A DNA stretch of 52,090 nt from a virus (Duplodnaviria > Caudoviricetes). The stretch is taken from positions 1-52,090 of IMG/VR virus record IMGVR_UViG_3300025697_000033; one strand, 5' to 3'. How positions within the stretch are numbered: position 1 is the first letter of the stretch; each line of letters opens with the position of its first letter. Of the stretch, positions 1 through 52,090 are shown piece by piece. A model generated the notes under the pieces. That model was not told where the DNA came from and made no database searches. It saw only the letters and a list, made by a program, of their open reading frames with translations. The position numbers and the translations under genes were made by a program.

Positions 1-126
1 GCCAATTGTCCATTGTGCATAATTAGCGGCGCGATGCCTTTCACTTGGAACGTCTTTTGTTTCAACATGTCATTTCTCCTTGTATTGCCTAACCTATCCG
101 TAAACCGCACAATGCGGAATATACCC

Positions 127-476
127 TTGCCTCGCCCCGCCACGCCATGCCCCGCCTAGCCTCGCCCCGCCACGCCGCGCCAGGCCTTGAGAAAAGTCTT
201 TGTTGCATCCTTGCCTCGCCTTGCCTTGCCCTGCCCAGCCGCGCCTCGCCGCGCCTTGCCAAGCCACGCCTTGAGAAAGTCTTTGTTGTATCCATGCCTT
301 GCCTTGCCTCTCCAGTCCTGGCCGTGCCTCGCCTATCCGAGCCTCGCCACGCCAAGCCTTGCCTTGCCCCTCCAGGCCAAGCCTTGAGAAAGTCTTTGTT
401 GTATCCATGCCTCGCCCGTCCATGCCAGGCCGCGCCTTGCCATGCCTCTCCGCGCCCATCCACGCCGTGCCTCGCC
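127..476 (-). repeat. Phased GG(C/A)-NN pentamer array, 4 units (12,12,18,14 pentamers); putative guide-RNA array, allele A
   Basis: Plus strand parses as NN-(g/t)cc without register breaks. Linkers GAGAAA(A)GTCTTTGTTG(T/C)ATCC at 189-210, 273-293 and 386-406. Confidence 0.9.
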
Positions 477-477
477 A

Positions 478-579
478 TAAAAAAGCCCCAACTACGCAGA
501 GACCGGCGAAGGAATGCGCAATTAGGGCTAAACAGGATCGCTCCTGTAAAAACTCGCTATGTGATTTCGCCGATCTCAT
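478..579 (-). ncRNA. Structured leader RNA (5' strand, GCGA hairpin, terminator-like hairpin with complementary loop)
   Basis: 15-bp stem 484-498/515-529 with G-U pairs valid only on the minus strand, followed by a U-tract. The loop pairs over 12 bp with 566-577. Small hairpin ACAGGA-GCGA-UCCUGU at 532-547. Confidence 0.65.
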
Positions 580-585
580 ATTCAA

Positions 586-614
586 ACTATACTAGAAAAA
601 CCTTTGGATGTCAA
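586..614 (-). promoter_or_regulatory. sigma70-type promoter for the array/RAMP operon
   Basis: TTGACA (614-609), 17 bp spacer, TATAGT (591-586). Confidence 0.85.
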
Positions 615-892
615 GCGCTCTTTTCCGCCGCCGCCCGCGCCTTGCATGTGGCCTCAAGCGCGGCAACCCGTTCCGACACCTCGTGGCCCCGGTCGCTTAT
701 CGTGTTTACGTTTTCCCATATCTCTCTGATTTGGTTTGCCATGCTATTCACGGAATCGCCAACATTTCCAATTGCGTCTCGGAGCCTGCCGATATGCAAG
801 CCGAGCGCCCACCGAAACGTCCCCAGAAGGGCCAGGTAAAAGGCAATGCCTATTCCCCCGAGTTTTGCCGCGTCTGCCAATCCGATTTCCAT
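611..892 (-). CDS. Small membrane protein with coiled coil (holin/XhlA-like candidate)
   Basis: MEIGLADAAKLGGIGIAFYLALLG hydrophobic segment then heptad-like region; AAGGAA RBS; last gene of tail operon. Confidence 0.5.
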   Translation of the reverse strand: MEIGLADAAKLGGIGIAFYLALLGTFRWALGLHIGRLRDAIGNVGDSVNSMANQIREIWENVNTISDRGHEVSERVAALEATCKARAAAEKSA

Positions 893-930
893 GTCTATTT
901 CCTTATTCACTTTGATCACTCCGCCCCCGG

Positions 931-2130
931 TTAATTCGAGATTCTGTTCACACGCATATTCACCGAGACGATCTTAATGTCATCATTTCCAGCCGTTGCG
1001 CCGCCCACAACCCCCACAAACAAATCACCAGCAACTACAGTGTCGGTGCCTGTAATTGAGGTCGCGCCGACATCGGTGCTATTCGAAAACCGCCGAGCCT
1101 TCATGCAGCTTCCGTTGATGATGTGCGTGATTGTTCCTGCAGCGCCAGCCCCGCCGCCAGTTCCGGCAACGTCCGCGCCCGCCAGATCTCGGACAGAGAA
1201 AGTCGTCGCATCCACCCATGTGACTAGGTGCGATGCGTTCAGCGCCGTATTCGTCGTGTGCCCGGCAATGACAACCGCATCGCCCGTTTCCAATCCATGC
1301 GCCGCCGCCATGGTTACGACGATAGGCGTTTCATCCGTCGAACTAGTGATGACCGGCTCCGTTGCAACCTCGTTTGCAACGGCGATCCAGTAGTCCTCGT
1401 TGGTGCCAGTGCCAACACCCGATGCAGACAGATAAATCTCATACGTCCCGCCACCATTTGCGCCGATTGTGATAACATCCGGGGTCAAAGTTGCAACGGC
1501 GTTTCCGTCTGAATCTTGCGCCCCGATATGAACGAACTCAGTGATGGGAGAGAACTCGTTCGTGTTGGTGGTGTGCGTCACGCCCGTACCCGTGCCTGTG
1601 TTCTGCCAAAGCCCAGCATAGGATCGCTCTTCGCTCGTTTCCAGCGCGGACGCAAGCACTTGCCCCGCTGCATTCGTGATGGTGGTCGGCCCGGTTCCCG
1701 CCGTAAGGATTCCGTCAATGTCCGTAGTGGCGCTCTTGATCGTGGTGGTGCCCGTCGCCGCGCCGATGTCCACCACCGTCGCCGCGCCGCCGAAGTTGAT
1801 CGTTGTGCTCACCGTATCAAGCAAGTCTTGTGTTGCCGCGCCTATGATGTCGTCGGCCACGGTCGTAACGCCCGTTACGCCCAACGTGCCGCCTACTACC
1901 GCGTCGCCGTCCATTGACAGATCGCCATCTCTGGTAAGCGTGATCCCGCCAGCGGGGCTTTCACCCTCCGCCGCCGATCCGTAGCCGCCGCCGACTTTGA
2001 TTTGCTCCTTGTAGAAGGTGGCGACTTGGGCATAGGCTTCGGGCAGGATGCCGTAAATCATTATCACAATCATAACGGCTACTATAGGCAGCCCTATCCC
2101 GAGTGAGATTTTATCTTTCCAGTTTCTCAT
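931..2130 (-). CDS. Tail-region fibre-like protein with N-terminal signal/TM segment
   Basis: Gly/Thr-rich beta repeats; TPIVVT..AHGLETGDAVVI.G motif (E1 FCCH-like domain common in phage virion proteins). Confidence 0.55.
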   Translation of the reverse strand: MRNWKDKISLGIGLPIVAVMIVIMIYGILPEAYAQVATFYKEQIKVGGGYGSAAEGESPAGGITLTRDGDLSMDGDAVVGGTLGVTGVTTVADDIIGAATQDLLDTVSTTINFGGAATVVDIGAATGTTTIKSATTDIDGILTAGTGPTTITNAAGQVLASALETSEERSYAGLWQNTGTGTGVTHTTNTNEFSPITEFVHIGAQDSDGNAVATLTPDVITIGANGGGTYEIYLSASGVGTGTNEDYWIAVANEVATEPVITSSTDETPIVVTMAAAHGLETGDAVVIAGHTTNTALNASHLVTWVDATTFSVRDLAGADVAGTGGGAGAAGTITHIINGSCMKARRFSNSTDVGATSITGTDTVVAGDLFVGVVGGATAGNDDIKIVSVNMRVNRISN

Positions 2131-2184
2131 TTCTATCTCTCCTAAAGGCCGATGGTTCCGCCTTGGTTGTTCGTTGTGACAACT

Positions 2185-3237
2185 CTATCTTACTAAATAT
2201 GTTTCGCCGTCGAACCCTGCCTTGAGGGGATAGCGCTCTGCGGCGTCTGATATTCGCACCCCCGCAAACGAATATCTATAGGTCGCTGATAGGCTTCTCA
2301 ATATCAAGCCATGATCATCTGATAATAGAGAATATGGGCCTTCCTCCGGTAACGTCGTCTCCCATCCACCGAACAAAAACAACCCCGGATTTGTCATGGT
2401 TGATGTCTCGCCGATCCTCCACTGCACTTCAGATGCCACATACAATGCGCTGTCATAAAAGGTCCACGCAAGAAACCGCCTTTGCGTAACACTAAACCCC
2501 GTAAGAAGCGGCTGCACCGCGCTTCTTGTGTTTCTGTAGGGTATCGACGGATGCCCTGGCGATGTAGTGACGACACCAATTCCAGGAGTCTGATATCCCG
2601 GAATCGTTAAACCGCCAAACCCGCCTACCACAGAATGGCTTCTGTTAAACCAATATCCATCATTCGCTATTGGTGACCATATATATTGCTCACCCGTTCC
2701 CCACCGAATGCCTTCAGGGGATGAACGATTTGCAGTGAACGCATACACCAAGTCTCTGCCTAAAAACTGGGCGGAACCAGCAGCAAGCCCAAAAGACCCA
2801 AAACGCGCAAAGTTGACATTTAAAACGGAGAATACAATTGATCCTGATTCATCCAATTCAATATATCTAGCATAAGTATCACCCCAAGGAGAAATGCAAA
2901 TCATGCAACCGCCATCGGGAGAAGCCACTACGCTGGATACTGTGTCGCGTGTGACAGCCACCCCGGGATTTATATAAACCGTCCATAAAAGAGAACCCGC
3001 CATGCTGAATTTGCGGACCGTCGCCGATATCAATGTCACATTGCTTAGAACGAAAATATAATCATCAACAGAATAGTACCATACGCCCTCATCTGCATCT
3101 ATGCTCAGAATCAACGTTATAGAACAATCTACCTCAAGCCTATAAAGCCCACGGCCCGATCTGTTAGCACCAAAAGCCTGCACCTTGCTTCTTATTAGTC
3201 CTTGGTTTCTGCCTTTGTTTAGTGACTGGATGCTCAT
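2185..3237 (-). CDS. Hypothetical tail-region protein, possible beta-propeller/receptor-binding
   Basis: About 350 aa, beta-rich, visibly more AT-rich than its neighbours, directly after the large tail protein. Confidence 0.45.
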   Translation of the reverse strand: MSIQSLNKGRNQGLIRSKVQAFGANRSGRGLYRLEVDCSITLILSIDADEGVWYYSVDDYIFVLSNVTLISATVRKFSMAGSLLWTVYINPGVAVTRDTVSSVVASPDGGCMICISPWGDTYARYIELDESGSIVFSVLNVNFARFGSFGLAAGSAQFLGRDLVYAFTANRSSPEGIRWGTGEQYIWSPIANDGYWFNRSHSVVGGFGGLTIPGYQTPGIGVVTTSPGHPSIPYRNTRSAVQPLLTGFSVTQRRFLAWTFYDSALYVASEVQWRIGETSTMTNPGLFLFGGWETTLPEEGPYSLLSDDHGLILRSLSATYRYSFAGVRISDAAERYPLKAGFDGETYLVR

Positions 3238-3239
3238 GG

Positions 3240-6200
3240 TTATACCGCCGCCCATCCTCGGGCCTCTTGCGTGATTTCAACCCACGGCACATTCGGGAAA
3301 TCTGTGAGTCGCCGCGTAACAGCAAGCCTGTCGCCAATATAATATCCTGGCGTGATGACCTGATCCTCCGTCACCCCATCAAGCACCGCATCACGATGGC
3401 GGAGCGTGGTCGATGTGTATTCCACCGAATCGCCGTTTTCAAAAACCCGCGCCACTCCATTGTATGAGTCTATCCATATTCCAAGAGACGGTGCCACATT
3501 CATCACGATTCCGGTTGCCTGCTCAAGCTCAACGTCATACCTAACGCACTCCAAGTATTGCGTCTGGATGCCTGTAACAATCGCGTACTCGATGCCGCGC
3601 TCCCACCAGTCACCGTTCCAAAACTCAAAGCCGTTTTCCGTGATTCGCGTGCTCCCCGTTGCTGGCACGTCCGGGTCAGTTGGGTCATCCGGGTCATTCA
3701 GCGTCACGCCGCCCTCGCCGGTGTTATAGATGCTGGTGATGTCGCCCGGCTGGCTGCGATTTATAAGCGCCTCAATGATGTCTTCCATGGTTCCGCGCCG
3801 ATTGTCCAATTCCATTTCGATTGGCAACGGATTCCCGCCGATGTCATACCGCACCTTGAGCACCTGCACCTCCGTGTCTACGTCTTGATCCGCGTCGAGC
3901 ACTTGCACTACTTGGCCCTTGTACAGCCCGTTGAATCCTAGATCCCATGCCGTGTTGGTGCCTGTCAAATCGACGGCGATTGTCGTGCCGGTGCGCCCCG
4001 GTACGTCGTTCGCCAGCATGCTCAAATCAAGCGTGTTCAATCGATACGAGATAAACGGGTCTTTGAACTCTTCAAGCGCCCGCAGAACGGCGGCCTCCAG
4101 TATGTCGGGGTCGGTGATTTGGGAGTCGGTCAAGATGAATTCGCGGATGCCATAGGCCGCAACGCTCGTATCATCCTGAATGTAACCAGTTGCATATCCA
4201 GCGTCCACCAAAGAGAGCCGCTTTTCAGGGATGTCGCCCTCGCCGAATCCATGGATCCGGTTTGCAAGCTCACTACGATCCTCTCGCGCCTCAAGCCCCA
4301 CAAGCCGCTCCCCGGCTGCGATTGCATCCGGCCCGCCGATAACCTCAATCTTGCGCCGCCAATTGAATTTGTTTTCCGCGTCCACCCACCAGACGCCCGC
4401 GTTTTCCTTGCCGATGGATTTCTGCATCTGCCTAATCACGGCGAGTATGTTCGTGTCCACCAGCTTCACGTCCGCAACCTGAGCCTCGATTTGCGGGTCA
4501 ATAATGCCAATTGAAACAGGCCGCTCATGGACTTGATCGGCTATGATTTCTTCCAAGACGCTTTGAACCGTGCCGGATGTTTCAATAAACGGGATAACCT
4601 CCCGCCCCATTTGCACAACCGCGTTGGCCGCGTAAACGTCAATGAAGAAAGCATCGCCCTCATTTGACCGCATGGGCTGTTCAACCGTGAATGCTCCAAG
4701 CGCAAGCCCCCAGCGGTCCCTCAGAACCAGCCGCGCATTGGGGTCCATGAGCGCCTCTGTTTGCGAAGCGTCTTTGGTGGGATCAGCGGTGACTCGAAAC
4801 TGAATATCACTCGCCTCATTCACGCGGTCGGTGAAGGTGCCATTATCCACTTGATTGATTTCCGCCATGAGTCCGTCAGTGCCGTATACCTCAATCTTGT
4901 AGAGCAGAACATCGCTTTCCTGGTAGGTTGTGGAGGTCGGCGGAACGCCGTCGAAGTCGGTCCCAAACACAACGCCATCGCTCGTTGTGGTGGTGATCGA
5001 AAGATCGTCGTTGAACGTCAGCGGCGTGGTGATGGTGTAGCTGCCCTCTTCGCCCGAGATGGTCCAGGTCGAAAGGCCCGCTGAATCAAACGCCGTTTGC
5101 ACCGTCGCCACGGAAGCATTATCCAAGAATTCCACACTGTAAAGCGTCCGATCAATTCGGATGCTCAGCGTCACCGTGTCGCCGCTTTCGTCGGTGGTCA
5201 ACGTATAGATCCGCGTTTTGGGCGTGGTGCCGCTGGGCGCGGACGGATCTCGCTGCCATGGCTCCCGATTCCAAAACTCTGTGGTATTCTGCACGCCGTT
5301 GGTGCCGTCGCCGTGAATGCCGCCGCCGATAATAATGCCGCCGCCCGCCACGCCGGGAGAGGATACCCCCACACTTGGAAGGTGCATGCCAATCCGCGCC
5401 GTGCCGACAAAGCCCGACATGTCGAGGACCGCGTCGGCGACGTACCCCACCGTGATTTGCCGCTCTTCACCCGCGCTAAGCTCAACGAAAATAGGCTCAG
5501 GCGTTCTGTAGCCGGCCACCGGCAGGAACGTCACCCAATACTCTCCCGCGTCGAGCGTGATCGCCTCACCGGAATCGCGCCACGCCTCATTGGCTACTTG
5601 CCACGCTGAACCCGATGGGCCGGAAATCAAGACGTTCAAGCCCACTTCCGCCGCCGTGTAGGTGATGGTTTCCGAAAGTAGATCGCCCGCTGGAACCGTC
5701 ACGAATTTGGAGGCGGGTTCGATCCATCCTGATTGTGGTTTCGCGGAAAGGGAGTATTGCGCGGCCAGCACAGTGATGGTTTCGCCTGAATCCGTGAAGG
5801 GCGCCGCGCCGGTCAATGTGTAGCCGCCGCCCGCGATTGCGCCAGCCGGGGCGATGGTGCCCTTGAATTGTCCATTGATAGGCGTGTAGGTTCCGGTGAC
5901 TTCGGTATCCACGCCGTCCGTCAAATTGGTGTCGAAGTCTTCCGGTGCGTCATAGGTCGAAAGATTGCTTGAGAATGCGATGGTGTATGGGTTCGCAGAA
6001 ACAGGCAATGCCACCGTCGCGCCGGATGCCCTCGGTGTGACTCCCGCGTCAACGCTCCATGTTTCTCCCGTCACAGCCGCCGCCGGGGAAAGCGTCACTG
6101 TCAGATTGCCATTGCCCGCTGCAAGAGGCACCCAGATCGCGGTATGCGTCACGGTGGTATCGCTTGACACCTCCACGTTTTCGCCCGTGGGGGTCGTAAA

Positions 6201-8081
6201 CCCCGCCACCGCGCCATAGGTGACGGCATAGGTGCCAGGGGTAAGTATAGCCGTCTGCCCGTTCGTGTAGGCCACACTGTCCACCGTGGCCGTGGCGGTA
6301 GCTTGCGCGTCTGGGGGTTGCAGGTCGAAAAGGATTTGTCCAGGCGGATCGGTCGCGTCGGCAACGTAGGTTCCCGTGACAACATATTCCTTGTCAACTT
6401 CGACTTCAACCGTTTCATCGGCGGGTTTCGTGTATCCCGCCTGTGCGGAGAACACCAGCGTCTTGGTGCCTGCCGCCAAGTCTTGAGACGCGCCTGTCAA
6501 TGGGTTTGTCGCGCCGCCGTCCACCGTCCATGTCGCCACGCCCTGCAGCGCAGACGGAAGAGCGTTGACCAGCAAATTTCCAGTGGTGCCGTTTAGGGTG
6601 TAAACGACGTTCAAAACAGTCGTGGTGCCAGCCTCCACGACGTTGCTGGTGTGCGGCCCGGTTGCCGTCCATCCTGAGATAGGTTTGAGGTAGACCGTGT
6701 ACGTCGCGTCCGCAAGATCGACTTCTTCGCCGTCAGCGTAGGGATAGGTTGCTCCGTCCGTGCCCCACATGCCCCCAGCCGTCACCGCCGCCGCAGGGTC
6801 TATGTTGACCTTGAGTACGCCCACCGACGCCGTATACGTCCCTGTGGCGCTGTCTGTTGCACCCGCTGAAACTACCGGGTTTTCGTCGGCGGGCGGATCC
6901 CAGCCGATCACATTCTTGTATTCGACCAGATGCGCCCCCGCGCTGAGATTATTCACCGTGGCAGTGGATGTCAACCACGCGCCGCCATCCACGCGAAACC
7001 GAGCGCCCGCCGTGATCGCGCCCGCAGGGGCCAGGGTGCGGGTGATATTTCCATGCGTCAAAACATAAGTGGTGTTGACCGTCGTGTCTTCGCCCGCCTC
7101 CAGCATGACCGTCGCGGGGGTGGGCGTGGTGTAATTCGTCGCGTCGTGGTAAATGGGGGCCGTCCGCAGATCCCCTACATCACGCTGCGCTTGATCGCCG
7201 TCATCGCGCCATGCGGTTTCATCATTCATCCGCCATTGAGCGCCCGCCGTTATGGCCGCTGGGTTCGGCAAAAGATTCACGATCAAGCCGCCCCGCGCCG
7301 CAGTGTAGAGCATGGGCGCGTCAACGTTTTTCCCGAGGGAGACAACCACGTCCAGGCTTTCCGGTGAATCCCAAAGCAAGTTCGGAACATCCACCGGATG
7401 GACGGTGTGAGAACCCGTGATCACGGAAATTGCAACACCGGTCGGATATTCCGTGAGGCCAGAATCGATTGTCACTTTCGCGCCAAGCGTAGCTGCGCGG
7501 GCGGGCGTTATGAGCGGCGTAATGAGCCCCACAGGGCCGGATGTGTGAGTAAGCACCAAACGCGGGAAGTCTGTTACGTCTGTCCGCAAGGTCCAGTCTA
7601 CAAAATCCGTATCGGCATTTCCTAACGTTGCCTCGATGCTTGTATTATCAACCGACACCGCCGCGCCGTCCGGGTTCTCCCACTCTATGCGGATCGTAAC
7701 ATGAGTAGCGCCGTCCGCATAAGCCTTGATGAGCCCTTTGGAAAAATCGCCTGTAATGTCGTAAAGCTGCGTTCCGGTTGCTGTGGACTGTTGCCCAGTC
7801 AATAGCGTTCCATTGAAGCTCAGAGCCTCCATGGCCGCGTAGCCTGTAACCTCGGTCCACGCCCCGACGTCATCAGCCTGCACGTCATATTCTACGGTTG
7901 CATTCGCGGCGGCAACTTCAAGTTGTAGTTTGGCGTTTGTGAGGTTGTCCGCGCCGATGCTGGGAAGGGCGAAGCGGATAAAATAGTGCAGCACCCCATC
8001 TTCCCCCGGCGTGGTGTAAGAATCCTCATAAGTAATGAGGTTCGCCGTCACATCCCCGATAACTGTGGTCGTGATGCTCAT
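3240..8081 (-). CDS. Large tail protein: about 7 PEGA/Ig-like repeats plus C-terminal tail hub/spike-type region
   Basis: 1613 aa. Repeats of type L.P.AA...GA.W.VDGG.W......V....G...V.F..V.GW..P. C-terminal ELANRIHGFGEG...YIQDDTSVAAYGIRE motif typical of prophage tail proteins. Confidence 0.75.
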   Translation of the reverse strand: MSITTTVIGDVTANLITYEDSYTTPGEDGVLHYFIRFALPSIGADNLTNAKLQLEVAAANATVEYDVQADDVGAWTEVTGYAAMEALSFNGTLLTGQQSTATGTQLYDITGDFSKGLIKAYADGATHVTIRIEWENPDGAAVSVDNTSIEATLGNADTDFVDWTLRTDVTDFPRLVLTHTSGPVGLITPLITPARAATLGAKVTIDSGLTEYPTGVAISVITGSHTVHPVDVPNLLWDSPESLDVVVSLGKNVDAPMLYTAARGGLIVNLLPNPAAITAGAQWRMNDETAWRDDGDQAQRDVGDLRTAPIYHDATNYTTPTPATVMLEAGEDTTVNTTYVLTHGNITRTLAPAGAITAGARFRVDGGAWLTSTATVNNLSAGAHLVEYKNVIGWDPPADENPVVSAGATDSATGTYTASVGVLKVNIDPAAAVTAGGMWGTDGATYPYADGEEVDLADATYTVYLKPISGWTATGPHTSNVVEAGTTTVLNVVYTLNGTTGNLLVNALPSALQGVATWTVDGGATNPLTGASQDLAAGTKTLVFSAQAGYTKPADETVEVEVDKEYVVTGTYVADATDPPGQILFDLQPPDAQATATATVDSVAYTNGQTAILTPGTYAVTYGAVAGFTTPTGENVEVSSDTTVTHTAIWVPLAAGNGNLTVTLSPAAAVTGETWSVDAGVTPRASGATVALPVSANPYTIAFSSNLSTYDAPEDFDTNLTDGVDTEVTGTYTPINGQFKGTIAPAGAIAGGGYTLTGAAPFTDSGETITVLAAQYSLSAKPQSGWIEPASKFVTVPAGDLLSETITYTAAEVGLNVLISGPSGSAWQVANEAWRDSGEAITLDAGEYWVTFLPVAGYRTPEPIFVELSAGEERQITVGYVADAVLDMSGFVGTARIGMHLPSVGVSSPGVAGGGIIIGGGIHGDGTNGVQNTTEFWNREPWQRDPSAPSGTTPKTRIYTLTTDESGDTVTLSIRIDRTLYSVEFLDNASVATVQTAFDSAGLSTWTISGEEGSYTITTPLTFNDDLSITTTTSDGVVFGTDFDGVPPTSTTYQESDVLLYKIEVYGTDGLMAEINQVDNGTFTDRVNEASDIQFRVTADPTKDASQTEALMDPNARLVLRDRWGLALGAFTVEQPMRSNEGDAFFIDVYAANAVVQMGREVIPFIETSGTVQSVLEEIIADQVHERPVSIGIIDPQIEAQVADVKLVDTNILAVIRQMQKSIGKENAGVWWVDAENKFNWRRKIEVIGGPDAIAAGERLVGLEAREDRSELANRIHGFGEGDIPEKRLSLVDAGYATGYIQDDTSVAAYGIREFILTDSQITDPDILEAAVLRALEEFKDPFISYRLNTLDLSMLANDVPGRTGTTIAVDLTGTNTAWDLGFNGLYKGQVVQVLDADQDVDTEVQVLKVRYDIGGNPLPIEMELDNRRGTMEDIIEALINRSQPGDITSIYNTGEGGVTLNDPDDPTDPDVPATGSTRITENGFEFWNGDWWERGIEYAIVTGIQTQYLECVRYDVELEQATGIVMNVAPSLGIWIDSYNGVARVFENGDSVEYTSTTLRHRDAVLDGVTEDQVITPGYYIGDRLAVTRRLTDFPNVPWVEITQEARGWAAV

Positions 8082-8804
8082 TTAGAGAAACGCCCTTTTG
8101 TCTACAATATAGCCGTCGCCTCCGTCACTGTCTTCAATGATCGTTTCGCCCACGACGTGATAAATCCAGGCCAGCAAGAGATTGCTGGCGCTCACAGCGC
8201 GCGCGGTGGGGGAGCCTGCCTCTACCCCGGTGAGGATGGAGATCGTGCCGTCCTGGGCAACCTGGACCGTATCAATGCGCGGATTGACCGTCGGGGCCAC
8301 CATAAGCGCGGAGGCGAACTGCGAAGCCCCCCCCACGGGTTGCCCGTCAACCATGGCGAAGCCCGCGCCGACGATCACGCCCATAGTGGCGGTTCCCGTG
8401 GTCTCTTCGGTGAGCAGGTCCGTGCCAGAAGCGCTACGCTGCACCCCGTCATCACCATGAATGAAGAAGAAGGCCGTCCGCAGATTATCAAGCTCGGTTT
8501 TTAATTCGTTGAACAGCGCCGCCGAAACTACATTAGAAACCGCCGCGTCTGCAAGGTGCGTGGATGCAGCGCTCCCGTCATAGGCGCGTTCTATCGTGAG
8601 CGTGTCCAGGCCCGCGCTAGGCGTGTCTGTGGCTACGACGGAGACCAGAACGAACTCACTATCGATCTTGGCAATGAACGGCGCGTCCGGCGCTCCTGTG
8701 GCTCCGCTCGCTTTCAGGATAGCGGTAAGCTGCCCCGATGTCATATTGGCGTTGAGCGCCGCCTCCCAGTTGTTCGCGGTGTTGTTCAGTGCTGTCTTAG
8801 CCAT
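8082..8804 (-). CDS. Minor tail protein
   Basis: Position in tail operon; LTIERAYDGSAASTH and APTVNPRIDTV motifs seen in tail proteins. Confidence 0.6.
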   Translation of the reverse strand: MAKTALNNTANNWEAALNANMTSGQLTAILKASGATGAPDAPFIAKIDSEFVLVSVVATDTPSAGLDTLTIERAYDGSAASTHLADAAVSNVVSAALFNELKTELDNLRTAFFFIHGDDGVQRSASGTDLLTEETTGTATMGVIVGAGFAMVDGQPVGGASQFASALMVAPTVNPRIDTVQVAQDGTISILTGVEAGSPTARAVSASNLLLAWIYHVVGETIIEDSDGGDGYIVDKRAFL

Positions 8805-8814
8805 TGCTCGGCTC

Positions 8815-9264
8815 CTAAGATGTTGGCGCGGTTTCGAGAAAGTTCAGCGTGAAGGCGATCCCGGTCAATGCTTCATCGCCCCAGATGGGATTTCCGTCAG
8901 CCAATCGCACAGAGGCCGTGCGCCCGGTCCAGATTTGAACGGTCAATAGTTCCTCGACATTGCTCGCGTGGTGCGCTGCCAATACGGTCTCGATATTCGT
9001 GATGAGGGTTTCCAGCGCGTCATCGGCGCCGCTGCCGCCGTGCGCCACATCCACAGCCACAGCCATGCACTCCAGGACAATGAGCTTCGCGCCCACCGTC
9101 GCGCCCTGGGCCACTATGCCGTTTGCTTGGCTCAGGTTCGCAGTGTTGAGCCGGATCGGCGCCGATGGGGGGACGCTGGTTCCTTCGTCCAAAATGACGT
9201 TGTAGCTGTCACCCCAGAACTCCACCGCGCCAAGTTGAAATGAGACTGCTTGCCGGACTGCCAT
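8815..9264 (-). CDS. Distal tail (Dit-like) protein
   Basis: 149 aa immediately downstream of tape measure gene. Confidence 0.5.
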   Translation of the reverse strand: MAVRQAVSFQLGAVEFWGDSYNVILDEGTSVPPSAPIRLNTANLSQANGIVAQGATVGAKLIVLECMAVAVDVAHGGSGADDALETLITNIETVLAAHHASNVEELLTVQIWTGRTASVRLADGNPIWGDEALTGIAFTLNFLETAPTS

Positions 9265-9266
9265 AG

Positions 9267-11093
9267 CTACAACCTCCGCCCGCGCCGGCCAAGCCCGTTC
9301 TGGATCCTGTCAGCGAGAATATCACCCAGCATGTTAGCGTCCATCGGGCTATTGACCGTCATCCCCGGCATGTTGACCGTGACGGGGTTTCCGCCCCCGC
9401 CGCCTGCTCCGCCCCCGCCGCCTGCTCCGCCCCCGCCGCCTGCTCCGCCGCCGCCGCTTAGTGCTGGAGCTGGACCACGCAGAAGCCCAGCGCCAGCCCC
9501 CGCACTCAAAATAGATCCGAGAGGTCCAGGCAACAGAGCGCTCCCTATGCCAGCAAGCAAGAAAGGCAATTCGGCGGCCTTGGAAACAAGGAAGGAAATC
9601 ATTCTGAGTATGTCATTCGTGATGTTGTTAAAAATATTCAACACGCCAAGCCAGATATTGATAAACGCATTCCCCGCCGCGATCCAGTTTCCTTCCCATA
9701 GGTTGGAAAAGATGGCGAAAAAATCTTCCGTGAGAATGATGATTTCATTCCAATTTGAAGCGATAACCGCCACAACCGCGCCTATCGCAACGCCCACGCC
9801 AGCAATGGCCGCCGCCACGACAAGCCCGCCGGACGTGATAGCGCCAAAGAGAGCAATAAGGCCGGGAAGCGCAATCAGTAAAGGACCAAGAACAAGCATT
9901 AGAGCGCCAACGGCACCAACAATGACAATGATGGTTTGTGTCAACATCGGATTTGCTTTTGCCCATTCGGCAATACGGCCAAGAATTGGCGCGATAAACC
10001 TCGCAATAGCCCCAAGTGCGGGAATAAGCGCTTGGCCTATAGGGATCATGACAGACTCAATAGCGCTTCCAAGAAGTTTTAGCTGCCCCTGCAGGGTGTT
10101 TAGCTGCTTCTCGGCTGTCTCTTTTGCCGCACCGCCCGCGTTGTTCAGGCTTTCCGTCAATCCATTGATCTTGCCTATATCTTCAGTTATCGACGCGGCC
10201 ACAACGCCATTCCGCTTTCCAAACGCTTCCATTATTTGCGTGGCCGTTGCGCCTTTTGAACTCAAAAAATCAAATGATTCCGCTACTGTTCGGTTCTCAA
10301 AGTCCAAGTCTTCCAGAGTTAGCCCAAGATCACTAAGCAGCGTGTTTAGCCCGTTAGAGCCTACAGCAAGCTCTAACATAATGTTTCGTAAAGCTGTTGC
10401 TGAAGTGCTTGCGTCGATCCCCTTGTCGAAGAGGCTAGACAGTATCGCCGTCACCTCTTCAAGCGGCACGTTCAACTGCTTTGCCGCCGTGGCAACAATA
10501 GGCATTGCCACTGAAAACTTATCCATGCTTGCGGCGCTGCTGCCATTTGCCTTCGTGAAAACATCCGCTATCCGGGCCGTCTCCACATTCGCAAGGCCAA
10601 AGCCCTTTAGTGTTGCTGTGACGATTTCCGTGGTTGTGGCGAGGTCAAATTGAGAAGCGGCTGCAAGGTCAAGGATGGGTTGCAACTCAGCCACGCTCAT
10701 GGATGCAACATCAAAACCCTTGCTACTCAGATCAAAGAAAGCATTTGCGGCCTCTGTGGCGCTGAAAACGGTTGTCTGCCCGAGCGTTTGCGCGAGAGCT
10801 TCCATTTTCTTCTTCGCAATCTCAAACTCATTCCCTGTCTTGCCCGTCACCGCAGCCGCGTTTGTGATGGCTTGCTCAAATGTTGCAGCGGCTGATACCG
10901 CTTTCCCCAATGCGCCCGTAATCACCGCCCCCGCAGCCGTCATCGCAAGCCCGACCTTTGGGCCAAGATCGGCAAGCTTTTTCGTGGCCCCTTTGACGGC
11001 GTTGTCTACACTGCGCAAAAAGCCTTTTGAATTGGCGATGATCTCCCAGAAAAGATCTCCGCCTTTTACATCATTCGCCATCAGTTTATCCAA
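9267..11093 (-). CDS. Tape measure protein, TP901 family
   Basis: FEQAITNAAAVTG, TTVFSATEAANAF, ARIADVF, GIDASTSATALR core motifs; hydrophobic C-terminal part. Start may be 11081. Confidence 0.92.
   Translation of the reverse strand: MDKLMANDVKGGDLFWEIIANSKGFLRSVDNAVKGATKKLADLGPKVGLAMTAAGAVITGALGKAVSAAATFEQAITNAAAVTGKTGNEFEIAKKKMEALAQTLGQTTVFSATEAANAFFDLSSKGFDVASMSVAELQPILDLAAASQFDLATTTEIVTATLKGFGLANVETARIADVFTKANGSSAASMDKFSVAMPIVATAAKQLNVPLEEVTAILSSLFDKGIDASTSATALRNIMLELAVGSNGLNTLLSDLGLTLEDLDFENRTVAESFDFLSSKGATATQIMEAFGKRNGVVAASITEDIGKINGLTESLNNAGGAAKETAEKQLNTLQGQLKLLGSAIESVMIPIGQALIPALGAIARFIAPILGRIAEWAKANPMLTQTIIVIVGAVGALMLVLGPLLIALPGLIALFGAITSGGLVVAAAIAGVGVAIGAVVAVIASNWNEIIILTEDFFAIFSNLWEGNWIAAGNAFINIWLGVLNIFNNITNDILRMISFLVSKAAELPFLLAGIGSALLPGPLGSILSAGAGAGLLRGPAPALSGGGGAGGGGGAGGGGGAGGGGGNPVTVNMPGMTVNSPMDANMLGDILADRIQNGLGRRGRRL
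9391..9456. repeat. 18-bp tandem repeat encoding (GGGGGA)n in tape measure C-terminus
   Basis: ccgcccccgccgcctgct, three full copies plus a partial one. Confidence 0.85.
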
Positions 11094-11304
11094 TCATTGT
11101 AGTTCATGGTTGTGCGGTTCTGGGTCCGCTGGCCGCCGCTCTTTTTCTCCGCCTTCTTCTTCGCGGCCGCATAGGCGGCTTCGTCATCTTCCGTCAACTC
11201 ATTGCAGACCTCCAGCGCGGCCCAATATTGCGGCCACGTCCAGGTGTTTAGGATTCGGAAGGGGTCGCATCCGAACCGTTCCCCAAGACGGAAGACATTT
11301 TTGA
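11081..11304 (-). CDS. Tail assembly chaperone extension (T part), likely made by -1 frameshift
   Basis: The -1 frame is open across the end of the upstream gene (FRLGERFGCDPFRILNTWTWPQYW); candidate slip site TCAAAAAT at 11304-11297. Confidence 0.6.
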
Positions 11305-11739
11305 GGAGACCATTTCTTGAAGCTTGTCCTTGCCCATGATCTTCTCGGCGGCTTCGAGTTTCTTCATGTTCCGATCCGTCTCCGCTTCCTCTTGCGCCTG
11401 CTTCTCGGCGCGGGCTTCCGCTAAAGGGTCGTTCAGCCTCAAGATCGCCTTGAACGCATTGACCACCTGCACGCCGCTTGCGCTCTTCTGGATCGCCTCG
11501 GTCGGCCAATCCTCGGAGTACTCCAACAAACAATCCATGATTGCCCGCAGGCTTTGGGCGGTGCCCGTTTCGGTGTAATCGCTAAACAGCTTTTCAGCCG
11601 CTTCAAACCATTCCATCCCTTCGATCATGGGAAGCGCCTTGGCATTAATGGGCGTGTCTCGATTGACATGGCCGTCGTGCGCTGAAATGTTCATGATCAC
11701 AACGGGTTTGTTCGTGGTTTTCGGCAAGTCAATGGACAT
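11248..11739 (-). CDS. Tail assembly chaperone (G-like)
   Basis: Between major tail and tape measure genes; AAGGAG RBS. Confidence 0.7.
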   Translation of the reverse strand: MSIDLPKTTNKPVVIMNISAHDGHVNRDTPINAKALPMIEGMEWFEAAEKLFSDYTETGTAQSLRAIMDCLLEYSEDWPTEAIQKSASGVQVVNAFKAILRLNDPLAEARAEKQAQEEAETDRNMKKLEAAEKIMGKDKLQEMVSSKMSSVLGNGSDATPSES

Positions 11740-11750
11740 TCAAGTTCTCC

Positions 11751-12305
11751 TTAGCTTTGGTCGTAGTTGTAGCGCCACCAGCCGCCCGCAATGGTTGCGG
11801 TCGCGCATGGGGTCACAATGAAGTCCGTCTTGTTCACGGAGCCTTCATCGCCCTCGTAGTCGCCGGTGAATCCCGTGATGGCAACATCGCAGTTCGGGAA
11901 GTAGTCTACCCACAGACCATTTACCTCCACCCACACGGTGCGCTTGGTTAGCGTATCTAAAAGTTTCGTGATGTGAGAATCGACCTCCACGGAGCTTGCC
12001 ATTTCAAAAAGCTCTTTCCTCCCGTCATAGCATGAAAAGGTGAGTTCATCCACGCCGTTCCGAAAGAGCACAATGTCTTCGCGTGTCAAGCTCCTGGGCG
12101 GCATCACTTGGCCTTTTTCATTCATAAAGCTGACCCCAACGCTTCCGCCGTCCAGGTCCGCGTCATCGTCGCCCTGGGACCGCCCGATTGTGACATAGCC
12201 GCTGGTGTCCGCCATGTTGGATCCGACTTCCGCCGGGATGGACGGGATAGCTGTTTCGGCTGTCGTGTGGATGCCGATTCGGTTGATAAAATTCGTTCCT
12301 GCCAT
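11751..12305 (-). CDS. Major tail tube protein
   Basis: 184 aa beta-rich acidic protein in the canonical position. Confidence 0.65.
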   Translation of the reverse strand: MAGTNFINRIGIHTTAETAIPSIPAEVGSNMADTSGYVTIGRSQGDDDADLDGGSVGVSFMNEKGQVMPPRSLTREDIVLFRNGVDELTFSCYDGRKELFEMASSVEVDSHITKLLDTLTKRTVWVEVNGLWVDYFPNCDVAITGFTGDYEGDEGSVNKTDFIVTPCATATIAGGWWRYNYDQS

Positions 12306-12311
12306 TTGCCT

Positions 12312-12740
12312 CTAGGCTCCTATTTGAGTTGTGATTCTGTATCTCGCGATGGCGACCGGCCAACCCGTCACCGGTTCCGGCGGCCCTTGAAATGAGCTTG
12401 TCATTTGCGCCATGCACAATAATCCGCTTGCCGTTTCTTTCAACCGCGCATTATGCAAATACTGGTAGAGCGCCTTGCGCACGTTCCGCGCCGCCGTGTA
12501 TCCAATTTCGCCGCCGTAGCACTTGAACACCACCGCGATGCTTTCCAGTGCTCCCGTGATGTGGGAGCTTCCGGTTTCCGCATGGAACACGATGCCTTTG
12601 TGCTCGTTTTCAAATTTCGGCGGAGCCACGGGCGTGCTGAAATAATTGCCGCCCATGAAGTCCCGCAAGTTCACACCGTCAACGCCGAGAAAATCCGGGT
12701 CTTGCAGATATTCATCCACTATGTCAATCGGCTCAGTCAT
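12312..12740 (-). CDS. Tail terminator protein
   Basis: Size and synteny between HK97 gp10-like gene and tail tube gene. Confidence 0.6.
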   Translation of the reverse strand: MTEPIDIVDEYLQDPDFLGVDGVNLRDFMGGNYFSTPVAPPKFENEHKGIVFHAETGSSHITGALESIAVVFKCYGGEIGYTAARNVRKALYQYLHNARLKETASGLLCMAQMTSSFQGPPEPVTGWPVAIARYRITTQIGA

Positions 12741-13050
12741 CGTACAACTTCCCGCGACTTACAAGGTCGTTCACTGTTTCCTGGACTGCCGGTGCTAGGA
12801 ACGGTTGCGCGGCCATCTTCGAGGTGCCGAGTTCAACGTAGGCGCCATAGCCCGCCGTGGTTTGAATAACCAAGCCGCCATCTTTTACTGTCCTTTTTAT
12901 GTTTCGCTTCAAATTTCCCGTATCAACCACAACAAGATTTCGCGCCCGCAACACAACCCGTTTTGCAAATTCGTCCATGTTGGTGCCGACAATCTTCTTC
13001 ACCGCCTTCATCATGTTTCGATTCGGGCGTATTTTGACATTACCTGCCAT
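12733..13050 (-). CDS. HK97 gp10-like neck/tail completion protein
   Basis: VDTGNLKRNI and YGAYVELGTSKMAAQPFLAPA signatures. Confidence 0.9.
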   Translation of the reverse strand: MAGNVKIRPNRNMMKAVKKIVGTNMDEFAKRVVLRARNLVVVDTGNLKRNIKRTVKDGGLVIQTTAGYGAYVELGTSKMAAQPFLAPAVQETVNDLVSRGKLYDD

Positions 13051-13052
13051 GG

Positions 13053-13544
13053 CTAACCGAAGATCATTTCGTACTTGAACGGCTGAACAGCGGTTCCCGC
13101 AAAGTCAATTTCATCCGCCGATCCCGCCGCCACATCCGGGGTTGCGTCGTTGCCGTAATACATCACATACTGTCCAGGACTAAGAACCGTAGTCCACCCC
13201 GCGCCGCCCAAAAGATAGGGGTTGGAGGCCCCAAACTTCACCGTGATGGTGTTGGCGTTCGTGCTCGGGTTCTCGAATCGCGCCACTTGGCATTTCAGTC
13301 CAGTGGCGTCAATCACGCCGCCATTAGTGCCTTCTGCGAGCGCAGTAAGATCAAGCGTTTTTGCTCCGCCGGAAAGCGCCACGGAACCGCCCGCATATAA
13401 GGTAATGGGCGGCGTTGAGGCGGATGTAAGAGCCACCGTTTTGTCAAGACCGGTATGATTGACGGTATTATTGGAGCCGATGCTGTCACCGGTAAATGTT
13501 TCGGTGCAATTGATCGTGCTCGCCACTGTTGCTGTTACGCTCAT
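13053..13544 (-). CDS. Putative virion structural protein
   Basis: Thr/Gly-rich beta protein within the neck module. Confidence 0.5.
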   Translation of the reverse strand: MSVTATVASTINCTETFTGDSIGSNNTVNHTGLDKTVALTSASTPPITLYAGGSVALSGGAKTLDLTALAEGTNGGVIDATGLKCQVARFENPSTNANTITVKFGASNPYLLGGAGWTTVLSPGQYVMYYGNDATPDVAAGSADEIDFAGTAVQPFKYEMIFG

Positions 13545-13555
13545 AGTTCAAACTC

Positions 13556-13948
13556 CTATTCGGCGCTTGTGCCGATGATTCGTTTCAAATTCACCACGAA
13601 GGCGCTTACCCCAAGCCGGGGCGTGCCTTCGATCTTGTAGTCTTCTTCCGGGCTTATCGCCGTCCCGAACCGCTCTGTCATCCTGATTCGGTCTATGTGG
13701 ATCAAGCTGCTCGCCACGGGCAAGCGCAATGTCGCGTCGAAGTCGGGCACCTGCGTCCCGTCCGGTATTTCGCCCGAGCGCGTAGGCTTGAACCCGCATG
13801 AGATTTCATCGCCGAAAGCATAGGTGCTGCCGCCCGGATCGTCACTCCATTCTGCTTTTGTCGCGACCCCGATCTTGCAAGAGTCCAGCATGGTCTCTTC
13901 GGCTGCCGCCGTGATGCCCGTCTTTTCGCATGTGCTCAAAGGATTCAA
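13556..13948 (-). CDS. Head closure (stopper) protein
   Basis: ATLRLP...IDRIR...YKIEG pattern and synteny. Confidence 0.6.
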   Translation of the reverse strand: MNPLSTCEKTGITAAAEETMLDSCKIGVATKAEWSDDPGGSTYAFGDEISCGFKPTRSGEIPDGTQVPDFDATLRLPVASSLIHIDRIRMTERFGTAISPEEDYKIEGTPRLGVSAFVVNLKRIIGTSAE

Positions 13949-14445
13949 TTGGCATTCCCCTGGCTCTCTAATTCAAGACTCGGAAAAATCCGAGTTTCTT
14001 GGAATATGGTTCCGTTTTGGTCTCTATAGCGTTCCACCGTTTGCAACTCAACCGAGCCGATTCTTGCTCTGGCCCGGAAATGCGCGGCGCGGCTTTCATA
14101 ATGCTTTGTCAATTGACTGCGTTTCAGGTTGGAGCCGTCGGCGGAAAAGTCATAATTGCACCCAACCGCCGCCGCCTTTTCATCCCAGATGTCCGCCGCC
14201 GCCGCGTTCAAGTCATAGGTCGGAATCCAATTGTCCTGCTGCGTCCGTGTCGGCGGTTCCGTGCTCGAGTCGAACCAATAGGGATCAAGCCCACGATCAT
14301 CCGTCACGGCCCGATCCGATATTGCGGCTTCAATCAATGTGTCGGTGTAGGGATCGGCGGTCGATTCCGCAACCATGCGCCGCAACTTTGCAATCGTGTC
14401 AGCGTCAATTGACGGCGTGGTGATTGGTGTGCCTGTCGCGCCCAT
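13945..14445 (-). CDS. Head-tail adaptor protein
   Basis: LRRMVAE...YTDTLI, YDLNAAAADIWDEKA, FSADG pattern and synteny. Confidence 0.65.
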   Translation of the reverse strand: MGATGTPITTPSIDADTIAKLRRMVAESTADPYTDTLIEAAISDRAVTDDRGLDPYWFDSSTEPPTRTQQDNWIPTYDLNAAAADIWDEKAAAVGCNYDFSADGSNLKRSQLTKHYESRAAHFRARARIGSVELQTVERYRDQNGTIFQETRIFPSLELESQGNAN

Positions 14446-14510
14446 GCGTCCACCTGTTCCTGTTTTTACTTAGGCCCGCCGCCACGGGAGGATAGCGGCG
14501 GGCCAAGCGG

Positions 14511-14918
14511 TTAAACTCGGACGTACTCCAACAGGAGCTTTCCGGTGAGCCCGGCGGTAGTCGCCGAACCTGTAAGGGTCAGTTTTAGGGCCGCAGTCCA
14601 CGTTGCAACACCCGCGTCGGCAGTTTTCGCCGTCACCTGGACGGTATTGCCGTTGTAGATGGTGCCGGAAGCGTCGGCGTTGACGTCCAAAGCATTCAGG
14701 ATGTCGGTGGCCGCAGCCGCCGCCGTGGTGATGCCTACGCTCAACGTCGCAGCGCCTGTGGACTTGGTGGTCATGATGAACGTGGACTTGATGATTTTAA
14801 GACTCACGCCCTCGGGGTTGTCGATAGAGCCGAGTCCCGCGTTTGCAGCGGAGGCTGCACCAGTAATGTCATACTGGAGGCAACCGCCGTTCGGTGTGTT
14901 ATTGATTGCGGTAGTCAT
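14511..14918 (-). CDS. Capsid decoration/cement-like protein
   Basis: 135 aa Ala/Thr-rich, ends GKLLLEYV, downstream of capsid gene. Confidence 0.5.
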   Translation of the reverse strand: MTTAINNTPNGGCLQYDITGAASAANAGLGSIDNPEGVSLKIIKSTFIMTTKSTGAATLSVGITTAAAAATDILNALDVNADASGTIYNGNTVQVTAKTADAGVATWTAALKLTLTGSATTAGLTGKLLLEYVRV

Positions 14919-14934
14919 GTTCAGCTACCTCCTT

Positions 14935-15882
14935 TTAGGTTGTGGGTGCGGTGTCAACGCCAGCGCCCGCGTCAGGTGCCGGAGCAGTCAGGTGAAGGTG
15001 AGTTACGGTGTCGGCCCAGCCATCAATTCCGACAAGCTGATTAAGCCCGCGCAGAATAATGTCATAGGTTGCGGTGCCGCCAATCTCAAACGCATTGGCC
15101 AAGGTTGCGGCCCAATTCACGCTCTGGTTGTGGAAGACGCAATCATCAAACTCAAACCATCCAGCGGCCCCGGCATCCTGAGACACCATGAACTTGCCCG
15201 CTGTTTCGCTTGCACTGGTAAAACGACAGTGGATAAACAGCGCCTTGGAAGCAGGCGAGGCAAGCCAAAGCTCAGCATTCGCAGCGGCTCGGACAATGGT
15301 GTCCAGGCCAATCGCGCAATCCTTGAAAACGCATTCAGAGCTTGCGACCTTGAGTGACCAACTTCCCGCTCTCGCCGCAGGGGTCGCATGGCCCATGCCC
15401 GCGATGAAGCAGTTCTCGAAGTAGTTGCGATGCCCGGTCACAATCACCGCGCCGCTGTCAACGTCCGCGTCTGACTCATTCATAAACTGGATGTTCTTGA
15501 CGATGCAACCGTCGCCGGATAGCGTCATCACATTCACCAAGTCGCCAGCGGCAACCGCGTTAAGGCGGCAACGCTGCCCAATGCCGGGGATCGGCGCGGA
15601 CATGCCCACAAGGTGGGTGTAGTCCTTGGCCCATGTCAGGATCGCGGACTGCGTGTCAGCGGTAGGCCCGCCAACCATCACAACCGCGTCATTTTGATTC
15701 GTTGTGCATTTGGCGTAAGCAGCGGCGACAGTCGCAAGCGGGCGCTCAAAGCTGGTGCCGGGATTGTCGTCGTCACCATCCCCGCCTGTAAGCGGGTCAA
15801 CGATGTAGATTTGTGAGTTAGGCCCGCTCGGAATGCCGAGGGCATCCAGGTATTGTCGGGCGGCTCGTGGGAAAAGCCCCAT
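14935..15882 (-). CDS. Right-handed beta-helix (pectin-lyase-like) head-associated protein
   Basis: IYIVD..GDDDNPGTSFERPLATVAAAY N-terminal motif and repeated F.NC.F coils. Confidence 0.65.
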   Translation of the reverse strand: MGLFPRAARQYLDALGIPSGPNSQIYIVDPLTGGDGDDDNPGTSFERPLATVAAAYAKCTTNQNDAVVMVGGPTADTQSAILTWAKDYTHLVGMSAPIPGIGQRCRLNAVAAGDLVNVMTLSGDGCIVKNIQFMNESDADVDSGAVIVTGHRNYFENCFIAGMGHATPAARAGSWSLKVASSECVFKDCAIGLDTIVRAAANAELWLASPASKALFIHCRFTSASETAGKFMVSQDAGAAGWFEFDDCVFHNQSVNWAATLANAFEIGGTATYDIILRGLNQLVGIDGWADTVTHLHLTAPAPDAGAGVDTAPTT

Positions 15883-15947
15883 GATTCATGTCCTTTCTGC
15901 GGTGACTGGCCGGGGGTTTTCACCCCCGACTCTGCCCGCAATATTGG

Positions 15948-16931
15948 TTAAGCCGTCAACGTGGCGAATTCACAGCGAGTGGTGTCGTCCTCGTTGACCA
16001 TGTTGATTTGATTCGGAAGGCTCACACCGAGCCGCATAGTCACCTGCAGGGCGATCATGCCGCGCTGCGCAAGGTTGAATGTCACGTTACCCGCAGCGTC
16101 GGTTAGTGTCGCTTCCTTGAGGATGTTGACATCAACATCTTGCCGGATGCTGTACACCAATCGAGACCAGTCACCCGCGATAAGCAGGCTTGAGGCTGCA
16201 ACGACTCCGCCGTTTCTGGGATACAGAATCGGCATGCCGTCCAGTTCGCCCGTCACAAATGTGTCGTTTACCTGATTCCCATTGTGGAAAATGGGCTGTC
16301 CGTTCGCGTCGCGGGTGTTGCGGAGCTTGCCTTTCATCGTAAGGTGCCCGACGTAGCCGGTGGCAAAGAACCCGTCCGCTTCGAGCAGCATGCTCAACCC
16401 GTCGTCGCCGTTTGCTTTCTCGCCGAGAATAGCTTCGTATTCGTCGGTGTACTCGGCAAGACTGATGGTATGCCCAGCCGCCGTGCATCGCGCCACAAGT
16501 CCAGCGGCGCCGATATTCGTGGTCCACGACGCGGGAATACCCGTACCATAGTAGACAGCCCGGTCAATGGTTTTTCCAATCGCCGCGATGATTCGGGGTG
16601 TCAACATTCCGATCATGTCGAAACCGGTGTCAGCCAAAACCTTTTTGGGAATTGGGACGATGACCGCCACTTCTTCCGCGTCAACGTATTTGTTGGTCCA
16701 GTCCGCGTCATCCGTCTGTTGAAGGCCCGTGTCGCCGTCAACGAAATATGCTTCGATAATGCTGCCCAAAACGGGGAGCCTTGTTTGATTCGTCGGCATG
16801 TCCGCCAAGCGCTGGGCCATGGCCAGGACAGTGCTATTTTCAGGCAAGTCTTTGAGCATCACGGCAGAGACGTTTTCCGCAATGAGTGCCTCGGCTTCGC
16901 TCCTACTAATTGATTCGTTAAATCCGGCCAT
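15948..16931 (-). CDS. Major capsid protein (HK97 fold)
   Basis: AEEVAVIVPIPKKVLAD, LRNTRDANGQPIF, LDGMPI, GDWSRLVYSIRQD, NLAQRGMIAL motifs. Confidence 0.93.
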   Translation of the reverse strand: MAGFNESISRSEAEALIAENVSAVMLKDLPENSTVLAMAQRLADMPTNQTRLPVLGSIIEAYFVDGDTGLQQTDDADWTNKYVDAEEVAVIVPIPKKVLADTGFDMIGMLTPRIIAAIGKTIDRAVYYGTGIPASWTTNIGAAGLVARCTAAGHTISLAEYTDEYEAILGEKANGDDGLSMLLEADGFFATGYVGHLTMKGKLRNTRDANGQPIFHNGNQVNDTFVTGELDGMPILYPRNGGVVAASSLLIAGDWSRLVYSIRQDVDVNILKEATLTDAAGNVTFNLAQRGMIALQVTMRLGVSLPNQINMVNEDDTTRCEFATLTA

Positions 16932-16949
16932 TATTTGGCCCTCCTTTGG

Positions 16950-17501
16950 CTATCCAGCAAGAATTCTCAACGCAGCGTTGGGATCGCTGGTAGCGTTTGT
17001 TTGGTCCGTGCCTTCGCCCGCATGCGCTTGCGCGGACTTGGTGGCGAAGAACAGAGGATAATCTTCCTTGAATTTTGCGAGTTGAAGCCGCCCGCCCTTG
17101 ATGTAGCCCTTGGCTGACGCAACCAAGAAAGCAGCGTCCATACTCTGGATTCCTGATTCGTGCGCATCTTGTGCGAAATTGGCTTTCATTTCAGCCTCGT
17201 CAATTCGCGCCTGCGACTCTTCGGTCTGTTTCTTGGATTGCGCAGTGAGTGCCGCGATCTTTTCATCCGCGCTTTTCGCGGCGTTGGCTATGATCGCGTC
17301 GTGCTCTTTTTTGTAAGTCGCTTGCATTTGCGCAACGCGGCGGTCGGCCTCGCTTTCCACCTTCTGAGCTACTTGCTCAGCGGTGAACGTTTCAACTTTC
17401 TTGTCGGCTTTGTCAGTCTTTGGCGCGTCTTGTCCGTCTTTGGCCCCGGTGCTATCCGTTGCCGCGTCGTCCTTGTCGCCCTTATCCTGTGCGTCTGCCA
17501 T
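16950..17501 (-). CDS. Capsid scaffolding protein
   Basis: Acidic N-terminus, TFTAEQV motif, coiled coil, YPLFF near C-terminus; precedes capsid gene. Confidence 0.8.
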   Translation of the reverse strand: MADAQDKGDKDDAATDSTGAKDGQDAPKTDKADKKVETFTAEQVAQKVESEADRRVAQMQATYKKEHDAIIANAAKSADEKIAALTAQSKKQTEESQARIDEAEMKANFAQDAHESGIQSMDAAFLVASAKGYIKGGRLQLAKFKEDYPLFFATKSAQAHAGEGTDQTNATSDPNAALRILAG

Positions 17502-17534
17502 GATCTTGGTCCTTTTCTTTTGGTGTCTTAAAAC

Positions 17535-17630
17535 AAAAAACGCCACATCCCGGCAAATACCGGTCTGTGGCGTGACTCTCAAAAAGAAAACGCCGACGGT
17601 TAGCTTTCGCTAAACATCGGCGTGGCTCTC
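17535..17630 (-). promoter_or_regulatory. Two tandem hairpins GAGAG(C/T)CACGCC...GGCGTTTT upstream of scaffold gene
   Basis: Units 17581-17630 and 17535-17580 share the 5' motif, stem base and U-tract but have different apical stems. Confidence 0.6.
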
Positions 17631-17684
17631 GTGGTGGGGAGTATGAACCTCCTCACAAGCGGGTTTCCCCGTCTCAGGTGTGGC

Positions 17685-18131
17685 CTATTTCTTCAACTTT
17701 GAATTGTGGTGTGAAACCATCTTGTCGATGTATTTCAAAGCCGCGTCGAGCGTCCTGCGCAAATTGCCCAAATATTGTCTTGAGGGCAACGGCATGTCCG
17801 CTCCTGTTTCTGAGTCTAACACGGGTTCCGCCAGTTTGTCAAGAGGCATGTTGGCAAGTTTCTTTTCTTCCACTTTCTCACGAAACTGCGAAGTGTAGCT
17901 TTGAGGGGTTTCCTGCTCGCTGTCGTTCGCGGGCGAAGAGGCTTTCTCCGGCTCGGTTTGGATTGCGCCGCCCACGCCCGCAGAGACTTCGGTATTCGTG
18001 TTTGCTTCGTCCTCCATGCCGCCATCAACGGCGGCGCCCTCCATCGCTGCGGGGGTTGTAGCTTTCGACGGTTCCTTGGCCGCCGCTTTCTTTTTCGGTT
18101 TCTTAGGGGTTGTCTTGCGTGATCGTACCAT
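17685..18131 (-). CDS. Hypothetical protein, basic N-terminus then acidic low-complexity region
   Basis: GGAGG RBS; coupled to upstream stop. Confidence 0.6.
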   Translation of the reverse strand: MVRSRKTTPKKPKKKAAAKEPSKATTPAAMEGAAVDGGMEDEANTNTEVSAGVGGAIQTEPEKASSPANDSEQETPQSYTSQFREKVEEKKLANMPLDKLAEPVLDSETGADMPLPSRQYLGNLRRTLDAALKYIDKMVSHHNSKLKK

Positions 18132-18688
18132 TATTCGCCTCCCTTGGGTTGGTTGTTTCGTTGTCTATTAGCAGTATGGTTATCCACGGCTTCTCGCCAG
18201 TTTCGCAGGGCTTGGATCTCAGTATCTCCACGCGCAAGCGGCGCGGTGAAATCATCCAATACGGCTGCGGCGTATTGATTGCCATAAGGAAGTTTCATAA
18301 CGTCTGGACAATAGCCTTGATACTCCTGAAGTAGCCCCCAAAGCTCCCCTTTGGGCTTCTCAGCGGCTTTGTTGCTAAATTGCTCAACAAGCTTGTCGGC
18401 TGCCTTGCCTTTCCTCCCTCTAAAAATTGATTTCAGCGCATCAACCATATCGCGTATTTTACTCATGCTTCGTCTCCCTTGGGTTGGTCTTCCAATTGCA
18501 ATCTCAAGCTCACTTAATATCTTGTCTTCCCCCGACTCCCATGAATAAACGCATCCTTCCCCAGATATAATATCAGAGGCGTCCCTAATTTCATCACACA
18601 AAGCCTCATCGTCTTTTGCAATGCATCTATGGCATGCACACCATTTCCCTATCAATACACCCTTGGATGTCTGGATAATATTCATCAT
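18131..18688 (-). CDS. Hypothetical protein
   Basis: ATGA overlap with minor capsid gene; may be two fused units. Confidence 0.5.
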   Translation of the reverse strand: MMNIIQTSKGVLIGKWCACHRCIAKDDEALCDEIRDASDIISGEGCVYSWESGEDKILSELEIAIGRPTQGRRSMSKIRDMVDALKSIFRGRKGKAADKLVEQFSNKAAEKPKGELWGLLQEYQGYCPDVMKLPYGNQYAAAVLDDFTAPLARGDTEIQALRNWREAVDNHTANRQRNNQPKGGE

Positions 18689-19470
18689 GCTTCCTCCTTC
18701 GCTTCCGCCGTTTCGTCCGCCCATTCCTGGGTCAGTGGTTTCAGGAACGCCGCCTCCCGCGCATTCTTGATGTAGGTTACTGAGCATCGACATCCTACAT
18801 GTTGCGGGTTTTCCATCGCACCACTGACGAACGCTTCCTTTATTGGTATCGGCCCTTGCGCCTCATTGGCTTGGCATTCGTCCGACACGCGCCTGTCACC
18901 GGAGCTTTGCCATATCTTAAACTGGTCGCCATTTTTTTCCGCATCCAGCCGCTCGCCTTTGCTCAATGCAATAGCCGTCTCCGTTCGCGCAATAGTGGTG
19001 CGCCGATCTCGCAGCAGGCTTTGGAACTTCGCCTCTACGCTGGCCGTTATCCGCGCATCCGACAGGTCGCTGGCCTCCGCCTCCGCCACGAATTTCAGAA
19101 ACGTCTTCGCCCTCGGCGCGTCCAGCCCTTGCACTTGGTCTAGGCGCGTGGCTATCTGTCGCGGCCCTAAGCCCTCCAGGAGGCCATCTGATATCGTCTG
19201 TCCCATGCTGGCAAGGTTACTGGCGGCAACAGTGCGTAGAAGCGAGTCTGCCGCCGTCACAGCCAAGTCCTCGGCGGCCACCAACACGTCAGCGCCCACC
19301 ACGCCGGTTAGTTGGCTCTGGATCGCCGTGTAGTACTGCTCCACGATTGCGGCCCGTTGCGCGTCGTTCTGTGTGAAGAGGTAGGCGGATAGCGCGTCCA
19401 CGTCAGCCTGCTCAAACAGGTCAAGCGCGGCCACCATTTCAGCGAGTTCCGCTTGGGTCAGTTCAGCCAT
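18685..19470 (-). CDS. Minor head morphogenesis protein (SPP1 gp7/Mu F family)
   Basis: TIARTET, KIWQSSGDRRVSDEC, PQHVGCRC motifs. Confidence 0.9.
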   Translation of the reverse strand: MAELTQAELAEMVAALDLFEQADVDALSAYLFTQNDAQRAAIVEQYYTAIQSQLTGVVGADVLVAAEDLAVTAADSLLRTVAASNLASMGQTISDGLLEGLGPRQIATRLDQVQGLDAPRAKTFLKFVAEAEASDLSDARITASVEAKFQSLLRDRRTTIARTETAIALSKGERLDAEKNGDQFKIWQSSGDRRVSDECQANEAQGPIPIKEAFVSGAMENPQHVGCRCSVTYIKNAREAAFLKPLTQEWADETAEAKEEA

Positions 19471-20900
19471 TAGTTGTCATTCCTACGCGCCACAGTGCGG
19501 GCCAGTATCCCTGTCCGCGCAATCTCTCCCGCAATATCTGGCGTTTGAACCACACCCTCAAACGCAGGTTGCACGTCACTGGCCGATGGGGGAACGCCAG
19601 CGCGGGCTTGTGGAGCCGGGGTGCCCACGACATTCGCCGCCATGTCTTTCTCAAGCTCTTCAAGTTCCGCCTCTGTGACCCCTTCCTTGCGAAGCAAAGT
19701 CTTGAGCGGATACCCTGCCTGGGTATTAAGCACCAGCGTCCGCGCCTTGGTCTCGGGCTGCATCGTGTGCGGATCTTTCCACACCACGTCGATCAAGTCC
19801 TTGTCTGCCGCCGTCTCTTTGATTTTGAGCGCGAACGCCATCGCATCCACCCATGCGCGTTCAAGGTCTACTTCGTAGTTTTCCACCTTGGCCACGAGCG
19901 GCCCATCCTTCACACGCAATGCTTCCCCACTTAATGCACTGCCTGCGCTGCCTGCGCTGCCCTTGAACACATAAAGGGGTGTGCCTGATTGAGAGCTCAG
20001 AGATTCCTCCATGCTTTCAATGGGTTTCAGGTAGGCGTTTGGATCTCCTGAATCAAACGTGCCGAACGCGGACGCTTGATCGCCTTGAGCGCTTGGCGGA
20101 ATCTTTACCATTGTACCTGGGCTGACTTTTGTCTTTCCGTCCGCAAAGTTTCCAATCGCCCACCGCTGCGGCCATCCTGTGTACTCTGCCGACACCATCA
20201 TATCGTTGAGGAGTTTGTTGATCGCGTCTTGCAACGAAATCACACCCCGCGTCAAATCGCCCACAGGTTCCCGGTCAGTTAGCCGGAATTGAAACAGCGG
20301 GATTGTCTCGAACTTGTTGTCATCGGTTTCGCCGAGCTCGAATCCGCCGCCGTCGGAGTTCGGCGCTTTGGATGCGGAGTAATGCTCAATGCGGTCCGTG
20401 TAGTAGAGGTTCAGGCGCCACACCTCGCCCGCAGGACCATGTTCAATCCAACGTTTGCAACCTAAGCGCGGCGTGTATGGATCGGCGCCCTCATAAAAAA
20501 CGTGTGCCTGGGAAGCGGCTTGGCAAAACGCTTTCACGTCGCCCTCTTCATCCGGCCACACCATGAGATAGCCTTCGCCTGTCACCAAGACAGATTGATG
20601 GATCTTTGTCATAGAGCGACTAAACACGTCTTTCCAGATTGTCCCGATTTCGTCCCGGATTGTGTCATCCTTGGGGTACTTCCACGCATCCACGGCGATC
20701 CGGTTCTGCGTGGTGTCAACCACCACAATGCACTCGTTGCGGACGAACACAGCGCCTTTTTTAACCACTTCGCTGAACTTGTCGTTTGTCCAAGCTAGGG
20801 GCTGGTCGCCGTCGTAATAGTTCCACAGCATGGAGTTTTTGCTGCTTTTCGCGTTCATTGTGTCCACGCAAAGCGCAACGTCTGAATTTTGATGGGCCAT
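19470..20900 (-). CDS. Portal protein, SPP1 gp6-like
   Basis: NYYDGDQ, LQDAINK, AEYTGWPQRW, LSGEALR motifs. Confidence 0.92.
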   Translation of the reverse strand: MAHQNSDVALCVDTMNAKSSKNSMLWNYYDGDQPLAWTNDKFSEVVKKGAVFVRNECIVVVDTTQNRIAVDAWKYPKDDTIRDEIGTIWKDVFSRSMTKIHQSVLVTGEGYLMVWPDEEGDVKAFCQAASQAHVFYEGADPYTPRLGCKRWIEHGPAGEVWRLNLYYTDRIEHYSASKAPNSDGGGFELGETDDNKFETIPLFQFRLTDREPVGDLTRGVISLQDAINKLLNDMMVSAEYTGWPQRWAIGNFADGKTKVSPGTMVKIPPSAQGDQASAFGTFDSGDPNAYLKPIESMEESLSSQSGTPLYVFKGSAGSAGSALSGEALRVKDGPLVAKVENYEVDLERAWVDAMAFALKIKETAADKDLIDVVWKDPHTMQPETKARTLVLNTQAGYPLKTLLRKEGVTEAELEELEKDMAANVVGTPAPQARAGVPPSASDVQPAFEGVVQTPDIAGEIARTGILARTVARRNDN

Positions 20901-20912
20901 TGGTCTATCCTT

Positions 20913-21200
20913 TTATTCGGCAGAATTCTTTTTTCTTCCGAGAATCTTATAACGCTTATTCTGCCAGTCAATTGCTAACTGATATTCCCCTGGAGGCAAA
21001 CTCGGCCTTTCGTCAAGTGCCATCCATTCTGTCTGGTGCTCGATGTTTCGGTGCGCCACTCGTTGCGGCACTCGTTGCGGCGCCTCCGGTTCTGTGGGGG
21101 CAATGTCTTGAGGCACAGGCTCAACCGCTTTCGCAACCGGCACCACCGCGCCAAGCCCTAACGCGGCCATGCAGCTTTGGATGAATGTTCTGCGTTTCAT
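20913..21200 (-). CDS. Small protein with twin-arginine-like signal peptide
   Basis: MKRRTFIQSCMAALGLGAVVPVAKA; AGGAG upstream. Confidence 0.6.
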   Translation of the reverse strand: MKRRTFIQSCMAALGLGAVVPVAKAVEPVPQDIAPTEPEAPQRVPQRVAHRNIEHQTEWMALDERPSLPPGEYQLAIDWQNKRYKILGRKKNSAE

Positions 21201-21283
21201 GATTCATCGATCTCCTTTTGGTGCCATTGCGTCAATTTTGTTTTCGATTGTTTCTGCGTCTTGTCCGCTCATATCATTCCTCC

Positions 21284-22534
21284 TCAATCGCAAACCATCG
21301 GCTGTGGAGACCGTTGGTGCAATTCCAATATTGCGTACACAAACCAGTCGAGCCTGTTCGGGCTTGCGCCGTAGCCCTCGTAGTTGCAAAGCTCATCTTC
21401 AAGTTCGGGAAACACGCCGACATGATGTATCCGGTGCTGCTCTGACAGCGTGGCCACCGGCTCAGCGCGAACAAGTTTGCCTCGGCTGGCGTGAATACCT
21501 CTACATGGTACGGTAGCATCTGCCGTTTTAATTGTCAATCTCACCATTTCGCCGCCCTGGTTTGTTTCGTAGACCATCGCGTCCGCTTTGTGCTTGTGGT
21601 ATAGCGCACACGCCGCCCGCGCCCAGGTCAACGGGGAGCCTTGAAGCGAGTCGTCATCCAGCACATAGTAGTCGCCATCCACGCCTTTGCCTGCCGCGCC
21701 TATGCCCGCCTCGTCGCCCTCCGTGGTGCAGGACGGGTCTATCGCAACCACGATGCGCACAAGCTCGGGCAACTTGTCTTTGGTGATGCGGTCCCGGTCA
21801 ATCTGACTCCGCTTCCAGAGCGCGGTGTCTGAATCCTCCAGATACTTGCCCTCCAGAAACCGCATGCGCTTGCGCCGTGGCAGGCTGCCGAGCCGGTTCT
21901 CGATGTAGCCCTCGGGCAGGTTCTCCGCGTTGTGGATTGGGTTCATCAGCATGCAATCATACATAGCCCGGTCAAGCGGCGTGTTCGTCTCGGGGTCGAT
22001 GTGTTTGATAAACATCGCATAGGACCAGTGTTTTTTCGTGCTCGGGTTGCAGTCGAAGAAGGCGCGGAGTTTCAGCCCGCAGTTTTGTGCAAGCCGGGTC
22101 AGGGCGGTAGTCATGGAATCGTAGGAGATCTCGGTGCATTCATTAAAATGCATCGAGACGTATTCCTTGCCGAGGATCTTGTCGGCGCGATCCTTGTCGT
22201 CCAGGCCGCCGATCCAAAGCTCGGAGCCATTGGCGAAAGATACGAACCAATCTGACTTATTGATCGTGTAGGGAACCCTCGGGAATGCAAGCGCCATCAT
22301 TTTGGGAAGCGTGTCGAAGGCAACTGCTTGCTTGGCCGCGCTGAACGTCTTGCGCAGAACGACATGCCGGGAACCCGGCGCCTTGAGCGCCCTATACACC
22401 ATGAGCCACAGGATGATGAACGTCTTGCCGCTGCGAGAGCCGCCGTAAAGCAGGATGTTCTCAGCTTGCGCCTTGGCCACGTCCACCGCGTCCTGCTGGC
22501 GAGTTGTGCGCTTATAGGGCATTTGTAGACTCAA
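21284..22534 (-). CDS. terL: Terminase large subunit
   Basis: Walker A YGGSRSGKT, HFNEC Walker B, DCNP motif, nuclease VVAIDP and SPNRLD. Confidence 0.95.
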   Translation of the reverse strand: MSLQMPYKRTTRQQDAVDVAKAQAENILLYGGSRSGKTFIILWLMVYRALKAPGSRHVVLRKTFSAAKQAVAFDTLPKMMALAFPRVPYTINKSDWFVSFANGSELWIGGLDDKDRADKILGKEYVSMHFNECTEISYDSMTTALTRLAQNCGLKLRAFFDCNPSTKKHWSYAMFIKHIDPETNTPLDRAMYDCMLMNPIHNAENLPEGYIENRLGSLPRRKRMRFLEGKYLEDSDTALWKRSQIDRDRITKDKLPELVRIVVAIDPSCTTEGDEAGIGAAGKGVDGDYYVLDDDSLQGSPLTWARAACALYHKHKADAMVYETNQGGEMVRLTIKTADATVPCRGIHASRGKLVRAEPVATLSEQHRIHHVGVFPELEDELCNYEGYGASPNRLDWFVYAILELHQRSPQPMVCD

Positions 22535-22943
22535 TGGTTTCTCCGCGCAGCATGGCGCTGAAGATTCGGGTGGCTTCGGTTTGCGCCCCGTCTATATCTT
22601 GCCCAACATTCCTTCTGTTAAATATCTCAATTTCAAAAACGCTTACACTAAAACCCCACCCGCCGCCATCTAGTGGCATTAGTTCTGTTTTAAATTCTCC
22701 CCAGCTTGCTTCCCTCGATATTTCGCCGCCATAGGGATCTTTATGCTCATCCCACTCCAGCTCAACATCCTTCGGTTCGGCAAGATCAAGAAGCACCGAC
22801 AAAACAGGCTCTAAATCAATGCCATGCTCCGCTTTTATGTCGCGCAAGAATGCAAGGCCCGCCTCACCTTGCCATTGGTTGCGGAGGTATTTTACTATCC
22901 ATTCTGGCGTCCGCTCTTCCGCTCTTTCCTCATCTGTTTTCAT
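22512..22943 (-). CDS. Hypothetical protein
   Basis: 143 aa ORF in operon orientation. Confidence 0.55.
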   Translation of the reverse strand: MKTDEERAEERTPEWIVKYLRNQWQGEAGLAFLRDIKAEHGIDLEPVLSVLLDLAEPKDVELEWDEHKDPYGGEISREASWGEFKTELMPLDGGGWGFSVSVFEIEIFNRRNVGQDIDGAQTEATRIFSAMLRGETIESTNAL

Positions 22944-22960
22944 TGCATTTAGCCCTTCGT

Positions 22961-23944
22961 TTATAGATTATCGTCATCATTCAAGCATGCCTGCTCTTGT
23001 GCCTCAGCTTCGGCCACTTCGGCTTCCCATTCTGCGTCTTTGGCTTGGGTTTTTAGCCGCCTATAATCCTCCATCGGAATGATGGCATATCCATCAAGCT
23101 GAGGATGAATATAGTCCCCGTCTAATTCAAAGATAGTTTCGCGGTCCCGCCCCACAATTAGGCAGTTCCTGACATACGCCTTTTCGCTCTGCATTGATTG
23201 ACCCTCATTGTTTGGCATTGATCGATCTCCCTGTTGGTGCTGGTTGGTTAATGTGTGCTTGTCTTGCTCCGCTTTCGGCGTCGTCCACACGGCAGGAGAT
23301 TCTGGATCTCCTGCTAGATCTTTGATGTAGGCGACATATTCTGAGTCTGTTTCCCCTTGGCGGTACACCTTACACCCTGCAGCAATCGCCTCTATAGCCG
23401 CCGGGTTCAACGCTTCGCCACCAACTCTTTTTTGCACAGGGTTTTTGCTGTTTGCCTTGTCAGTCCCTTGCGTTGCGCCTTCCATTGCCCGAATCGCGGC
23501 GTTTCGCATATTCCCGAGGATCCATTCTCCACGCACACTATTGCACTTGGCCTTAATGATGTTGTCCACCCCAATCATTTGCCCAGGCCTGTCTGTTTCC
23601 TCCAGGATGTCATAAACGTAGCTGACAAGCATGATGGCTTCGGGTATGTCCGTCGGGCTCTCTTTCACAACCCTTGCAATGTCCGCGCCTTTGCTGTTTG
23701 CTTTATCAGTCTCCTCCACTACCCCTTCCCTCTTGATCGGCGGGTTCTGCTCAAACCAAAGCAGTTTGGCCTTACACAGCAACTGCCTGTATATGTGAAT
23801 TCTGTCGGTGCCCTCTTGCGTCCATCGATCCCTTAACCCTCCGAGCTCTCCGTCGATCCATCCCCGGATTTCTTCGATGTGTTCTGCCAGCGTCTGTTGA
23901 TCTTGGCTCGGCTTTGCTTGTTCCGCCTCTTTCCATTCAAGCAT
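22961..23944 (-). CDS. Hypothetical protein (mosaic; internal RBS/start near 23218)
   Basis: 327 aa; TDKANSK occurs twice; GGAGA RBS. Confidence 0.55.
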   Translation of the reverse strand: MLEWKEAEQAKPSQDQQTLAEHIEEIRGWIDGELGGLRDRWTQEGTDRIHIYRQLLCKAKLLWFEQNPPIKREGVVEETDKANSKGADIARVVKESPTDIPEAIMLVSYVYDILEETDRPGQMIGVDNIIKAKCNSVRGEWILGNMRNAAIRAMEGATQGTDKANSKNPVQKRVGGEALNPAAIEAIAAGCKVYRQGETDSEYVAYIKDLAGDPESPAVWTTPKAEQDKHTLTNQHQQGDRSMPNNEGQSMQSEKAYVRNCLIVGRDRETIFELDGDYIHPQLDGYAIIPMEDYRRLKTQAKDAEWEAEVAEAEAQEQACLNDDDNL

Positions 23945-24095
23945 TTGGTTTCTCCCGCGATATACGCCGGTCGTAGTCTTCCTTGAGCTCTACAGTGAAT
24001 GTTCCTTCCTTGGCGTCGGCGCAGACATGGTGCTCTCCCACTCTTAGGGCAATCGCTTCCCCGGCCTTGTGCTGCTTCAAATAGATAGTGCTCAT
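23937..24095 (-). CDS. Small hypothetical protein (52 aa)
   Basis: AAGGAGG RBS, MSTIYLKQHKAGE..., fills the gap after terS. Confidence 0.55.
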   Translation of the reverse strand: MSTIYLKQHKAGEAIALRVGEHHVCADAKEGTFTVELKEDYDRRISREKPNA

Positions 24096-24104
24096 GCTTC
24101 CTCC

Positions 24105-24500
24105 TTAGATGTCATCGTGATCCGGGTCTTTCCACACGACGGTTTGCGTGGCGTCAATCTTCGCGGGCGCGTCGAGGCCCATCACCTTGGAGCGGCGCTC
24201 CATGATGCGCACCACGGTATTAGCCGCTTGAGAGTCCCCGCCCTTAGCCCTTGCCCATTGGCCCAGCAACAGCCCATCCAGGCGCTCCAACTCCATCTCT
24301 CGCACGTCTTCAATGGTTTGCTCCATGTCTTTGCGCATCTTGCCGAGGTTCTTGGTGATGCACTCATATGCGTATTGCGGGCTGAATCCAAGCGCCGCGC
24401 CTATCTGCTTGTAGGTCGCGCCCGCCTTGCGCATCTCGAAAGCCTTGTGCGCTTTCTCTGCCGCCTTCACGTTGCGCGGCTGCGTCTTTGACTTAGCCAT
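24105..24500 (-). CDS. terS: Terminase small subunit (HTH type)
   Basis: AFEMRKAGATYKQIGAALG HTH; ELERLD and ERRSKVMGLDAP motifs. Confidence 0.8.
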   Translation of the reverse strand: MAKSKTQPRNVKAAEKAHKAFEMRKAGATYKQIGAALGFSPQYAYECITKNLGKMRKDMEQTIEDVREMELERLDGLLLGQWARAKGGDSQAANTVVRIMERRSKVMGLDAPAKIDATQTVVWKDPDHDDI

Positions 24501-24672
24501 GGGGGGGCTCCTTTCGCCAGCTTGTCCGTTGCGCATACCTTATTCCCTTTGTCCGCAAAAGCTGTTCCACTCTTTTTCTTGCTGCATCATTCCCTTCCCT
24601 CATTCTCGAGGTAAAACACCTTATCAGCATCCATGGAATTCCGAATAGCGCTGCTATGACTAAAATATCCAT
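24493..24672 (-). CDS. Inserted small membrane protein (59 aa)
   Basis: MDILVIAALFGIPWMLIRCF...EPPHG; GGAGA RBS; flanked by an 18-bp direct repeat. Confidence 0.55.
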   Translation of the reverse strand: MDILVIAALFGIPWMLIRCFTSRMREGNDAARKRVEQLLRTKGIRYAQRTSWRKEPPHG

Positions 24673-24694
24673 TCAGTGTCTCCCTGTCTTTGAC

Positions 24695-25951
24695 TTAGCC
24701 ATGAGCGGCCTCCAATACCGGGGTGCCTTTAGTTGCATCCGCCCACCGCTGCAAAGTCACCGCGACATAGCCGGGATCAATCTCGATACCCCTGCACTTG
24801 CGCCCAAGGCGCTCACAGGCGATGAGCGTGGTGCCGCTGCCGATGTATATGTCAGCCACCACGTCACCCGCCTTACTGTTGTTTAGTAGCGCATTCTCCA
24901 CCAATTCAACAGGCTTCATGGTTGGGTGCTGCTTTGCTGCCCGAGGCCTGTCAATCTCCCACACGCTGGTCTTGTGCTGTCCTTTGCCATAATAGTGATG
25001 CTTTTTGCACCAAGTGAGCAGAATGGGTTCATGTTGATAATCGTAGTCGAGCCGCCCCATAGAAAACGTGGGTTGGTTTTTCTTCCAAATAAGCACATGT
25101 CTGACTGTTAGGCCCGCTTCTTGCATCATCATCATCATCATGCCAAGGTCGCCGCCCTGCGGGGCCGTGGTAAAATAGGTGCATTCGGGAGATGCTGCCA
25201 TGCGCAGGTTCTGGAATGCAGGCACCAACATCTCTTTGAGCTTGGCTGGCGATAAAGCATCATCCTTGATGTCTGTTAAACACCTTCCAGAAGGCTGGAA
25301 AGTGTTTAACATTCTATTCTTCGCGCCTATATCCACCCCATACGGAGGGTCTGTAAATACCATCAGCGGCTTGTCCTTGCTCATCACCCGCGCCATGTCC
25401 TCCTGTTTCGCGCTGTCCCCACATAGCAGCCGATGCTCCCCGAGCGTCCAAAGTTGCCCTTTTTTCGTCTTCCACTTCTTTTGAAGCTCATCGGCGATGG
25501 TTATTTGCGGCTCCGCGTCCTCGCACGTCGGCTCAAGCCCATCCAGCACGCCCGCTTCTTCCGCCAGCCCCTCCAGCATTTCCTGCACCGCCGCGCTTCC
25601 GCTGTTCACGTCCTGCAACAAAGCGCCCAGCATTTCCGCGTCCGCCTCGGCTAAAGCACCTAATGGGTCAACCGTCGCCAGCAGGTATTCCGCTTCTTTT
25701 TCGGTGACATCCAGCACCAACGCGGGGATCTCCATATCCGGCGTGGTCTCTGCCCGTAGGTGCCCGTCGATGAGCATGTAGCCTTTGCGTGTCTTGCGCA
25801 CCAGCACGGCCCCGGCGAAGCCTATCTCGCTGAGCACGCCTCTAAGCGCGTCCTGTTGCGCCTGGGGATGCTTTCGCCAGTTCTTTGGGTGCGGTATAAG
25901 CTCCCCGGCCTTGACGCGCTTGAATTCCTTTACGCGGTCTTTGATCTTCAT
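24695..25951 (-). CDS. ParB-like N-domain plus N6/N4 DNA methyltransferase
   Basis: HPKNWRKH and LIDGHLR; LLCGDS, FTDPPYG, HPTMKPVEL, D.YIGSGTT motifs. Confidence 0.92.
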   Translation of the reverse strand: MKIKDRVKEFKRVKAGELIPHPKNWRKHPQAQQDALRGVLSEIGFAGAVLVRKTRKGYMLIDGHLRAETTPDMEIPALVLDVTEKEAEYLLATVDPLGALAEADAEMLGALLQDVNSGSAAVQEMLEGLAEEAGVLDGLEPTCEDAEPQITIADELQKKWKTKKGQLWTLGEHRLLCGDSAKQEDMARVMSKDKPLMVFTDPPYGVDIGAKNRMLNTFQPSGRCLTDIKDDALSPAKLKEMLVPAFQNLRMAASPECTYFTTAPQGGDLGMMMMMMQEAGLTVRHVLIWKKNQPTFSMGRLDYDYQHEPILLTWCKKHHYYGKGQHKTSVWEIDRPRAAKQHPTMKPVELVENALLNNSKAGDVVADIYIGSGTTLIACERLGRKCRGIEIDPGYVAVTLQRWADATKGTPVLEAAHG

Positions 25952-26451
25952 GCACACCCCCTCGAGAATTCGATAGCGCCCGTGCTTAGCGCATACGTCG
26001 CCGCATTCCGCGCATGTGGGCAAACTGTTTCTCGGACTATTAGGCGCAAGATGTCGCCTCGAAACTTATCCTCAAGGCTGTGTGCCGCCTCTGGGTCGTC
26101 GGCCACTGCGGATATGCCCTTCAATTGCTTTTGCGCCCATTCTTTCACGCCTACTTGTCGCCTAAGCATATCCATAACACCAAGCAGCCTGAACGCTTCC
26201 TTGTCGAGCCAGTATTGCGCCGCCCGCTTCGCCTCTTCCTCAGAATCGTAGTAAGGCCACTTCCCGACTAGATTGTCGCCGCATTCAGAACAGTACTCGC
26301 GCTTAAGACGGCATTCCACCGTCCATTTGTGCCCCCTCGGAATCACCAGAACACTGTCGATCAGCTTTGAGCCTTTCACCTCCGCGCTGATTTGAACCAA
26401 TAGCGAATGCCCTTCACGCTCTCTGATTTCATCTTTCCAGGTTAGCTTCAT
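25948..26451 (-). CDS. Hypothetical protein
   Basis: ATGA-coupled to methyltransferase; contains CSECG. Confidence 0.55.
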   Translation of the reverse strand: MKLTWKDEIREREGHSLLVQISAEVKGSKLIDSVLVIPRGHKWTVECRLKREYCSECGDNLVGKWPYYDSEEEAKRAAQYWLDKEAFRLLGVMDMLRRQVGVKEWAQKQLKGISAVADDPEAAHSLEDKFRGDILRLIVRETVCPHARNAATYALSTGAIEFSRGCA

Positions 26452-26951
26452 GCTATCGCATCCCTTATCTCCCGATCTCTGTGAATCTCCCACATGACGA
26501 TCTCTTGGATGCACCGTTGCAACTCAACGACGTGCCCACTGTCAACTTTGCCGGGGTTCTGCTTCATGTGGACAATCGCGTACCGTAAGTCCCGTTCAAG
26601 TTTTTCCTTGTATTCATTCACATCCATCTTGTTTTTCCTCCCGTCATCTTCCCTTGGTTTCAGCTTACCTACTTCGCTTTCGGCGTTTTAACCCACACAT
26701 AGCCGCCTTGCTCCACGAACGGCGGCCCACAAACAAAGTCCACAATGACCTCTCGCCGCTGCCATGTAATCGTGCCCACCAGCACAACCAACAGGACGGC
26801 ACAAACCCACTTCGCCATTTTGTTGAGCCTATTCATCATGCGCCACATGCAATATCCTCCGTGCGCCCTGTTTTATGAAACAAACCACCACCCGAAACGC
26901 GGCGCGTGCGACCCTGACCAAGCCTGTGAGAATTTCCATTATGCCCTCGGG

Positions 26952-28466
26952 TTACGCAACAATCTGCTCGTCCGGGTTGTCAAATGTGAAATTGTCTTTT
27001 AGCGTGACGAAGTAGTACGTCCCCGCCTCAAGATGGAAGGTGGCGATCCCGAGCGCGTTGCTCACTTGCTGGTCAAGCGCCACCGCAAGCGCGGAGGTTG
27101 GATACACCGTCACTGTGGCGTTTGGGATCACGGTGACGTCATCATCTTCTGTTACTGGATATTCATAGATGATCTGCCCGTTGATGTCGCGCTTAGAAAG
27201 TTGCGCCACGCTGCCGTCCACTGGAGAGCTTAAGGTGGTGTCCGTGTCAATAAACTCATTTATTAGAGGCAGCGCGTCAACACCCGCGATAATTAGAACT
27301 TGGTTTGCCGCCGTGGCATCGCCTCCGGTGCCGCTTGGCGCTTCTTCAAGAGCCTTCTCGGTGAGCCTGTCGCCCGTGCTGTCTTCAATAAGCGCATCCA
27401 TACGCTGCGTGTCCACATACACGTCCGCGATAGCCGCGTCTGTCGCAGTGAGGTCCGTGTTAGTCGTCGTCGTCGTCACCAACGTTACCACCGCCACGTC
27501 ATCATTGGCAGGATCGAAGTCCTTCAACGCGCCAATCAACCCCGGCACGTCATCCGTCTGCAATTCGTTCGTGTCTGCCACAATGGCAATTAACTGCGTC
27601 GAATTGGAATCCATCTCCTGGCGATTCTGCACCGCCGTCGGGGGCTCTGTCACCATGTCCGTGTTAGTCGTCGTCGTCGTCACCAACGTTACCACCGCAA
27701 CGTCATCATTCGCCGCGTCAAAATCGTTCAACGCCGCCACCGTCGCCTCAAGCGCCGTATTTGAAGCCAACGCCGCGCTATTCGTGCCCACCATGTCATC
27801 ATTCAGCGTGCATTGATCTACAAGGTCAATGCTATGGGTGACCGGGTTGTATCCCGTATCCACTAAATCTTTGAGGTCAGTAACGGAAGTCGCGTCTGTC
27901 TTTATCTTCGTGAGGTTGGCTTCTACTTCGCCTGTAGTTACCGCAACCGCCAAGTCGCCGAAGTTCGTCGGCTGGTTTGCATAGGCATCACCGGTCTGGT
28001 CTACGCTTGCAGCCGTGAACACCGGGGATGCCACGTCATAGAACTTCTTGAACGCCGCCGCCAGATAGCCGCTCACAGACTCCGTAAGCGCAGTCCCGTG
28101 AATCTTTGTCAGGTCAGATGTCACCGCGTCCACATCCAGAGCGCCCGTGCCAGCCGTCCGCACCAACACGCTTCCGCAGAAGCCCGCCGGGTTGACGGTG
28201 GAGATCGTCAACGTGCAAAACACGGCGTATTCACCCGCAGCATAGCCGGTGGTGTCAATGGCTATCTCGTGCAGGCCATCGGTATAGTTGGCGCCCGTCA
28301 ACAGCGTGGGCGTTCCCGAAGCTGTAGGTGCAGCCCCAGCCGCCGCTCCAGCCAAGCGCACATCATAAAGAGGAGTCGCGCCGTCGCCCGCAGCGCCCGC
28401 CGTGGTGTTGGCTGCAAACCAGAAGTAGACTGTATCGGCAATTTCTGCGTATTTATACTGAGACAT
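26952..28466 (-). CDS. Putative virion structural protein with internal repeat
   Basis: 504 aa acidic, Thr/Ala-rich; DFD.ANDDVAVVTLVTTTTTNTD twice; C-terminal Cna-B/carboxypeptidase-regulatory-like segment. Confidence 0.55.
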   Translation of the reverse strand: MSQYKYAEIADTVYFWFAANTTAGAAGDGATPLYDVRLAGAAAGAAPTASGTPTLLTGANYTDGLHEIAIDTTGYAAGEYAVFCTLTISTVNPAGFCGSVLVRTAGTGALDVDAVTSDLTKIHGTALTESVSGYLAAAFKKFYDVASPVFTAASVDQTGDAYANQPTNFGDLAVAVTTGEVEANLTKIKTDATSVTDLKDLVDTGYNPVTHSIDLVDQCTLNDDMVGTNSAALASNTALEATVAALNDFDAANDDVAVVTLVTTTTTNTDMVTEPPTAVQNRQEMDSNSTQLIAIVADTNELQTDDVPGLIGALKDFDPANDDVAVVTLVTTTTTNTDLTATDAAIADVYVDTQRMDALIEDSTGDRLTEKALEEAPSGTGGDATAANQVLIIAGVDALPLINEFIDTDTTLSSPVDGSVAQLSKRDINGQIIYEYPVTEDDDVTVIPNATVTVYPTSALAVALDQQVSNALGIATFHLEAGTYYFVTLKDNFTFDNPDEQIVA

Positions 28467-29587
28467 TAGAGGTTACTCCCTCTGATTTCGGGCCTACCGC
28501 CCGCGCTCGGTTCGCGCTGATACGCGCCGATGTCTTCATAGGCTGTCAGTCCCGCGCCCGCACCCGGTGCGTCTTCAATTAGGCGCAGGTTACCCGTAGG
28601 AGCGTTCTCATAATCAGTCGCCCAACCGCCGGTGTCAGTGCTCACTTCACCTATCAGAACCCCATCACCAAGAGTGGTTCGCGGGTCAACCGTAATGTCC
28701 CGAAGACGATTGTTGATCTCAATAACAGATTGCAGTGCTGTGCCTGAATACAGGTTGTCGATCCATTTAGTGCTGTCTGTCGCGTGATTGTTGATGAGAA
28801 CCGGAGTAGCAGACCACGCGAAGGCGGGAAAAGTGACACACGTTCCCAAATCATAAAATGTATTATTTTTAGTCAAACAGCCACCATACTCAGACACATT
28901 GATCCACGCAACACCAACGCCAGTCACGGTCGTTCCGATAAACGTATTATCTTCAACAGCCCCGCGAGGTAAGGATACGCATGGATCTGAGTCCGTGGTG
29001 ATTACTCTATTCCCGACAAAACTCGCGGTGTATGACATACTTACAATGATCCCGTGAGAAGCGCCGGAACACTCAATATCTGAATTTGCAACCATCGCGC
29101 TTTTTGCTAATACAGCGCACTGGATCTGAGTACTTCCTGTTGCAGAATTGGTAATAGAGCAAGATGTAATGGTGGTATTGTCTCCCCCACCGTTGATAAG
29201 TACATCTGTGATGCTACCCGCGAAAACCAACGACTCAAGATCGACATATGCGGCGGCAGTCAGTTTTCCTGTCAGTGTGATTGCCGGAAAATCAGTCGTG
29301 TCAAGCGTAGTATCTTTATTCCGGCCTTGCCCCTCCAGGTCGCCTATCGAGGTATCATATCCGCGATATACGGTGTGTGCTTGCTGGGTTCCTGCTTGTG
29401 CAATAGTGGTCGCACCTATGGTGTAGTCGCTGTCATTCTGGATGTTGCCCCGCACCCCTGCGCCGTCCGTATGAGCAAAGCCCTCTGCAAGCGTCCATGG
29501 GCCAACGCCGCCACCCGCATCTATTTCCTGAGTGCCATCGTTGCCGCCTGCCGCATCACTGCGAATATATCGCTCAACAAATGCCAT
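28466..29587 (-). CDS. Right-handed beta-helix protein
   Basis: GGNDGT...GPWTL start, NNTFY/DNTF coils, C-terminal DIGAYQ. Confidence 0.65.
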   Translation of the reverse strand: MAFVERYIRSDAAGGNDGTQEIDAGGGVGPWTLAEGFAHTDGAGVRGNIQNDSDYTIGATTIAQAGTQQAHTVYRGYDTSIGDLEGQGRNKDTTLDTTDFPAITLTGKLTAAAYVDLESLVFAGSITDVLINGGGDNTTITSCSITNSATGSTQIQCAVLAKSAMVANSDIECSGASHGIIVSMSYTASFVGNRVITTDSDPCVSLPRGAVEDNTFIGTTVTGVGVAWINVSEYGGCLTKNNTFYDLGTCVTFPAFAWSATPVLINNHATDSTKWIDNLYSGTALQSVIEINNRLRDITVDPRTTLGDGVLIGEVSTDTGGWATDYENAPTGNLRLIEDAPGAGAGLTAYEDIGAYQREPSAGGRPEIRGSNL

Positions 29588-29901
29588 CAGCTAACCTGCT
29601 TCGCCCGCACACAAGGCTTTTCAACCACGCCCGCCACGCCGCCCGCGTTTAGATCCGTTTGAAACGCGGTAATCACGGCCATCATGCTGTTGATGTCGGT
29701 CCCAAGTAGTCGGCTAACGCCCTTGGGGCCGCGTCCGTCTTCAAGCGGTGACGCATCATTAGGCACCTTTAAATTAATGCTGCCATACCACTTGTCAAGA
29801 GCTGAGTCGCACATGTCTTTGAGTGCGCGGAACTTCTCAGCCAAAGGCCGGACCTGCTCGTTGGTGAATTTGATCGCCTCTGGGTTCGTGATGTCTGCCA
29901 T
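29587..29901 (-). CDS. Hypothetical protein
   Basis: AAGGAG RBS; coupled to next gene. Confidence 0.65.
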   Translation of the reverse strand: MADITNPEAIKFTNEQVRPLAEKFRALKDMCDSALDKWYGSINLKVPNDASPLEDGRGPKGVSRLLGTDINSMMAVITAFQTDLNAGGVAGVVEKPCVRAKQVS

Positions 29902-29954
29902 AAGTCAAACTCCTTTTTTTATATTATAGCCCTGCCGGCCAAAAAACACAAGGG

Positions 29955-30233
29955 TCATTTCTTGCCCTCCATGGACTGGGCGCCCATAATCGACCGCGCC
30001 CGCTTTACCGGCGGCCCAACGCACACGCGGCATTTGCCGGATCGCGGATCAAACGCGCCAAGAGGGCGAAACTGAAGACACCCCATGCAATACCGGCCTT
30101 TCGCTACTTTTGCTTTGAACGTAAGCGCTATCGGATCCGGCATTGGCGTTGAAACGCCTTTCTGTTTTGCGCTGCCTCGGGTGGTGGGAGCGCCCGACGG
30201 AACCATGTCAAATGCGTCCTTGTGCTGCATCAT
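29955..30233 (-). CDS. Small protein with two CxxC motifs
   Basis: CMGC...CRVC. Confidence 0.45.
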   Translation of the reverse strand: MMQHKDAFDMVPSGAPTTRGSAKQKGVSTPMPDPIALTFKAKVAKGRYCMGCLQFRPLGAFDPRSGKCRVCVGPPVKRARSIMGAQSMEGKK

Positions 30234-30811
30234 GAGGTGGGGTCTCCGCTGTCCTCCGGCTCCGCGTCGGCGATAATCTCATCCAGCGCGTCGGCGATCT
30301 CTCGCTGGCCGCCCTGGCATAGGCTCGCGCTCAGCCTGCGCAGCGCTGACAGTTTTTCATCACTTACGCTCTCCGGCTCCGCGTCGGCGAGAGGGTTGAC
30401 TGATACCGAGCAGATGCAATCCCATTCATCCAAATACGGCCATTCTCCGTCCGGGTAGTTTTCTTTTTTGTCGGTGATGGGAAATTGGACTTCGTGTGTC
30501 CGTTGGTAAACGAAGGATTCCCCCATTTCGTCTTGAAGTCCATCTTCGAGTTGGTCTTTCAGCGTCGCCTTGAGATCTTTGACGGCATCCTCTAATGAGT
30601 CGAACTCTATGTGCTCACCATGCAGCGCGTCGTAAACGCCATACTGGCCTTTTGTTGGCTCCGGCTCTTGGCCATAAAGCGCCTGGAGTTCTTCGGCAAT
30701 GCCTTCGAGCTGCACCGCTTGATCGTTTAGTCCTCCGTGTTTGACGTGGCGGGCAACTTGCCCAATCGCGCTTGCATGCACTTGCAACTCCGCTTTTTCA
30801 TTCGTGTTCAT
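30230..30811 (-). CDS. Hypothetical acidic protein
   Basis: AGGAG RBS; 193 aa. Confidence 0.6.
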   Translation of the reverse strand: MNTNEKAELQVHASAIGQVARHVKHGGLNDQAVQLEGIAEELQALYGQEPEPTKGQYGVYDALHGEHIEFDSLEDAVKDLKATLKDQLEDGLQDEMGESFVYQRTHEVQFPITDKKENYPDGEWPYLDEWDCICSVSVNPLADAEPESVSDEKLSALRRLSASLCQGGQREIADALDEIIADAEPEDSGDPTS

Positions 30812-30812
30812 G

Positions 30813-31130
30813 TCAATCTCCTAGCCGTTGTGTTTCGTTGTCAAACTGTTCAATGATTTCCGTGAAAAGCCCCGGAATCGCTTTTCCGGGATTTTGCGCG
30901 AACCAGAGCATTTTGGCGGCATCCGCTCGGCGCCCGATTTCGTCGATAGCTGCCGGGTTAATCGCTTTCCCGTTGACAAATTGGGCGACAGCATGCGCCT
31001 TTACCGTTTCAAGTTCGAGCACAAATGCCTCGAGCGACAAATCCTCGTGCATGGCAAACGGCCATATAGTCGTTTTGCCGTCTTTGCGCTCAATCGTAAA
31101 CTCAAACAAGTGTAGGTTTTTGGCGTCCAT
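30813..31130 (-). CDS. Hypothetical protein
   Basis: AGGAG RBS; 105 aa. Confidence 0.6.
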   Translation of the reverse strand: MDAKNLHLFEFTIERKDGKTTIWPFAMHEDLSLEAFVLELETVKAHAVAQFVNGKAINPAAIDEIGRRADAAKMLWFAQNPGKAIPGLFTEIIEQFDNETQRLGD

Positions 31131-31150
31131 GTCAGGCTCCTGGGTTGTCC

Positions 31151-32614
31151 CTAAATCAGCGTGTCGTCTTCTTCGTACTCCGGCATCGGCACCGGATCGT
31201 CATCAAACGCCGTCTGCTTCTTCGGCTCAGCGCGTTTGGCGCGGGCCGTGTTTTCCTCGTACTCGTTTACGTCTCGAAAACGCTGCGTTACCTTTTCAAA
31301 GTAGAGCGCGATTTCACCCGTGGGGCCGTTGCGCTGCTTAGCAAGGTGGAGTATCACGTCGCCCTGTAGCGTCATGCCTCGGGCCTTTGCCGCCGCCCTG
31401 TGGTCGTCGTCGATGAGCGCCAAACAAATCACCACATCCGCGTCTTGCTCCAAGTTGCCGGATTCGCGCAAACACGAAAGCAGCCGATGCCCGTCCATGA
31501 CACCATCCGCTTCCCGGCTCAGTTGCGCCAGCACGACGAACGGAATGTCCGCCTCCCGTGCCAGCGCCTTGATCCCGACGCTCATGTCACCCACGATCTC
31601 ATACCGCTTCTGGCCCGCCTTGCCGCCGCCCCTGAGTAGCTGGATGTAGTCGAGCACCACCAGCCCGCCCGGATGTTTCGCCGCCCATCGCCGCACCGCT
31701 GAGCGCATGCGCGGGAAGGTGAGCCCCGGCGTATCCAGGACATGTAGGTTTTCTTTCGTGATCCGCTCCTCTGCACTCAGGGCTTTTGTCACTTCCTGGG
31801 GCGCGAAGGTGCCTTTCTTGGATGCTTCCTTGATAACTTGCACGTTTACCCCGCATTCGATGCTGAGGATCCGCGTCCACAACGCCGAGGCCGACATTTC
31901 AAGCGAGATAAACAAGACTGGCACACCATCGCCGAAGGCAGCCTGTGCCGCGAAATTCAGGGCGATTGCAGTTTTTCCCACGGAGGGACGGGCCGCCAGA
32001 ATGATAAAGTCACCCTTCTGGAAACCGCCTGTGAGGCCGTCTAAGGCGTTTATGCCGCTTTGTACTCCCATCACACCACCCACGGCCTGGGTTAGCCGTC
32101 CAAGCCATTCTACCCCCAGCGCGAAGCCTTTTGGCGTTTCTATGACTTCCTGCTTTGCGCCGGAGCAGTTCGCCAATGCCAAAAGCTGCGTATCAATGAA
32201 GGCAGATGCTTCCTCTGGGCTTGGAAGCGTGTCCGCCGTGGCTATCCGGTTTAGGTCCGCGCCAATGCGCCCAAATTCACGGAGCAACCAGAAGCGGCGG
32301 ACGTGCTCAGCGTAATGCAGGACGTTCGCCGAGGTCGCAGCCACGCCGAGCATCTCTGAAACGTAGCCCACCCCGCCCATGGCATCGGAATTGGATTCGT
32401 CGGCGAGTATCAGTGATGGGTCAACCCGGCGGCCTTTGCCGTTGATGTCTTGGATCGCTGCGTAGAGCGCGGCATGGGGCGCAAACTCAAACATGGCGCC
32501 CGTGTCGCCCAAGAGCGCGAAAGCGTCCGCCGCAGCGTCGCCCGCGCCCTCGCAGATCATGAAGCTGGAAAGCACGGCGCGTTCGGCTTCGGTGGTTTGT
32601 TCGTGGGTGGTCAT
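31151..32614 (-). CDS. dnaB: Replicative DNA helicase
   Basis: EAERAVLS, AARPSVGKT, SLEMS, LDYIQL, AQLSR, LRESGNLEQDADV, KQRNGPTG. Confidence 0.97.
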   Translation of the reverse strand: MTTHEQTTEAERAVLSSFMICEGAGDAAADAFALLGDTGAMFEFAPHAALYAAIQDINGKGRRVDPSLILADESNSDAMGGVGYVSEMLGVAATSANVLHYAEHVRRFWLLREFGRIGADLNRIATADTLPSPEEASAFIDTQLLALANCSGAKQEVIETPKGFALGVEWLGRLTQAVGGVMGVQSGINALDGLTGGFQKGDFIILAARPSVGKTAIALNFAAQAAFGDGVPVLFISLEMSASALWTRILSIECGVNVQVIKEASKKGTFAPQEVTKALSAEERITKENLHVLDTPGLTFPRMRSAVRRWAAKHPGGLVVLDYIQLLRGGGKAGQKRYEIVGDMSVGIKALAREADIPFVVLAQLSREADGVMDGHRLLSCLRESGNLEQDADVVICLALIDDDHRAAAKARGMTLQGDVILHLAKQRNGPTGEIALYFEKVTQRFRDVNEYEENTARAKRAEPKKQTAFDDDPVPMPEYEEDDTLI

Positions 32615-32678
32615 CTCGCTTCCTCCTTCTGCCCCGCAAGCCGCTCAAGCAGCCCGTCGGGGAGTTCGGTTTGGGTTA

Positions 32679-33563
32679 TTACTTCATCTTCTGATTCGCT
32701 GCAAGCCGGTCATACATTGCGTCGTTGTTGGTGTTTCCATTTCCGTTTCCAGGGGCACTGTTTCGTGCCTTCCATTTATCGTGCATTTGTTCAAACTTGG
32801 TAATCCCTGATTTTCCTGTTGAACGGAGCCGCACCAAAGACTTTACAACGGCCCGCCAAAAACCCGTGGGGTCTTCTTCGCCCGTGAATACCCATGTGAT
32901 AGTGTCCACCACATCCCGCTCGCTGTAGCCGTCAATACGCACCAGCCGGGAAAGGGTCAGCCTTGAAGCGTCATCCACCTTACTTTCGGGCTTCGGGGTT
33001 TTCTTCTGGTTGTGCGCCGCGTCAACCAGTGTCCAAATGCTCCAATATTCAGCCTTGAGTATCGGGAGTTTTTTAAGGGGATCCGAAAAAGGAAGGGAAG
33101 GGATCTCTTCTTTATCCTCTACTCTACTCTCCTCTACTCTATGGCCTAGGGCTTGAGTGGGTTGAGCCTCGGGCTTAGCCATAGGCTCAGAGCTTTTAGC
33201 TATGGGCTTAGCCTTAGGCTTAGCCTCTTGGGCTTCTTTGCGCTTCTTTGCCTTGCTCTTCGTTGCAGCCCCGCCCTTAACATAGTTTGGCGCATGTTGC
33301 CAATAGTCGTGTATTTCAACGTATTCGCCACACTCGTCCATCCACCCAAACATCAAAAGCGCACCAAGAAATTCGCCTTCTATCCCATTCCACTCAGCAT
33401 GAGCCTCAACATCTTCACGGGACATGCGCGGATTGGCGTCTATGTTTGCCTGGTTCCATAAATACTCAAGATGCCCCAAAACATGCGGCGCTGGAATATC
33501 TAGCGCAAGCCGCAATTTTTTGAATTTTGTTAACATCGTTGTGTCTTTACGCATGGCCGTCAC
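32679..33563 (-). CDS. Putative replication initiator protein
   Basis: wHTH-like N-terminus (LGHLEYLW, IHDYWQH), RVEESRVE linker, FW..VVKS...LR C-terminal domain; directly upstream of dnaB. Confidence 0.7.
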   Translation of the reverse strand: MTAMRKDTTMLTKFKKLRLALDIPAPHVLGHLEYLWNQANIDANPRMSREDVEAHAEWNGIEGEFLGALLMFGWMDECGEYVEIHDYWQHAPNYVKGGAATKSKAKKRKEAQEAKPKAKPIAKSSEPMAKPEAQPTQALGHRVEESRVEDKEEIPSLPFSDPLKKLPILKAEYWSIWTLVDAAHNQKKTPKPESKVDDASRLTLSRLVRIDGYSERDVVDTITWVFTGEEDPTGFWRAVVKSLVRLRSTGKSGITKFEQMHDKWKARNSAPGNGNGNTNNDAMYDRLAANQKMK

Positions 33564-33759
33564 CTGAAACGGAAAGCGCCTTTTGTGCTATTTTTCCTAG
33601 AGTGTCTTTTCTGCCTGAATACATCTTCAATGCAAACTCGAAAAGCAAATAGCCTTCATGGTAGCCGCCCGATTCACCGCTTGTTTTCATAGATGCAAGC
33701 ATCTCGCCAATTTCAACGCCAACGAAGTCATCAAGTTCTTTTTGCACATTTTTGTTCAT
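33547..33759 (-). CDS. Hypothetical protein
   Basis: GAGGTG RBS after structured leader. Confidence 0.6.
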   Translation of the reverse strand: MNKNVQKELDDFVGVEIGEMLASMKTSGESGGYHEGYLLFEFALKMYSGRKDTLGKIAQKALSVSGDGHA

Positions 33760-33770
33760 GGTGTCACCTC

Positions 33771-33878
33771 AAAAAAGAAGCCCCGATCACGAGACACTCG
33801 GCCAAGAGGGTGTGATCGGGGCTTTAGCCATCCGAAGATGGTTTTTGGTTTTTGCTTGTCTTTGGCCGTGTGTCTCAT
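33771..33878 (-). ncRNA. Structured leader RNA, same fold as 478-579
   Basis: 13-bp stem AAGCCCCGAUCAC/GUGAUCGGGGCUU plus U-tract; loop pairs 14/15 with 5' GAGACACACGGCCAA; CCAUC-UUCG-GAUGG hairpin in between. Confidence 0.65.
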
Positions 33879-33884
33879 GTCTCT

Positions 33885-33913
33885 ATTTTATCCTATTTTC
33901 CGTGGGCTGTCAA
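33885..33913 (-). promoter_or_regulatory. sigma70-type promoter for replication genes
   Basis: TTGACA, 17 bp, TAAAAT. Confidence 0.85.
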
Positions 33914-33966
33914 TAGGGTCAATACGCATCTGGGTGTTCCTGCGGCGTTGTCTCAGCGATGTCTTG

Positions 33967-34149
33967 CTAAGTGATACCGTGGCTGTTTAGTTCTTGCTCG
34001 TATTTTTCCGCGTGTTCCTTGCAGAGAAAGTGCCGCGAATCTGACCACCGGGCGCATTGCACAAGCTCTTTGTAGCCGGGAATGCATGTCACCTTCGTGC
34101 ATCGGCGGCGTTTCATTTGTAGATCTTTTCCTGTTTTTCGCTTGCTCAT
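33967..34149 (-). CDS. Small Cys/His protein
   Basis: 60 aa, ATGA-coupled. Confidence 0.45.
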   Translation of the reverse strand: MSKRKTGKDLQMKRRRCTKVTCIPGYKELVQCARWSDSRHFLCKEHAEKYEQELNSHGIT

Positions 34150-34352
34150 TTTACACCAACTTTCCGCACGGGTTGCAGACGTTTCGCCAGCCCGCGCCGT
34201 TCATTGAACTCGTTTAAGCGGGCAAGTTGGTTGTCAGGGAGTAGCGCCACTTTGTAGTCTGTCAAGAATTCTTTTTGTAGCTTGATCCATGGCGGATTGC
34301 GCTTGCTGTAATGTTGGTGCTTTTCCCACGACGGGATGGTGAGGTAGTTCAT
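34146..34352 (-). CDS. Small protein resembling the N-terminus of phage replication proteins
   Basis: I..WEKHQHYSKRNPPWIKL motif; possibly a remnant. Confidence 0.5.
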   Translation of the reverse strand: MNYLTIPSWEKHQHYSKRNPPWIKLQKEFLTDYKVALLPDNQLARLNEFNERRGLAKRLQPVRKVGVK

Positions 34353-34353
34353 G

Positions 34354-34536
34354 CTACATTGCCTTCCAGGGCATCCAGCGCTTAGGCTCAATCCTTAAAT
34401 ATGTTTCGCCCGCAACTTGCTGAATAACCCACTCTTGACTATCTTCAAACCAGTAAGTTAGGCCGACAATTTCCTTGCCGAAATCTGCCAATATTACACG
34501 TCCGTCTTTTGGGGCTTTTGATGTTTTCCAGTCCAT
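34354..34536 (-). CDS. DUF551-like small protein
   Basis: W....APKDGRVIL...EPKRWMP. Confidence 0.6.
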   Translation of the reverse strand: MDWKTSKAPKDGRVILADFGKEIVGLTYWFEDSQEWVIQQVAGETYLRIEPKRWMPWKAM

Positions 34537-34760
34537 TACACACCCCACACCAGAAGAGGGGCAACGATCTTTCTAGCCCCTCGCCGTGTTTTTTGTAGCC
34601 TTCTATCAAGGCGTTTCCGACCATTAAAGCATGACAAACGAGCGTCAACACGTTGGCGCTCCTCTCGACACACGCGGCATAAGAGCTCCGGGGTATCGGT
34701 CCACACTTTAGGCTCGCGCATCTTCTTGCGACACTCCGGGCATCGTGTTTTGTTTTTCAT
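34536..34760 (-). CDS. Small zinc-finger protein
   Basis: CPEC...CRVC; GGAGG RBS. Confidence 0.55.
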   Translation of the reverse strand: MKNKTRCPECRKKMREPKVWTDTPELLCRVCREERQRVDARLSCFNGRKRLDRRLQKTRRGARKIVAPLLVWGV

Positions 34761-35284
34761 GTCGCCTCCAACTCCGCGATCCGCTTCACCAGCGGATTAT
34801 CCGCGCAAGTCAGGACATGCTCTTTCAGCGGGCCCGTCTTAGTATACGGCTCCCCGCAATAGGCGCAAACGCCGCCGATGACCGGGCGGTTATCGCTCGA
34901 CGATCTCTTAATTTCGCGCACCTTTGCCACAAATTCAGCGGCCTCGGTGGCGTTGCCGAGAAGCTCTTCCAACTCCGCGATCCGGGCGGTGGCCGCGCTG
35001 TTCACCGCTCGTAAATGGGCGTTTTCGACCCAATACGGCATGGCCGAAAACTCCGTTGTCGGAGGGTCGCCCTCCCATACATAGCGGAAATCCTCGCCCT
35101 CCTTTCCGTTATTGCCGACACCCGCCGCCTCACAGTCATCGGCGCACCCGCAGTGGTAGTCTGTGAGGTCGTCGGCGCACTCCTCGGGGCATGTTGCGAT
35201 AAATCGAAGGCCGTCGCTTGTCAATATTCCAAGGTCCGGATCATCCAACCACCACGCTGTTATCTTCCATGTTTTTTTGCTCAT
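34757..35284 (-). CDS. Hypothetical protein with Zn-binding motif
   Basis: CAYCG...HVLTC..NP; RIAELE twice. Confidence 0.6.
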   Translation of the reverse strand: MSKKTWKITAWWLDDPDLGILTSDGLRFIATCPEECADDLTDYHCGCADDCEAAGVGNNGKEGEDFRYVWEGDPPTTEFSAMPYWVENAHLRAVNSAATARIAELEELLGNATEAAEFVAKVREIKRSSSDNRPVIGGVCAYCGEPYTKTGPLKEHVLTCADNPLVKRIAELEAT

Positions 35285-35569
35285 TTGATCACCTCTCCTT
35301 CAATTCCAAACACTGCAAGATTTGCCGCCACAACTCGCCGCCGCCCTTTGCTGTGCAGTGGCCGTAGCGCACGGTGTAGAGTTTGCTCATCGTTTCTCAA
35401 GCCCCACAATTTCCGCGCCGCCGAAAAGGCAATTCCCGGCAGCACGGGCGCCATCCATAAACGCCTCCAGAACGAGGTCGGCCAATTCGTCACACGCCAT
35501 GCCTTTCGCCTCTTCGTCGTCCGCATCAATTTCCATAGTTGCCTTGAGTTTCATGTCTCTCTCCTTCGG

Positions 35570-36337
35570 TTAACACAGCCGGTGGGCCGCGTCTTTGATT
35601 CGGTTTTCCGCGATGGCGAAGTATTCCGGGTCGCGCTCGATCCCGATGAAGCGGCGATCCCAGTACTCACAAGCCACGCCCGTGGTACCGCTGCCGCAAC
35701 AGAAGTCGAGAACCGTGTCGCCTGCGTTCGTGTAGGTGCGGATCAAGTACGCCATGAGCGCCACGGGCTTCTGGGTGGGGTGTGTGGTTTTTTTAAAAAT
35801 CACATTGCTAAACTCTATAACCATTTTTGGAAATCCAGACACAACGCTTATGTATTCATTGGTCTGGCTCTTTCTTTCCATCGCCCCATTAAACCCTTTA
35901 GATGCCCTCTTGTTTTTTCGCTCACACCCAAAGATTCCTTGTGGATTGTAGTTCATGCGCTGGCTACCAAGTAGAGCTGCATGTCCAATAGGAGCCTTGG
36001 AAAAGACTACGATATCCTCGTAGTCTTTTAAAGGCATGTTTTTAGAATGCGAAAAGCCCGTTGCTAGTATCTTTTTCCACACCCAACAATATTTGAACAT
36101 CTTCATGTTGCTCGCGATCAGCGTCGTGGTGAATGGCTGCGAAGCCGTCATCACGATGGCCGCGTTCGGCTTGGTGACGCGCTTCAGGTGCGCCCACATC
36201 GGCTCCAGCGGGATCATGGAGTCCCAAGCACAGGCGGTCAACTGATAAGGAGGGTCACTCAAAACAAGATCGATACTCCCATCCTCGATCTCGCTCATGC
36301 GCTCAAGGCAGTCGCCAAGTAGTAGCCGGGGGGTCAT
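35570..36337 (-). CDS. N6/N4 DNA methyltransferase (beta class)
   Basis: LGDCLERM, LSDPPY, HPTQKPVAL, VLDFCCGSGTT. Confidence 0.95.
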   Translation of the reverse strand: MTPRLLLGDCLERMSEIEDGSIDLVLSDPPYQLTACAWDSMIPLEPMWAHLKRVTKPNAAIVMTASQPFTTTLIASNMKMFKYCWVWKKILATGFSHSKNMPLKDYEDIVVFSKAPIGHAALLGSQRMNYNPQGIFGCERKNKRASKGFNGAMERKSQTNEYISVVSGFPKMVIEFSNVIFKKTTHPTQKPVALMAYLIRTYTNAGDTVLDFCCGSGTTGVACEYWDRRFIGIERDPEYFAIAENRIKDAAHRLC

Positions 36338-36660
36338 GTCAACAAGTCCTCCAGTCGTTCCACCTCGGCCCCAAGATACCCTACGGCGATCCAAGACGGC
36401 ATCGGGTACATGTCGCGTTCGCGGGCGGGCGGCATCACTCGGAAATCGTAAATGTGGCATTGATCCGGTCCAAGCCGAACGCCTGCATCGTGGAAGCCTT
36501 GCGCGGTTTCTTCCGTCAAAACGTCAAACTCCGCTTGCTCCGATTCCGTATCCGACAAGCAACCGAATTCAATCCCGTCGCTGGTGATACAGTCCATCAC
36601 GTTTATTCTGTTGCGCCCGGTGCCTTTGCGCCGCCAGCCTGTTACTCTCCATGTGCTCAT
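36334..36660 (-). CDS. Hypothetical protein
   Basis: ATGA-coupled to methyltransferase. Confidence 0.55.
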   Translation of the reverse strand: MSTWRVTGWRRKGTGRNRINVMDCITSDGIEFGCLSDTESEQAEFDVLTEETAQGFHDAGVRLGPDQCHIYDFRVMPPARERDMYPMPSWIAVGYLGAEVERLEDLLT

Positions 36661-36835
36661 TGCTCTCTCTCCATTTCATGCCCACGCGGACACACCCTTT
36701 GCATTTCCGCGTCTGAGGCGTTGAGGTCTGACCCATCTTCCGGCATGATCGGGTGGGCGGTATATCGCCAGTTCTGGTGATGCTCTTTGCACACCGGGCA
36801 ATACGTCGTGTTTGGCCCTGGATTTTCCCATTGCA

Positions 36836-37261
36836 TTAGTCCAACTCCCTTCCGTCGATAATCGCCTCGAGGATCTGGCGGGCTTCGATCTTGCAGAGTC
36901 TATGCCTCTTGGTGTGCATCAAAGTATGGTAAAGAGCACCAGTGACACCTGTTCTGTAGAAGGTGGCAATTCGCGTCCTTCGCCCTCGCATGTCTAACAC
37001 AATCTCCCATAGCCCGCTCTTAGCGTACCATGTGCATCCTCGTTTCTCCCACCGCAGCCGGATACGCTTTGGCGGCGGGTTGGCGAGGACGAAGATGCTG
37101 TGGGCGCATGGGGAGCTTATGCCGCCCCTTCTGGCCGCGTTGTTTAGCTTTTGGCATATTCCCATTTTTTCATCGCCTGCACAACCTGTGCATCCGTTGC
37201 CTCCATCTGGCACATGCACATACGTCTCCTCACCCATTTTTACAATTACCTTGCCTTTCAT
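36836..37261 (-). CDS. Hypothetical Cys-containing protein
   Basis: GGAGG RBS before MKGKVIVK. Confidence 0.55.
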   Translation of the reverse strand: MKGKVIVKMGEETYVHVPDGGNGCTGCAGDEKMGICQKLNNAARRGGISSPCAHSIFVLANPPPKRIRLRWEKRGCTWYAKSGLWEIVLDMRGRRTRIATFYRTGVTGALYHTLMHTKRHRLCKIEARQILEAIIDGRELD

Positions 37262-37818
37262 CAATCTTCCTCCCAGTGTTGCGAATTCGCCCACGCCGCG
37301 ATACAGACCGCCGCTGCTTCGTCTTCGTTGAGATCATCCCGGCCCGTGACGCGCTTGGCATATTCCATGTACACGGGCTTGCGCTGTTTGCTGGTCGCCT
37401 TTATCCCAAGCCCGCGACACACGCCGCTCTTGCCCACTTGCCAAGTGTTGGGCGCGACAAACCGAGACTCTTCACATGCGATTTCAGCAGCCGCCTTTAT
37501 TTCCCCGCGCACCACAGCAAGGTCAAGGCAACTCTTGTTCACCTTCGTGCGGCCATCCTTGCCAAGATAGGTGCCGATATAGCCGTCCTCGATAACCACG
37601 AGCACGTCGTCTTCGTGCGGCATGGCGGCATCTATGCAGCAATAGAATTCATGCGCCGTATTCCAGCTTTCGACGTGCCACTCTTTCGGGCCAGCAATTT
37701 CCCATTTCCGTTGATCTTCATTCCATTTCCATGGATGACAGTGCCAAGCGAAAACACTAGGCTTTGCGCTCGCCGGGTCCGCGCCGATGCAGTTTCGTTT
37801 TCGAGGGGTGTCAACCAT
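37261..37818 (-). CDS. RuvC-like Holliday junction resolvase
   Basis: IGADP, VVIED, V.PNTWQ, NEDEAAAVCIA pattern. Confidence 0.75.
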   Translation of the reverse strand: MVDTPRKRNCIGADPASAKPSVFAWHCHPWKWNEDQRKWEIAGPKEWHVESWNTAHEFYCCIDAAMPHEDDVLVVIEDGYIGTYLGKDGRTKVNKSCLDLAVVRGEIKAAAEIACEESRFVAPNTWQVGKSGVCRGLGIKATSKQRKPVYMEYAKRVTGRDDLNEDEAAAVCIAAWANSQHWEED

Positions 37819-38398
37819 CGCTTTGATCCTCCGCGCCGGTTGTGTTTATGCGTTTGCGTTCATCCATGAGCATTTTCCTCGTAATTTTGAAGCGCTTAGC
37901 TATGCATTTATCGCCGTTTTCATCAAACTCGTAAGCACAAGCAATCAAACTTTCCTGGTCATCCGCAAAAGAGGTGCATTCAACCCGATATTTTTTGTGT
38001 TCCGGACACCACCAGTCAAAGGCCGAACCCACCGCGATTCGTTGCGTTCTTTCCCACGAAAAGCGCCCGTGCCCAATTCTGCTTTCTACTCCTACAAAAA
38101 TAAACGGCTTGCGCCCAAGGTATTTTTCGATTGAGATTGCGGCACGAATGTTTTTCATTCCAACAGCCACGCGATAGAGATCGTCAAGGTCACATCCGAA
38201 ACGACCGCCGTGATAGCTGACAGGCTTGAATAGTGTTTCGATGTCATTCTCTTCAAAATAAAAACCGTGCTCCACGGCCAAGCGCAATGCGTCACGCCCT
38301 GGGTAGCCCGAACGTTCTCGGGAGTATTCCACAGAACAAAAAGCCTCACTAATCGCCATGGCTACAAACTCTACAACTTTGCTTTTCTTTTCCATCAT
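37811..38398 (-). CDS. Hypothetical protein
   Basis: 195 aa, overlapping stop/start coupling. Confidence 0.55.
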   Translation of the reverse strand: MMEKKSKVVEFVAMAISEAFCSVEYSRERSGYPGRDALRLAVEHGFYFEENDIETLFKPVSYHGGRFGCDLDDLYRVAVGMKNIRAAISIEKYLGRKPFIFVGVESRIGHGRFSWERTQRIAVGSAFDWWCPEHKKYRVECTSFADDQESLIACAYEFDENGDKCIAKRFKITRKMLMDERKRINTTGAEDQSDG

Positions 38399-38601
38399 TC
38401 ATCCTCCGCGCCGGTGTCGGCGGTTATACCTCGATAATGCGCCATACGCGCCGTATGTTCGTCCGTAGCGGCTTCTACCGCCGCAGGTTGCATATCACCA
38501 CGACGTCGCGCCCGTATCGCTGCACGACCCACAGCCGCTTGGCTCTCAGTGCGCAAACGCCGCTCGATGTTCGCTACGCGCTCCCAGCCGAAGATGCTCA
38601 T
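38395..38601 (-). CDS. Hypothetical protein
   Basis: ATGA-coupled on both sides. Confidence 0.5.
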   Translation of the reverse strand: MSIFGWERVANIERRLRTESQAAVGRAAIRARRRGDMQPAAVEAATDEHTARMAHYRGITADTGAEDE

Positions 38602-38879
38602 GGCTTTCTCCCTGCTAACACAGCCGGTGAGCCGGAGTTTCGAAACAGATCCCCCTGTTGCTCGACGCAGGCAAACAACGCCCGAAACGCGGTGGTTTTG
38701 TCTTCACGCACATTCACCCACGTCTGATCGCTGATGCGCGTCTGTTCATTTTCCGCGCCCTCCACCACTAGCAGTGTGAATTCATCACAGCGCGGAGGTT
38801 GTTCCGGGCCCGTGAGCGCAAAGCCGATCACGCCGTCGCGCTCGTAAAATTGCAGTGGTCGTAGGTTTTCAGCCTTCAT
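38598..38879 (-). CDS. Hypothetical protein
   Basis: ATGA-coupled on both sides. Confidence 0.5.
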   Translation of the reverse strand: MKAENLRPLQFYERDGVIGFALTGPEQPPRCDEFTLLVVEGAENEQTRISDQTWVNVREDKTTAFRALFACVEQQGDLFRNSGSPAVLAGRKP

Positions 38880-39724
38880 GTCACCACCCCCGCGTCTTTG
38901 CGGACAGGGGTAAACCGTCGCGGGTGCTTATGCGTGCAGGTGCCCATTAGCCCAATGTTGTTGCAGGATTTCTTGGCCCCATAGCAAACATTTTCGGTGC
39001 CAAAACCACACGAACCACCTTCCACCTCGCACACCACGCCGTCCGGCATTTCCACGATCTCGCCGACTGCATATTCGTGATTCGGTACCAGCTTCTGGGG
39101 CGGTGGTTCAAGTCCCTGCTCAGGGAATCCGCCATGAGCGGGCCGCCGCTGGCCGCTGTGGGCCGATGGAAGGGGCGGGTCTGGCACGATCTCAAAGGAG
39201 GCATCCACTTCTTCGCCTTCTTCGGCGGGCGGGGAGAGGGTGGCGATACGTTCCCAGTCGTGGCATTTGCCGGGGTAGCGGATCGAATCGCACGCGCCTT
39301 CCACGACTCTGTAAATAGTTCCTTCTGCGTCATCCATCAGTACTACCGTTCCTACTGGTGGATGTTCTTGATCCTCATACGCTACCACCGGCTCTCCCGT
39401 CAGGTGAGTAGCGAGAGCGAGGCGGTTTATTTGCAGGTTTACATCGTGCTTGTCAGCCGTAGCCGCGTGTTCTTCGGCCCATTCCCTCTCGGCTTCTATC
39501 CAGCCTTCCTGCAACTTGATGTCTTTGCGGATTATTTCCTCCTGATTCGCGTGGCGCTTGTCGTGGTGGGCGGCGCGGGCTTTGTTTACCGTTCGCGCCT
39601 TCGCGTTGTAGACGTCCAGAATTTTGCGCAACCCTGAGCCATTAAAGCTCTCCCATATCGCCTGCCGCAGCGGGTCTTTTGACTTCCTTAGCGAGTTTAG
39701 TGTCAATTCTTTCCGCTTCTTCAT
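38876..39724 (-). CDS. Hypothetical protein
   Basis: GGAGG RBS; 282 aa. Confidence 0.6.
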   Translation of the reverse strand: MKKRKELTLNSLRKSKDPLRQAIWESFNGSGLRKILDVYNAKARTVNKARAAHHDKRHANQEEIIRKDIKLQEGWIEAEREWAEEHAATADKHDVNLQINRLALATHLTGEPVVAYEDQEHPPVGTVVLMDDAEGTIYRVVEGACDSIRYPGKCHDWERIATLSPPAEEGEEVDASFEIVPDPPLPSAHSGQRRPAHGGFPEQGLEPPPQKLVPNHEYAVGEIVEMPDGVVCEVEGGSCGFGTENVCYGAKKSCNNIGLMGTCTHKHPRRFTPVRKDAGVVT

Positions 39725-39758
39725 TGTCTAATCCTCCGTTAGTTTGGTGTTCCACGCG

Positions 39759-40715
39759 CTAAAACAGCAATTCTTCTTTTGGGGTTATGCCTTCTGCGAC
39801 ATCCCACGACGGCCACCGCAACGCCGCAGCGCGGACGATGGCTCTTGCTTTGGCGATGTTTTGGTCTTGGGCATGGTTCGCGTCCGCGCCTAAGACAATG
39901 TTTTTCCCTTCCCATTCGTCAATGGCCGCCATGCCGCCCGCTTCGCTCCGTGTGGCCTTAAAATGTTCCAAGCCGATATGGGCGACGTTGCCGATGAAGA
40001 GCGCGTCTCCGTCGTCCTGGCGCTTTGATTCGAGCAGTTCCTTGTACTGCAGCTGGAACTTCTGCTCACACAGTGCCAAGCAGGATGCAGAGGAAAAGGT
40101 GATCGTGTCACCGTCAACTTTGCCGAGTTCGGAATGCTTATGCTCCTTCTTCTGATATCGCTCAGCTATCACGTCGTGAACATCGCCGCCTTGCGCGTCA
40201 CACAAGCAAAGCGGGAGAAAGGGGCATTCCTTGAACCAAGCATTACAGCCATGCTCATTGGTCAGATATCCGTGTTTTTCACAATGGAGGATCCGCTTGT
40301 GAATGCTCCAAAGCCATTCCCGCGCTTGCTTCATTCGCGCCGGGTTGATGTGGTGGACGTGCTCAAGGGTCGCGCCTTCCTTTTGGAGCAGCCACTCCAA
40401 GCACCGATCCTCGTACATCTTCCGATTCGGTTTGCCGTCCTCGTCTTTGTCCTTGCCGCAAAACTTGATCGTCGGACGCATGATGAGGCGATATTGGATC
40501 TCGCTTATCGGCACATCGGCTGCCAGCGCATAGAGTTCGCCTTGATAGCTTAGGGTCCGCTGGTCCAAGAACTTGCGCGGGTCGGTGCATGTCTTCCAAT
40601 CGCTGAGCACGCCATTTTCGATCAGGTCCAGCTTGCCCGCGAATTTATGCGCCTTGGCCGGGTGCCCCGTTTCGGGGTTTAATATCGGCATCGTCACAAT
40701 TTGTTCTGTCTTCAT
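39759..40715 (-). CDS. PD-(D/E)XK (Cas4/AddB-like) exonuclease, apparently circularly permuted
   Basis: GKLDLI...DWKT, QGELYA, C......CPFLPLC; the usual N-terminal FSS...C..KF...G...H..LE block is at the C-terminus. Confidence 0.8.
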   Translation of the reverse strand: MKTEQIVTMPILNPETGHPAKAHKFAGKLDLIENGVLSDWKTCTDPRKFLDQRTLSYQGELYALAADVPISEIQYRLIMRPTIKFCGKDKDEDGKPNRKMYEDRCLEWLLQKEGATLEHVHHINPARMKQAREWLWSIHKRILHCEKHGYLTNEHGCNAWFKECPFLPLCLCDAQGGDVHDVIAERYQKKEHKHSELGKVDGDTITFSSASCLALCEQKFQLQYKELLESKRQDDGDALFIGNVAHIGLEHFKATRSEAGGMAAIDEWEGKNIVLGADANHAQDQNIAKARAIVRAAALRWPSWDVAEGITPKEELLF

Positions 40716-40735
40716 GGCTGCGTTTCTCCTTCGCA

Positions 40736-41200
40736 TTAAAACGGGATGTCATCTTCCTTGATGGGCGCTTCTGCAACAGGGGGCGCGACAGGCGGCGGCG
40801 CGACAGCACCGGGAACCTCCGCATTGAGCGCCCAGAAGTCCACGACGTTATTGTAGACCTTGCCTTCCTTGTTTTTTTCAGGCGCGACACGCACCATGAG
40901 GCGCATGTTGAGCATGCCCTGGTGACATTGGAGGTCGTTCGGCTCGTAATTCCGGCAATCATCTTTCGATACGCCGCAAGCCTTCACGAAGGAAATCAGC
41001 TTCCAAAGCGACTTAGCAGTGAGCGTGATCGTGACGGTGTTAATCTGCATCGTCGTCGCGCTCTTTACTTCAAACTCCACAAAAGGATAGTTATTTGCGT
41101 TGGGGAAGCGCCCCATCTTCGCGCCCGACACAAAGACTTCATGGTCGCCCGCGCCCAGATAATCCCCGCCCGTTTCGTCCCAGTGATCTGCAAGTGACAT
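40736..41200 (-). CDS. ssDNA-binding protein (DUF669-like)
   Basis: OB-fold-like pattern, acidic tail EDDIPF, adjacent to AAA ATPase. Confidence 0.75.
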   Translation of the reverse strand: MSLADHWDETGGDYLGAGDHEVFVSGAKMGRFPNANNYPFVEFEVKSATTMQINTVTITLTAKSLWKLISFVKACGVSKDDCRNYEPNDLQCHQGMLNMRLMVRVAPEKNKEGKVYNNVVDFWALNAEVPGAVAPPPVAPPVAEAPIKEDDIPF

Positions 41201-41201
41201 G

Positions 41202-41996
41202 CTATTTCTCCTTCTTGGTTGTGGTGGTTTTGGTGCCGAGAATCTTTCCGAAGATCTTCGTCCAGTTCGTTTCTTCATATTTCTCAAGCGCAGCGGTTGC
41301 GTCCTTGGCAAGCACCGCGCCCGTGTTGATGGTCTGCCAAACCCGGTCGCCCGTTTCGTTGCTCTTCATGTACAGAACAAGGTCAAAGTAGGCCGCGCAT
41401 TCAAGCGCAAACTTGCCAGCGAGGTTCGGGGTGCGCATCACCATCCCGGTCTTCTTGTCTTCCTTCCAATCGCTCAGAGCCGTGAAAATAGTATGAACTG
41501 GAAGATGATTGACGGCAGAGATAAATGAGACCATCCGAGTCCGAAGAAGGTTATAGTCCTCCATGGTCATCAAATCATCATAGGCATTTAACGCCGTTTC
41601 CCTCTCACCCTCCGTGCGCTCTTTGATGAGGGCTGGGCGGTCAACCTGAACAATATTTTTCTTGCACAACTCATTGGCCTCAGAAAGCGAATCGATAGCG
41701 AGAATCTTTATGCCCTTCAACTCCTCCCCCTCAAAAGTCAACGTTAAGGAACCGTCTGTTTCTGACTTTGCACACACAAACACGCGCATCAATTCGCGCA
41801 GATCGTCCCACTCTTTCACCACTGCAACATTGTATTCTTTGTCTCGCAGCGGAATAAGCCCACGCTCCATGGTCACAATCAGCGTGTTTTCAACCGGCAA
41901 AGTGCCGAGGCTGGTCGTCTTGCCCACGCCGCTTTCTCCATGCACAAGCGCATGAACAAGCGTCAATTCGCGGGAATTTGATTTCGTTAACTTCAT
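41202..41996 (-). CDS. Sak4-like AAA_24 ATPase (recombinase)
   Basis: HGESGVGKT, AIDSLS, FDLVLYM, LAKD motifs. Confidence 0.85.
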   Translation of the reverse strand: MKLTKSNSRELTLVHALVHGESGVGKTTSLGTLPVENTLIVTMERGLIPLRDKEYNVAVVKEWDDLRELMRVFVCAKSETDGSLTLTFEGEELKGIKILAIDSLSEANELCKKNIVQVDRPALIKERTEGERETALNAYDDLMTMEDYNLLRTRMVSFISAVNHLPVHTIFTALSDWKEDKKTGMVMRTPNLAGKFALECAAYFDLVLYMKSNETGDRVWQTINTGAVLAKDATAALEKYEETNWTKIFGKILGTKTTTTKKEK

Positions 41997-42264
41997 TTTT
42001 CCATTCCTCCGTTTCGTTCAATCAGGTCAAAAAATCCATTGCAGCAAACTCGGCAAGCTGAGCCCGAGAAAGACAATCACGCCAATTGCAATCAGGCACC
42101 CGTACTGCGGCGGCTCAGGGTCGGTGTAGTGATCGCGGGTCATGGGGCTTCCTCCGTTTCGTCTTCGGTTTCAGGCTCCGGCGTGTAGAGCTCCCAGTCA
42201 GGCGGGAATTCCTGCATGCGCTCGAAATCGCTGGGGCCGGTTATGCCGGGAGTGCCGAGGCCGC

Positions 42265-42765
42265 TCATGACGCGGCGTCTTTGTAGACGCGCTCGGCCTT
42301 GATGGTGACGTTGGCGGCTTCGATGGTGTGATCATCCCAGTCGTCTCGCAGTATGGTTGCGAACTCTCCAGTCGTGGCATCCCTAAAATGATACCTCTCC
42401 GGGGAGATGTGGGTCATGCTTAGCAATGCTACAAACTTGCCGTCCGCGAAACAGTGCCCCCCGATCTTTATCTGGCCACACGCCACCGTCTCCGCCATCG
42501 GCGCCTCCTCGGGTTTCTGCGCGGCGAGCCATTCGTCGATGTCGGGGCGGGGGTGGACTTTGGCGGACTGGTCAATTTCGTGAATAACCCCTTTGCGGTC
42601 AACTCCACGCCTTGGCACATTGGCGGCCTCGTGGACGCAGCTTATCTTTTTGAGAATGTCGCCGCCCAACTGAAAATGTTCACCTTCTATTACGCTTGTT
42701 ATTCCCATCATCTCCAGCCCCTTCGGCTCCACAATCTCAACCGTCACATTCGGTTTCTTGTTCAT
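42265..42765 (-). CDS. Hypothetical protein
   Basis: MNKKPNVTVE start, ATGA-coupled to HTH gene. Confidence 0.55.
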   Translation of the reverse strand: MNKKPNVTVEIVEPKGLEMMGITSVIEGEHFQLGGDILKKISCVHEAANVPRRGVDRKGVIHEIDQSAKVHPRPDIDEWLAAQKPEEAPMAETVACGQIKIGGHCFADGKFVALLSMTHISPERYHFRDATTGEFATILRDDWDDHTIEAANVTIKAERVYKDAAS

Positions 42766-42992
42766 GTCTCTTTTCTCCCTTCGCCGGTCCGCACCCATTC
42801 CATCCTCACGCCAAGCGCGGCGCAGACTGTTCCAAAGGCTTCGATCTTCGGCTCGCATGGATCGATGTCCCTGACCCAAGTCCGCACGGTAGTCCCCGCC
42901 ACATCAGTAGCCCTGTCAAGCTGTCGAAAACCCCAGCCTTTGTCGGTCATGGCCTCCAGCAGTCGGCCTCCGAGTGTTTTATTTTCTGCCAT
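42762..42992 (-). CDS. XRE/Cro-CI family HTH regulator
   Basis: LGGRL..AM...GW..RQL.RATDV...TV..W....EP.......C.ALGV..EW..TGEG. Confidence 0.88.
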   Translation of the reverse strand: MAENKTLGGRLLEAMTDKGWGFRQLDRATDVAGTTVRTWVRDIDPCEPKIEAFGTVCAALGVRMEWVRTGEGRKET

Positions 42993-43023
42993 CGAGTTAA
43001 CTCCTTTTGTTAAATACAATTAC

Positions 43024-43052
43024 ACTATATCTTATTATATAGCATTTGTCAA
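43024..43052 (-). promoter_or_regulatory. Leftward sigma70-type promoter
   Basis: TTGACA, 17 bp, TATAGT. Confidence 0.85.
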
Positions 43053-43157
43053 GAGGTTTAGTAAATTTCTTTTCGTCCACAATAGCCTATGGATAAAGGG
43101 TTTCGTGCGATTCGCGGCCCCGTCGCCGAAAAAAGATTGAAAAAGATGGAAAAAGGC

Positions 43158-43186
43158 TTGACATCCTGTTTAGCATGTGATAAACT
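43158..43186 (+). promoter_or_regulatory. Rightward sigma70-type promoter (extended -10)
   Basis: TTGACA, 17 bp, TAAACT preceded by TGn. Confidence 0.8.
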
Positions 43187-43205
43187 AAAATTGAAAGTTG
43201 AGAGA
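43171..43205 (+). repeat. 35-bp direct repeat (second copy 44142-44176) carrying the -10/start region
   Basis: tagcatgtgataaactaaaattgaaagttgagaga is identical in both places. Confidence 0.9.
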
Positions 43206-43255
43206 AGGCGGGCAACGAGGCCCGGAACCGAAACCACAAACGAAGGAGAAAAACG

Positions 43256-43405
43256 ATGTCACTTTTCACACAAATGGCGAATGCAAAAAATGGTTCGGAA
43301 TTTCTGAATTCAGCACTTAAAGAAATGGGGCGCAACGGTGCAGCGCAAAAACATCTTCGAGAAGCAAAGCAAGCATTGAAACTTGCAAAGAAATTGGGAA
43401 ACTAA
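43256..43405 (+). CDS. Small basic protein (49 aa)
   Basis: AAGGAG RBS; MSLFTQMANAKNG... Confidence 0.6.
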   Translation: MSLFTQMANAKNGSEFLNSALKEMGRNGAAQKHLREAKQALKLAKKLGN

Positions 43406-43455
43406 TCTTCCCTTTCCCGCTTGAAATTTTCAACACCAAACCAAGGAGAGAAACC

Positions 43456-43791
43456 ATGAACACGAATATCGATGAACTGAAAAGTGAAGACCACGCAGTC
43501 GAAGCAATGGCGCTTGTCGGCTGGACAAAGGACACTAGCCGCGGAATGATTACGGCTGACCAGCTTGACGCCTTGGCAGAGATTGATGACGCAGAGCCCA
43601 CGAGTAGGTGTATGCCTGCTGGAGAAGAAGATAATGTAGAGTGGAAATCCAGCGTTGCCCTGCCGTTAGCAGACGGGACGCTCGTTGACCTGTACATCTA
43701 CTGGGGGTTCGATAGCCGAGTATGGGGCGACACTGACCCGGAGAACTACAACTGGGACATCAACGACGTGGATCATGTAGATTTCTGGTAA
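43456..43791 (+). CDS. Small highly acidic protein (anti-defence candidate)
   Basis: AAGGAG RBS; 111 aa, strongly Asp/Glu-rich. Confidence 0.7.
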   Translation: MNTNIDELKSEDHAVEAMALVGWTKDTSRGMITADQLDALAEIDDAEPTSRCMPAGEEDNVEWKSSVALPLADGTLVDLYIYWGFDSRVWGDTDPENYNWDINDVDHVDFW

Positions 43792-43864
43792 GCTAACACC
43801 CCCACGCGGGCGGCCCGGTCGCCCGCTTTTGAAACCGAAACCACAACAAACAAAGGAGAACATC

Positions 43865-44080
43865 ATGAAAACATCCGCCGAACTAAGAGCGAGAGAGATA
43901 GCCAGCATGGAAAAGGCCCGCAATGAATACATAGGCCGCATGGTAAACGTGCAGACCATGCTCGAGCGGATCAAGGATCTCACTGATCACGCCATCGATC
44001 CCGAGGACATCCATTGGGGCGACGTTGCCAACATGGGCCGCGTAGAAATGTCTCTCACTGAAATTTGCGAATACCTTTAG
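43865..44080 (+). CDS. Small helical protein
   Basis: AAGGAG RBS; PEDIHWGDVANM motif. Confidence 0.7.
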   Translation: MKTSAELRAREIASMEKARNEYIGRMVNVQTMLERIKDLTDHAIDPEDIHWGDVANMGRVEMSLTEICEYL

Positions 44081-44091
44081 GAATGGACACC

Positions 44092-44151
44092 ATGAAAAAC
44101 AAGCATCAAGAATTCCGCGCCGCCCTCGCCCGTTGCGTTTCTAGCATGTGA
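44092..44151 (+). pseudogene. Truncated copy of the HTH gene at 45310
   Basis: MKNKHQEFRAALARCV vs MKNHHQEFRAALARFV, cut off by the 35-bp repeat. Confidence 0.75.
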
Positions 44152-44197
44152 TAAACTAAAATTGAAAGTTGAGAGATGGCAACCAAGGAGAGACACG

Positions 44198-45268
44198 ATG
44201 GACATCATGGAACAAATCAGGGCAGAGCGAAGAGAAGAAAACGCGAAGCTCAAGCCCATAGTAGAATCGACCATACTTGAAGTGCTTGCAGACTTTGCGG
44301 CCCTGAACCGTCCAATGCCAACCACGGCCACACTGATCGCTGATTGCCTCATCGATCACAGGATTGGGCGCGAATATCTCAGAACGAAAAAGGAAATGGT
44401 AGCGTTGACTTCTGGTGCCTTGAAGCGGTTGCAGAAAAAGGGCAAAGTGCAAAAGCTGCAAGGCATTGGATTGACAGGAAAGATCGCCTATGTGTGGGAG
44501 GTTAAGCCAGTGACAAAAACCGCGTATTCTGGAATGTATAACGCTATCTTTTTGCTGAGAAAAAATGAACCCAAAGATGGTTATTATGGCGGATTCTCGG
44601 GCGGAAAAGATTCTTGTGTGATCAAACACCTTGCGAAGCGTGCAGGCGTTCAAGTGGAATGGCATTATCACATGAGTATAGACCCTCCGGAATTGGTGCT
44701 CTTTGTGCGTGAAAAGCATCCCGATGTTATTGTTGACCGGCCAGAAATGCAAATATTCAAAGAGGTGGAGAAGCGCGGTATGCCATGGGTAAAAGCGCGG
44801 TGGTGTTGCTCTATTATTAAGGAACGGCACGGCAAAGGCTACACCAAGATCCTTGGAGTCAGAAAAGAAGAGTCACCCCGCCGCATGCGGACATGGGACG
44901 AAGTTACGGGCGATGTGGTTGCTCCGATTTGCCTGTGGTCAACAGACGACGTATGGGAATACATTCGAATGAGTAACGTTCCGTATTGCGCTCTTTACGA
45001 TGAAGGGTTCGAGCGTTTGGGGTGTGTGGGTTGTCCGTTGGCAGGCAAGAGAAAAAGGGATAAAGAGTTCAAGCGCTGGCCGAAATTTGAGGCAGCATGG
45101 AGAGCAGCATGTAAGCGCCTATGGGACGCTCCCGGAGACTGGGCACACAAAAAGCGCCACGACACGGAGCAAGAATATTGGGAATGGTGGCGCTACGAGG
45201 CCAGAAGCACCGACCAGAAAAAAGTAATCCCTTGCGGCGACGTACCTATGGAAAACGTGCAATCATAA
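44198..45268 (+). CDS. PAPS-reductase-family (PP-loop, Fe-S) protein with extra N-terminal wHTH-like region
   Basis: FSGGKDS, RWCC, LGVRKEES..R, LYDEGFERLGCVGCP. Confidence 0.9.
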   Translation: MDIMEQIRAERREENAKLKPIVESTILEVLADFAALNRPMPTTATLIADCLIDHRIGREYLRTKKEMVALTSGALKRLQKKGKVQKLQGIGLTGKIAYVWEVKPVTKTAYSGMYNAIFLLRKNEPKDGYYGGFSGGKDSCVIKHLAKRAGVQVEWHYHMSIDPPELVLFVREKHPDVIVDRPEMQIFKEVEKRGMPWVKARWCCSIIKERHGKGYTKILGVRKEESPRRMRTWDEVTGDVVAPICLWSTDDVWEYIRMSNVPYCALYDEGFERLGCVGCPLAGKRKRDKEFKRWPKFEAAWRAACKRLWDAPGDWAHKKRHDTEQEYWEWWRYEARSTDQKKVIPCGDVPMENVQS

Positions 45269-45309
45269 CCCCCACGCGGGCGGATTCGGTCGCCCGTAGA
45301 AAGGAAAGC

Positions 45310-45516
45310 ATGAAAAACCACCACCAAGAATTCCGCGCCGCCCTGGCCCGATTCGTCGCGGCGGGACACCAAGAGCAAGAGGCCGCGAAGCTGCTCGGCT
45401 ACGCGGCGACTACGCTCTCGGCGCTCAAGAATGGCCTCGGGCAACAAACGCTCAATCCCCGTCACGTCTTGGCGATGCAACGGCTGGCGGACATGGCCGA
45501 GGCGGGCGAACTGTAG
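45310..45516 (+). CDS. Small HTH protein (XRE/Aca-like)
   Basis: QEQEAAKLLGYAATTLSALKNG helix-turn-helix pattern. Confidence 0.7.
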   Translation: MKNHHQEFRAALARFVAAGHQEQEAAKLLGYAATTLSALKNGLGQQTLNPRHVLAMQRLADMAEAGEL

Positions 45517-45548
45517 CGAAACTGAAACCGGAAGCAAAGGAGAGAGAC

Positions 45549-46196
45549 ATGAAAAACACAACCACACAAGACAAAGACAACGAAAAAATCGTGCAGGCGT
45601 GGCCTTCAAACTGGAGGCGTGAATGCGCTGCGTTGTTTGCAGGCAGAATAATCAAGTACGCCCCGTGGCACAAGATGTTTGAGGCCGTCCAAATAGCGCG
45701 AAAATACGCAAGGGGTGAGGTCACAATTGAGCAATTAAAGGATGCGTACATAGAAATGCAGACAATACGGGATGTCCTCTTGACGGACTTGAGCGACGTG
45801 GAAAAGGCCATCAAAATAGATGTCCGTTATTTCCAGTTCGTGCAAGCAAGGATCCTCGCTTTTCATGGTGGTCGATGCGCTGTGGAAAATTGCTTACAAC
45901 CCGAAGGAGCGTCTGGGTTCCGGTTTAGTGCATGGCCCGCATGGGAGACGGATGCCGTTGCTTTTGGGGAGCAAGCAAAAGGGCTAGGGAAGCGCGAAGG
46001 AATGTCCAGACTTCGCAGATTCTTTGCCGATTTTAGGCTGATTAAGAAACTTGATCTACAATATGAGCAAGAGCTAGAAAAGGAAGGAAAAGAACAAACC
46101 AAGATTGTCAATCAGCTTCTTGTTCTTTATGAGCGGTCCCCGAATATCCCCGACATGCACGTTGTGGATAGTCACATGCGCAAGTTAGGCCAATAG
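45549..46196 (+). CDS. Hypothetical protein, Imm5-like helical motif
   Basis: CAALFA.RII...AVQIARKYARGEVTIEQL; AAGGAG RBS. Confidence 0.55.
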   Translation: MKNTTTQDKDNEKIVQAWPSNWRRECAALFAGRIIKYAPWHKMFEAVQIARKYARGEVTIEQLKDAYIEMQTIRDVLLTDLSDVEKAIKIDVRYFQFVQARILAFHGGRCAVENCLQPEGASGFRFSAWPAWETDAVAFGEQAKGLGKREGMSRLRRFFADFRLIKKLDLQYEQELEKEGKEQTKIVNQLLVLYERSPNIPDMHVVDSHMRKLGQ

Positions 46197-46197
46197 A

Positions 46198-46290
46198 CAC
46201 AAAAATGCCCGCTCGGCGTGCGAACCGAGCGGGCTGGGCGGCGAAGGATCCGCCCAGGGGATAGGGGTGGGGGGTGCCCCGAGGGTGCTA
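46198..46290 (-). terminator. Intrinsic terminator within an approximately 90-bp direct repeat (copy 1)
   Basis: GCCCGCTCGG...CCGAGCGGGC hairpin followed by a T-tract on the minus strand; repeated at 47828-47917. Confidence 0.8.
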
Positions 46291-46755
46291 TTGATTGCTG
46301 GCTTGTGAAACTAGCATTGCCTCGCGGACGGTGATCTCTGGGGTGTTTTGCATGAGGGGTGCCATCATATCTTTGAATTGCTGAAACTCATCCAGCTTCT
46401 TAGAGGCATTTGCCACGTTGTCAATACGGACAACCTCGGCAGAACACACGTCGGCCCACCGCGCATCTTCAAGAAATTTGTAAACGGTATCACCCTCCAG
46501 CCCTTTTACGCAGAGGATGCCGGGGAGATCAAGCCCCGGCAGAGACATCTGCTGGTCAAAGTCCGAAGATGGAGAACGTGAGTTTAGACGGGTGCGAACA
46601 TATGCCGCACACCCGTACTCTTGGAAGTGCTCACCAGCCTCAATCGCCTCGTCAGGATACCATTCGCGGAATCTTTCAACGATGGTAGCCACATGGCTAC
46701 CGCCGCCTTCAAGACACCTATCTATGGCTTTGCTTATTGCTTCTTTCCACTGCAT
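46288..46755 (-). CDS. Hypothetical protein, partner of ParB-like gene
   Basis: MQWKEAISK start overlapping the ParB-like gene end. Confidence 0.6.
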   Translation of the reverse strand: MQWKEAISKAIDRCLEGGGSHVATIVERFREWYPDEAIEAGEHFQEYGCAAYVRTRLNSRSPSSDFDQQMSLPGLDLPGILCVKGLEGDTVYKFLEDARWADVCSAEVVRIDNVANASKKLDEFQQFKDMMAPLMQNTPEITVREAMLVSQASNQ

Positions 46756-47681
46756 TTTTCTATCCTTTCTTTCCATGCTAAAGAGAAATCAAGCACCCAC
46801 TGTAGCTGCTCTTTTATCTCTTGAAACTCTTCAATATCCCAGTCGCTCATTTCTTCCACAACCTCATACGGGTCTGGAAGATCGACAAGCCGTCGAATTG
46901 CAGATCGCACATTAGATGCGCGGCCTCGCCGTTCCCACTCGTCAATGCCCATGGCATCCACCATGGCGTTCCCGGCTTCTTGTAGCCGCTGCACCGATTC
47001 GTTGTGCTCCTTGATCTTCTTCTTCTTCTTTTCGTGTTTCGCTACCTCCTGCCGGGCAACCTTGCCGATCACACCCGGTTCGTTTTTCAGTATGTCCATT
47101 TCTTGCTCTGGGGTCAGGTCGGCTACCTTGGCTGCAACCGAGACGGGGAGGATGCCGTCTTCCACTGCCTGCAACAATTCGGGCGTGCCGTCTTTGATCA
47201 CCTTGCGGGCACGTTTGATGGACCCAGTTGAAACGCCCACGGCATTTGCTGCGTCTTGGATGGAAGTGGATGGATCTTGAGATCCCTCCACTTTTTCATC
47301 TGCATATTGATTGGTCCCGTGCTTCAAATTCGCCACCTTCGCCCCCACCACAGAACATTGGCTCTCGCTCAGATGCCGCCGCTTCAGGTTCAGGCTCACC
47401 ACGAACGCCGCTATGCTCTCTTCGTCGCCATTGTACGTCCTAGCCTCGACACTGCGTCCAAGCTCGGCACAGGCCAACACACGGTGCTTGCCGTCGATAA
47501 CATGCCCATCTCCGTTCACCCACACCGGCTCCCGCTGCCCGTGTTGCCGGATGTCCTCCACCAAGTCGGAAAACTCCGTCTCCGTCATTTTAGGAAACAA
47601 GTCTGCCGCCGGGTGCATGATCGCATCTTCAGCTATTATCCGATTCATTTGTACGCCCCTTCCTTTGTCTTCGAGTTCCAT
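46734..47681 (-). CDS. ParB/Spo0J-like N-domain plus HTH protein
   Basis: HPAADLFP, DIRQHGQREPV, VIDGKHR, SLNLKRRHL, AANAVGVS HTH. Confidence 0.85.
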   Translation of the reverse strand: MELEDKGRGVQMNRIIAEDAIMHPAADLFPKMTETEFSDLVEDIRQHGQREPVWVNGDGHVIDGKHRVLACAELGRSVEARTYNGDEESIAAFVVSLNLKRRHLSESQCSVVGAKVANLKHGTNQYADEKVEGSQDPSTSIQDAANAVGVSTGSIKRARKVIKDGTPELLQAVEDGILPVSVAAKVADLTPEQEMDILKNEPGVIGKVARQEVAKHEKKKKKIKEHNESVQRLQEAGNAMVDAMGIDEWERRGRASNVRSAIRRLVDLPDPYEVVEEMSDWDIEEFQEIKEQLQWVLDFSLAWKERIEKCSGKKQ

Positions 47682-47693
47682 GTTTATCCTTTC

Positions 47694-47790
47694 AAAAGAA
47701 AACCCCGCCCGCGCATGAACCGACAAGAACAAATGCGGGCAGGGAGATCCGGCTTTCGCCAAAAGATTTTATGTTTGGGTGTCGGTCCAT
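47694..47790 (-). ncRNA. Structured leader RNA, same fold as 478-579
   Basis: 10-bp stem CCCUGCCCGC/GCGGGCGGGG plus U-tract; loop UGUCGGUUCAU pairs 11 bp with 5' AUGGACCGACA; GGC-GAAA-GCC hairpin in between. Confidence 0.6.
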
Positions 47791-47796
47791 CTTCTT

Positions 47797-47825
47797 ATTG
47801 TATAACAAATCGTCCGAGCTGTCAA
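47797..47825 (-). promoter_or_regulatory. sigma70-type promoter of the ParB-like cassette
   Basis: TTGACA, 17 bp, TACAAT. Confidence 0.85.
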
Positions 47826-47827
47826 TG

Positions 47828-47917
47828 CACAAAAGCGCCCGCTCGGCGTGGGAACCGAGCGGGCCGGGCGGCGAAGGATCCGCCCGTGGGATGGGGTGGG
47901 TGGCCCCGAGGGTGCTA
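47828..47917 (-). terminator. Lysis-operon terminator within the direct repeat (copy 2)
   Basis: Same hairpin plus T-tract, directly after the holin-like gene. Confidence 0.8.
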
Positions 47918-48250
47918 AACGTTGTGCTTGGCTTGATCTTTCAAAAAGGTGAGCTTCCCGGAAATCAGCGGGGCAACAACAGTCGTAATCACGGTTGCGA
48001 TGGCCGCGTCGCCATCAATGCCCCAGGGGATTTTGTCACCAAAAAAACTGCGGGCGAATGTGAGAATGGCAACCACCGTTCCGCCGCCGACAACCACGCC
48101 GCCGATGGTGTGTTTTGCGGTAGTTCTCGCCTTTTTGCTCGACTTCTCTTTGCTTCGATTCCAGATCGCCATACCATTTCTCCTTCGGGCTTTCACCCAT
48201 TTGTGTTGCGCTCTATGGCCGCGCCACACGGCCTTAATTAGTCGCCACAT
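47915..48250 (-). CDS. Holin-like membrane protein
   Basis: Two hydrophobic segments; downstream of endolysin. Confidence 0.55.
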   Translation of the reverse strand: MWRLIKAVWRGHRAQHKWVKARRRNGMAIWNRSKEKSSKKARTTAKHTIGGVVVGGGTVVAILTFARSFFGDKIPWGIDGDAAIATVITTVVAPLISGKLTFLKDQAKHNV

Positions 48251-48537
48251 TATCCAACCAACCGAGGCCGATAATCATGGTCAACAGTGCCACCAACGCT
48301 TCAAACAGTCGCATCAACTCTTCTATCATTTTTTCCTGCCTTTCTGGCGTTTTCCGCGCCACTTGAAAGTGTGTCCAATCTTCACGCCACGGCCCAATAG
48401 CCATTTGATGATATTCATCGATACGCCCTCGCCAGCCACCAACGCACCCGAACCGCCGCGTAGATCGCCCATAAAGCAAATAGGTGAAGACCAAGACCAA
48501 AGTCAGTGCAGATCTGGTCGAAGATGCTTTCCTTCAT
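48234..48537 (-). other. Chain of three ATGA-coupled micro-ORFs (48415-48537, 48326-48418, 48234-48329)
   Basis: 40, 30 and 31 aa; each start overlaps the previous stop. Confidence 0.45.
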
Positions 48538-49058
48538 CGGTACGCCCTCGCCAGCCAGCCTTTCAGGAATCGCCCGTACTTGCTCCGGTTTTTCGTCGCC
48601 AACACGCGATAGAATCCGGCCTGCTCAGAACGCATCGCGCAAAAGAGAGAGAGCGCCGTCATACTATTGGCGGCCTCGGCTGTCTTGCGGCCTAGAATGC
48701 CATCCTCGACAAGCGGGAGCCCACACGCCCTGCACGCCCGCTGTAGAATTTTCACGCCTTGGCGGATGCCCATGTTGACCACGCAGTCGAAAGTCTTCTC
48801 AGCTACTGTGGCGTTCGTTAAATTGCAGAGTTTGGCGGGCACCCAGAAGCGGTCGAAATAAAGCTGGATCGCCTGCTCTTCGCTCAAACCCTTGATGTCA
48901 TCCGCGTCGATGTCTCCGTCGCCGTCCACATCGAGACAGGCTTCGCGGATTACAGGAATGGTGATACCATAATTCGTGACCCCCGCGTGATCGGTGGTTA
49001 GTCCGCCTTCGTTTTCCAGGACGGTCCTTATAGCAAGCTCGAAGAATGCGTGTCTCAT
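48534..49058 (-). CDS. Endolysin, glycoside hydrolase family 108 with PG_binding_3-type tail
   Basis: VLENEGG, GVTNYGIT, FDCVVNMG, DGILGRKT, FLKGWLAR; EF-hand-like DVDGDGDIDADD. Confidence 0.93.
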   Translation of the reverse strand: MRHAFFELAIRTVLENEGGLTTDHAGVTNYGITIPVIREACLDVDGDGDIDADDIKGLSEEQAIQLYFDRFWVPAKLCNLTNATVAEKTFDCVVNMGIRQGVKILQRACRACGLPLVEDGILGRKTAEAANSMTALSLFCAMRSEQAGFYRVLATKNRSKYGRFLKGWLARAYR

Positions 49059-49179
49059 GCGTCCGCCGCTCCTCTGTCTTCGTCTGGCACGGATACCTCG
49101 ATATGCGGTATGCCGTAAATCATCACAAACGATCTGGGGTTATACGCCGCGCCGCCGGGTTGAACCTTAATCAATACGT

Positions 49180-49524
49180 TCATGCTCTCGCCTCCGCAAC
49201 TTCCTTCAAATCCAGGGCAAGCTCCGCCTGTGTGGCGTGGTGCTCTTCGAGGGTGGGGATCTCGGTGACTGCGGACCAACCCGCATCAATGATGTCGGCG
49301 GCTCTTGCTAATGCAACTGACATTGCTCTCGCCTCAACAGCCCCGCCAATTCTCCCAGGCGCATCCATAAAAACGAATGGAGGCTGTTCTTCCAGTCGAT
49401 AGGCTTCAAACCTTACCTGTATTCGGGTAGGTCCAGAAAATTCTTCCAACGGCTTTCCGGGGAATAGCGTCACTACATAGTTACTCCCAAAGTTCTCCCT
49501 AATCGCCACCACGTCATCGCACAT
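49180..49524 (-). CDS. Hypothetical protein
   Basis: AAGGAG RBS before MCDDVV. Confidence 0.6.
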   Translation of the reverse strand: MCDDVVAIRENFGSNYVVTLFPGKPLEEFSGPTRIQVRFEAYRLEEQPPFVFMDAPGRIGGAVEARAMSVALARAADIIDAGWSAVTEIPTLEEHHATQAELALDLKEVAEARA

Positions 49525-49735
49525 GATTTTCTCCTTCGTTTTGTAAAAGGCGGGCGCGTTTCGTGGTGCCAGCATTCTATGATGCTGCCCAGGTGGCCTG
49601 CGCCCGCTTGACCGCTGGTTAAACCAAGCGGCGCGGTTTGGTTTCGGCCACTGAAAAATGTACGGGGATTTCGGCTTTCACCTCCACTTGCCGCCAAGAA
49701 GCTATCAAGGCCGACGCAGCGTCTATCCCGAAAAA

Positions 49736-49812
49736 TGGTAGCGGCGACGGGACTCGAACCCGTGAACTGCTGCGTATGAAACAGCCGAGATGACCATCTT
49801 CTCCACACCGCG
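49736..49812 (-). tRNA. tRNA with CAT anticodon (Met, partly initiator-like)
   Basis: 77-nt cloverleaf CGCGGTG TG GAGA..TCTC G GCTGT TTCATAC GCAGC AGTTC ACGGG TTCGAGT CCCGT CGCCGCT ACCA. Confidence 0.9.
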
Positions 49813-49913
49813 CCAAAACTGATTCAACTTTTCCCTTCCAGAGCGACGGGCCGGGGTTTCATCGACCCGCCGCCAAACGAAGGAGAAACGCCATGAAACG
49901 CTTCCCTTGTAGG

Positions 49914-50444
49914 TTAGCATGAATGGGGCGGGGTGTCAATAGGTGCTGGCGCTTCTTCGGTTCTACCCGCCAATACATTAGGCGTTGTTCGTTGCGCCGC
50001 TATCATCCTCCTGGCGTCATCTTGGCCCGCCTTCGCCCCCATGATAATTTTGCCTTGCTTGAATAGTCGGTGCTGATGCGCCCGGACATCGGGATCGTCG
50101 AGTTGAGATTCGTCCACTCCCATCTGTCGAAAATGCGCCTTCAACATGCCCCGGAATGATGACCTGAATCGGCGATCATTGTATTCGGTGGCCTCTATGT
50201 CCGTCAAGACTTGCAGGCCGTCCTGGTGGATTTTCACGGTGTAGCTTTTGCCAAGATCTTCAAGTCCCAAGCTCATTGCTGCTTGCAGCCCCATCAACGC
50301 AAACTGGTATTGCACGGTTCCGCGCTTTTTGTTCGTGATGGTTTCAATTTCAGAAGCCGGGAACAAATCGCCCTTTTCGATAGACTCATAGTCGAACGGA
50401 ACTCTGCTTGCTATTCCGTCTTGTGTTTCTTCTGTGTCGCTCAT
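49914..50444 (-). CDS. Unknown 176-aa protein directly downstream of the array (candidate accessory of the RAMP system)
   Basis: AGGAG RBS before MSDTEETQ; same strand, 36 bp after the last array unit. Confidence 0.75.
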   Translation of the reverse strand: MSDTEETQDGIASRVPFDYESIEKGDLFPASEIETITNKKRGTVQYQFALMGLQAAMSLGLEDLGKSYTVKIHQDGLQVLTDIEATEYNDRRFRSSFRGMLKAHFRQMGVDESQLDDPDVRAHQHRLFKQGKIIMGAKAGQDDARRMIAAQRTTPNVLAGRTEEAPAPIDTPPHSC

Positions 50445-50480
50445 GTTTTTTCTCCTGTTTTTCCAAACCAAAATATACCC

Positions 50481-51013
50481 TCGCCATGCCTTGCCAGTCC
50501 AGGCCTTGCCTGTCCAGGCCATGCCTCGCCTTGCCCAGCCTCTCCATGCCATGCCCTGAGAAAGTCTTTGTTGTATCCATGCCTTGCCCGTCCCGTCCAT
50601 GCCAGGCCTTGCCTCGCCACGCCTTGCCGCGCCCCGCCGAGCCTTGAGAAAGCCTTTGTTGTATCCATGCCTTGCCAGTCCAGGCCTTGCCTATCCAGGC
50701 CTTGCCTAGCCCTGCCTTGCCCAGCCGTGCCAAGCCTTGAGAAAGTCTTTAATTGCTACCCTTGCCTTGCCTTGCCTTGCCTTGCCTAGCCTCGCCCCTC
50801 CAGGCCAAGCCTTGCCTTGCCCCGCCTCGCCTCGCCACGCCGTGAGAAAGTCTTTGTTGTATCCATGCCTTGCCTATCCCGTCCATGCCTATCCAGGCCT
50901 TGCCGCGCCCCGCCTTGCCTTGCCCCTCCAGGCCTTGAGAAAAGTCTTTGTTGTATCCATGCCTTGCCTTGCCTGTCCCGTCCAGGCCAAGCCACGCCGA
51001 GCCCCGCCACGCC
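50481..51013 (-). repeat. Phased GG(C/A)-NN pentamer array, 6 units (15,13,14,16,14,11 pentamers)
   Basis: Linkers at 50558-50578, 50646-50666, 50739-50761 (degenerate), 50844-50864 and 50937-50958. Confidence 0.9.
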
Positions 51014-51025
51014 ATTAAAAAATCG

Positions 51026-51589
51026 TTACACCACCAAGAACCGCCCAAACTTCGGACGGAAATCACACACGCCCTCATACATCCCCGCCGCCTCAATCGC
51101 CGTCTCAAGTTGCTCCAACTCGATCACTGTATTGTCAAACTGGATGGCAAACTCCGCGCTCCACTCATGGAAGATGGGCCGCGTTCTCACAATCCGCGCC
51201 ATCCCAACCTTAACGAGCCGTTGGTCAACAAAACTCTTATCCGCCCACAGCGCGTCAATACCCTTCGGCCCGCTGTACTTCAGCGCCGCGTCGCCATCAC
51301 AGAAGATCGACGCCTTGAAAGCCTTCCCGAGTTTGCTTTTCTTCGCGCCCGACACCAAACACGCCTCGACATATTCGCTCGGGATGCACGGGTGTCCTTT
51401 GCCGTTAAGCAACAGGCTCCCGTACCATTCTACCTCGGCCATTTGCTCGTAGGTTTCTTCGGTCTTGTTTCGCTTGCCGCTGAGTTTTTTGAGCCGTTGC
51501 GTCCATTCGTTCATCGGGTTCGCCAATTGTCCATTGTGCATAATTAGCGGCGCGATGCCTTTCACTTGGAACGTCTTTTGTTTCAACAT
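51026..51589 (-). CDS. Stand-alone Cas7/RAMP-like RNA-binding protein (187 aa), putative VIPR-type effector
   Basis: AAGGAG RBS; RAMP-like pattern: beta1 FQVKGIAPLIMH, HPCIPSEYVEACL, thumb-like RIVRTRPIF..W, C-terminal G-loop AGMYEGVCDFRPKFGRF; flanked by arrays. Confidence 0.75.
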   Translation of the reverse strand: MLKQKTFQVKGIAPLIMHNGQLANPMNEWTQRLKKLSGKRNKTEETYEQMAEVEWYGSLLLNGKGHPCIPSEYVEACLVSGAKKSKLGKAFKASIFCDGDAALKYSGPKGIDALWADKSFVDQRLVKVGMARIVRTRPIFHEWSAEFAIQFDNTVIELEQLETAIEAAGMYEGVCDFRPKFGRFLVV

Positions 51590-52090
51590 GTCATTTCTCC
51601 TTGTATTGCCTAACCTATCCATAAACCGCACAATGCGGAATATACCCTTGCCCAGCCTCGCCTCTCCCAGCCTTGCCTTGCCACGCCCCGCCTCGCCTTG
51701 CCACGCCGTGAGAAAGTCTTTGTTGTATCCATGCCTTGCCTCGCCTTGCCTTGCCAGGCCGCGCCTCGCCCATCCAGGCCAAGCCATGCCCTGAGAAAGT
51801 CTTTGTTGTATCCATGCCTCGCCTTGCCCTGCCCAGCCGCGCCGCGCCATGCCACGCCAAGCCGCGCCCTGAAAAAGTCTTTGTTGTATCCTTGCCTCGC
51901 CTATCCCGTCCCCGCCTCGCCTCGCCATGCCGATCCATGCCAAGCCGGACCACTCCATGCCGAGCCATAAAAAAGCCCCAACTACGCAGAGACCGGCGAA
52001 GGAATGCGCAATTAGGGCTAAACAGGATCGCTCCTGTAAAAACTCGCTATGTGATTTCGCCGATCTCATATTCAAACTATACTAGAAAAA
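51522..52090. repeat. Terminal redundancy, right copy (allele of 1-600)
   Basis: See left copy; includes the leader copy at about 51968-52069 and the -10 box. Confidence 0.95.
51648..51966 (-). repeat. Phased GG(C/A)-NN pentamer array, 4 units (12,12,11,15 pentamers); allele B
   Basis: Linkers at 51710-51730, 51793-51813 and 51871-51891. Confidence 0.9.

Follow-up and report, generated by a model that had tools for sequence, protein, structure and literature searches.

Two versions of one vrRNA guide array in a salt-lake phage of the VIPR family: probable population haplotypes differing by whole-cassette exchange

Introduction

VIPR systems were described only in 2026, in bioRxiv preprints (10.64898/2026.04.26.720920). 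They combine a small RAMP protein, Vipr, with an accessory gene, vap, and with vrRNAs, each of which is a run of 9–16 GGY/NN pentamers ending in an invariant 3′ tail; its NN pairs recognize double-stranded DNA, skipping one base in every unit, and silence competing phages, satellites and prophages (10.64898/2026.04.26.720920). Ninety-six unique vrRNAs were counted in 32 near-identical loci (10.64898/2026.04.26.720920), and the main texts of two of the preprints, in the parts available and supplements aside, do not say how guides are gained or replaced (10.64898/2026.04.26.720920; 10.64898/2026.10.15.759431). For the Vipr protein of Escherichia phage SUSP1, the residues that contact the guanines and the G-loop have been named, and its pocket is reported to exclude purines at the third base of the scaffold, according to the available part of a structural preprint (10.64898/2026.04.26.720927). 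A further preprint, likewise available in part, reports 99 VIPR-like clusters and non-canonical repeat units (10.64898/2026.10.21.760802).

Here, we describe a VIPR locus in a phage from a salt lake. The window that we analysed is the whole of an IMG/VR contig of 52,090 nucleotides (IMGVR_UViG_3300025697_000033), the two ends of which repeat each other except for an array of pentamers in the middle of the repeat. The closest known systems are the VIPR of phage SUSP1 and that of a Pseudomonas fulva prophage (‘type II’), as far as the available parts of the three preprints describe them (10.64898/2026.04.26.720920; 10.64898/2026.04.26.720927; 10.64898/2026.10.15.759431). An initial annotation, made from the letters of the contig, had proposed that the ends hold two versions of a guide array at one locus of a circular genome; we examine this proposal and its alternatives.

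Materials and methods

The two end copies were compared directly, window positions 1–600 being the left copy and 51522–52090 the right copy. For gene annotation, 30 open reading frames (ORFs) were scanned against PHROGs and ten against Pfam. Logan contigs of four sequencing runs of 2017–2019 (X1, X7, X11 and X15) were aligned to positions 1–1200 of the window.

Results and discussion

A Vipr protein and its neighbourhood

The window encodes a terminase, a portal protein, a tape measure, tail proteins, an endolysin, a DnaB-like helicase, methyltransferases and ParB-like proteins, as well as a recombination set made up of a Sak4-like annealing protein, an SSB and an exonuclease; nearly all of the genes are on the minus strand. 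The vipr gene (51026–51589, minus strand) encodes a minimal RAMP protein of 187 residues, a predicted vrRNA binder, which matches the entry ‘SUSP1 Vipr protein’ (PDB 36pp_D) with an E value of 1.2e-30, residues 6–186 aligning on 5–187, and which falls into phrog_4652 with an E value of 3.8e-53. The published SUSP1 residues His17, Glu71, Arg138, Asp177 and Arg179 are kept as His18, Glu72, Arg137, Asp176 and Arg178, and Trp178 of SUSP1 is replaced by a phenylalanine in the salt-lake phage.

Relatives of this Vipr occur in 131 phage records, mostly of felixounaviruses, at 36.7% identity, and in a search of 5.8 billion clusters the next Vipr cluster has only 52–54% identity. A single-protein scan of IMG/VR for Vipr relatives found none, whereas a nine-unit GGCNN pattern returned at least 120 IMG/VR stretches, and among the matches listed a Vipr relative is present in the fetched DNA of 53 of 120. 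The closest relatives among the matches listed are records L017 and L065, in which the order is vrRNA, vipr, vrRNA and an X2-like gene, and which carry a related short tail.

In the order of transcription, the locus of the salt-lake phage reads X0, a promoter-like site, a hairpin, array B, a GGGTATATT box with a ribosome-binding site, vipr, array A, a second GGGTATATT box with a ribosome-binding site, X2 and a tRNA-Met. The elements described below are given in window coordinates and lie on the minus strand. The upstream gene X0 (611–919; 99–102 residues) is without a family, and the identical protein is found on many other contigs. Between X0 and array B lies a σ70-like site, TTGACA-17-TATAGT (586–614; 11 of 12 bases, a consensus match only), a candidate promoter, judged by this match, of array B, vipr, array A and X2. 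It is followed, directly upstream of the first guide, by a long hairpin (484–529) with a U6 run (478–483), the whole element spanning 478–529. The hairpin has a folding energy of −33.2 kcal/mol (z score −2.46) and is not listed by a simple terminator scan; it may terminate the upstream gene or, alternatively, act on the array transcript as its leader or attenuator. Between array B and vipr, the 5′ leader of vipr (70–126) contains the ribosome-binding site, a small hairpin and the GGGTATATT box.

X2 (49914–50444; 176 residues), the gene that directly follows array A, is a candidate vap-like accessory gene. It has no match in Pfam, PHROG or PDB, and its neighbours in the protein atlas are unnamed viral proteins; among the matches listed, its homologues adjoin vipr in four further records (L065, L017, L092 and L028). 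No likeness was found between X2 and the gene after vipr in the felixounavirus HY02.

Two arrays of pentamer guides

Array A (50481–51013) comprises six vrRNA guide runs of 11–16 units and five linkers; its runs lie at 50959–51013 (A-u1), 50865–50934 (A-u2), 50762–50841 (A-u3), 50667–50736 (A-u4), 50579–50643 (A-u5) and 50481–50555 (A-u6), and the array terminates in GGGTATATT, after which comes the ribosome-binding site of X2. Array B is present twice, once at each end of the window. In the left copy, which we call allele 1, its four guide runs in the pentamer reading occupy 127–476: B1-u1 (407–476) has 14 units, B1-u2 (294–383) 18, B1-u3 (211–270) 12 and B1-u4 (127–186) 12, with linkers, including one joining base, at 384–406, 271–293 and 187–210. 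In the right copy, allele 2 (51648–51966), four runs and three linkers are likewise found: B2-u1 (51892–51966) with 15 units, B2-u2 (51814–51868) with 11, B2-u3 (51731–51790) with 12 and B2-u4 (51648–51707) with 12. The linkers of array B, three in each allele, have the form GGAT(A/G)CAACAAAGACTTT(T)(C/T)TCA.

Read on the minus strand, the units are GG(C/A)NN: GG opens each of the 189 pentamers in the 14 runs and is followed by C in 161 of them, by A in 27 and by T in one. The runs have 11–18 units, and each internal run is followed by a linker of 22–23 nt for which no structure is predicted. Across the 52 kb, no run of five or more such units exists outside the two array loci and none exists on the plus strand, a confinement that is far beyond chance. 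The NN pairs of the run cores (n = 161) fit codon positions 1 and 2 of a sense strand best among six registers (log-likelihood −437, compared with −445 to −502 for the other five), which agrees with the published rule of a 1-nt skip.

A scan of the window against Rfam returned a tRNA only and no CRISPR repeat family. The exact linker has no match in IMG/VR or in a collection of genome contigs, from both of which the record itself and near-identical ones may have been excluded; an 18-nt part of it occurs in 54 metagenome stretches, none with an adjoining array, and we discarded these as chance matches. The long ORFs that run across the arrays were set aside as a by-product of units that begin with GG and almost never form a stop codon, and promoter decoys and a coding pentapeptide repeat were dropped as readings of the arrays after the match to SUSP1 Vipr.

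Three features of the published definition of VIPR were found here: a Vipr protein, pentamer vrRNAs with a tail, and intergenic arrays on both sides of vipr in a tailed phage. Two points depart from the vrRNA definition, namely the units with A as their third base and a run with 18 units. The Vipr match, the form of the arrays, their positions flanking vipr and the related loci together identify the arrays as vrRNA genes, and on sequence grounds the pentamer runs are the vrRNA guides of a VIPR system, so that the word ‘guide’, which the initial annotation had used, was well chosen. The locus belongs to the VIPR family and is no new kind of system. With the systems of SUSP1 and the P. fulva prophage it shares full-length Vipr homology, the main GG-contact residues, pentamers with a constant tail, arrays on both sides of vipr, carriage by a phage, the lack of a self-target and NN pairs composed like codon positions 1 and 2.

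It also differs from the SUSP1 system in several respects. Its Vipr is only 37% identical to the felixounavirus Vipr, with Tyr and Glu in the pocket where SUSP1 has Met72 and Cys173, and the third scaffold base is A in some units here but a pyrimidine in SUSP1. The genome holds ten guides (4 + 6), compared with 1 + 3 reported for SUSP1 (10.64898/2026.04.26.720920), and its longest run exceeds the published range. The tail of 22–23 nt is without predicted structure, whereas the tail of the SUSP1 clade forms a pseudoknot (10.64898/2026.04.26.720920). Finally, an array separates vipr from X2, which is unlike the gene after vipr in HY02.

The two copies of array B share their flanks and no guide

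The left copy has 600 bases and the right copy 569, a gap of 31 on direct comparison. Before position 132, their only mismatch is at position 100, within the vipr leader, where the left copy has G and the right copy (51621) has A. The left flank includes the first 23 codons of vipr, duplicated at 1–69 (the same as 51522–51589, with the ATG at 67–69), which means that the contig starts inside the vipr reading frame. On the other side the last 127 bases are identical: 51964–52090 repeats 474–600, from the edge of the last unit through the U-run and the hairpin into part of the promoter, and the window ends on the right (52090, which corresponds to 600) within the promoter-like site. The overlap begins 99 bases ahead of the first difference and stops 127 bases past the last.

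Each copy has, between these common flanks, four runs of 5-nt units separated by three linkers. The pentamers total 56 in allele 1 and 50 in allele 2, a difference of 30 bases, and one linker of allele 1 carries one extra base, which accounts for the gap of 31; small variants of the linkers, too, distinguish the two alleles. All 56 units of allele 1 are in register, and its linker family and semi-conserved last units are those of allele 2, so allele 1 is a well-formed array and no error product.

The guides themselves are unlike. In the same slots, NN identity between the alleles is 8/28, 4/22, 13/24 and 10/24; from composition, about 0.30 would be expected. The best pair of guides across the alleles, B1-u3 and B2-u2, has GC TG AG AA in common and a score of 8, which is the median of the shuffled maximum, and no likeness of guides at the NN level rises above shuffled controls. 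The initial annotation had counted one mismatch in 126 bases on the left and 127 identical bases on the right, runs of 12/12/18/14 and 12/12/11/15 units with three linkers per copy, and a 31-bp difference equal to six pentamers plus one linker base, and had stated that no unit is the same; all of these counts were reproduced, and its last statement holds in the sense that the alleles have no guide run in common, their best pair lying at the shuffled median.

Allele 2 is the common version and the contig closes on itself

The region is present in 24 public runs, nearly all of them salt-lake metagenomes of 2017–2019, and eight of these contain 98–99% of the sampled words of 48000–52090, a segment that includes allele 2. 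In each of the four runs for which contigs were aligned, one contig covers 460–1200, and in runs X1 and X7 it is 9120 nt long and extends far beyond 1200. The same contigs join 304 to 460 through 47 other letters and match 218–304 with 9–11 other letters. Within the window, 218–304 and 51816–51902 differ at 11 positions, including all six places listed for the run contigs, and 460–600 differs from 51950–52090 at four positions, in 460–477, which are also seen in the run contigs. This pattern of differences matches allele 2 of the window, and the run contigs thus carry allele 2 joined to position 601 onwards; because this contiguity is seen in 4/4 runs, the contig closes on itself. The initial annotation's reading of a circular genome with an assembly broken at a variable locus stands as regards closure, whereas a circle and a permuted or concatemeric form are indistinguishable in these data. 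IMG/VR lists the record as linear, complete and without end repeats, and X0 is carried by other assemblies of 51,613 and 51,811 bases, lengths close to the 51,490 or 51,521 expected for the closed genome.

Allele 2 is also found in protein records: in P0003 (347 residues, five contigs) the vipr reading continues through all of allele 2 and in P0002 (274 residues, one contig) through part of it, in both without a single letter of difference. Allele 2 is the common version, found in 4/4 runs and in six other contigs.

A search of the contigs of the four runs and of the protein collection gave no further record of allele 1. Contig cover is absent in 4/4 runs at 121–200, with a trace at 321–360 in run X15 only and cover at 401–440 in run X7 only; contigs drop rare variants, so that these gaps are no sign that allele 1 is missing from the runs. 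None of the 11 ORF readings of allele 1 occurs in the protein collection and none of the three short ORF readings of allele 2 does either, so the absence of such ORFs is no evidence either way, and among Vipr relatives of 102–328 residues no read-through form with another allele was found. Run X7 yields a contig of 597 nt with 37 bases of an allele 1 guide inside unlike, AT-rich flanks, and run X15 yields another array fragment. Most probably, allele 1 is a minor haplotype through which the assembler passed, and we infer from the assembly alone that both versions coexist in one sample.

Guide replacement in related loci

Comparison of the two alleles reveals no old or new end: no guide is common at either end, and a CRISPR-like polarity is therefore absent. 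The related loci offer further comparisons. In L036 and L078, two different IMG/VR records, two of the four guides are not the same, one differing at 17 of its 55 bases and the other at 11 of 50, while the surroundings including vipr show 12 differences in about 1380 bases; the changed guides keep their number of units, their first and last units, their tails and the flanking bases. A third record, L184, has a third guide in a slot shared with these two, and a guide core of L078 reappears in a different slot of L184. Both guides differ, length included, between L085 and L121, and L029 and L041 are separated by three point changes in the array. The comparison of related genomes that the initial annotation had called for thus shows guides replaced in place at independent VIPR loci (L036/L078/L184 and L085/L121). 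As judged from these alignments, guide replacement in fixed slots is a recurrent mode, and in at least one pair it is, by the same token, much faster than change of the flanks.

In the salt-lake phage, the differences in the linkers and at the one flank base make the whole cassette look exchanged or long diverged, and not edited unit by unit. The shared flanks of 126 and 127 bases are too short for any timing. Of the fast turnover by replacement that had been proposed for array B, replacement without polarity is upheld and ‘fast’ is not, as allele 2 was present in 2017, 2018 and 2019; a long-diverged exchange of the whole cassette fits as well as a rapid rewriting.

Several known systems resemble the locus in part. 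CRISPR arrays with class 1 RAMP effectors share with it the alternation of constant and variable parts, a RAMP-related effector and a repertoire that is hypervariable between close relatives. Here, in contrast, the guide is non-contiguous (one NN per 5-nt unit), the variable parts being themselves 5-nt periodic, unlike contiguous CRISPR spacers; there is no polarity from a leader end, the array is carried by a phage, and no match to Cas1 was found in the window. Diversity-generating retroelements likewise combine localized hypervariation with unchanged flanks, but no reverse transcriptase accompanies array B (no RVT_1 match in the window), the changes go beyond adenines and the varied target is non-coding.

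Search for targets of the guides

A scan of the window and of about 1.4 Mb of retrieved loci for targets of all guides gave no site above the level of shuffled guides. The exact 10-NN patterns of B1-u3, B2-u2 and B1-u4 have no hit in IMG/VR; that of B2-u4 has one, in record L186, where 20 of the 24 NN positions match. This exceeds the threshold of 80% NN matches used in the preprint (10.64898/2026.04.26.720920). The site is in frame with an ORF of phrog_33624, and the skipped base falls at the wobble position. The last two NN pairs are unmatched, and the contig has a GC content of 36%, compared with 55% in the phage. As a candidate target of B2-u4, the L186 site is ambiguous and may be a chance match.

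Alternative explanations

We consider it unlikely that allele 1 comes from a different, related element of the lake whose likeness to the phage extends over only about 130 bases on either side, or that it is a path stitched together by the assembler. Such an origin would be in line with its absence from any other record, with the linkers and the flank base that differ from allele 2, and with the pieces in runs X7 and X15, which show vrRNA-like fragments of other lake elements. It is at odds, however, with both flanks (99 + 26 and 127 bases), which match the phage in the start of vipr, the leader and the hairpin, with the linker family, the semi-conserved last units and the number of slots, all as in allele 2, and with the distance to the nearest other Vipr cluster, so that no second close relative is on record. 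The repetition of the contig ends over about 570–600 bp could also suggest a linear genome with a physical direct terminal repeat and one allele at each end, as some tailed phages do have terminal repeats of this size. To our knowledge, phage terminal repeats are copied from one template and are identical, whereas here the differences extend over the entire array; the left end falls within the vipr frame, the contigs of 4/4 runs go from allele 2 to 601 onwards, and the IMG/VR entry is linear without end repeats. Moreover, the bounds of the repeat lie 99 and 127 bases from the variable part, like assembler word lengths, and we take these two numbers to be k values that JGI uses with metaSPAdes. 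Bounds of this kind and a start inside vipr speak for a walk through a graph bubble and against a physical terminal repeat, which we hold to be very improbable. The array-wide differences, the bounds of the overlap and its start inside a gene also set the window apart from the usual terminal repeats and assembly overlaps of phage contigs.

Other alternatives concern how the guides come to differ or what the arrays are. A dedicated rewriting of the NN pairs in place with the scaffold kept, as an analogue of CRISPR adaptation without ordinary recombination, might account for the guides of L036 and L078, which keep unit number, first and last units and flanks while nearly every NN differs, and for the three guides found in one slot across three related contigs; the VIPR literature, in the parts available, names no acquisition route. 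Yet an invariant scaffold makes any swapped guide look as if only its NN pairs had changed, and unit numbers and linkers change as well, in the window and in L085/L121. The window has neither a reverse transcriptase nor Cas1, no candidate enzyme is conserved beside vipr except X2, which is without a family, and the similar guide core in different slots of L078 and L184 fits moving cassettes; in-place rewriting of this kind appears quite improbable. Decidedly unlikely, too, is that guide slots are rewritten as units in natural phage populations, the NN content of one guide or of an entire array being replaced with scaffold, tails and flanks left as they are, by dedicated or tail-guided copying and at a rate far above background divergence, which would give an updatable repertoire without Cas1; if it were true, the guides would be heritable and updatable and the two versions in the window would be a snapshot of this process in one lake population. 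Lastly, a 5-nt period, a fixed triplet and runs of about 12 units recall the repeats of TRAP, a ring-shaped protein that binds 11 (G/U)AG repeats, and GG every 5 nt could form two-layer quadruplexes. But the gene that the arrays flank encodes a Vipr homologue (E value 1.2e-30) and the form of the arrays is the published vrRNA form, and no TRAP-like family was found among 30 ORFs scanned against PHROGs and ten against Pfam; the odds that the arrays are binding sites of a TRAP-like protein or a G-rich structural DNA or RNA are negligible.

A model for the two versions of array B

The reading that we prefer, with a probability of about 0.7, is that the arrays are VIPR arrays and that the window shows one array B locus in two population haplotypes, which differ by the exchange of a whole guide cassette. 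The genome, of about 51.5 kb, would be circular or else permuted or concatemeric, and the assembler may have gone round it once and then continued through the second haplotype until it reached sequence already used. The phage carries two arrays, B with four guides upstream of vipr and A with six guides between vipr and X2.

By analogy with the SUSP1 mechanism, the arrays would be transcribed on the minus strand, probably from the site at 614–586, and each GG(C/A)NN run with its tail of 22–23 nt would give one vrRNA. Vipr protomers would bind one unit each, holding GG(C/A) and presenting the NN pairs, which would recognize a DNA target in the form NN-x-NN-x and bring about its silencing; this target would probably be a gene belonging to a competing phage or satellite. 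The most likely route of cassette exchange would be homologous recombination between related phages or elements through the conserved flanks and tails, perhaps assisted by the phage’s own annealing protein; neither a donor nor a breakpoint was seen.

The salt-lake phage extends the VIPR family by a distant member with ten guides, a short unstructured tail and tolerance of A as the third scaffold base. Its array B is a naturally occurring example of an array with two versions that have no guide in common, on a backbone that is otherwise identical. Together with L036/L078/L184 and L085/L121, the two versions point to guide replacement in fixed slots. Although allele 1 is known from one assembly alone, the polymorphism of array B provides a natural handle on guide turnover: the 24 lake runs of 2017–2019 would let the frequencies of the alleles be followed and make guide turnover directly testable.

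Upstream sequence and unit composition of the arrays

Both arrays are immediately preceded, 5′ of their start, by the motif TTTTTTA(A)T. Upstream of array B allele 1 (127-476), the minus strand of the region 478-614 carries a strong promoter-like site (11/12 match to the consensus) and, no more than about 60 bases downstream of it, a 15-pair hairpin followed by U6, located immediately 5′ of the first array-B guide. A hairpin with a T-run also precedes array A (minus strand, 51059-51015).

In each guide run of the window, the two 3′-most units are semi-conserved, being mostly GGCAA or GGCGA followed by GGCAT or GGCAA, and the same is true of the two closest relatives of this locus, L017 and L065. 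These two units may belong to the handle rather than to the guide.

Across all 14 runs (127-476, 50481-51013 and 51648-51966), the third scaffold base is an A in 27 of the 189 units, and AA, AT and GC are all absent as the NN pair after GGA. Purines are reportedly excluded from the pocket of SUSP1 Vipr (10.64898/2026.04.26.720927), from which the Vipr of the window differs at two pocket positions (Y73 for M72 and E172 for C173).

Since stop codons almost never arise in GG(C/A)NN units and their linker, long open reading frames run through the arrays on the minus strand (89-585 and 51026-52075). Public gene calls therefore contain Vipr ‘proteins’ of 274 and 347 amino acids (P0002 and P0003) that are read-throughs of allele 2. 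Elsewhere in the window, the tape-measure gene contains an 18-nt tandem repeat (9390-9457; 3.8 copies, 98% matches), which is an ordinary coding repeat with no relation to the arrays.

Guide matches, guide differences and contig ends

We searched IMG/VR for the exact ten-unit, 1-nt-skip patterns of four array-B guides (B1-u3, B1-u4, B2-u2 and B2-u4). The sole exact match to any of the four belongs to B2-u4, the fourth guide of allele 2 (51648-51707), and lies at 5520-5548 of L186, a contig with 36% GC, in frame within a 132-residue ORF of phrog_33624 that adjoins a DNA methyltransferase gene.

Among the Logan contigs of metagenome run X7 is one of 597 nt (depth 22) in which a 37-base segment agrees, with one mismatch, with positions 209-245 of the window, in B1-u3, the third guide of allele 1. 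The sequence flanking this segment is dissimilar and AT-rich on either side, and the contig may be a solo vrRNA-like stretch of another element of the same lake. A 222-nt contig of run X15 matches positions 356-386, and then continues as a different array.

Among the matches listed for IMG/VR loci L009-L088, 25 loci were whole contigs, and in five of them (L018, L026, L029, L030 and L038) an array lies at most 150 bases from a contig end, compared with about one expected from position alone; assemblies may thus break often at VIPR arrays. Near-identical VIPR loci of IMG/VR (L036, L078 and L184; L085 and L121) have whole guides that differ in fixed slots, and a similar version of the guide core AA GC TG AC occupies different slots in L078 and L184.

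Follow-up and report, generated by a model that had tools for sequence, protein, structure and literature searches.

What does a lone gene resembling the Cas7-type backbone proteins of CRISPR-Cas systems do in a phage genome, where arrays of five-nucleotide repeats flank it on both sides? This question is raised by a locus of an uncultured tailed phage (IMG/VR record IMGVR_UViG_3300025697_000033), which we analysed over its complete stretch of 52,090 nucleotides, hereafter the window. An earlier note on this DNA had proposed a programmable RNA-guided system and had likened it to VIPR, an RNA-guided silencer of DNA that is related to CRISPR and was introduced in preprints of 2026 (bioRxiv 10.64898/2026.04.26.720920, 10.64898/2026.04.26.720927, 10.64898/2026.10.15.759431). 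It has been proposed that VIPR predates CRISPR and that its RNA code for DNA is non-contiguous (VIPR preprints). For the systems of SUSP1 and P. fulva, one subunit per GGN triplet, a code carried by the NN dinucleotides, and silencing have been shown experimentally (10.64898/2026.04.26.720920, 10.64898/2026.04.26.720927).

We conclude with high confidence that this phage carries a VIPR (Viral Interference Programmable Repeat) system, in which one promoter precedes a leader, a first set of four vrRNA units, vipr, a second set of six and a Vap1-like gene. The proposed identity is borne out by a Vipr homologue, GGY/NN-type arrays with a tail, a Vap-like accessory and the absence of cas genes. The system is probably of the SUSP1/P. 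fulva, type II-like kind, an assignment that relies on the Vap1-like gene and on homology with the two groups of type II exemplars.

Layout of the locus

The genome that carries the locus is that of a 52-kb tailed phage, in which PHROG matches identify terminase, portal, head, tape-measure and endolysin genes, and the locus lies between tail genes on one side and the endolysin gene (48534-49058) on the other. The nearest cultured terminase is 45% identical and occurs in two Synechococcus phages, while the portal protein has no relatives in GTDB genomes. The features of the locus are as follows.

586-614, minus strand: sigma-70-type promoter of the VIPR operon, TTGACA-17-TATAGT, 11 of 12 consensus matches
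479-585, minus strand: leader, in which a pair of small hairpins precedes a long imperfect one and then UUUUUUAU, directly 5' of the first guide unit (folding)
122-476, minus strand: upstream vrRNA array, version A, units A1-A4 of 14, 18, 12 and 12 pentamers (pentamer scan)
1-68, minus strand: partial vipr copy (first 22 codons) with ribosome-binding-site region, inside an imperfect end overlap (residues 1-22, 100% identity)
51969-52090, minus strand: second copy of the leader, with 0 mismatches in 122 nt against 479-600; the record stops between the -35 and -10 boxes
51643-51966, minus strand: upstream vrRNA array, version B, units B1-B4 of 15, 11, 12 and 12 pentamers, joined to the complete vipr (pentamer scan)
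51026-51589, minus strand: vipr, 187 aa, Cas7-like RAMP, predicted to polymerise on vrRNA (homology, model)
50476-51013, minus strand: downstream vrRNA array C, units C1-C6 of 11-16 pentamers each, between vipr and vap (pentamer scan)
49914-50444, minus strand: vap-like accessory gene, 176 aa, predicted small alpha/beta N-domain and long helical hairpin (profile comparison, model)
49883-49906, minus strand: terminator-like hairpin just 3' of the vap stop codon (consensus match only)

The two genes that had been placed on one strand between the tail and lysis genes are genuine ORFs, each preceded by an AGGAG ribosome site. Both are also predicted by public gene callers, and the exact 187-aa and 176-aa proteins were found again on 10 and 19 public contigs, respectively, although neither has a family in Pfam, NCBIfam or PADLOC. 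As had been claimed, no cas gene or nuclease stands next to them: the PHROG matches of the 55 scanned ORFs of the window include no Cas family and no nuclease. The array and PHROG scans of the window revealed neither a CRISPR repeat-spacer array nor a multi-gene cas operon, and the pentamer arrays are its only periodic arrays. Because a tRNA was the sole match to Rfam, there are no hammerhead ribozymes between the guide units.

The promoter, read from 614 to 586 at the position proposed in the earlier note, is the sole promoter-like site within positions 1-1000 (mean of 0.4 in shuffles). The leader was likewise correctly described as structured, with a minimum free energy of -36.4 kcal/mol (z -3.1) and equally good folding in 2 of 200 shuffles. 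A hairpin and a U-run lie between the promoter and the first guide, and could bring about early transcription termination.

The arrays consist of predicted guides with pentamers in exact register

Scanning for runs of at least five GGNNN pentamers returned 14 runs in exact register, all on the minus strand (122-476, four units; 51643-51966, four; 50476-51013, six), and none on the plus strand of the whole window. These units hold 11-18 pentamers each and 189 in total, all in perfect 5-nt register, with GG invariant (189/189) and a pyrimidine at the third base in 162; the breakdown into 161 GGC, 27 GGA (14%) and 1 GGT reproduces the earlier count exactly. Fourteen additional terminal pentamers (GGATA, GGATG or GGGTA) open the tails. 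Fourteen in-register units with 189 pentamers lie far beyond chance: 50 dinucleotide-preserving shuffles of the window gave a mean of 0.20 runs of at least five units over both strands, the longest having six units, and lowering the threshold to at least four units added just two 4-unit runs elsewhere in the window (39168-39187, plus strand; 5386-5405, minus strand).

Between the final GG of each unit and the GG that opens the following unit, spacing is 21-23 nt, such that the proposed 21-nt linker stands as a constant tail between units, but with a length that varies slightly. The tail GGATACAACAAAGACTTTCTCA is present in 9 of the 14 units, with a one-base variant in one and a degenerate copy in another, and the tail end of the final unit in each of the three arrays differs from it. 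Two semi-constant pentamers, GGC-RA and GGC-AW, precede the tail. Folding against shuffles, a prediction confined to structures free of pseudoknots, gave no hairpin or stable fold for the tail. Guide units also fold no better than shuffles (z -0.7 to -1.0), as expected of a single strand that is bound by protein.

The composition of the variable NN dinucleotides best tracks codon positions 1 and 2 in the sense orientation (r 0.57), with the other five combinations of phase and strand ranging from -0.48 to 0.31, which fits coding targets in which the skipped base falls on the wobble position. AA makes up 42 of the 189 NN dinucleotides, including five consecutive GGCAA pentamers that close C3.

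It is extremely improbable that these repeats instead encode a Gly/Ala/Arg-rich protein, or are a plain satellite repeat that came to lie beside a RAMP gene by chance. ORFs of 75-349 aa do cross the arrays, but they do so in several frames and on both strands, as expected of stop-poor, GC-rich DNA, and the 5-nt period shifts the frame at every unit, so that no frame encodes a constant repeat. Moreover, arrays share the strand of vipr in nearly all related loci (see below), and in SUSP1 and P. fulva, Vipr binds the RNAs made from homologous arrays (VIPR preprints).

The 187-aa protein is a Vipr homologue

A phmmer search against all PDB chains returned a single match for the 187-aa protein, 36pp_D, annotated as 'SUSP1 Vipr protein' (E 1.2e-30; residues 6-186 aligned to 5-187). 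The protein also matches phrog_4652 (E 3.8e-53). Felixounavirus, Pseudomonas, Gordonia and Mycobacterium phages, which have GGY/NN runs at their vipr loci, encode Vipr proteins that are 37-40% identical to it. Residues H18, R137, D176, F177 and R178 align with H17, R138, D177, W178 and R179 of SUSP1 Vipr, to which the SUSP1 structure assigns the reading of G1 and G2 (10.64898/2026.04.26.720927), and the DNA-contact residues K33, R39 and K82 are retained. In the pocket, SUSP1 positions M72, C173 and G176 are replaced by Y73, E171 and C175, respectively.

The earlier description of a lone Cas7/RAMP-like gene is supported by the predicted structure. A Foldseek search with the AF2 model (pLDDT 94.3) gave 81 matches at E <= 0.001 with Csm3/Cas7 on top (E 3.8e-6, probability 1.00, TM ~0.5), at 9-14% identity. 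Like the Cas7/Csm3/Cmr4 backbone of class 1 CRISPR-Cas, Vipr thus has a predicted RRM/RAMP fold, which would include a thumb and a glycine-rich loop, and one subunit would occupy each fixed step of guide RNA. In contrast to class 1 systems, the locus showed, in the array and PHROG scans, neither CRISPR repeats and spacers nor Cas1, 2, 5, 6, 10 or a large subunit, and the VIPR step is 5 nt with three bases buried rather than 6 nt with one base flipped.

The 176-aa protein resembles Vap1

Aligned by hhalign with four phage Vap1 proteins, the family of the 176-aa protein (p176; 869 homologues) gave a probability of 87.7% and an E value of 3.4e-6, colinear over 121 columns. By this profile comparison, the gene encodes a divergent Vap1-type accessory, a distant relative of Vap1. 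Vap1 of type II systems is a small DNA-binding protein, a function on which structure comparison shed little light: with the predicted model (pLDDT 90.2), Foldseek returned nothing at E <= 0.001, its weak rows being winged-helix regulators, and the sole part matched by VIA-align wide was the helical hairpin (residues 81-152, Z <= 7.7), an uninformative result. Of 80 related IMG/VR loci, 38 have the p176 family next to vipr, and 50 carry a vap from either of two subfamilies.

Arrays accompany vipr in related loci

The earlier note had suggested looking for arrays beside homologues. Same-strand GG-pentamer arrays lie beside vipr in 77 of the 80 related IMG/VR loci, whereas opposite-strand runs number only three, in two of the 80. 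The order vipr, array, vap is common: where vap lies downstream, as in 44 related loci, 28 have it. Vipr is closest (41-51% identity) to proteins of uncultured IMG/VR phages whose loci, for example L012, L015, L032 and L058, are arranged as vipr-array-vap-array and share with the present locus the p176-type Vap family, the gene and array order and mainly GGC triplets; the tails of L032 are likewise short (~16 nt). The tail sequences of these loci are, however, unrelated to those found here and no guides are held in common, the best NN match of any guide being 0.81. None of these loci appears to have been described individually so far.

These relatives also bear on the GGA triplets, which the earlier note had taken as a possible mark of a variant system. 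GGA accounts for 199 of 2,346 pentamers in relatives (8.5%; 85% in locus L064), and the methods of the discovery paper mention NNNGG-type repeats beyond GGY (bioRxiv 10.64898/2026.04.26.720920). GGA is therefore a common minor triplet among relatives and does not distinguish this phage. Given that the Y pocket of SUSP1 Vipr excludes purines (10.64898/2026.04.26.720927) and that the VIPR preprints count GGY>GGA among their perturbing constructs, some protomers may nonetheless bind differently at the 27 GGA sites of this locus. No simple link between GGA use and Vipr pocket residues emerged from the 58 rows compared.

The upstream array probably exists in two versions

The earlier reading of three arrays on a closed circle calls for a correction, since the overlap between the ends of the record is imperfect: positions 1-121 equal 51522-51642 with one mismatch and 479-600 equal 51969-52090 exactly, but the four guide units between these matching segments differ. 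Most likely, therefore, the locus has two arrays, and the supposed third is a second version of the upstream one. Across the shared promoter, leader and vipr start there is one mismatch in 243 nt. Versions A and B, by contrast, differ at NN and third-base positions and nowhere else; in two unit pairs of equal length, GG differs at 0 of 52 positions and NN at 26 of 52. Two public ORF calls contain the junction of array B to vipr as well: P0152, and P0273, which occurs on five contigs.

Confinement of the differences to NN and the third base, with GG kept throughout, points to selection on the scaffold. This pattern argues against the view that the arrays are remnants or decoys, with decayed or low-information guides and a silencer that is no longer active, which we consider very unlikely. 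The frequency of AA, the GGCAA run that closes C3, the possibility that the 27 GGA units are poor Vipr sites and the failure to find targets would all suit such decay, but both ORFs are intact with good ribosome sites, the RNA-binding residues of Vipr are conserved, and the exact proteins recur on public contigs. If A and B co-exist in one phage population, the turnover of guide arrays would outpace that of their flanks by orders of magnitude. That this reflects active guide renewal, through cassette exchange between phages or NN rewriting that spares GGN, and hence the missing 'adaptation' arm of VIPR, seems to us quite unlikely.

Searches for targets

No self-target is present in the window, in which the best NN match of the guides is 0.57-0.73, no better than that of shuffled guides; this absence agrees with the VIPR preprints. 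Target seeds were converted by the published rule, each GGY becoming one wildcard. Exact seeds of 10-12 NN from A1, C4, A2, B1 and C6 had no match in IMG/VR, and exact seeds from C2 and A4, a harsh test, had none in the 185,579 species genomes of GTDB, such that these searches yielded no natural target with an exact guide match. Guides B2, B3, B4, C1, C3 and A3 were compared only with the window and the related loci.

One guide alone, C5, exceeded the 80% NN match taken as the mark of a natural target, and it gave a weak lead. C5 matches locus L056 at 21 of 26 positions, within a major-head gene (phrog_21712) and in codon phase, a score equalled by 1 of 200 shuffled guides, with 14 guides tested. 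A degenerate C5 pattern that keeps the 21 matched bases recovered five viral, three genome and five metagenome sites, some of which are one record twice. All of these sites encode SG[GA]NVDNAIRQ[NK][LVI], a capsid-gene motif of unrelated prophages, and all match at 21-22 of 26 positions (0.81-0.85), none exactly. The remaining 13 guides scored at chance level against five whole phages of the same family. We therefore treat the capsid gene as a weak lead for C5 rather than as its target.

The guides might instead act on the host chromosome, regulating or taking over host genes rather than opposing rival mobile elements. One preprint (10.64898/2026.10.15.759431) describes vrRNAs that direct VIPR to host-genome sites, and our seed searches of IMG/VR and GTDB returned no rival-element target. 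We nevertheless regard this alternative as unlikely, as predicted targets in the two studied clades are mostly satellites or prophages (18/20 and 48/66; VIPR preprints), and the C2 and A4 seeds, for all their stringency, found no site in any species genome.

Discussion

By analogy with the SUSP1 and P. fulva experiments, we infer RNA processing, filament assembly, the one-base-skip rule, silencing and a role in conflict between mobile elements for the VIPR locus described here. A single promoter would drive the leader, four vrRNA units, vipr, six further vrRNA units and the Vap1-like gene. Each unit would be cut out as an RNA of ~75-115 nt, comprising 9-16 variable GG(C/A)-NN pentamers, GGC-RA and GGC-AW, and the 22-nt tail (GGAUACAACAAAGACUUUCUCA). 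One Vipr protomer would then bind each pentamer, burying the GGN bases and displaying the NN pairs, and the resulting filament would pair with double-stranded DNA read as NN-x-NN-x, one base being skipped per unit. The paired filament may block transcription, aided by the Vap protein. Its likely targets are rival phages, satellites or prophages that share the host, within their coding sequences. One subunit per GGN, a non-contiguous NN code and silencing rather than cutting, as the earlier note had surmised, would thus apply here by homology.

The resemblance to the SUSP1 and P. fulva prophage VIPR type II systems (PDB 36pp) extends from full-length Vipr homology (~37% identity at the E value given above), with the G1/G2 residues kept, to 9-16 variable GG-pyrimidine-NN pentamers, a largely constant 3' tail and arrays on both sides of vipr on one strand. 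It further includes a small Vap1-like accessory, carriage by a phage, the lack of cas genes and nuclease, and the absence of self-targeting. Several features nevertheless set the present locus apart. A six-unit array separates vipr from vap, whereas the two genes abut in the SUSP1-like HY02, LESphi2, Medea1 and MakoManhole; there are 10 guides (14 with the second version) compared with 4 in SUSP1; and the tail is 22 nt without a predicted hairpin rather than ~40 nt with a pseudoknot, as in the SUSP1 clade (VIPR preprints). In addition, the minor triplet is GGA (14%) in place of GGT, and the Vap is recognisable only by profile-profile comparison.

The locus is a well-formed new example of the already described VIPR, and leaves the VIPR picture unchanged. 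It provides a clean, compact and guide-rich case from an uncultured phage, with 10-14 guides, 22-nt tails and one consensus promoter. With a divergent Vap and 14% of GGA units, it lends itself to testing the strictness of the "GGY" rule in a natural system, and natural guide turnover can be viewed directly in its two upstream-array versions.

A complete VIPR locus

The locus is a genuine, complete example of VIPR (Viral Interference Programmable Repeat), a class described in three 2026 bioRxiv preprints (10.64898/2026.04.26.720920, 10.64898/2026.04.26.720927, 10.64898/2026.10.15.759431). These papers list as its parts a minimal RAMP protein, Vipr; guide RNAs (vrRNAs) made up of 9-16 YNNGG repeats that end in a constant 3' tail; and, in most cases, a single accessory gene, vap. 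Satellites and prophages are given as the natural targets. There is one Vipr protomer per repeat, with GGY buried and the variable pair NN presented, and the filament is described as pairing with double-stranded DNA in an NN-x-NN-x reading that silences transcription (10.64898/2026.04.26.720920; 10.64898/2026.04.26.720927). The earlier note had proposed VIPR, and rightly so, as a Vipr homologue, GG-pentamer arrays with a constant tail and a Vap1-like gene are all present.

Features of the VIPR operon and its downstream neighbor, in operon order
614-586, minus strand: promoter, TTGACA-17-TATAGT (consensus, 11/12 matches)
Between promoter and first unit, minus strand: structured leader, ~105 nt (folding z -3.1; long hairpin with a U-run at its end)
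Between leader and vipr, minus strand: four repeat units (pentamer runs)
51589-51026, minus strand: vipr, 187 aa (ORF)
Between vipr and the 176-aa gene, minus strand: six repeat units (pentamer runs)
50444-49914, minus strand: vap-like gene, 176 aa (ORF)
Directly past the 176-aa gene, minus strand: terminator-like hairpin
49736-49812, minus strand: tRNA-Met (CAT) gene, directly downstream of the operon on the same strand

Downstream of the promoter and ahead of the first guide unit, the leader carries a long, imperfect hairpin and, after it, UUUUUUAU (485-530, minus strand, with a copy at 51975-52020), an arrangement resembling an intrinsic terminator or attenuator. Another U-run, CGAUUUUUUAAU, precedes the downstream array immediately past the vipr stop.

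The Vipr protein

Searched against all PDB chain sequences, the 187-residue protein has a sole match, the "SUSP1 Vipr protein" (36pp_D, E 1.2e-30), which aligns end to end; it also matches phrog_4652 (E 3.8e-53). Genes of 131 phage records, among them Felixounavirus, Pseudomonas, Gordonia and Mycobacterium phages, encode proteins 37-40% identical to it, and GGY/NN runs were found in 4/4 inspected loci from those records. The residues described as reading G1 and G2 in SUSP1 Vipr, H17, R138, D177, W178 and R179 (10.64898/2026.04.26.720927), have H18, R137, D176, F177 and R178 as their counterparts here, and the DNA-contact residues K33, R39 and K82 are retained. The Cas7/RAMP-like fold suspected in the earlier note is borne out by the AF2 model (pLDDT 94.3), whose best structural likeness is to Csm3/Cas7 subunits (E 3.8e-6, probability 1.00, TM about 0.5). 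We identify this protein as Vipr.

Pentamer arrays

On the minus strand of the window, GGNNN pentamers form 14 runs that keep their register perfectly, and the plus strand has none; 50 dinucleotide-preserving shuffles gave a mean of 0.2 runs of at least 5 units, the longest having 6 units. With tail-starting pentamers excluded, our recount of the 14 units reproduced the first tally exactly: 189 pentamers, comprising 161 GGC, 27 GGA and 1 GGT. Units are joined by the constant tail GGATACAACAAAGACTTTCTCA, and the last two NN ahead of it are semi-constant, RA then AW (1.6 and 1.3 bits, versus 2.3-3.2 bits elsewhere), so that each unit contains 9-16 variable NN. GGA is favoured where the base that follows it (N4) is C: 12 of the 27 pentamers with C at N4 carry GGA (11) or GGT (1), against 16/162 of those whose N4 is not C; all 6 CG pairs are preceded by GGA and none by GGC.

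Conservation among IMG/VR relatives

An IMG/VR profile search recovered 469 vipr relatives, of which the best 80, 38-51% identical, were examined. The earlier note had suggested checking homologues for flanking arrays, and in 77 of these best 80 of 469 one or more GG-pentamer runs adjoin vipr on its own strand; opposite-strand runs number just 3, in 2 loci. Within the same best 80 of 469, vap lies downstream of vipr in 44 (order vipr, array, vap in 28; genes abutting in 16) and upstream in 6; the remaining 30, many of them short contigs, showed no vap. Across the arrays of these relatives the third base is C in 1634 pentamers, T in 491, A in 199 and G in 22, and the 14% GGA of this phage ranks 7th among 58 rows. 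In one relative, L064 (~2718-3941), whose Vipr is 40% identical, GGA is the main triplet (87/102 pentamers, 85%), making it a candidate purine-accepting VIPR.

No Pfam, PHROG, NCBIfam or PADLOC family matches the 176-residue protein, and BLAST detected no likeness between it and Vap1 genes from four phages. A representative library yielded 869 homologues of ~150 aa, and a profile built from 47 of them aligned colinearly with the four Vap1 proteins in hhalign (87.7%, E 3.4e-6, 121 columns). This family adjoins vipr in 38 of the best 80 of 469 relatives, the SUSP1-type Vap1 profile matches in 14, either profile in 50 and both in 2. The predicted structure (pLDDT 90.2) joins a small N-terminal alpha/beta domain to a long helical hairpin, and fold searches with it were uninformative. 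On the profile alignment, the protein is a predicted Vap1-like accessory.

Two versions of the upstream array

Positions 1-121 of the record repeat 51522-51642 with 1 mismatch, and 479-600 repeat 51969-52090 with 0 mismatches. The end overlap is imperfect: these flanks differ by 1 mismatch in 243 nt, and the four-guide sets between them, version A (units A1-A4, 122-476) and version B (B1-B4, 51643-51966), differ. For A4/B4 and A3/B3, the pairs of equal length, differences fall at 0/52 GG positions, 2/26 third bases and 26/52 NN positions; the other unit pairs differ in length. Public ORF calls include the junction of version B with a complete vipr (P0273, 5 contigs); version A could not be traced. 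The assembly has probably run through a polymorphic array in wrapping round a circular or permuted genome, in which case the two copies would represent two versions within the population; a true partial tandem duplication is the alternative.

Phage, host and guide targets

The 52,090-bp record encodes the terminase, portal, major head, tape measure, DnaB-like helicase, methyltransferase and GH108 endolysin of a tailed phage, with nearly all genes on the minus strand. The nearest match of the large terminase (21284-22534, minus strand) is to two Synechococcus phages of ~54 kb (45% identity), a hint that the host may be cyanobacterial; no relatives of the portal protein were recovered from GTDB species genomes. 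Three genes stand out, encoding a DNA methyltransferase whose N-terminal part is ParB-like (24695-26023, minus strand), a second ParB-like protein (46734-47762, minus strand) and a PAPS-reductase-domain protein (44162-45268, plus strand). A 143-aa protein (24105-24536, minus strand) lacks a Pfam family and hits phrog_645, which carries the label 'Rnase E' (E 8.6e-27); if truly an RNase, it might be relevant to the processing of vrRNAs.

The variable NN composition best fits codon positions 1-2 in the sense orientation (r 0.57; other phases and strands -0.48 to 0.31), in agreement with the published wobble-skip pattern. No self-targets were found in the phage, where the best guide matches (0.57-0.73) were no better than those of shuffled guides, and exact-seed searches with seven guides returned zero matches (A1, C4, A2, B1 and C6 in IMG/VR; C2 and A4 in GTDB species genomes). 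Guide C5, from the downstream array, matches 21-22/26 positions, in codon phase, of a conserved major-head-gene motif, STGSGGNVDNAIRQN (loci L056/L087, site 601-638 in L087; L088-L099), in a gene shared by uncultured phages and prophages of Hyphomicrobiales. We regard this match as a weak target lead, because the remaining 13 guides score at chance level against five whole phages of that capsid family and the nearest cultured relatives of the phage are Synechococcus phages. About 1.4 kb downstream of its capsid gene, one phage with the C5-like motif (G001) encodes a vipr of its own.

As the VIPR class has already been published in preprints, this locus adds a further example, of modest interest for its compact tails, divergent Vap, notable GGA share and a guide array present in two versions.
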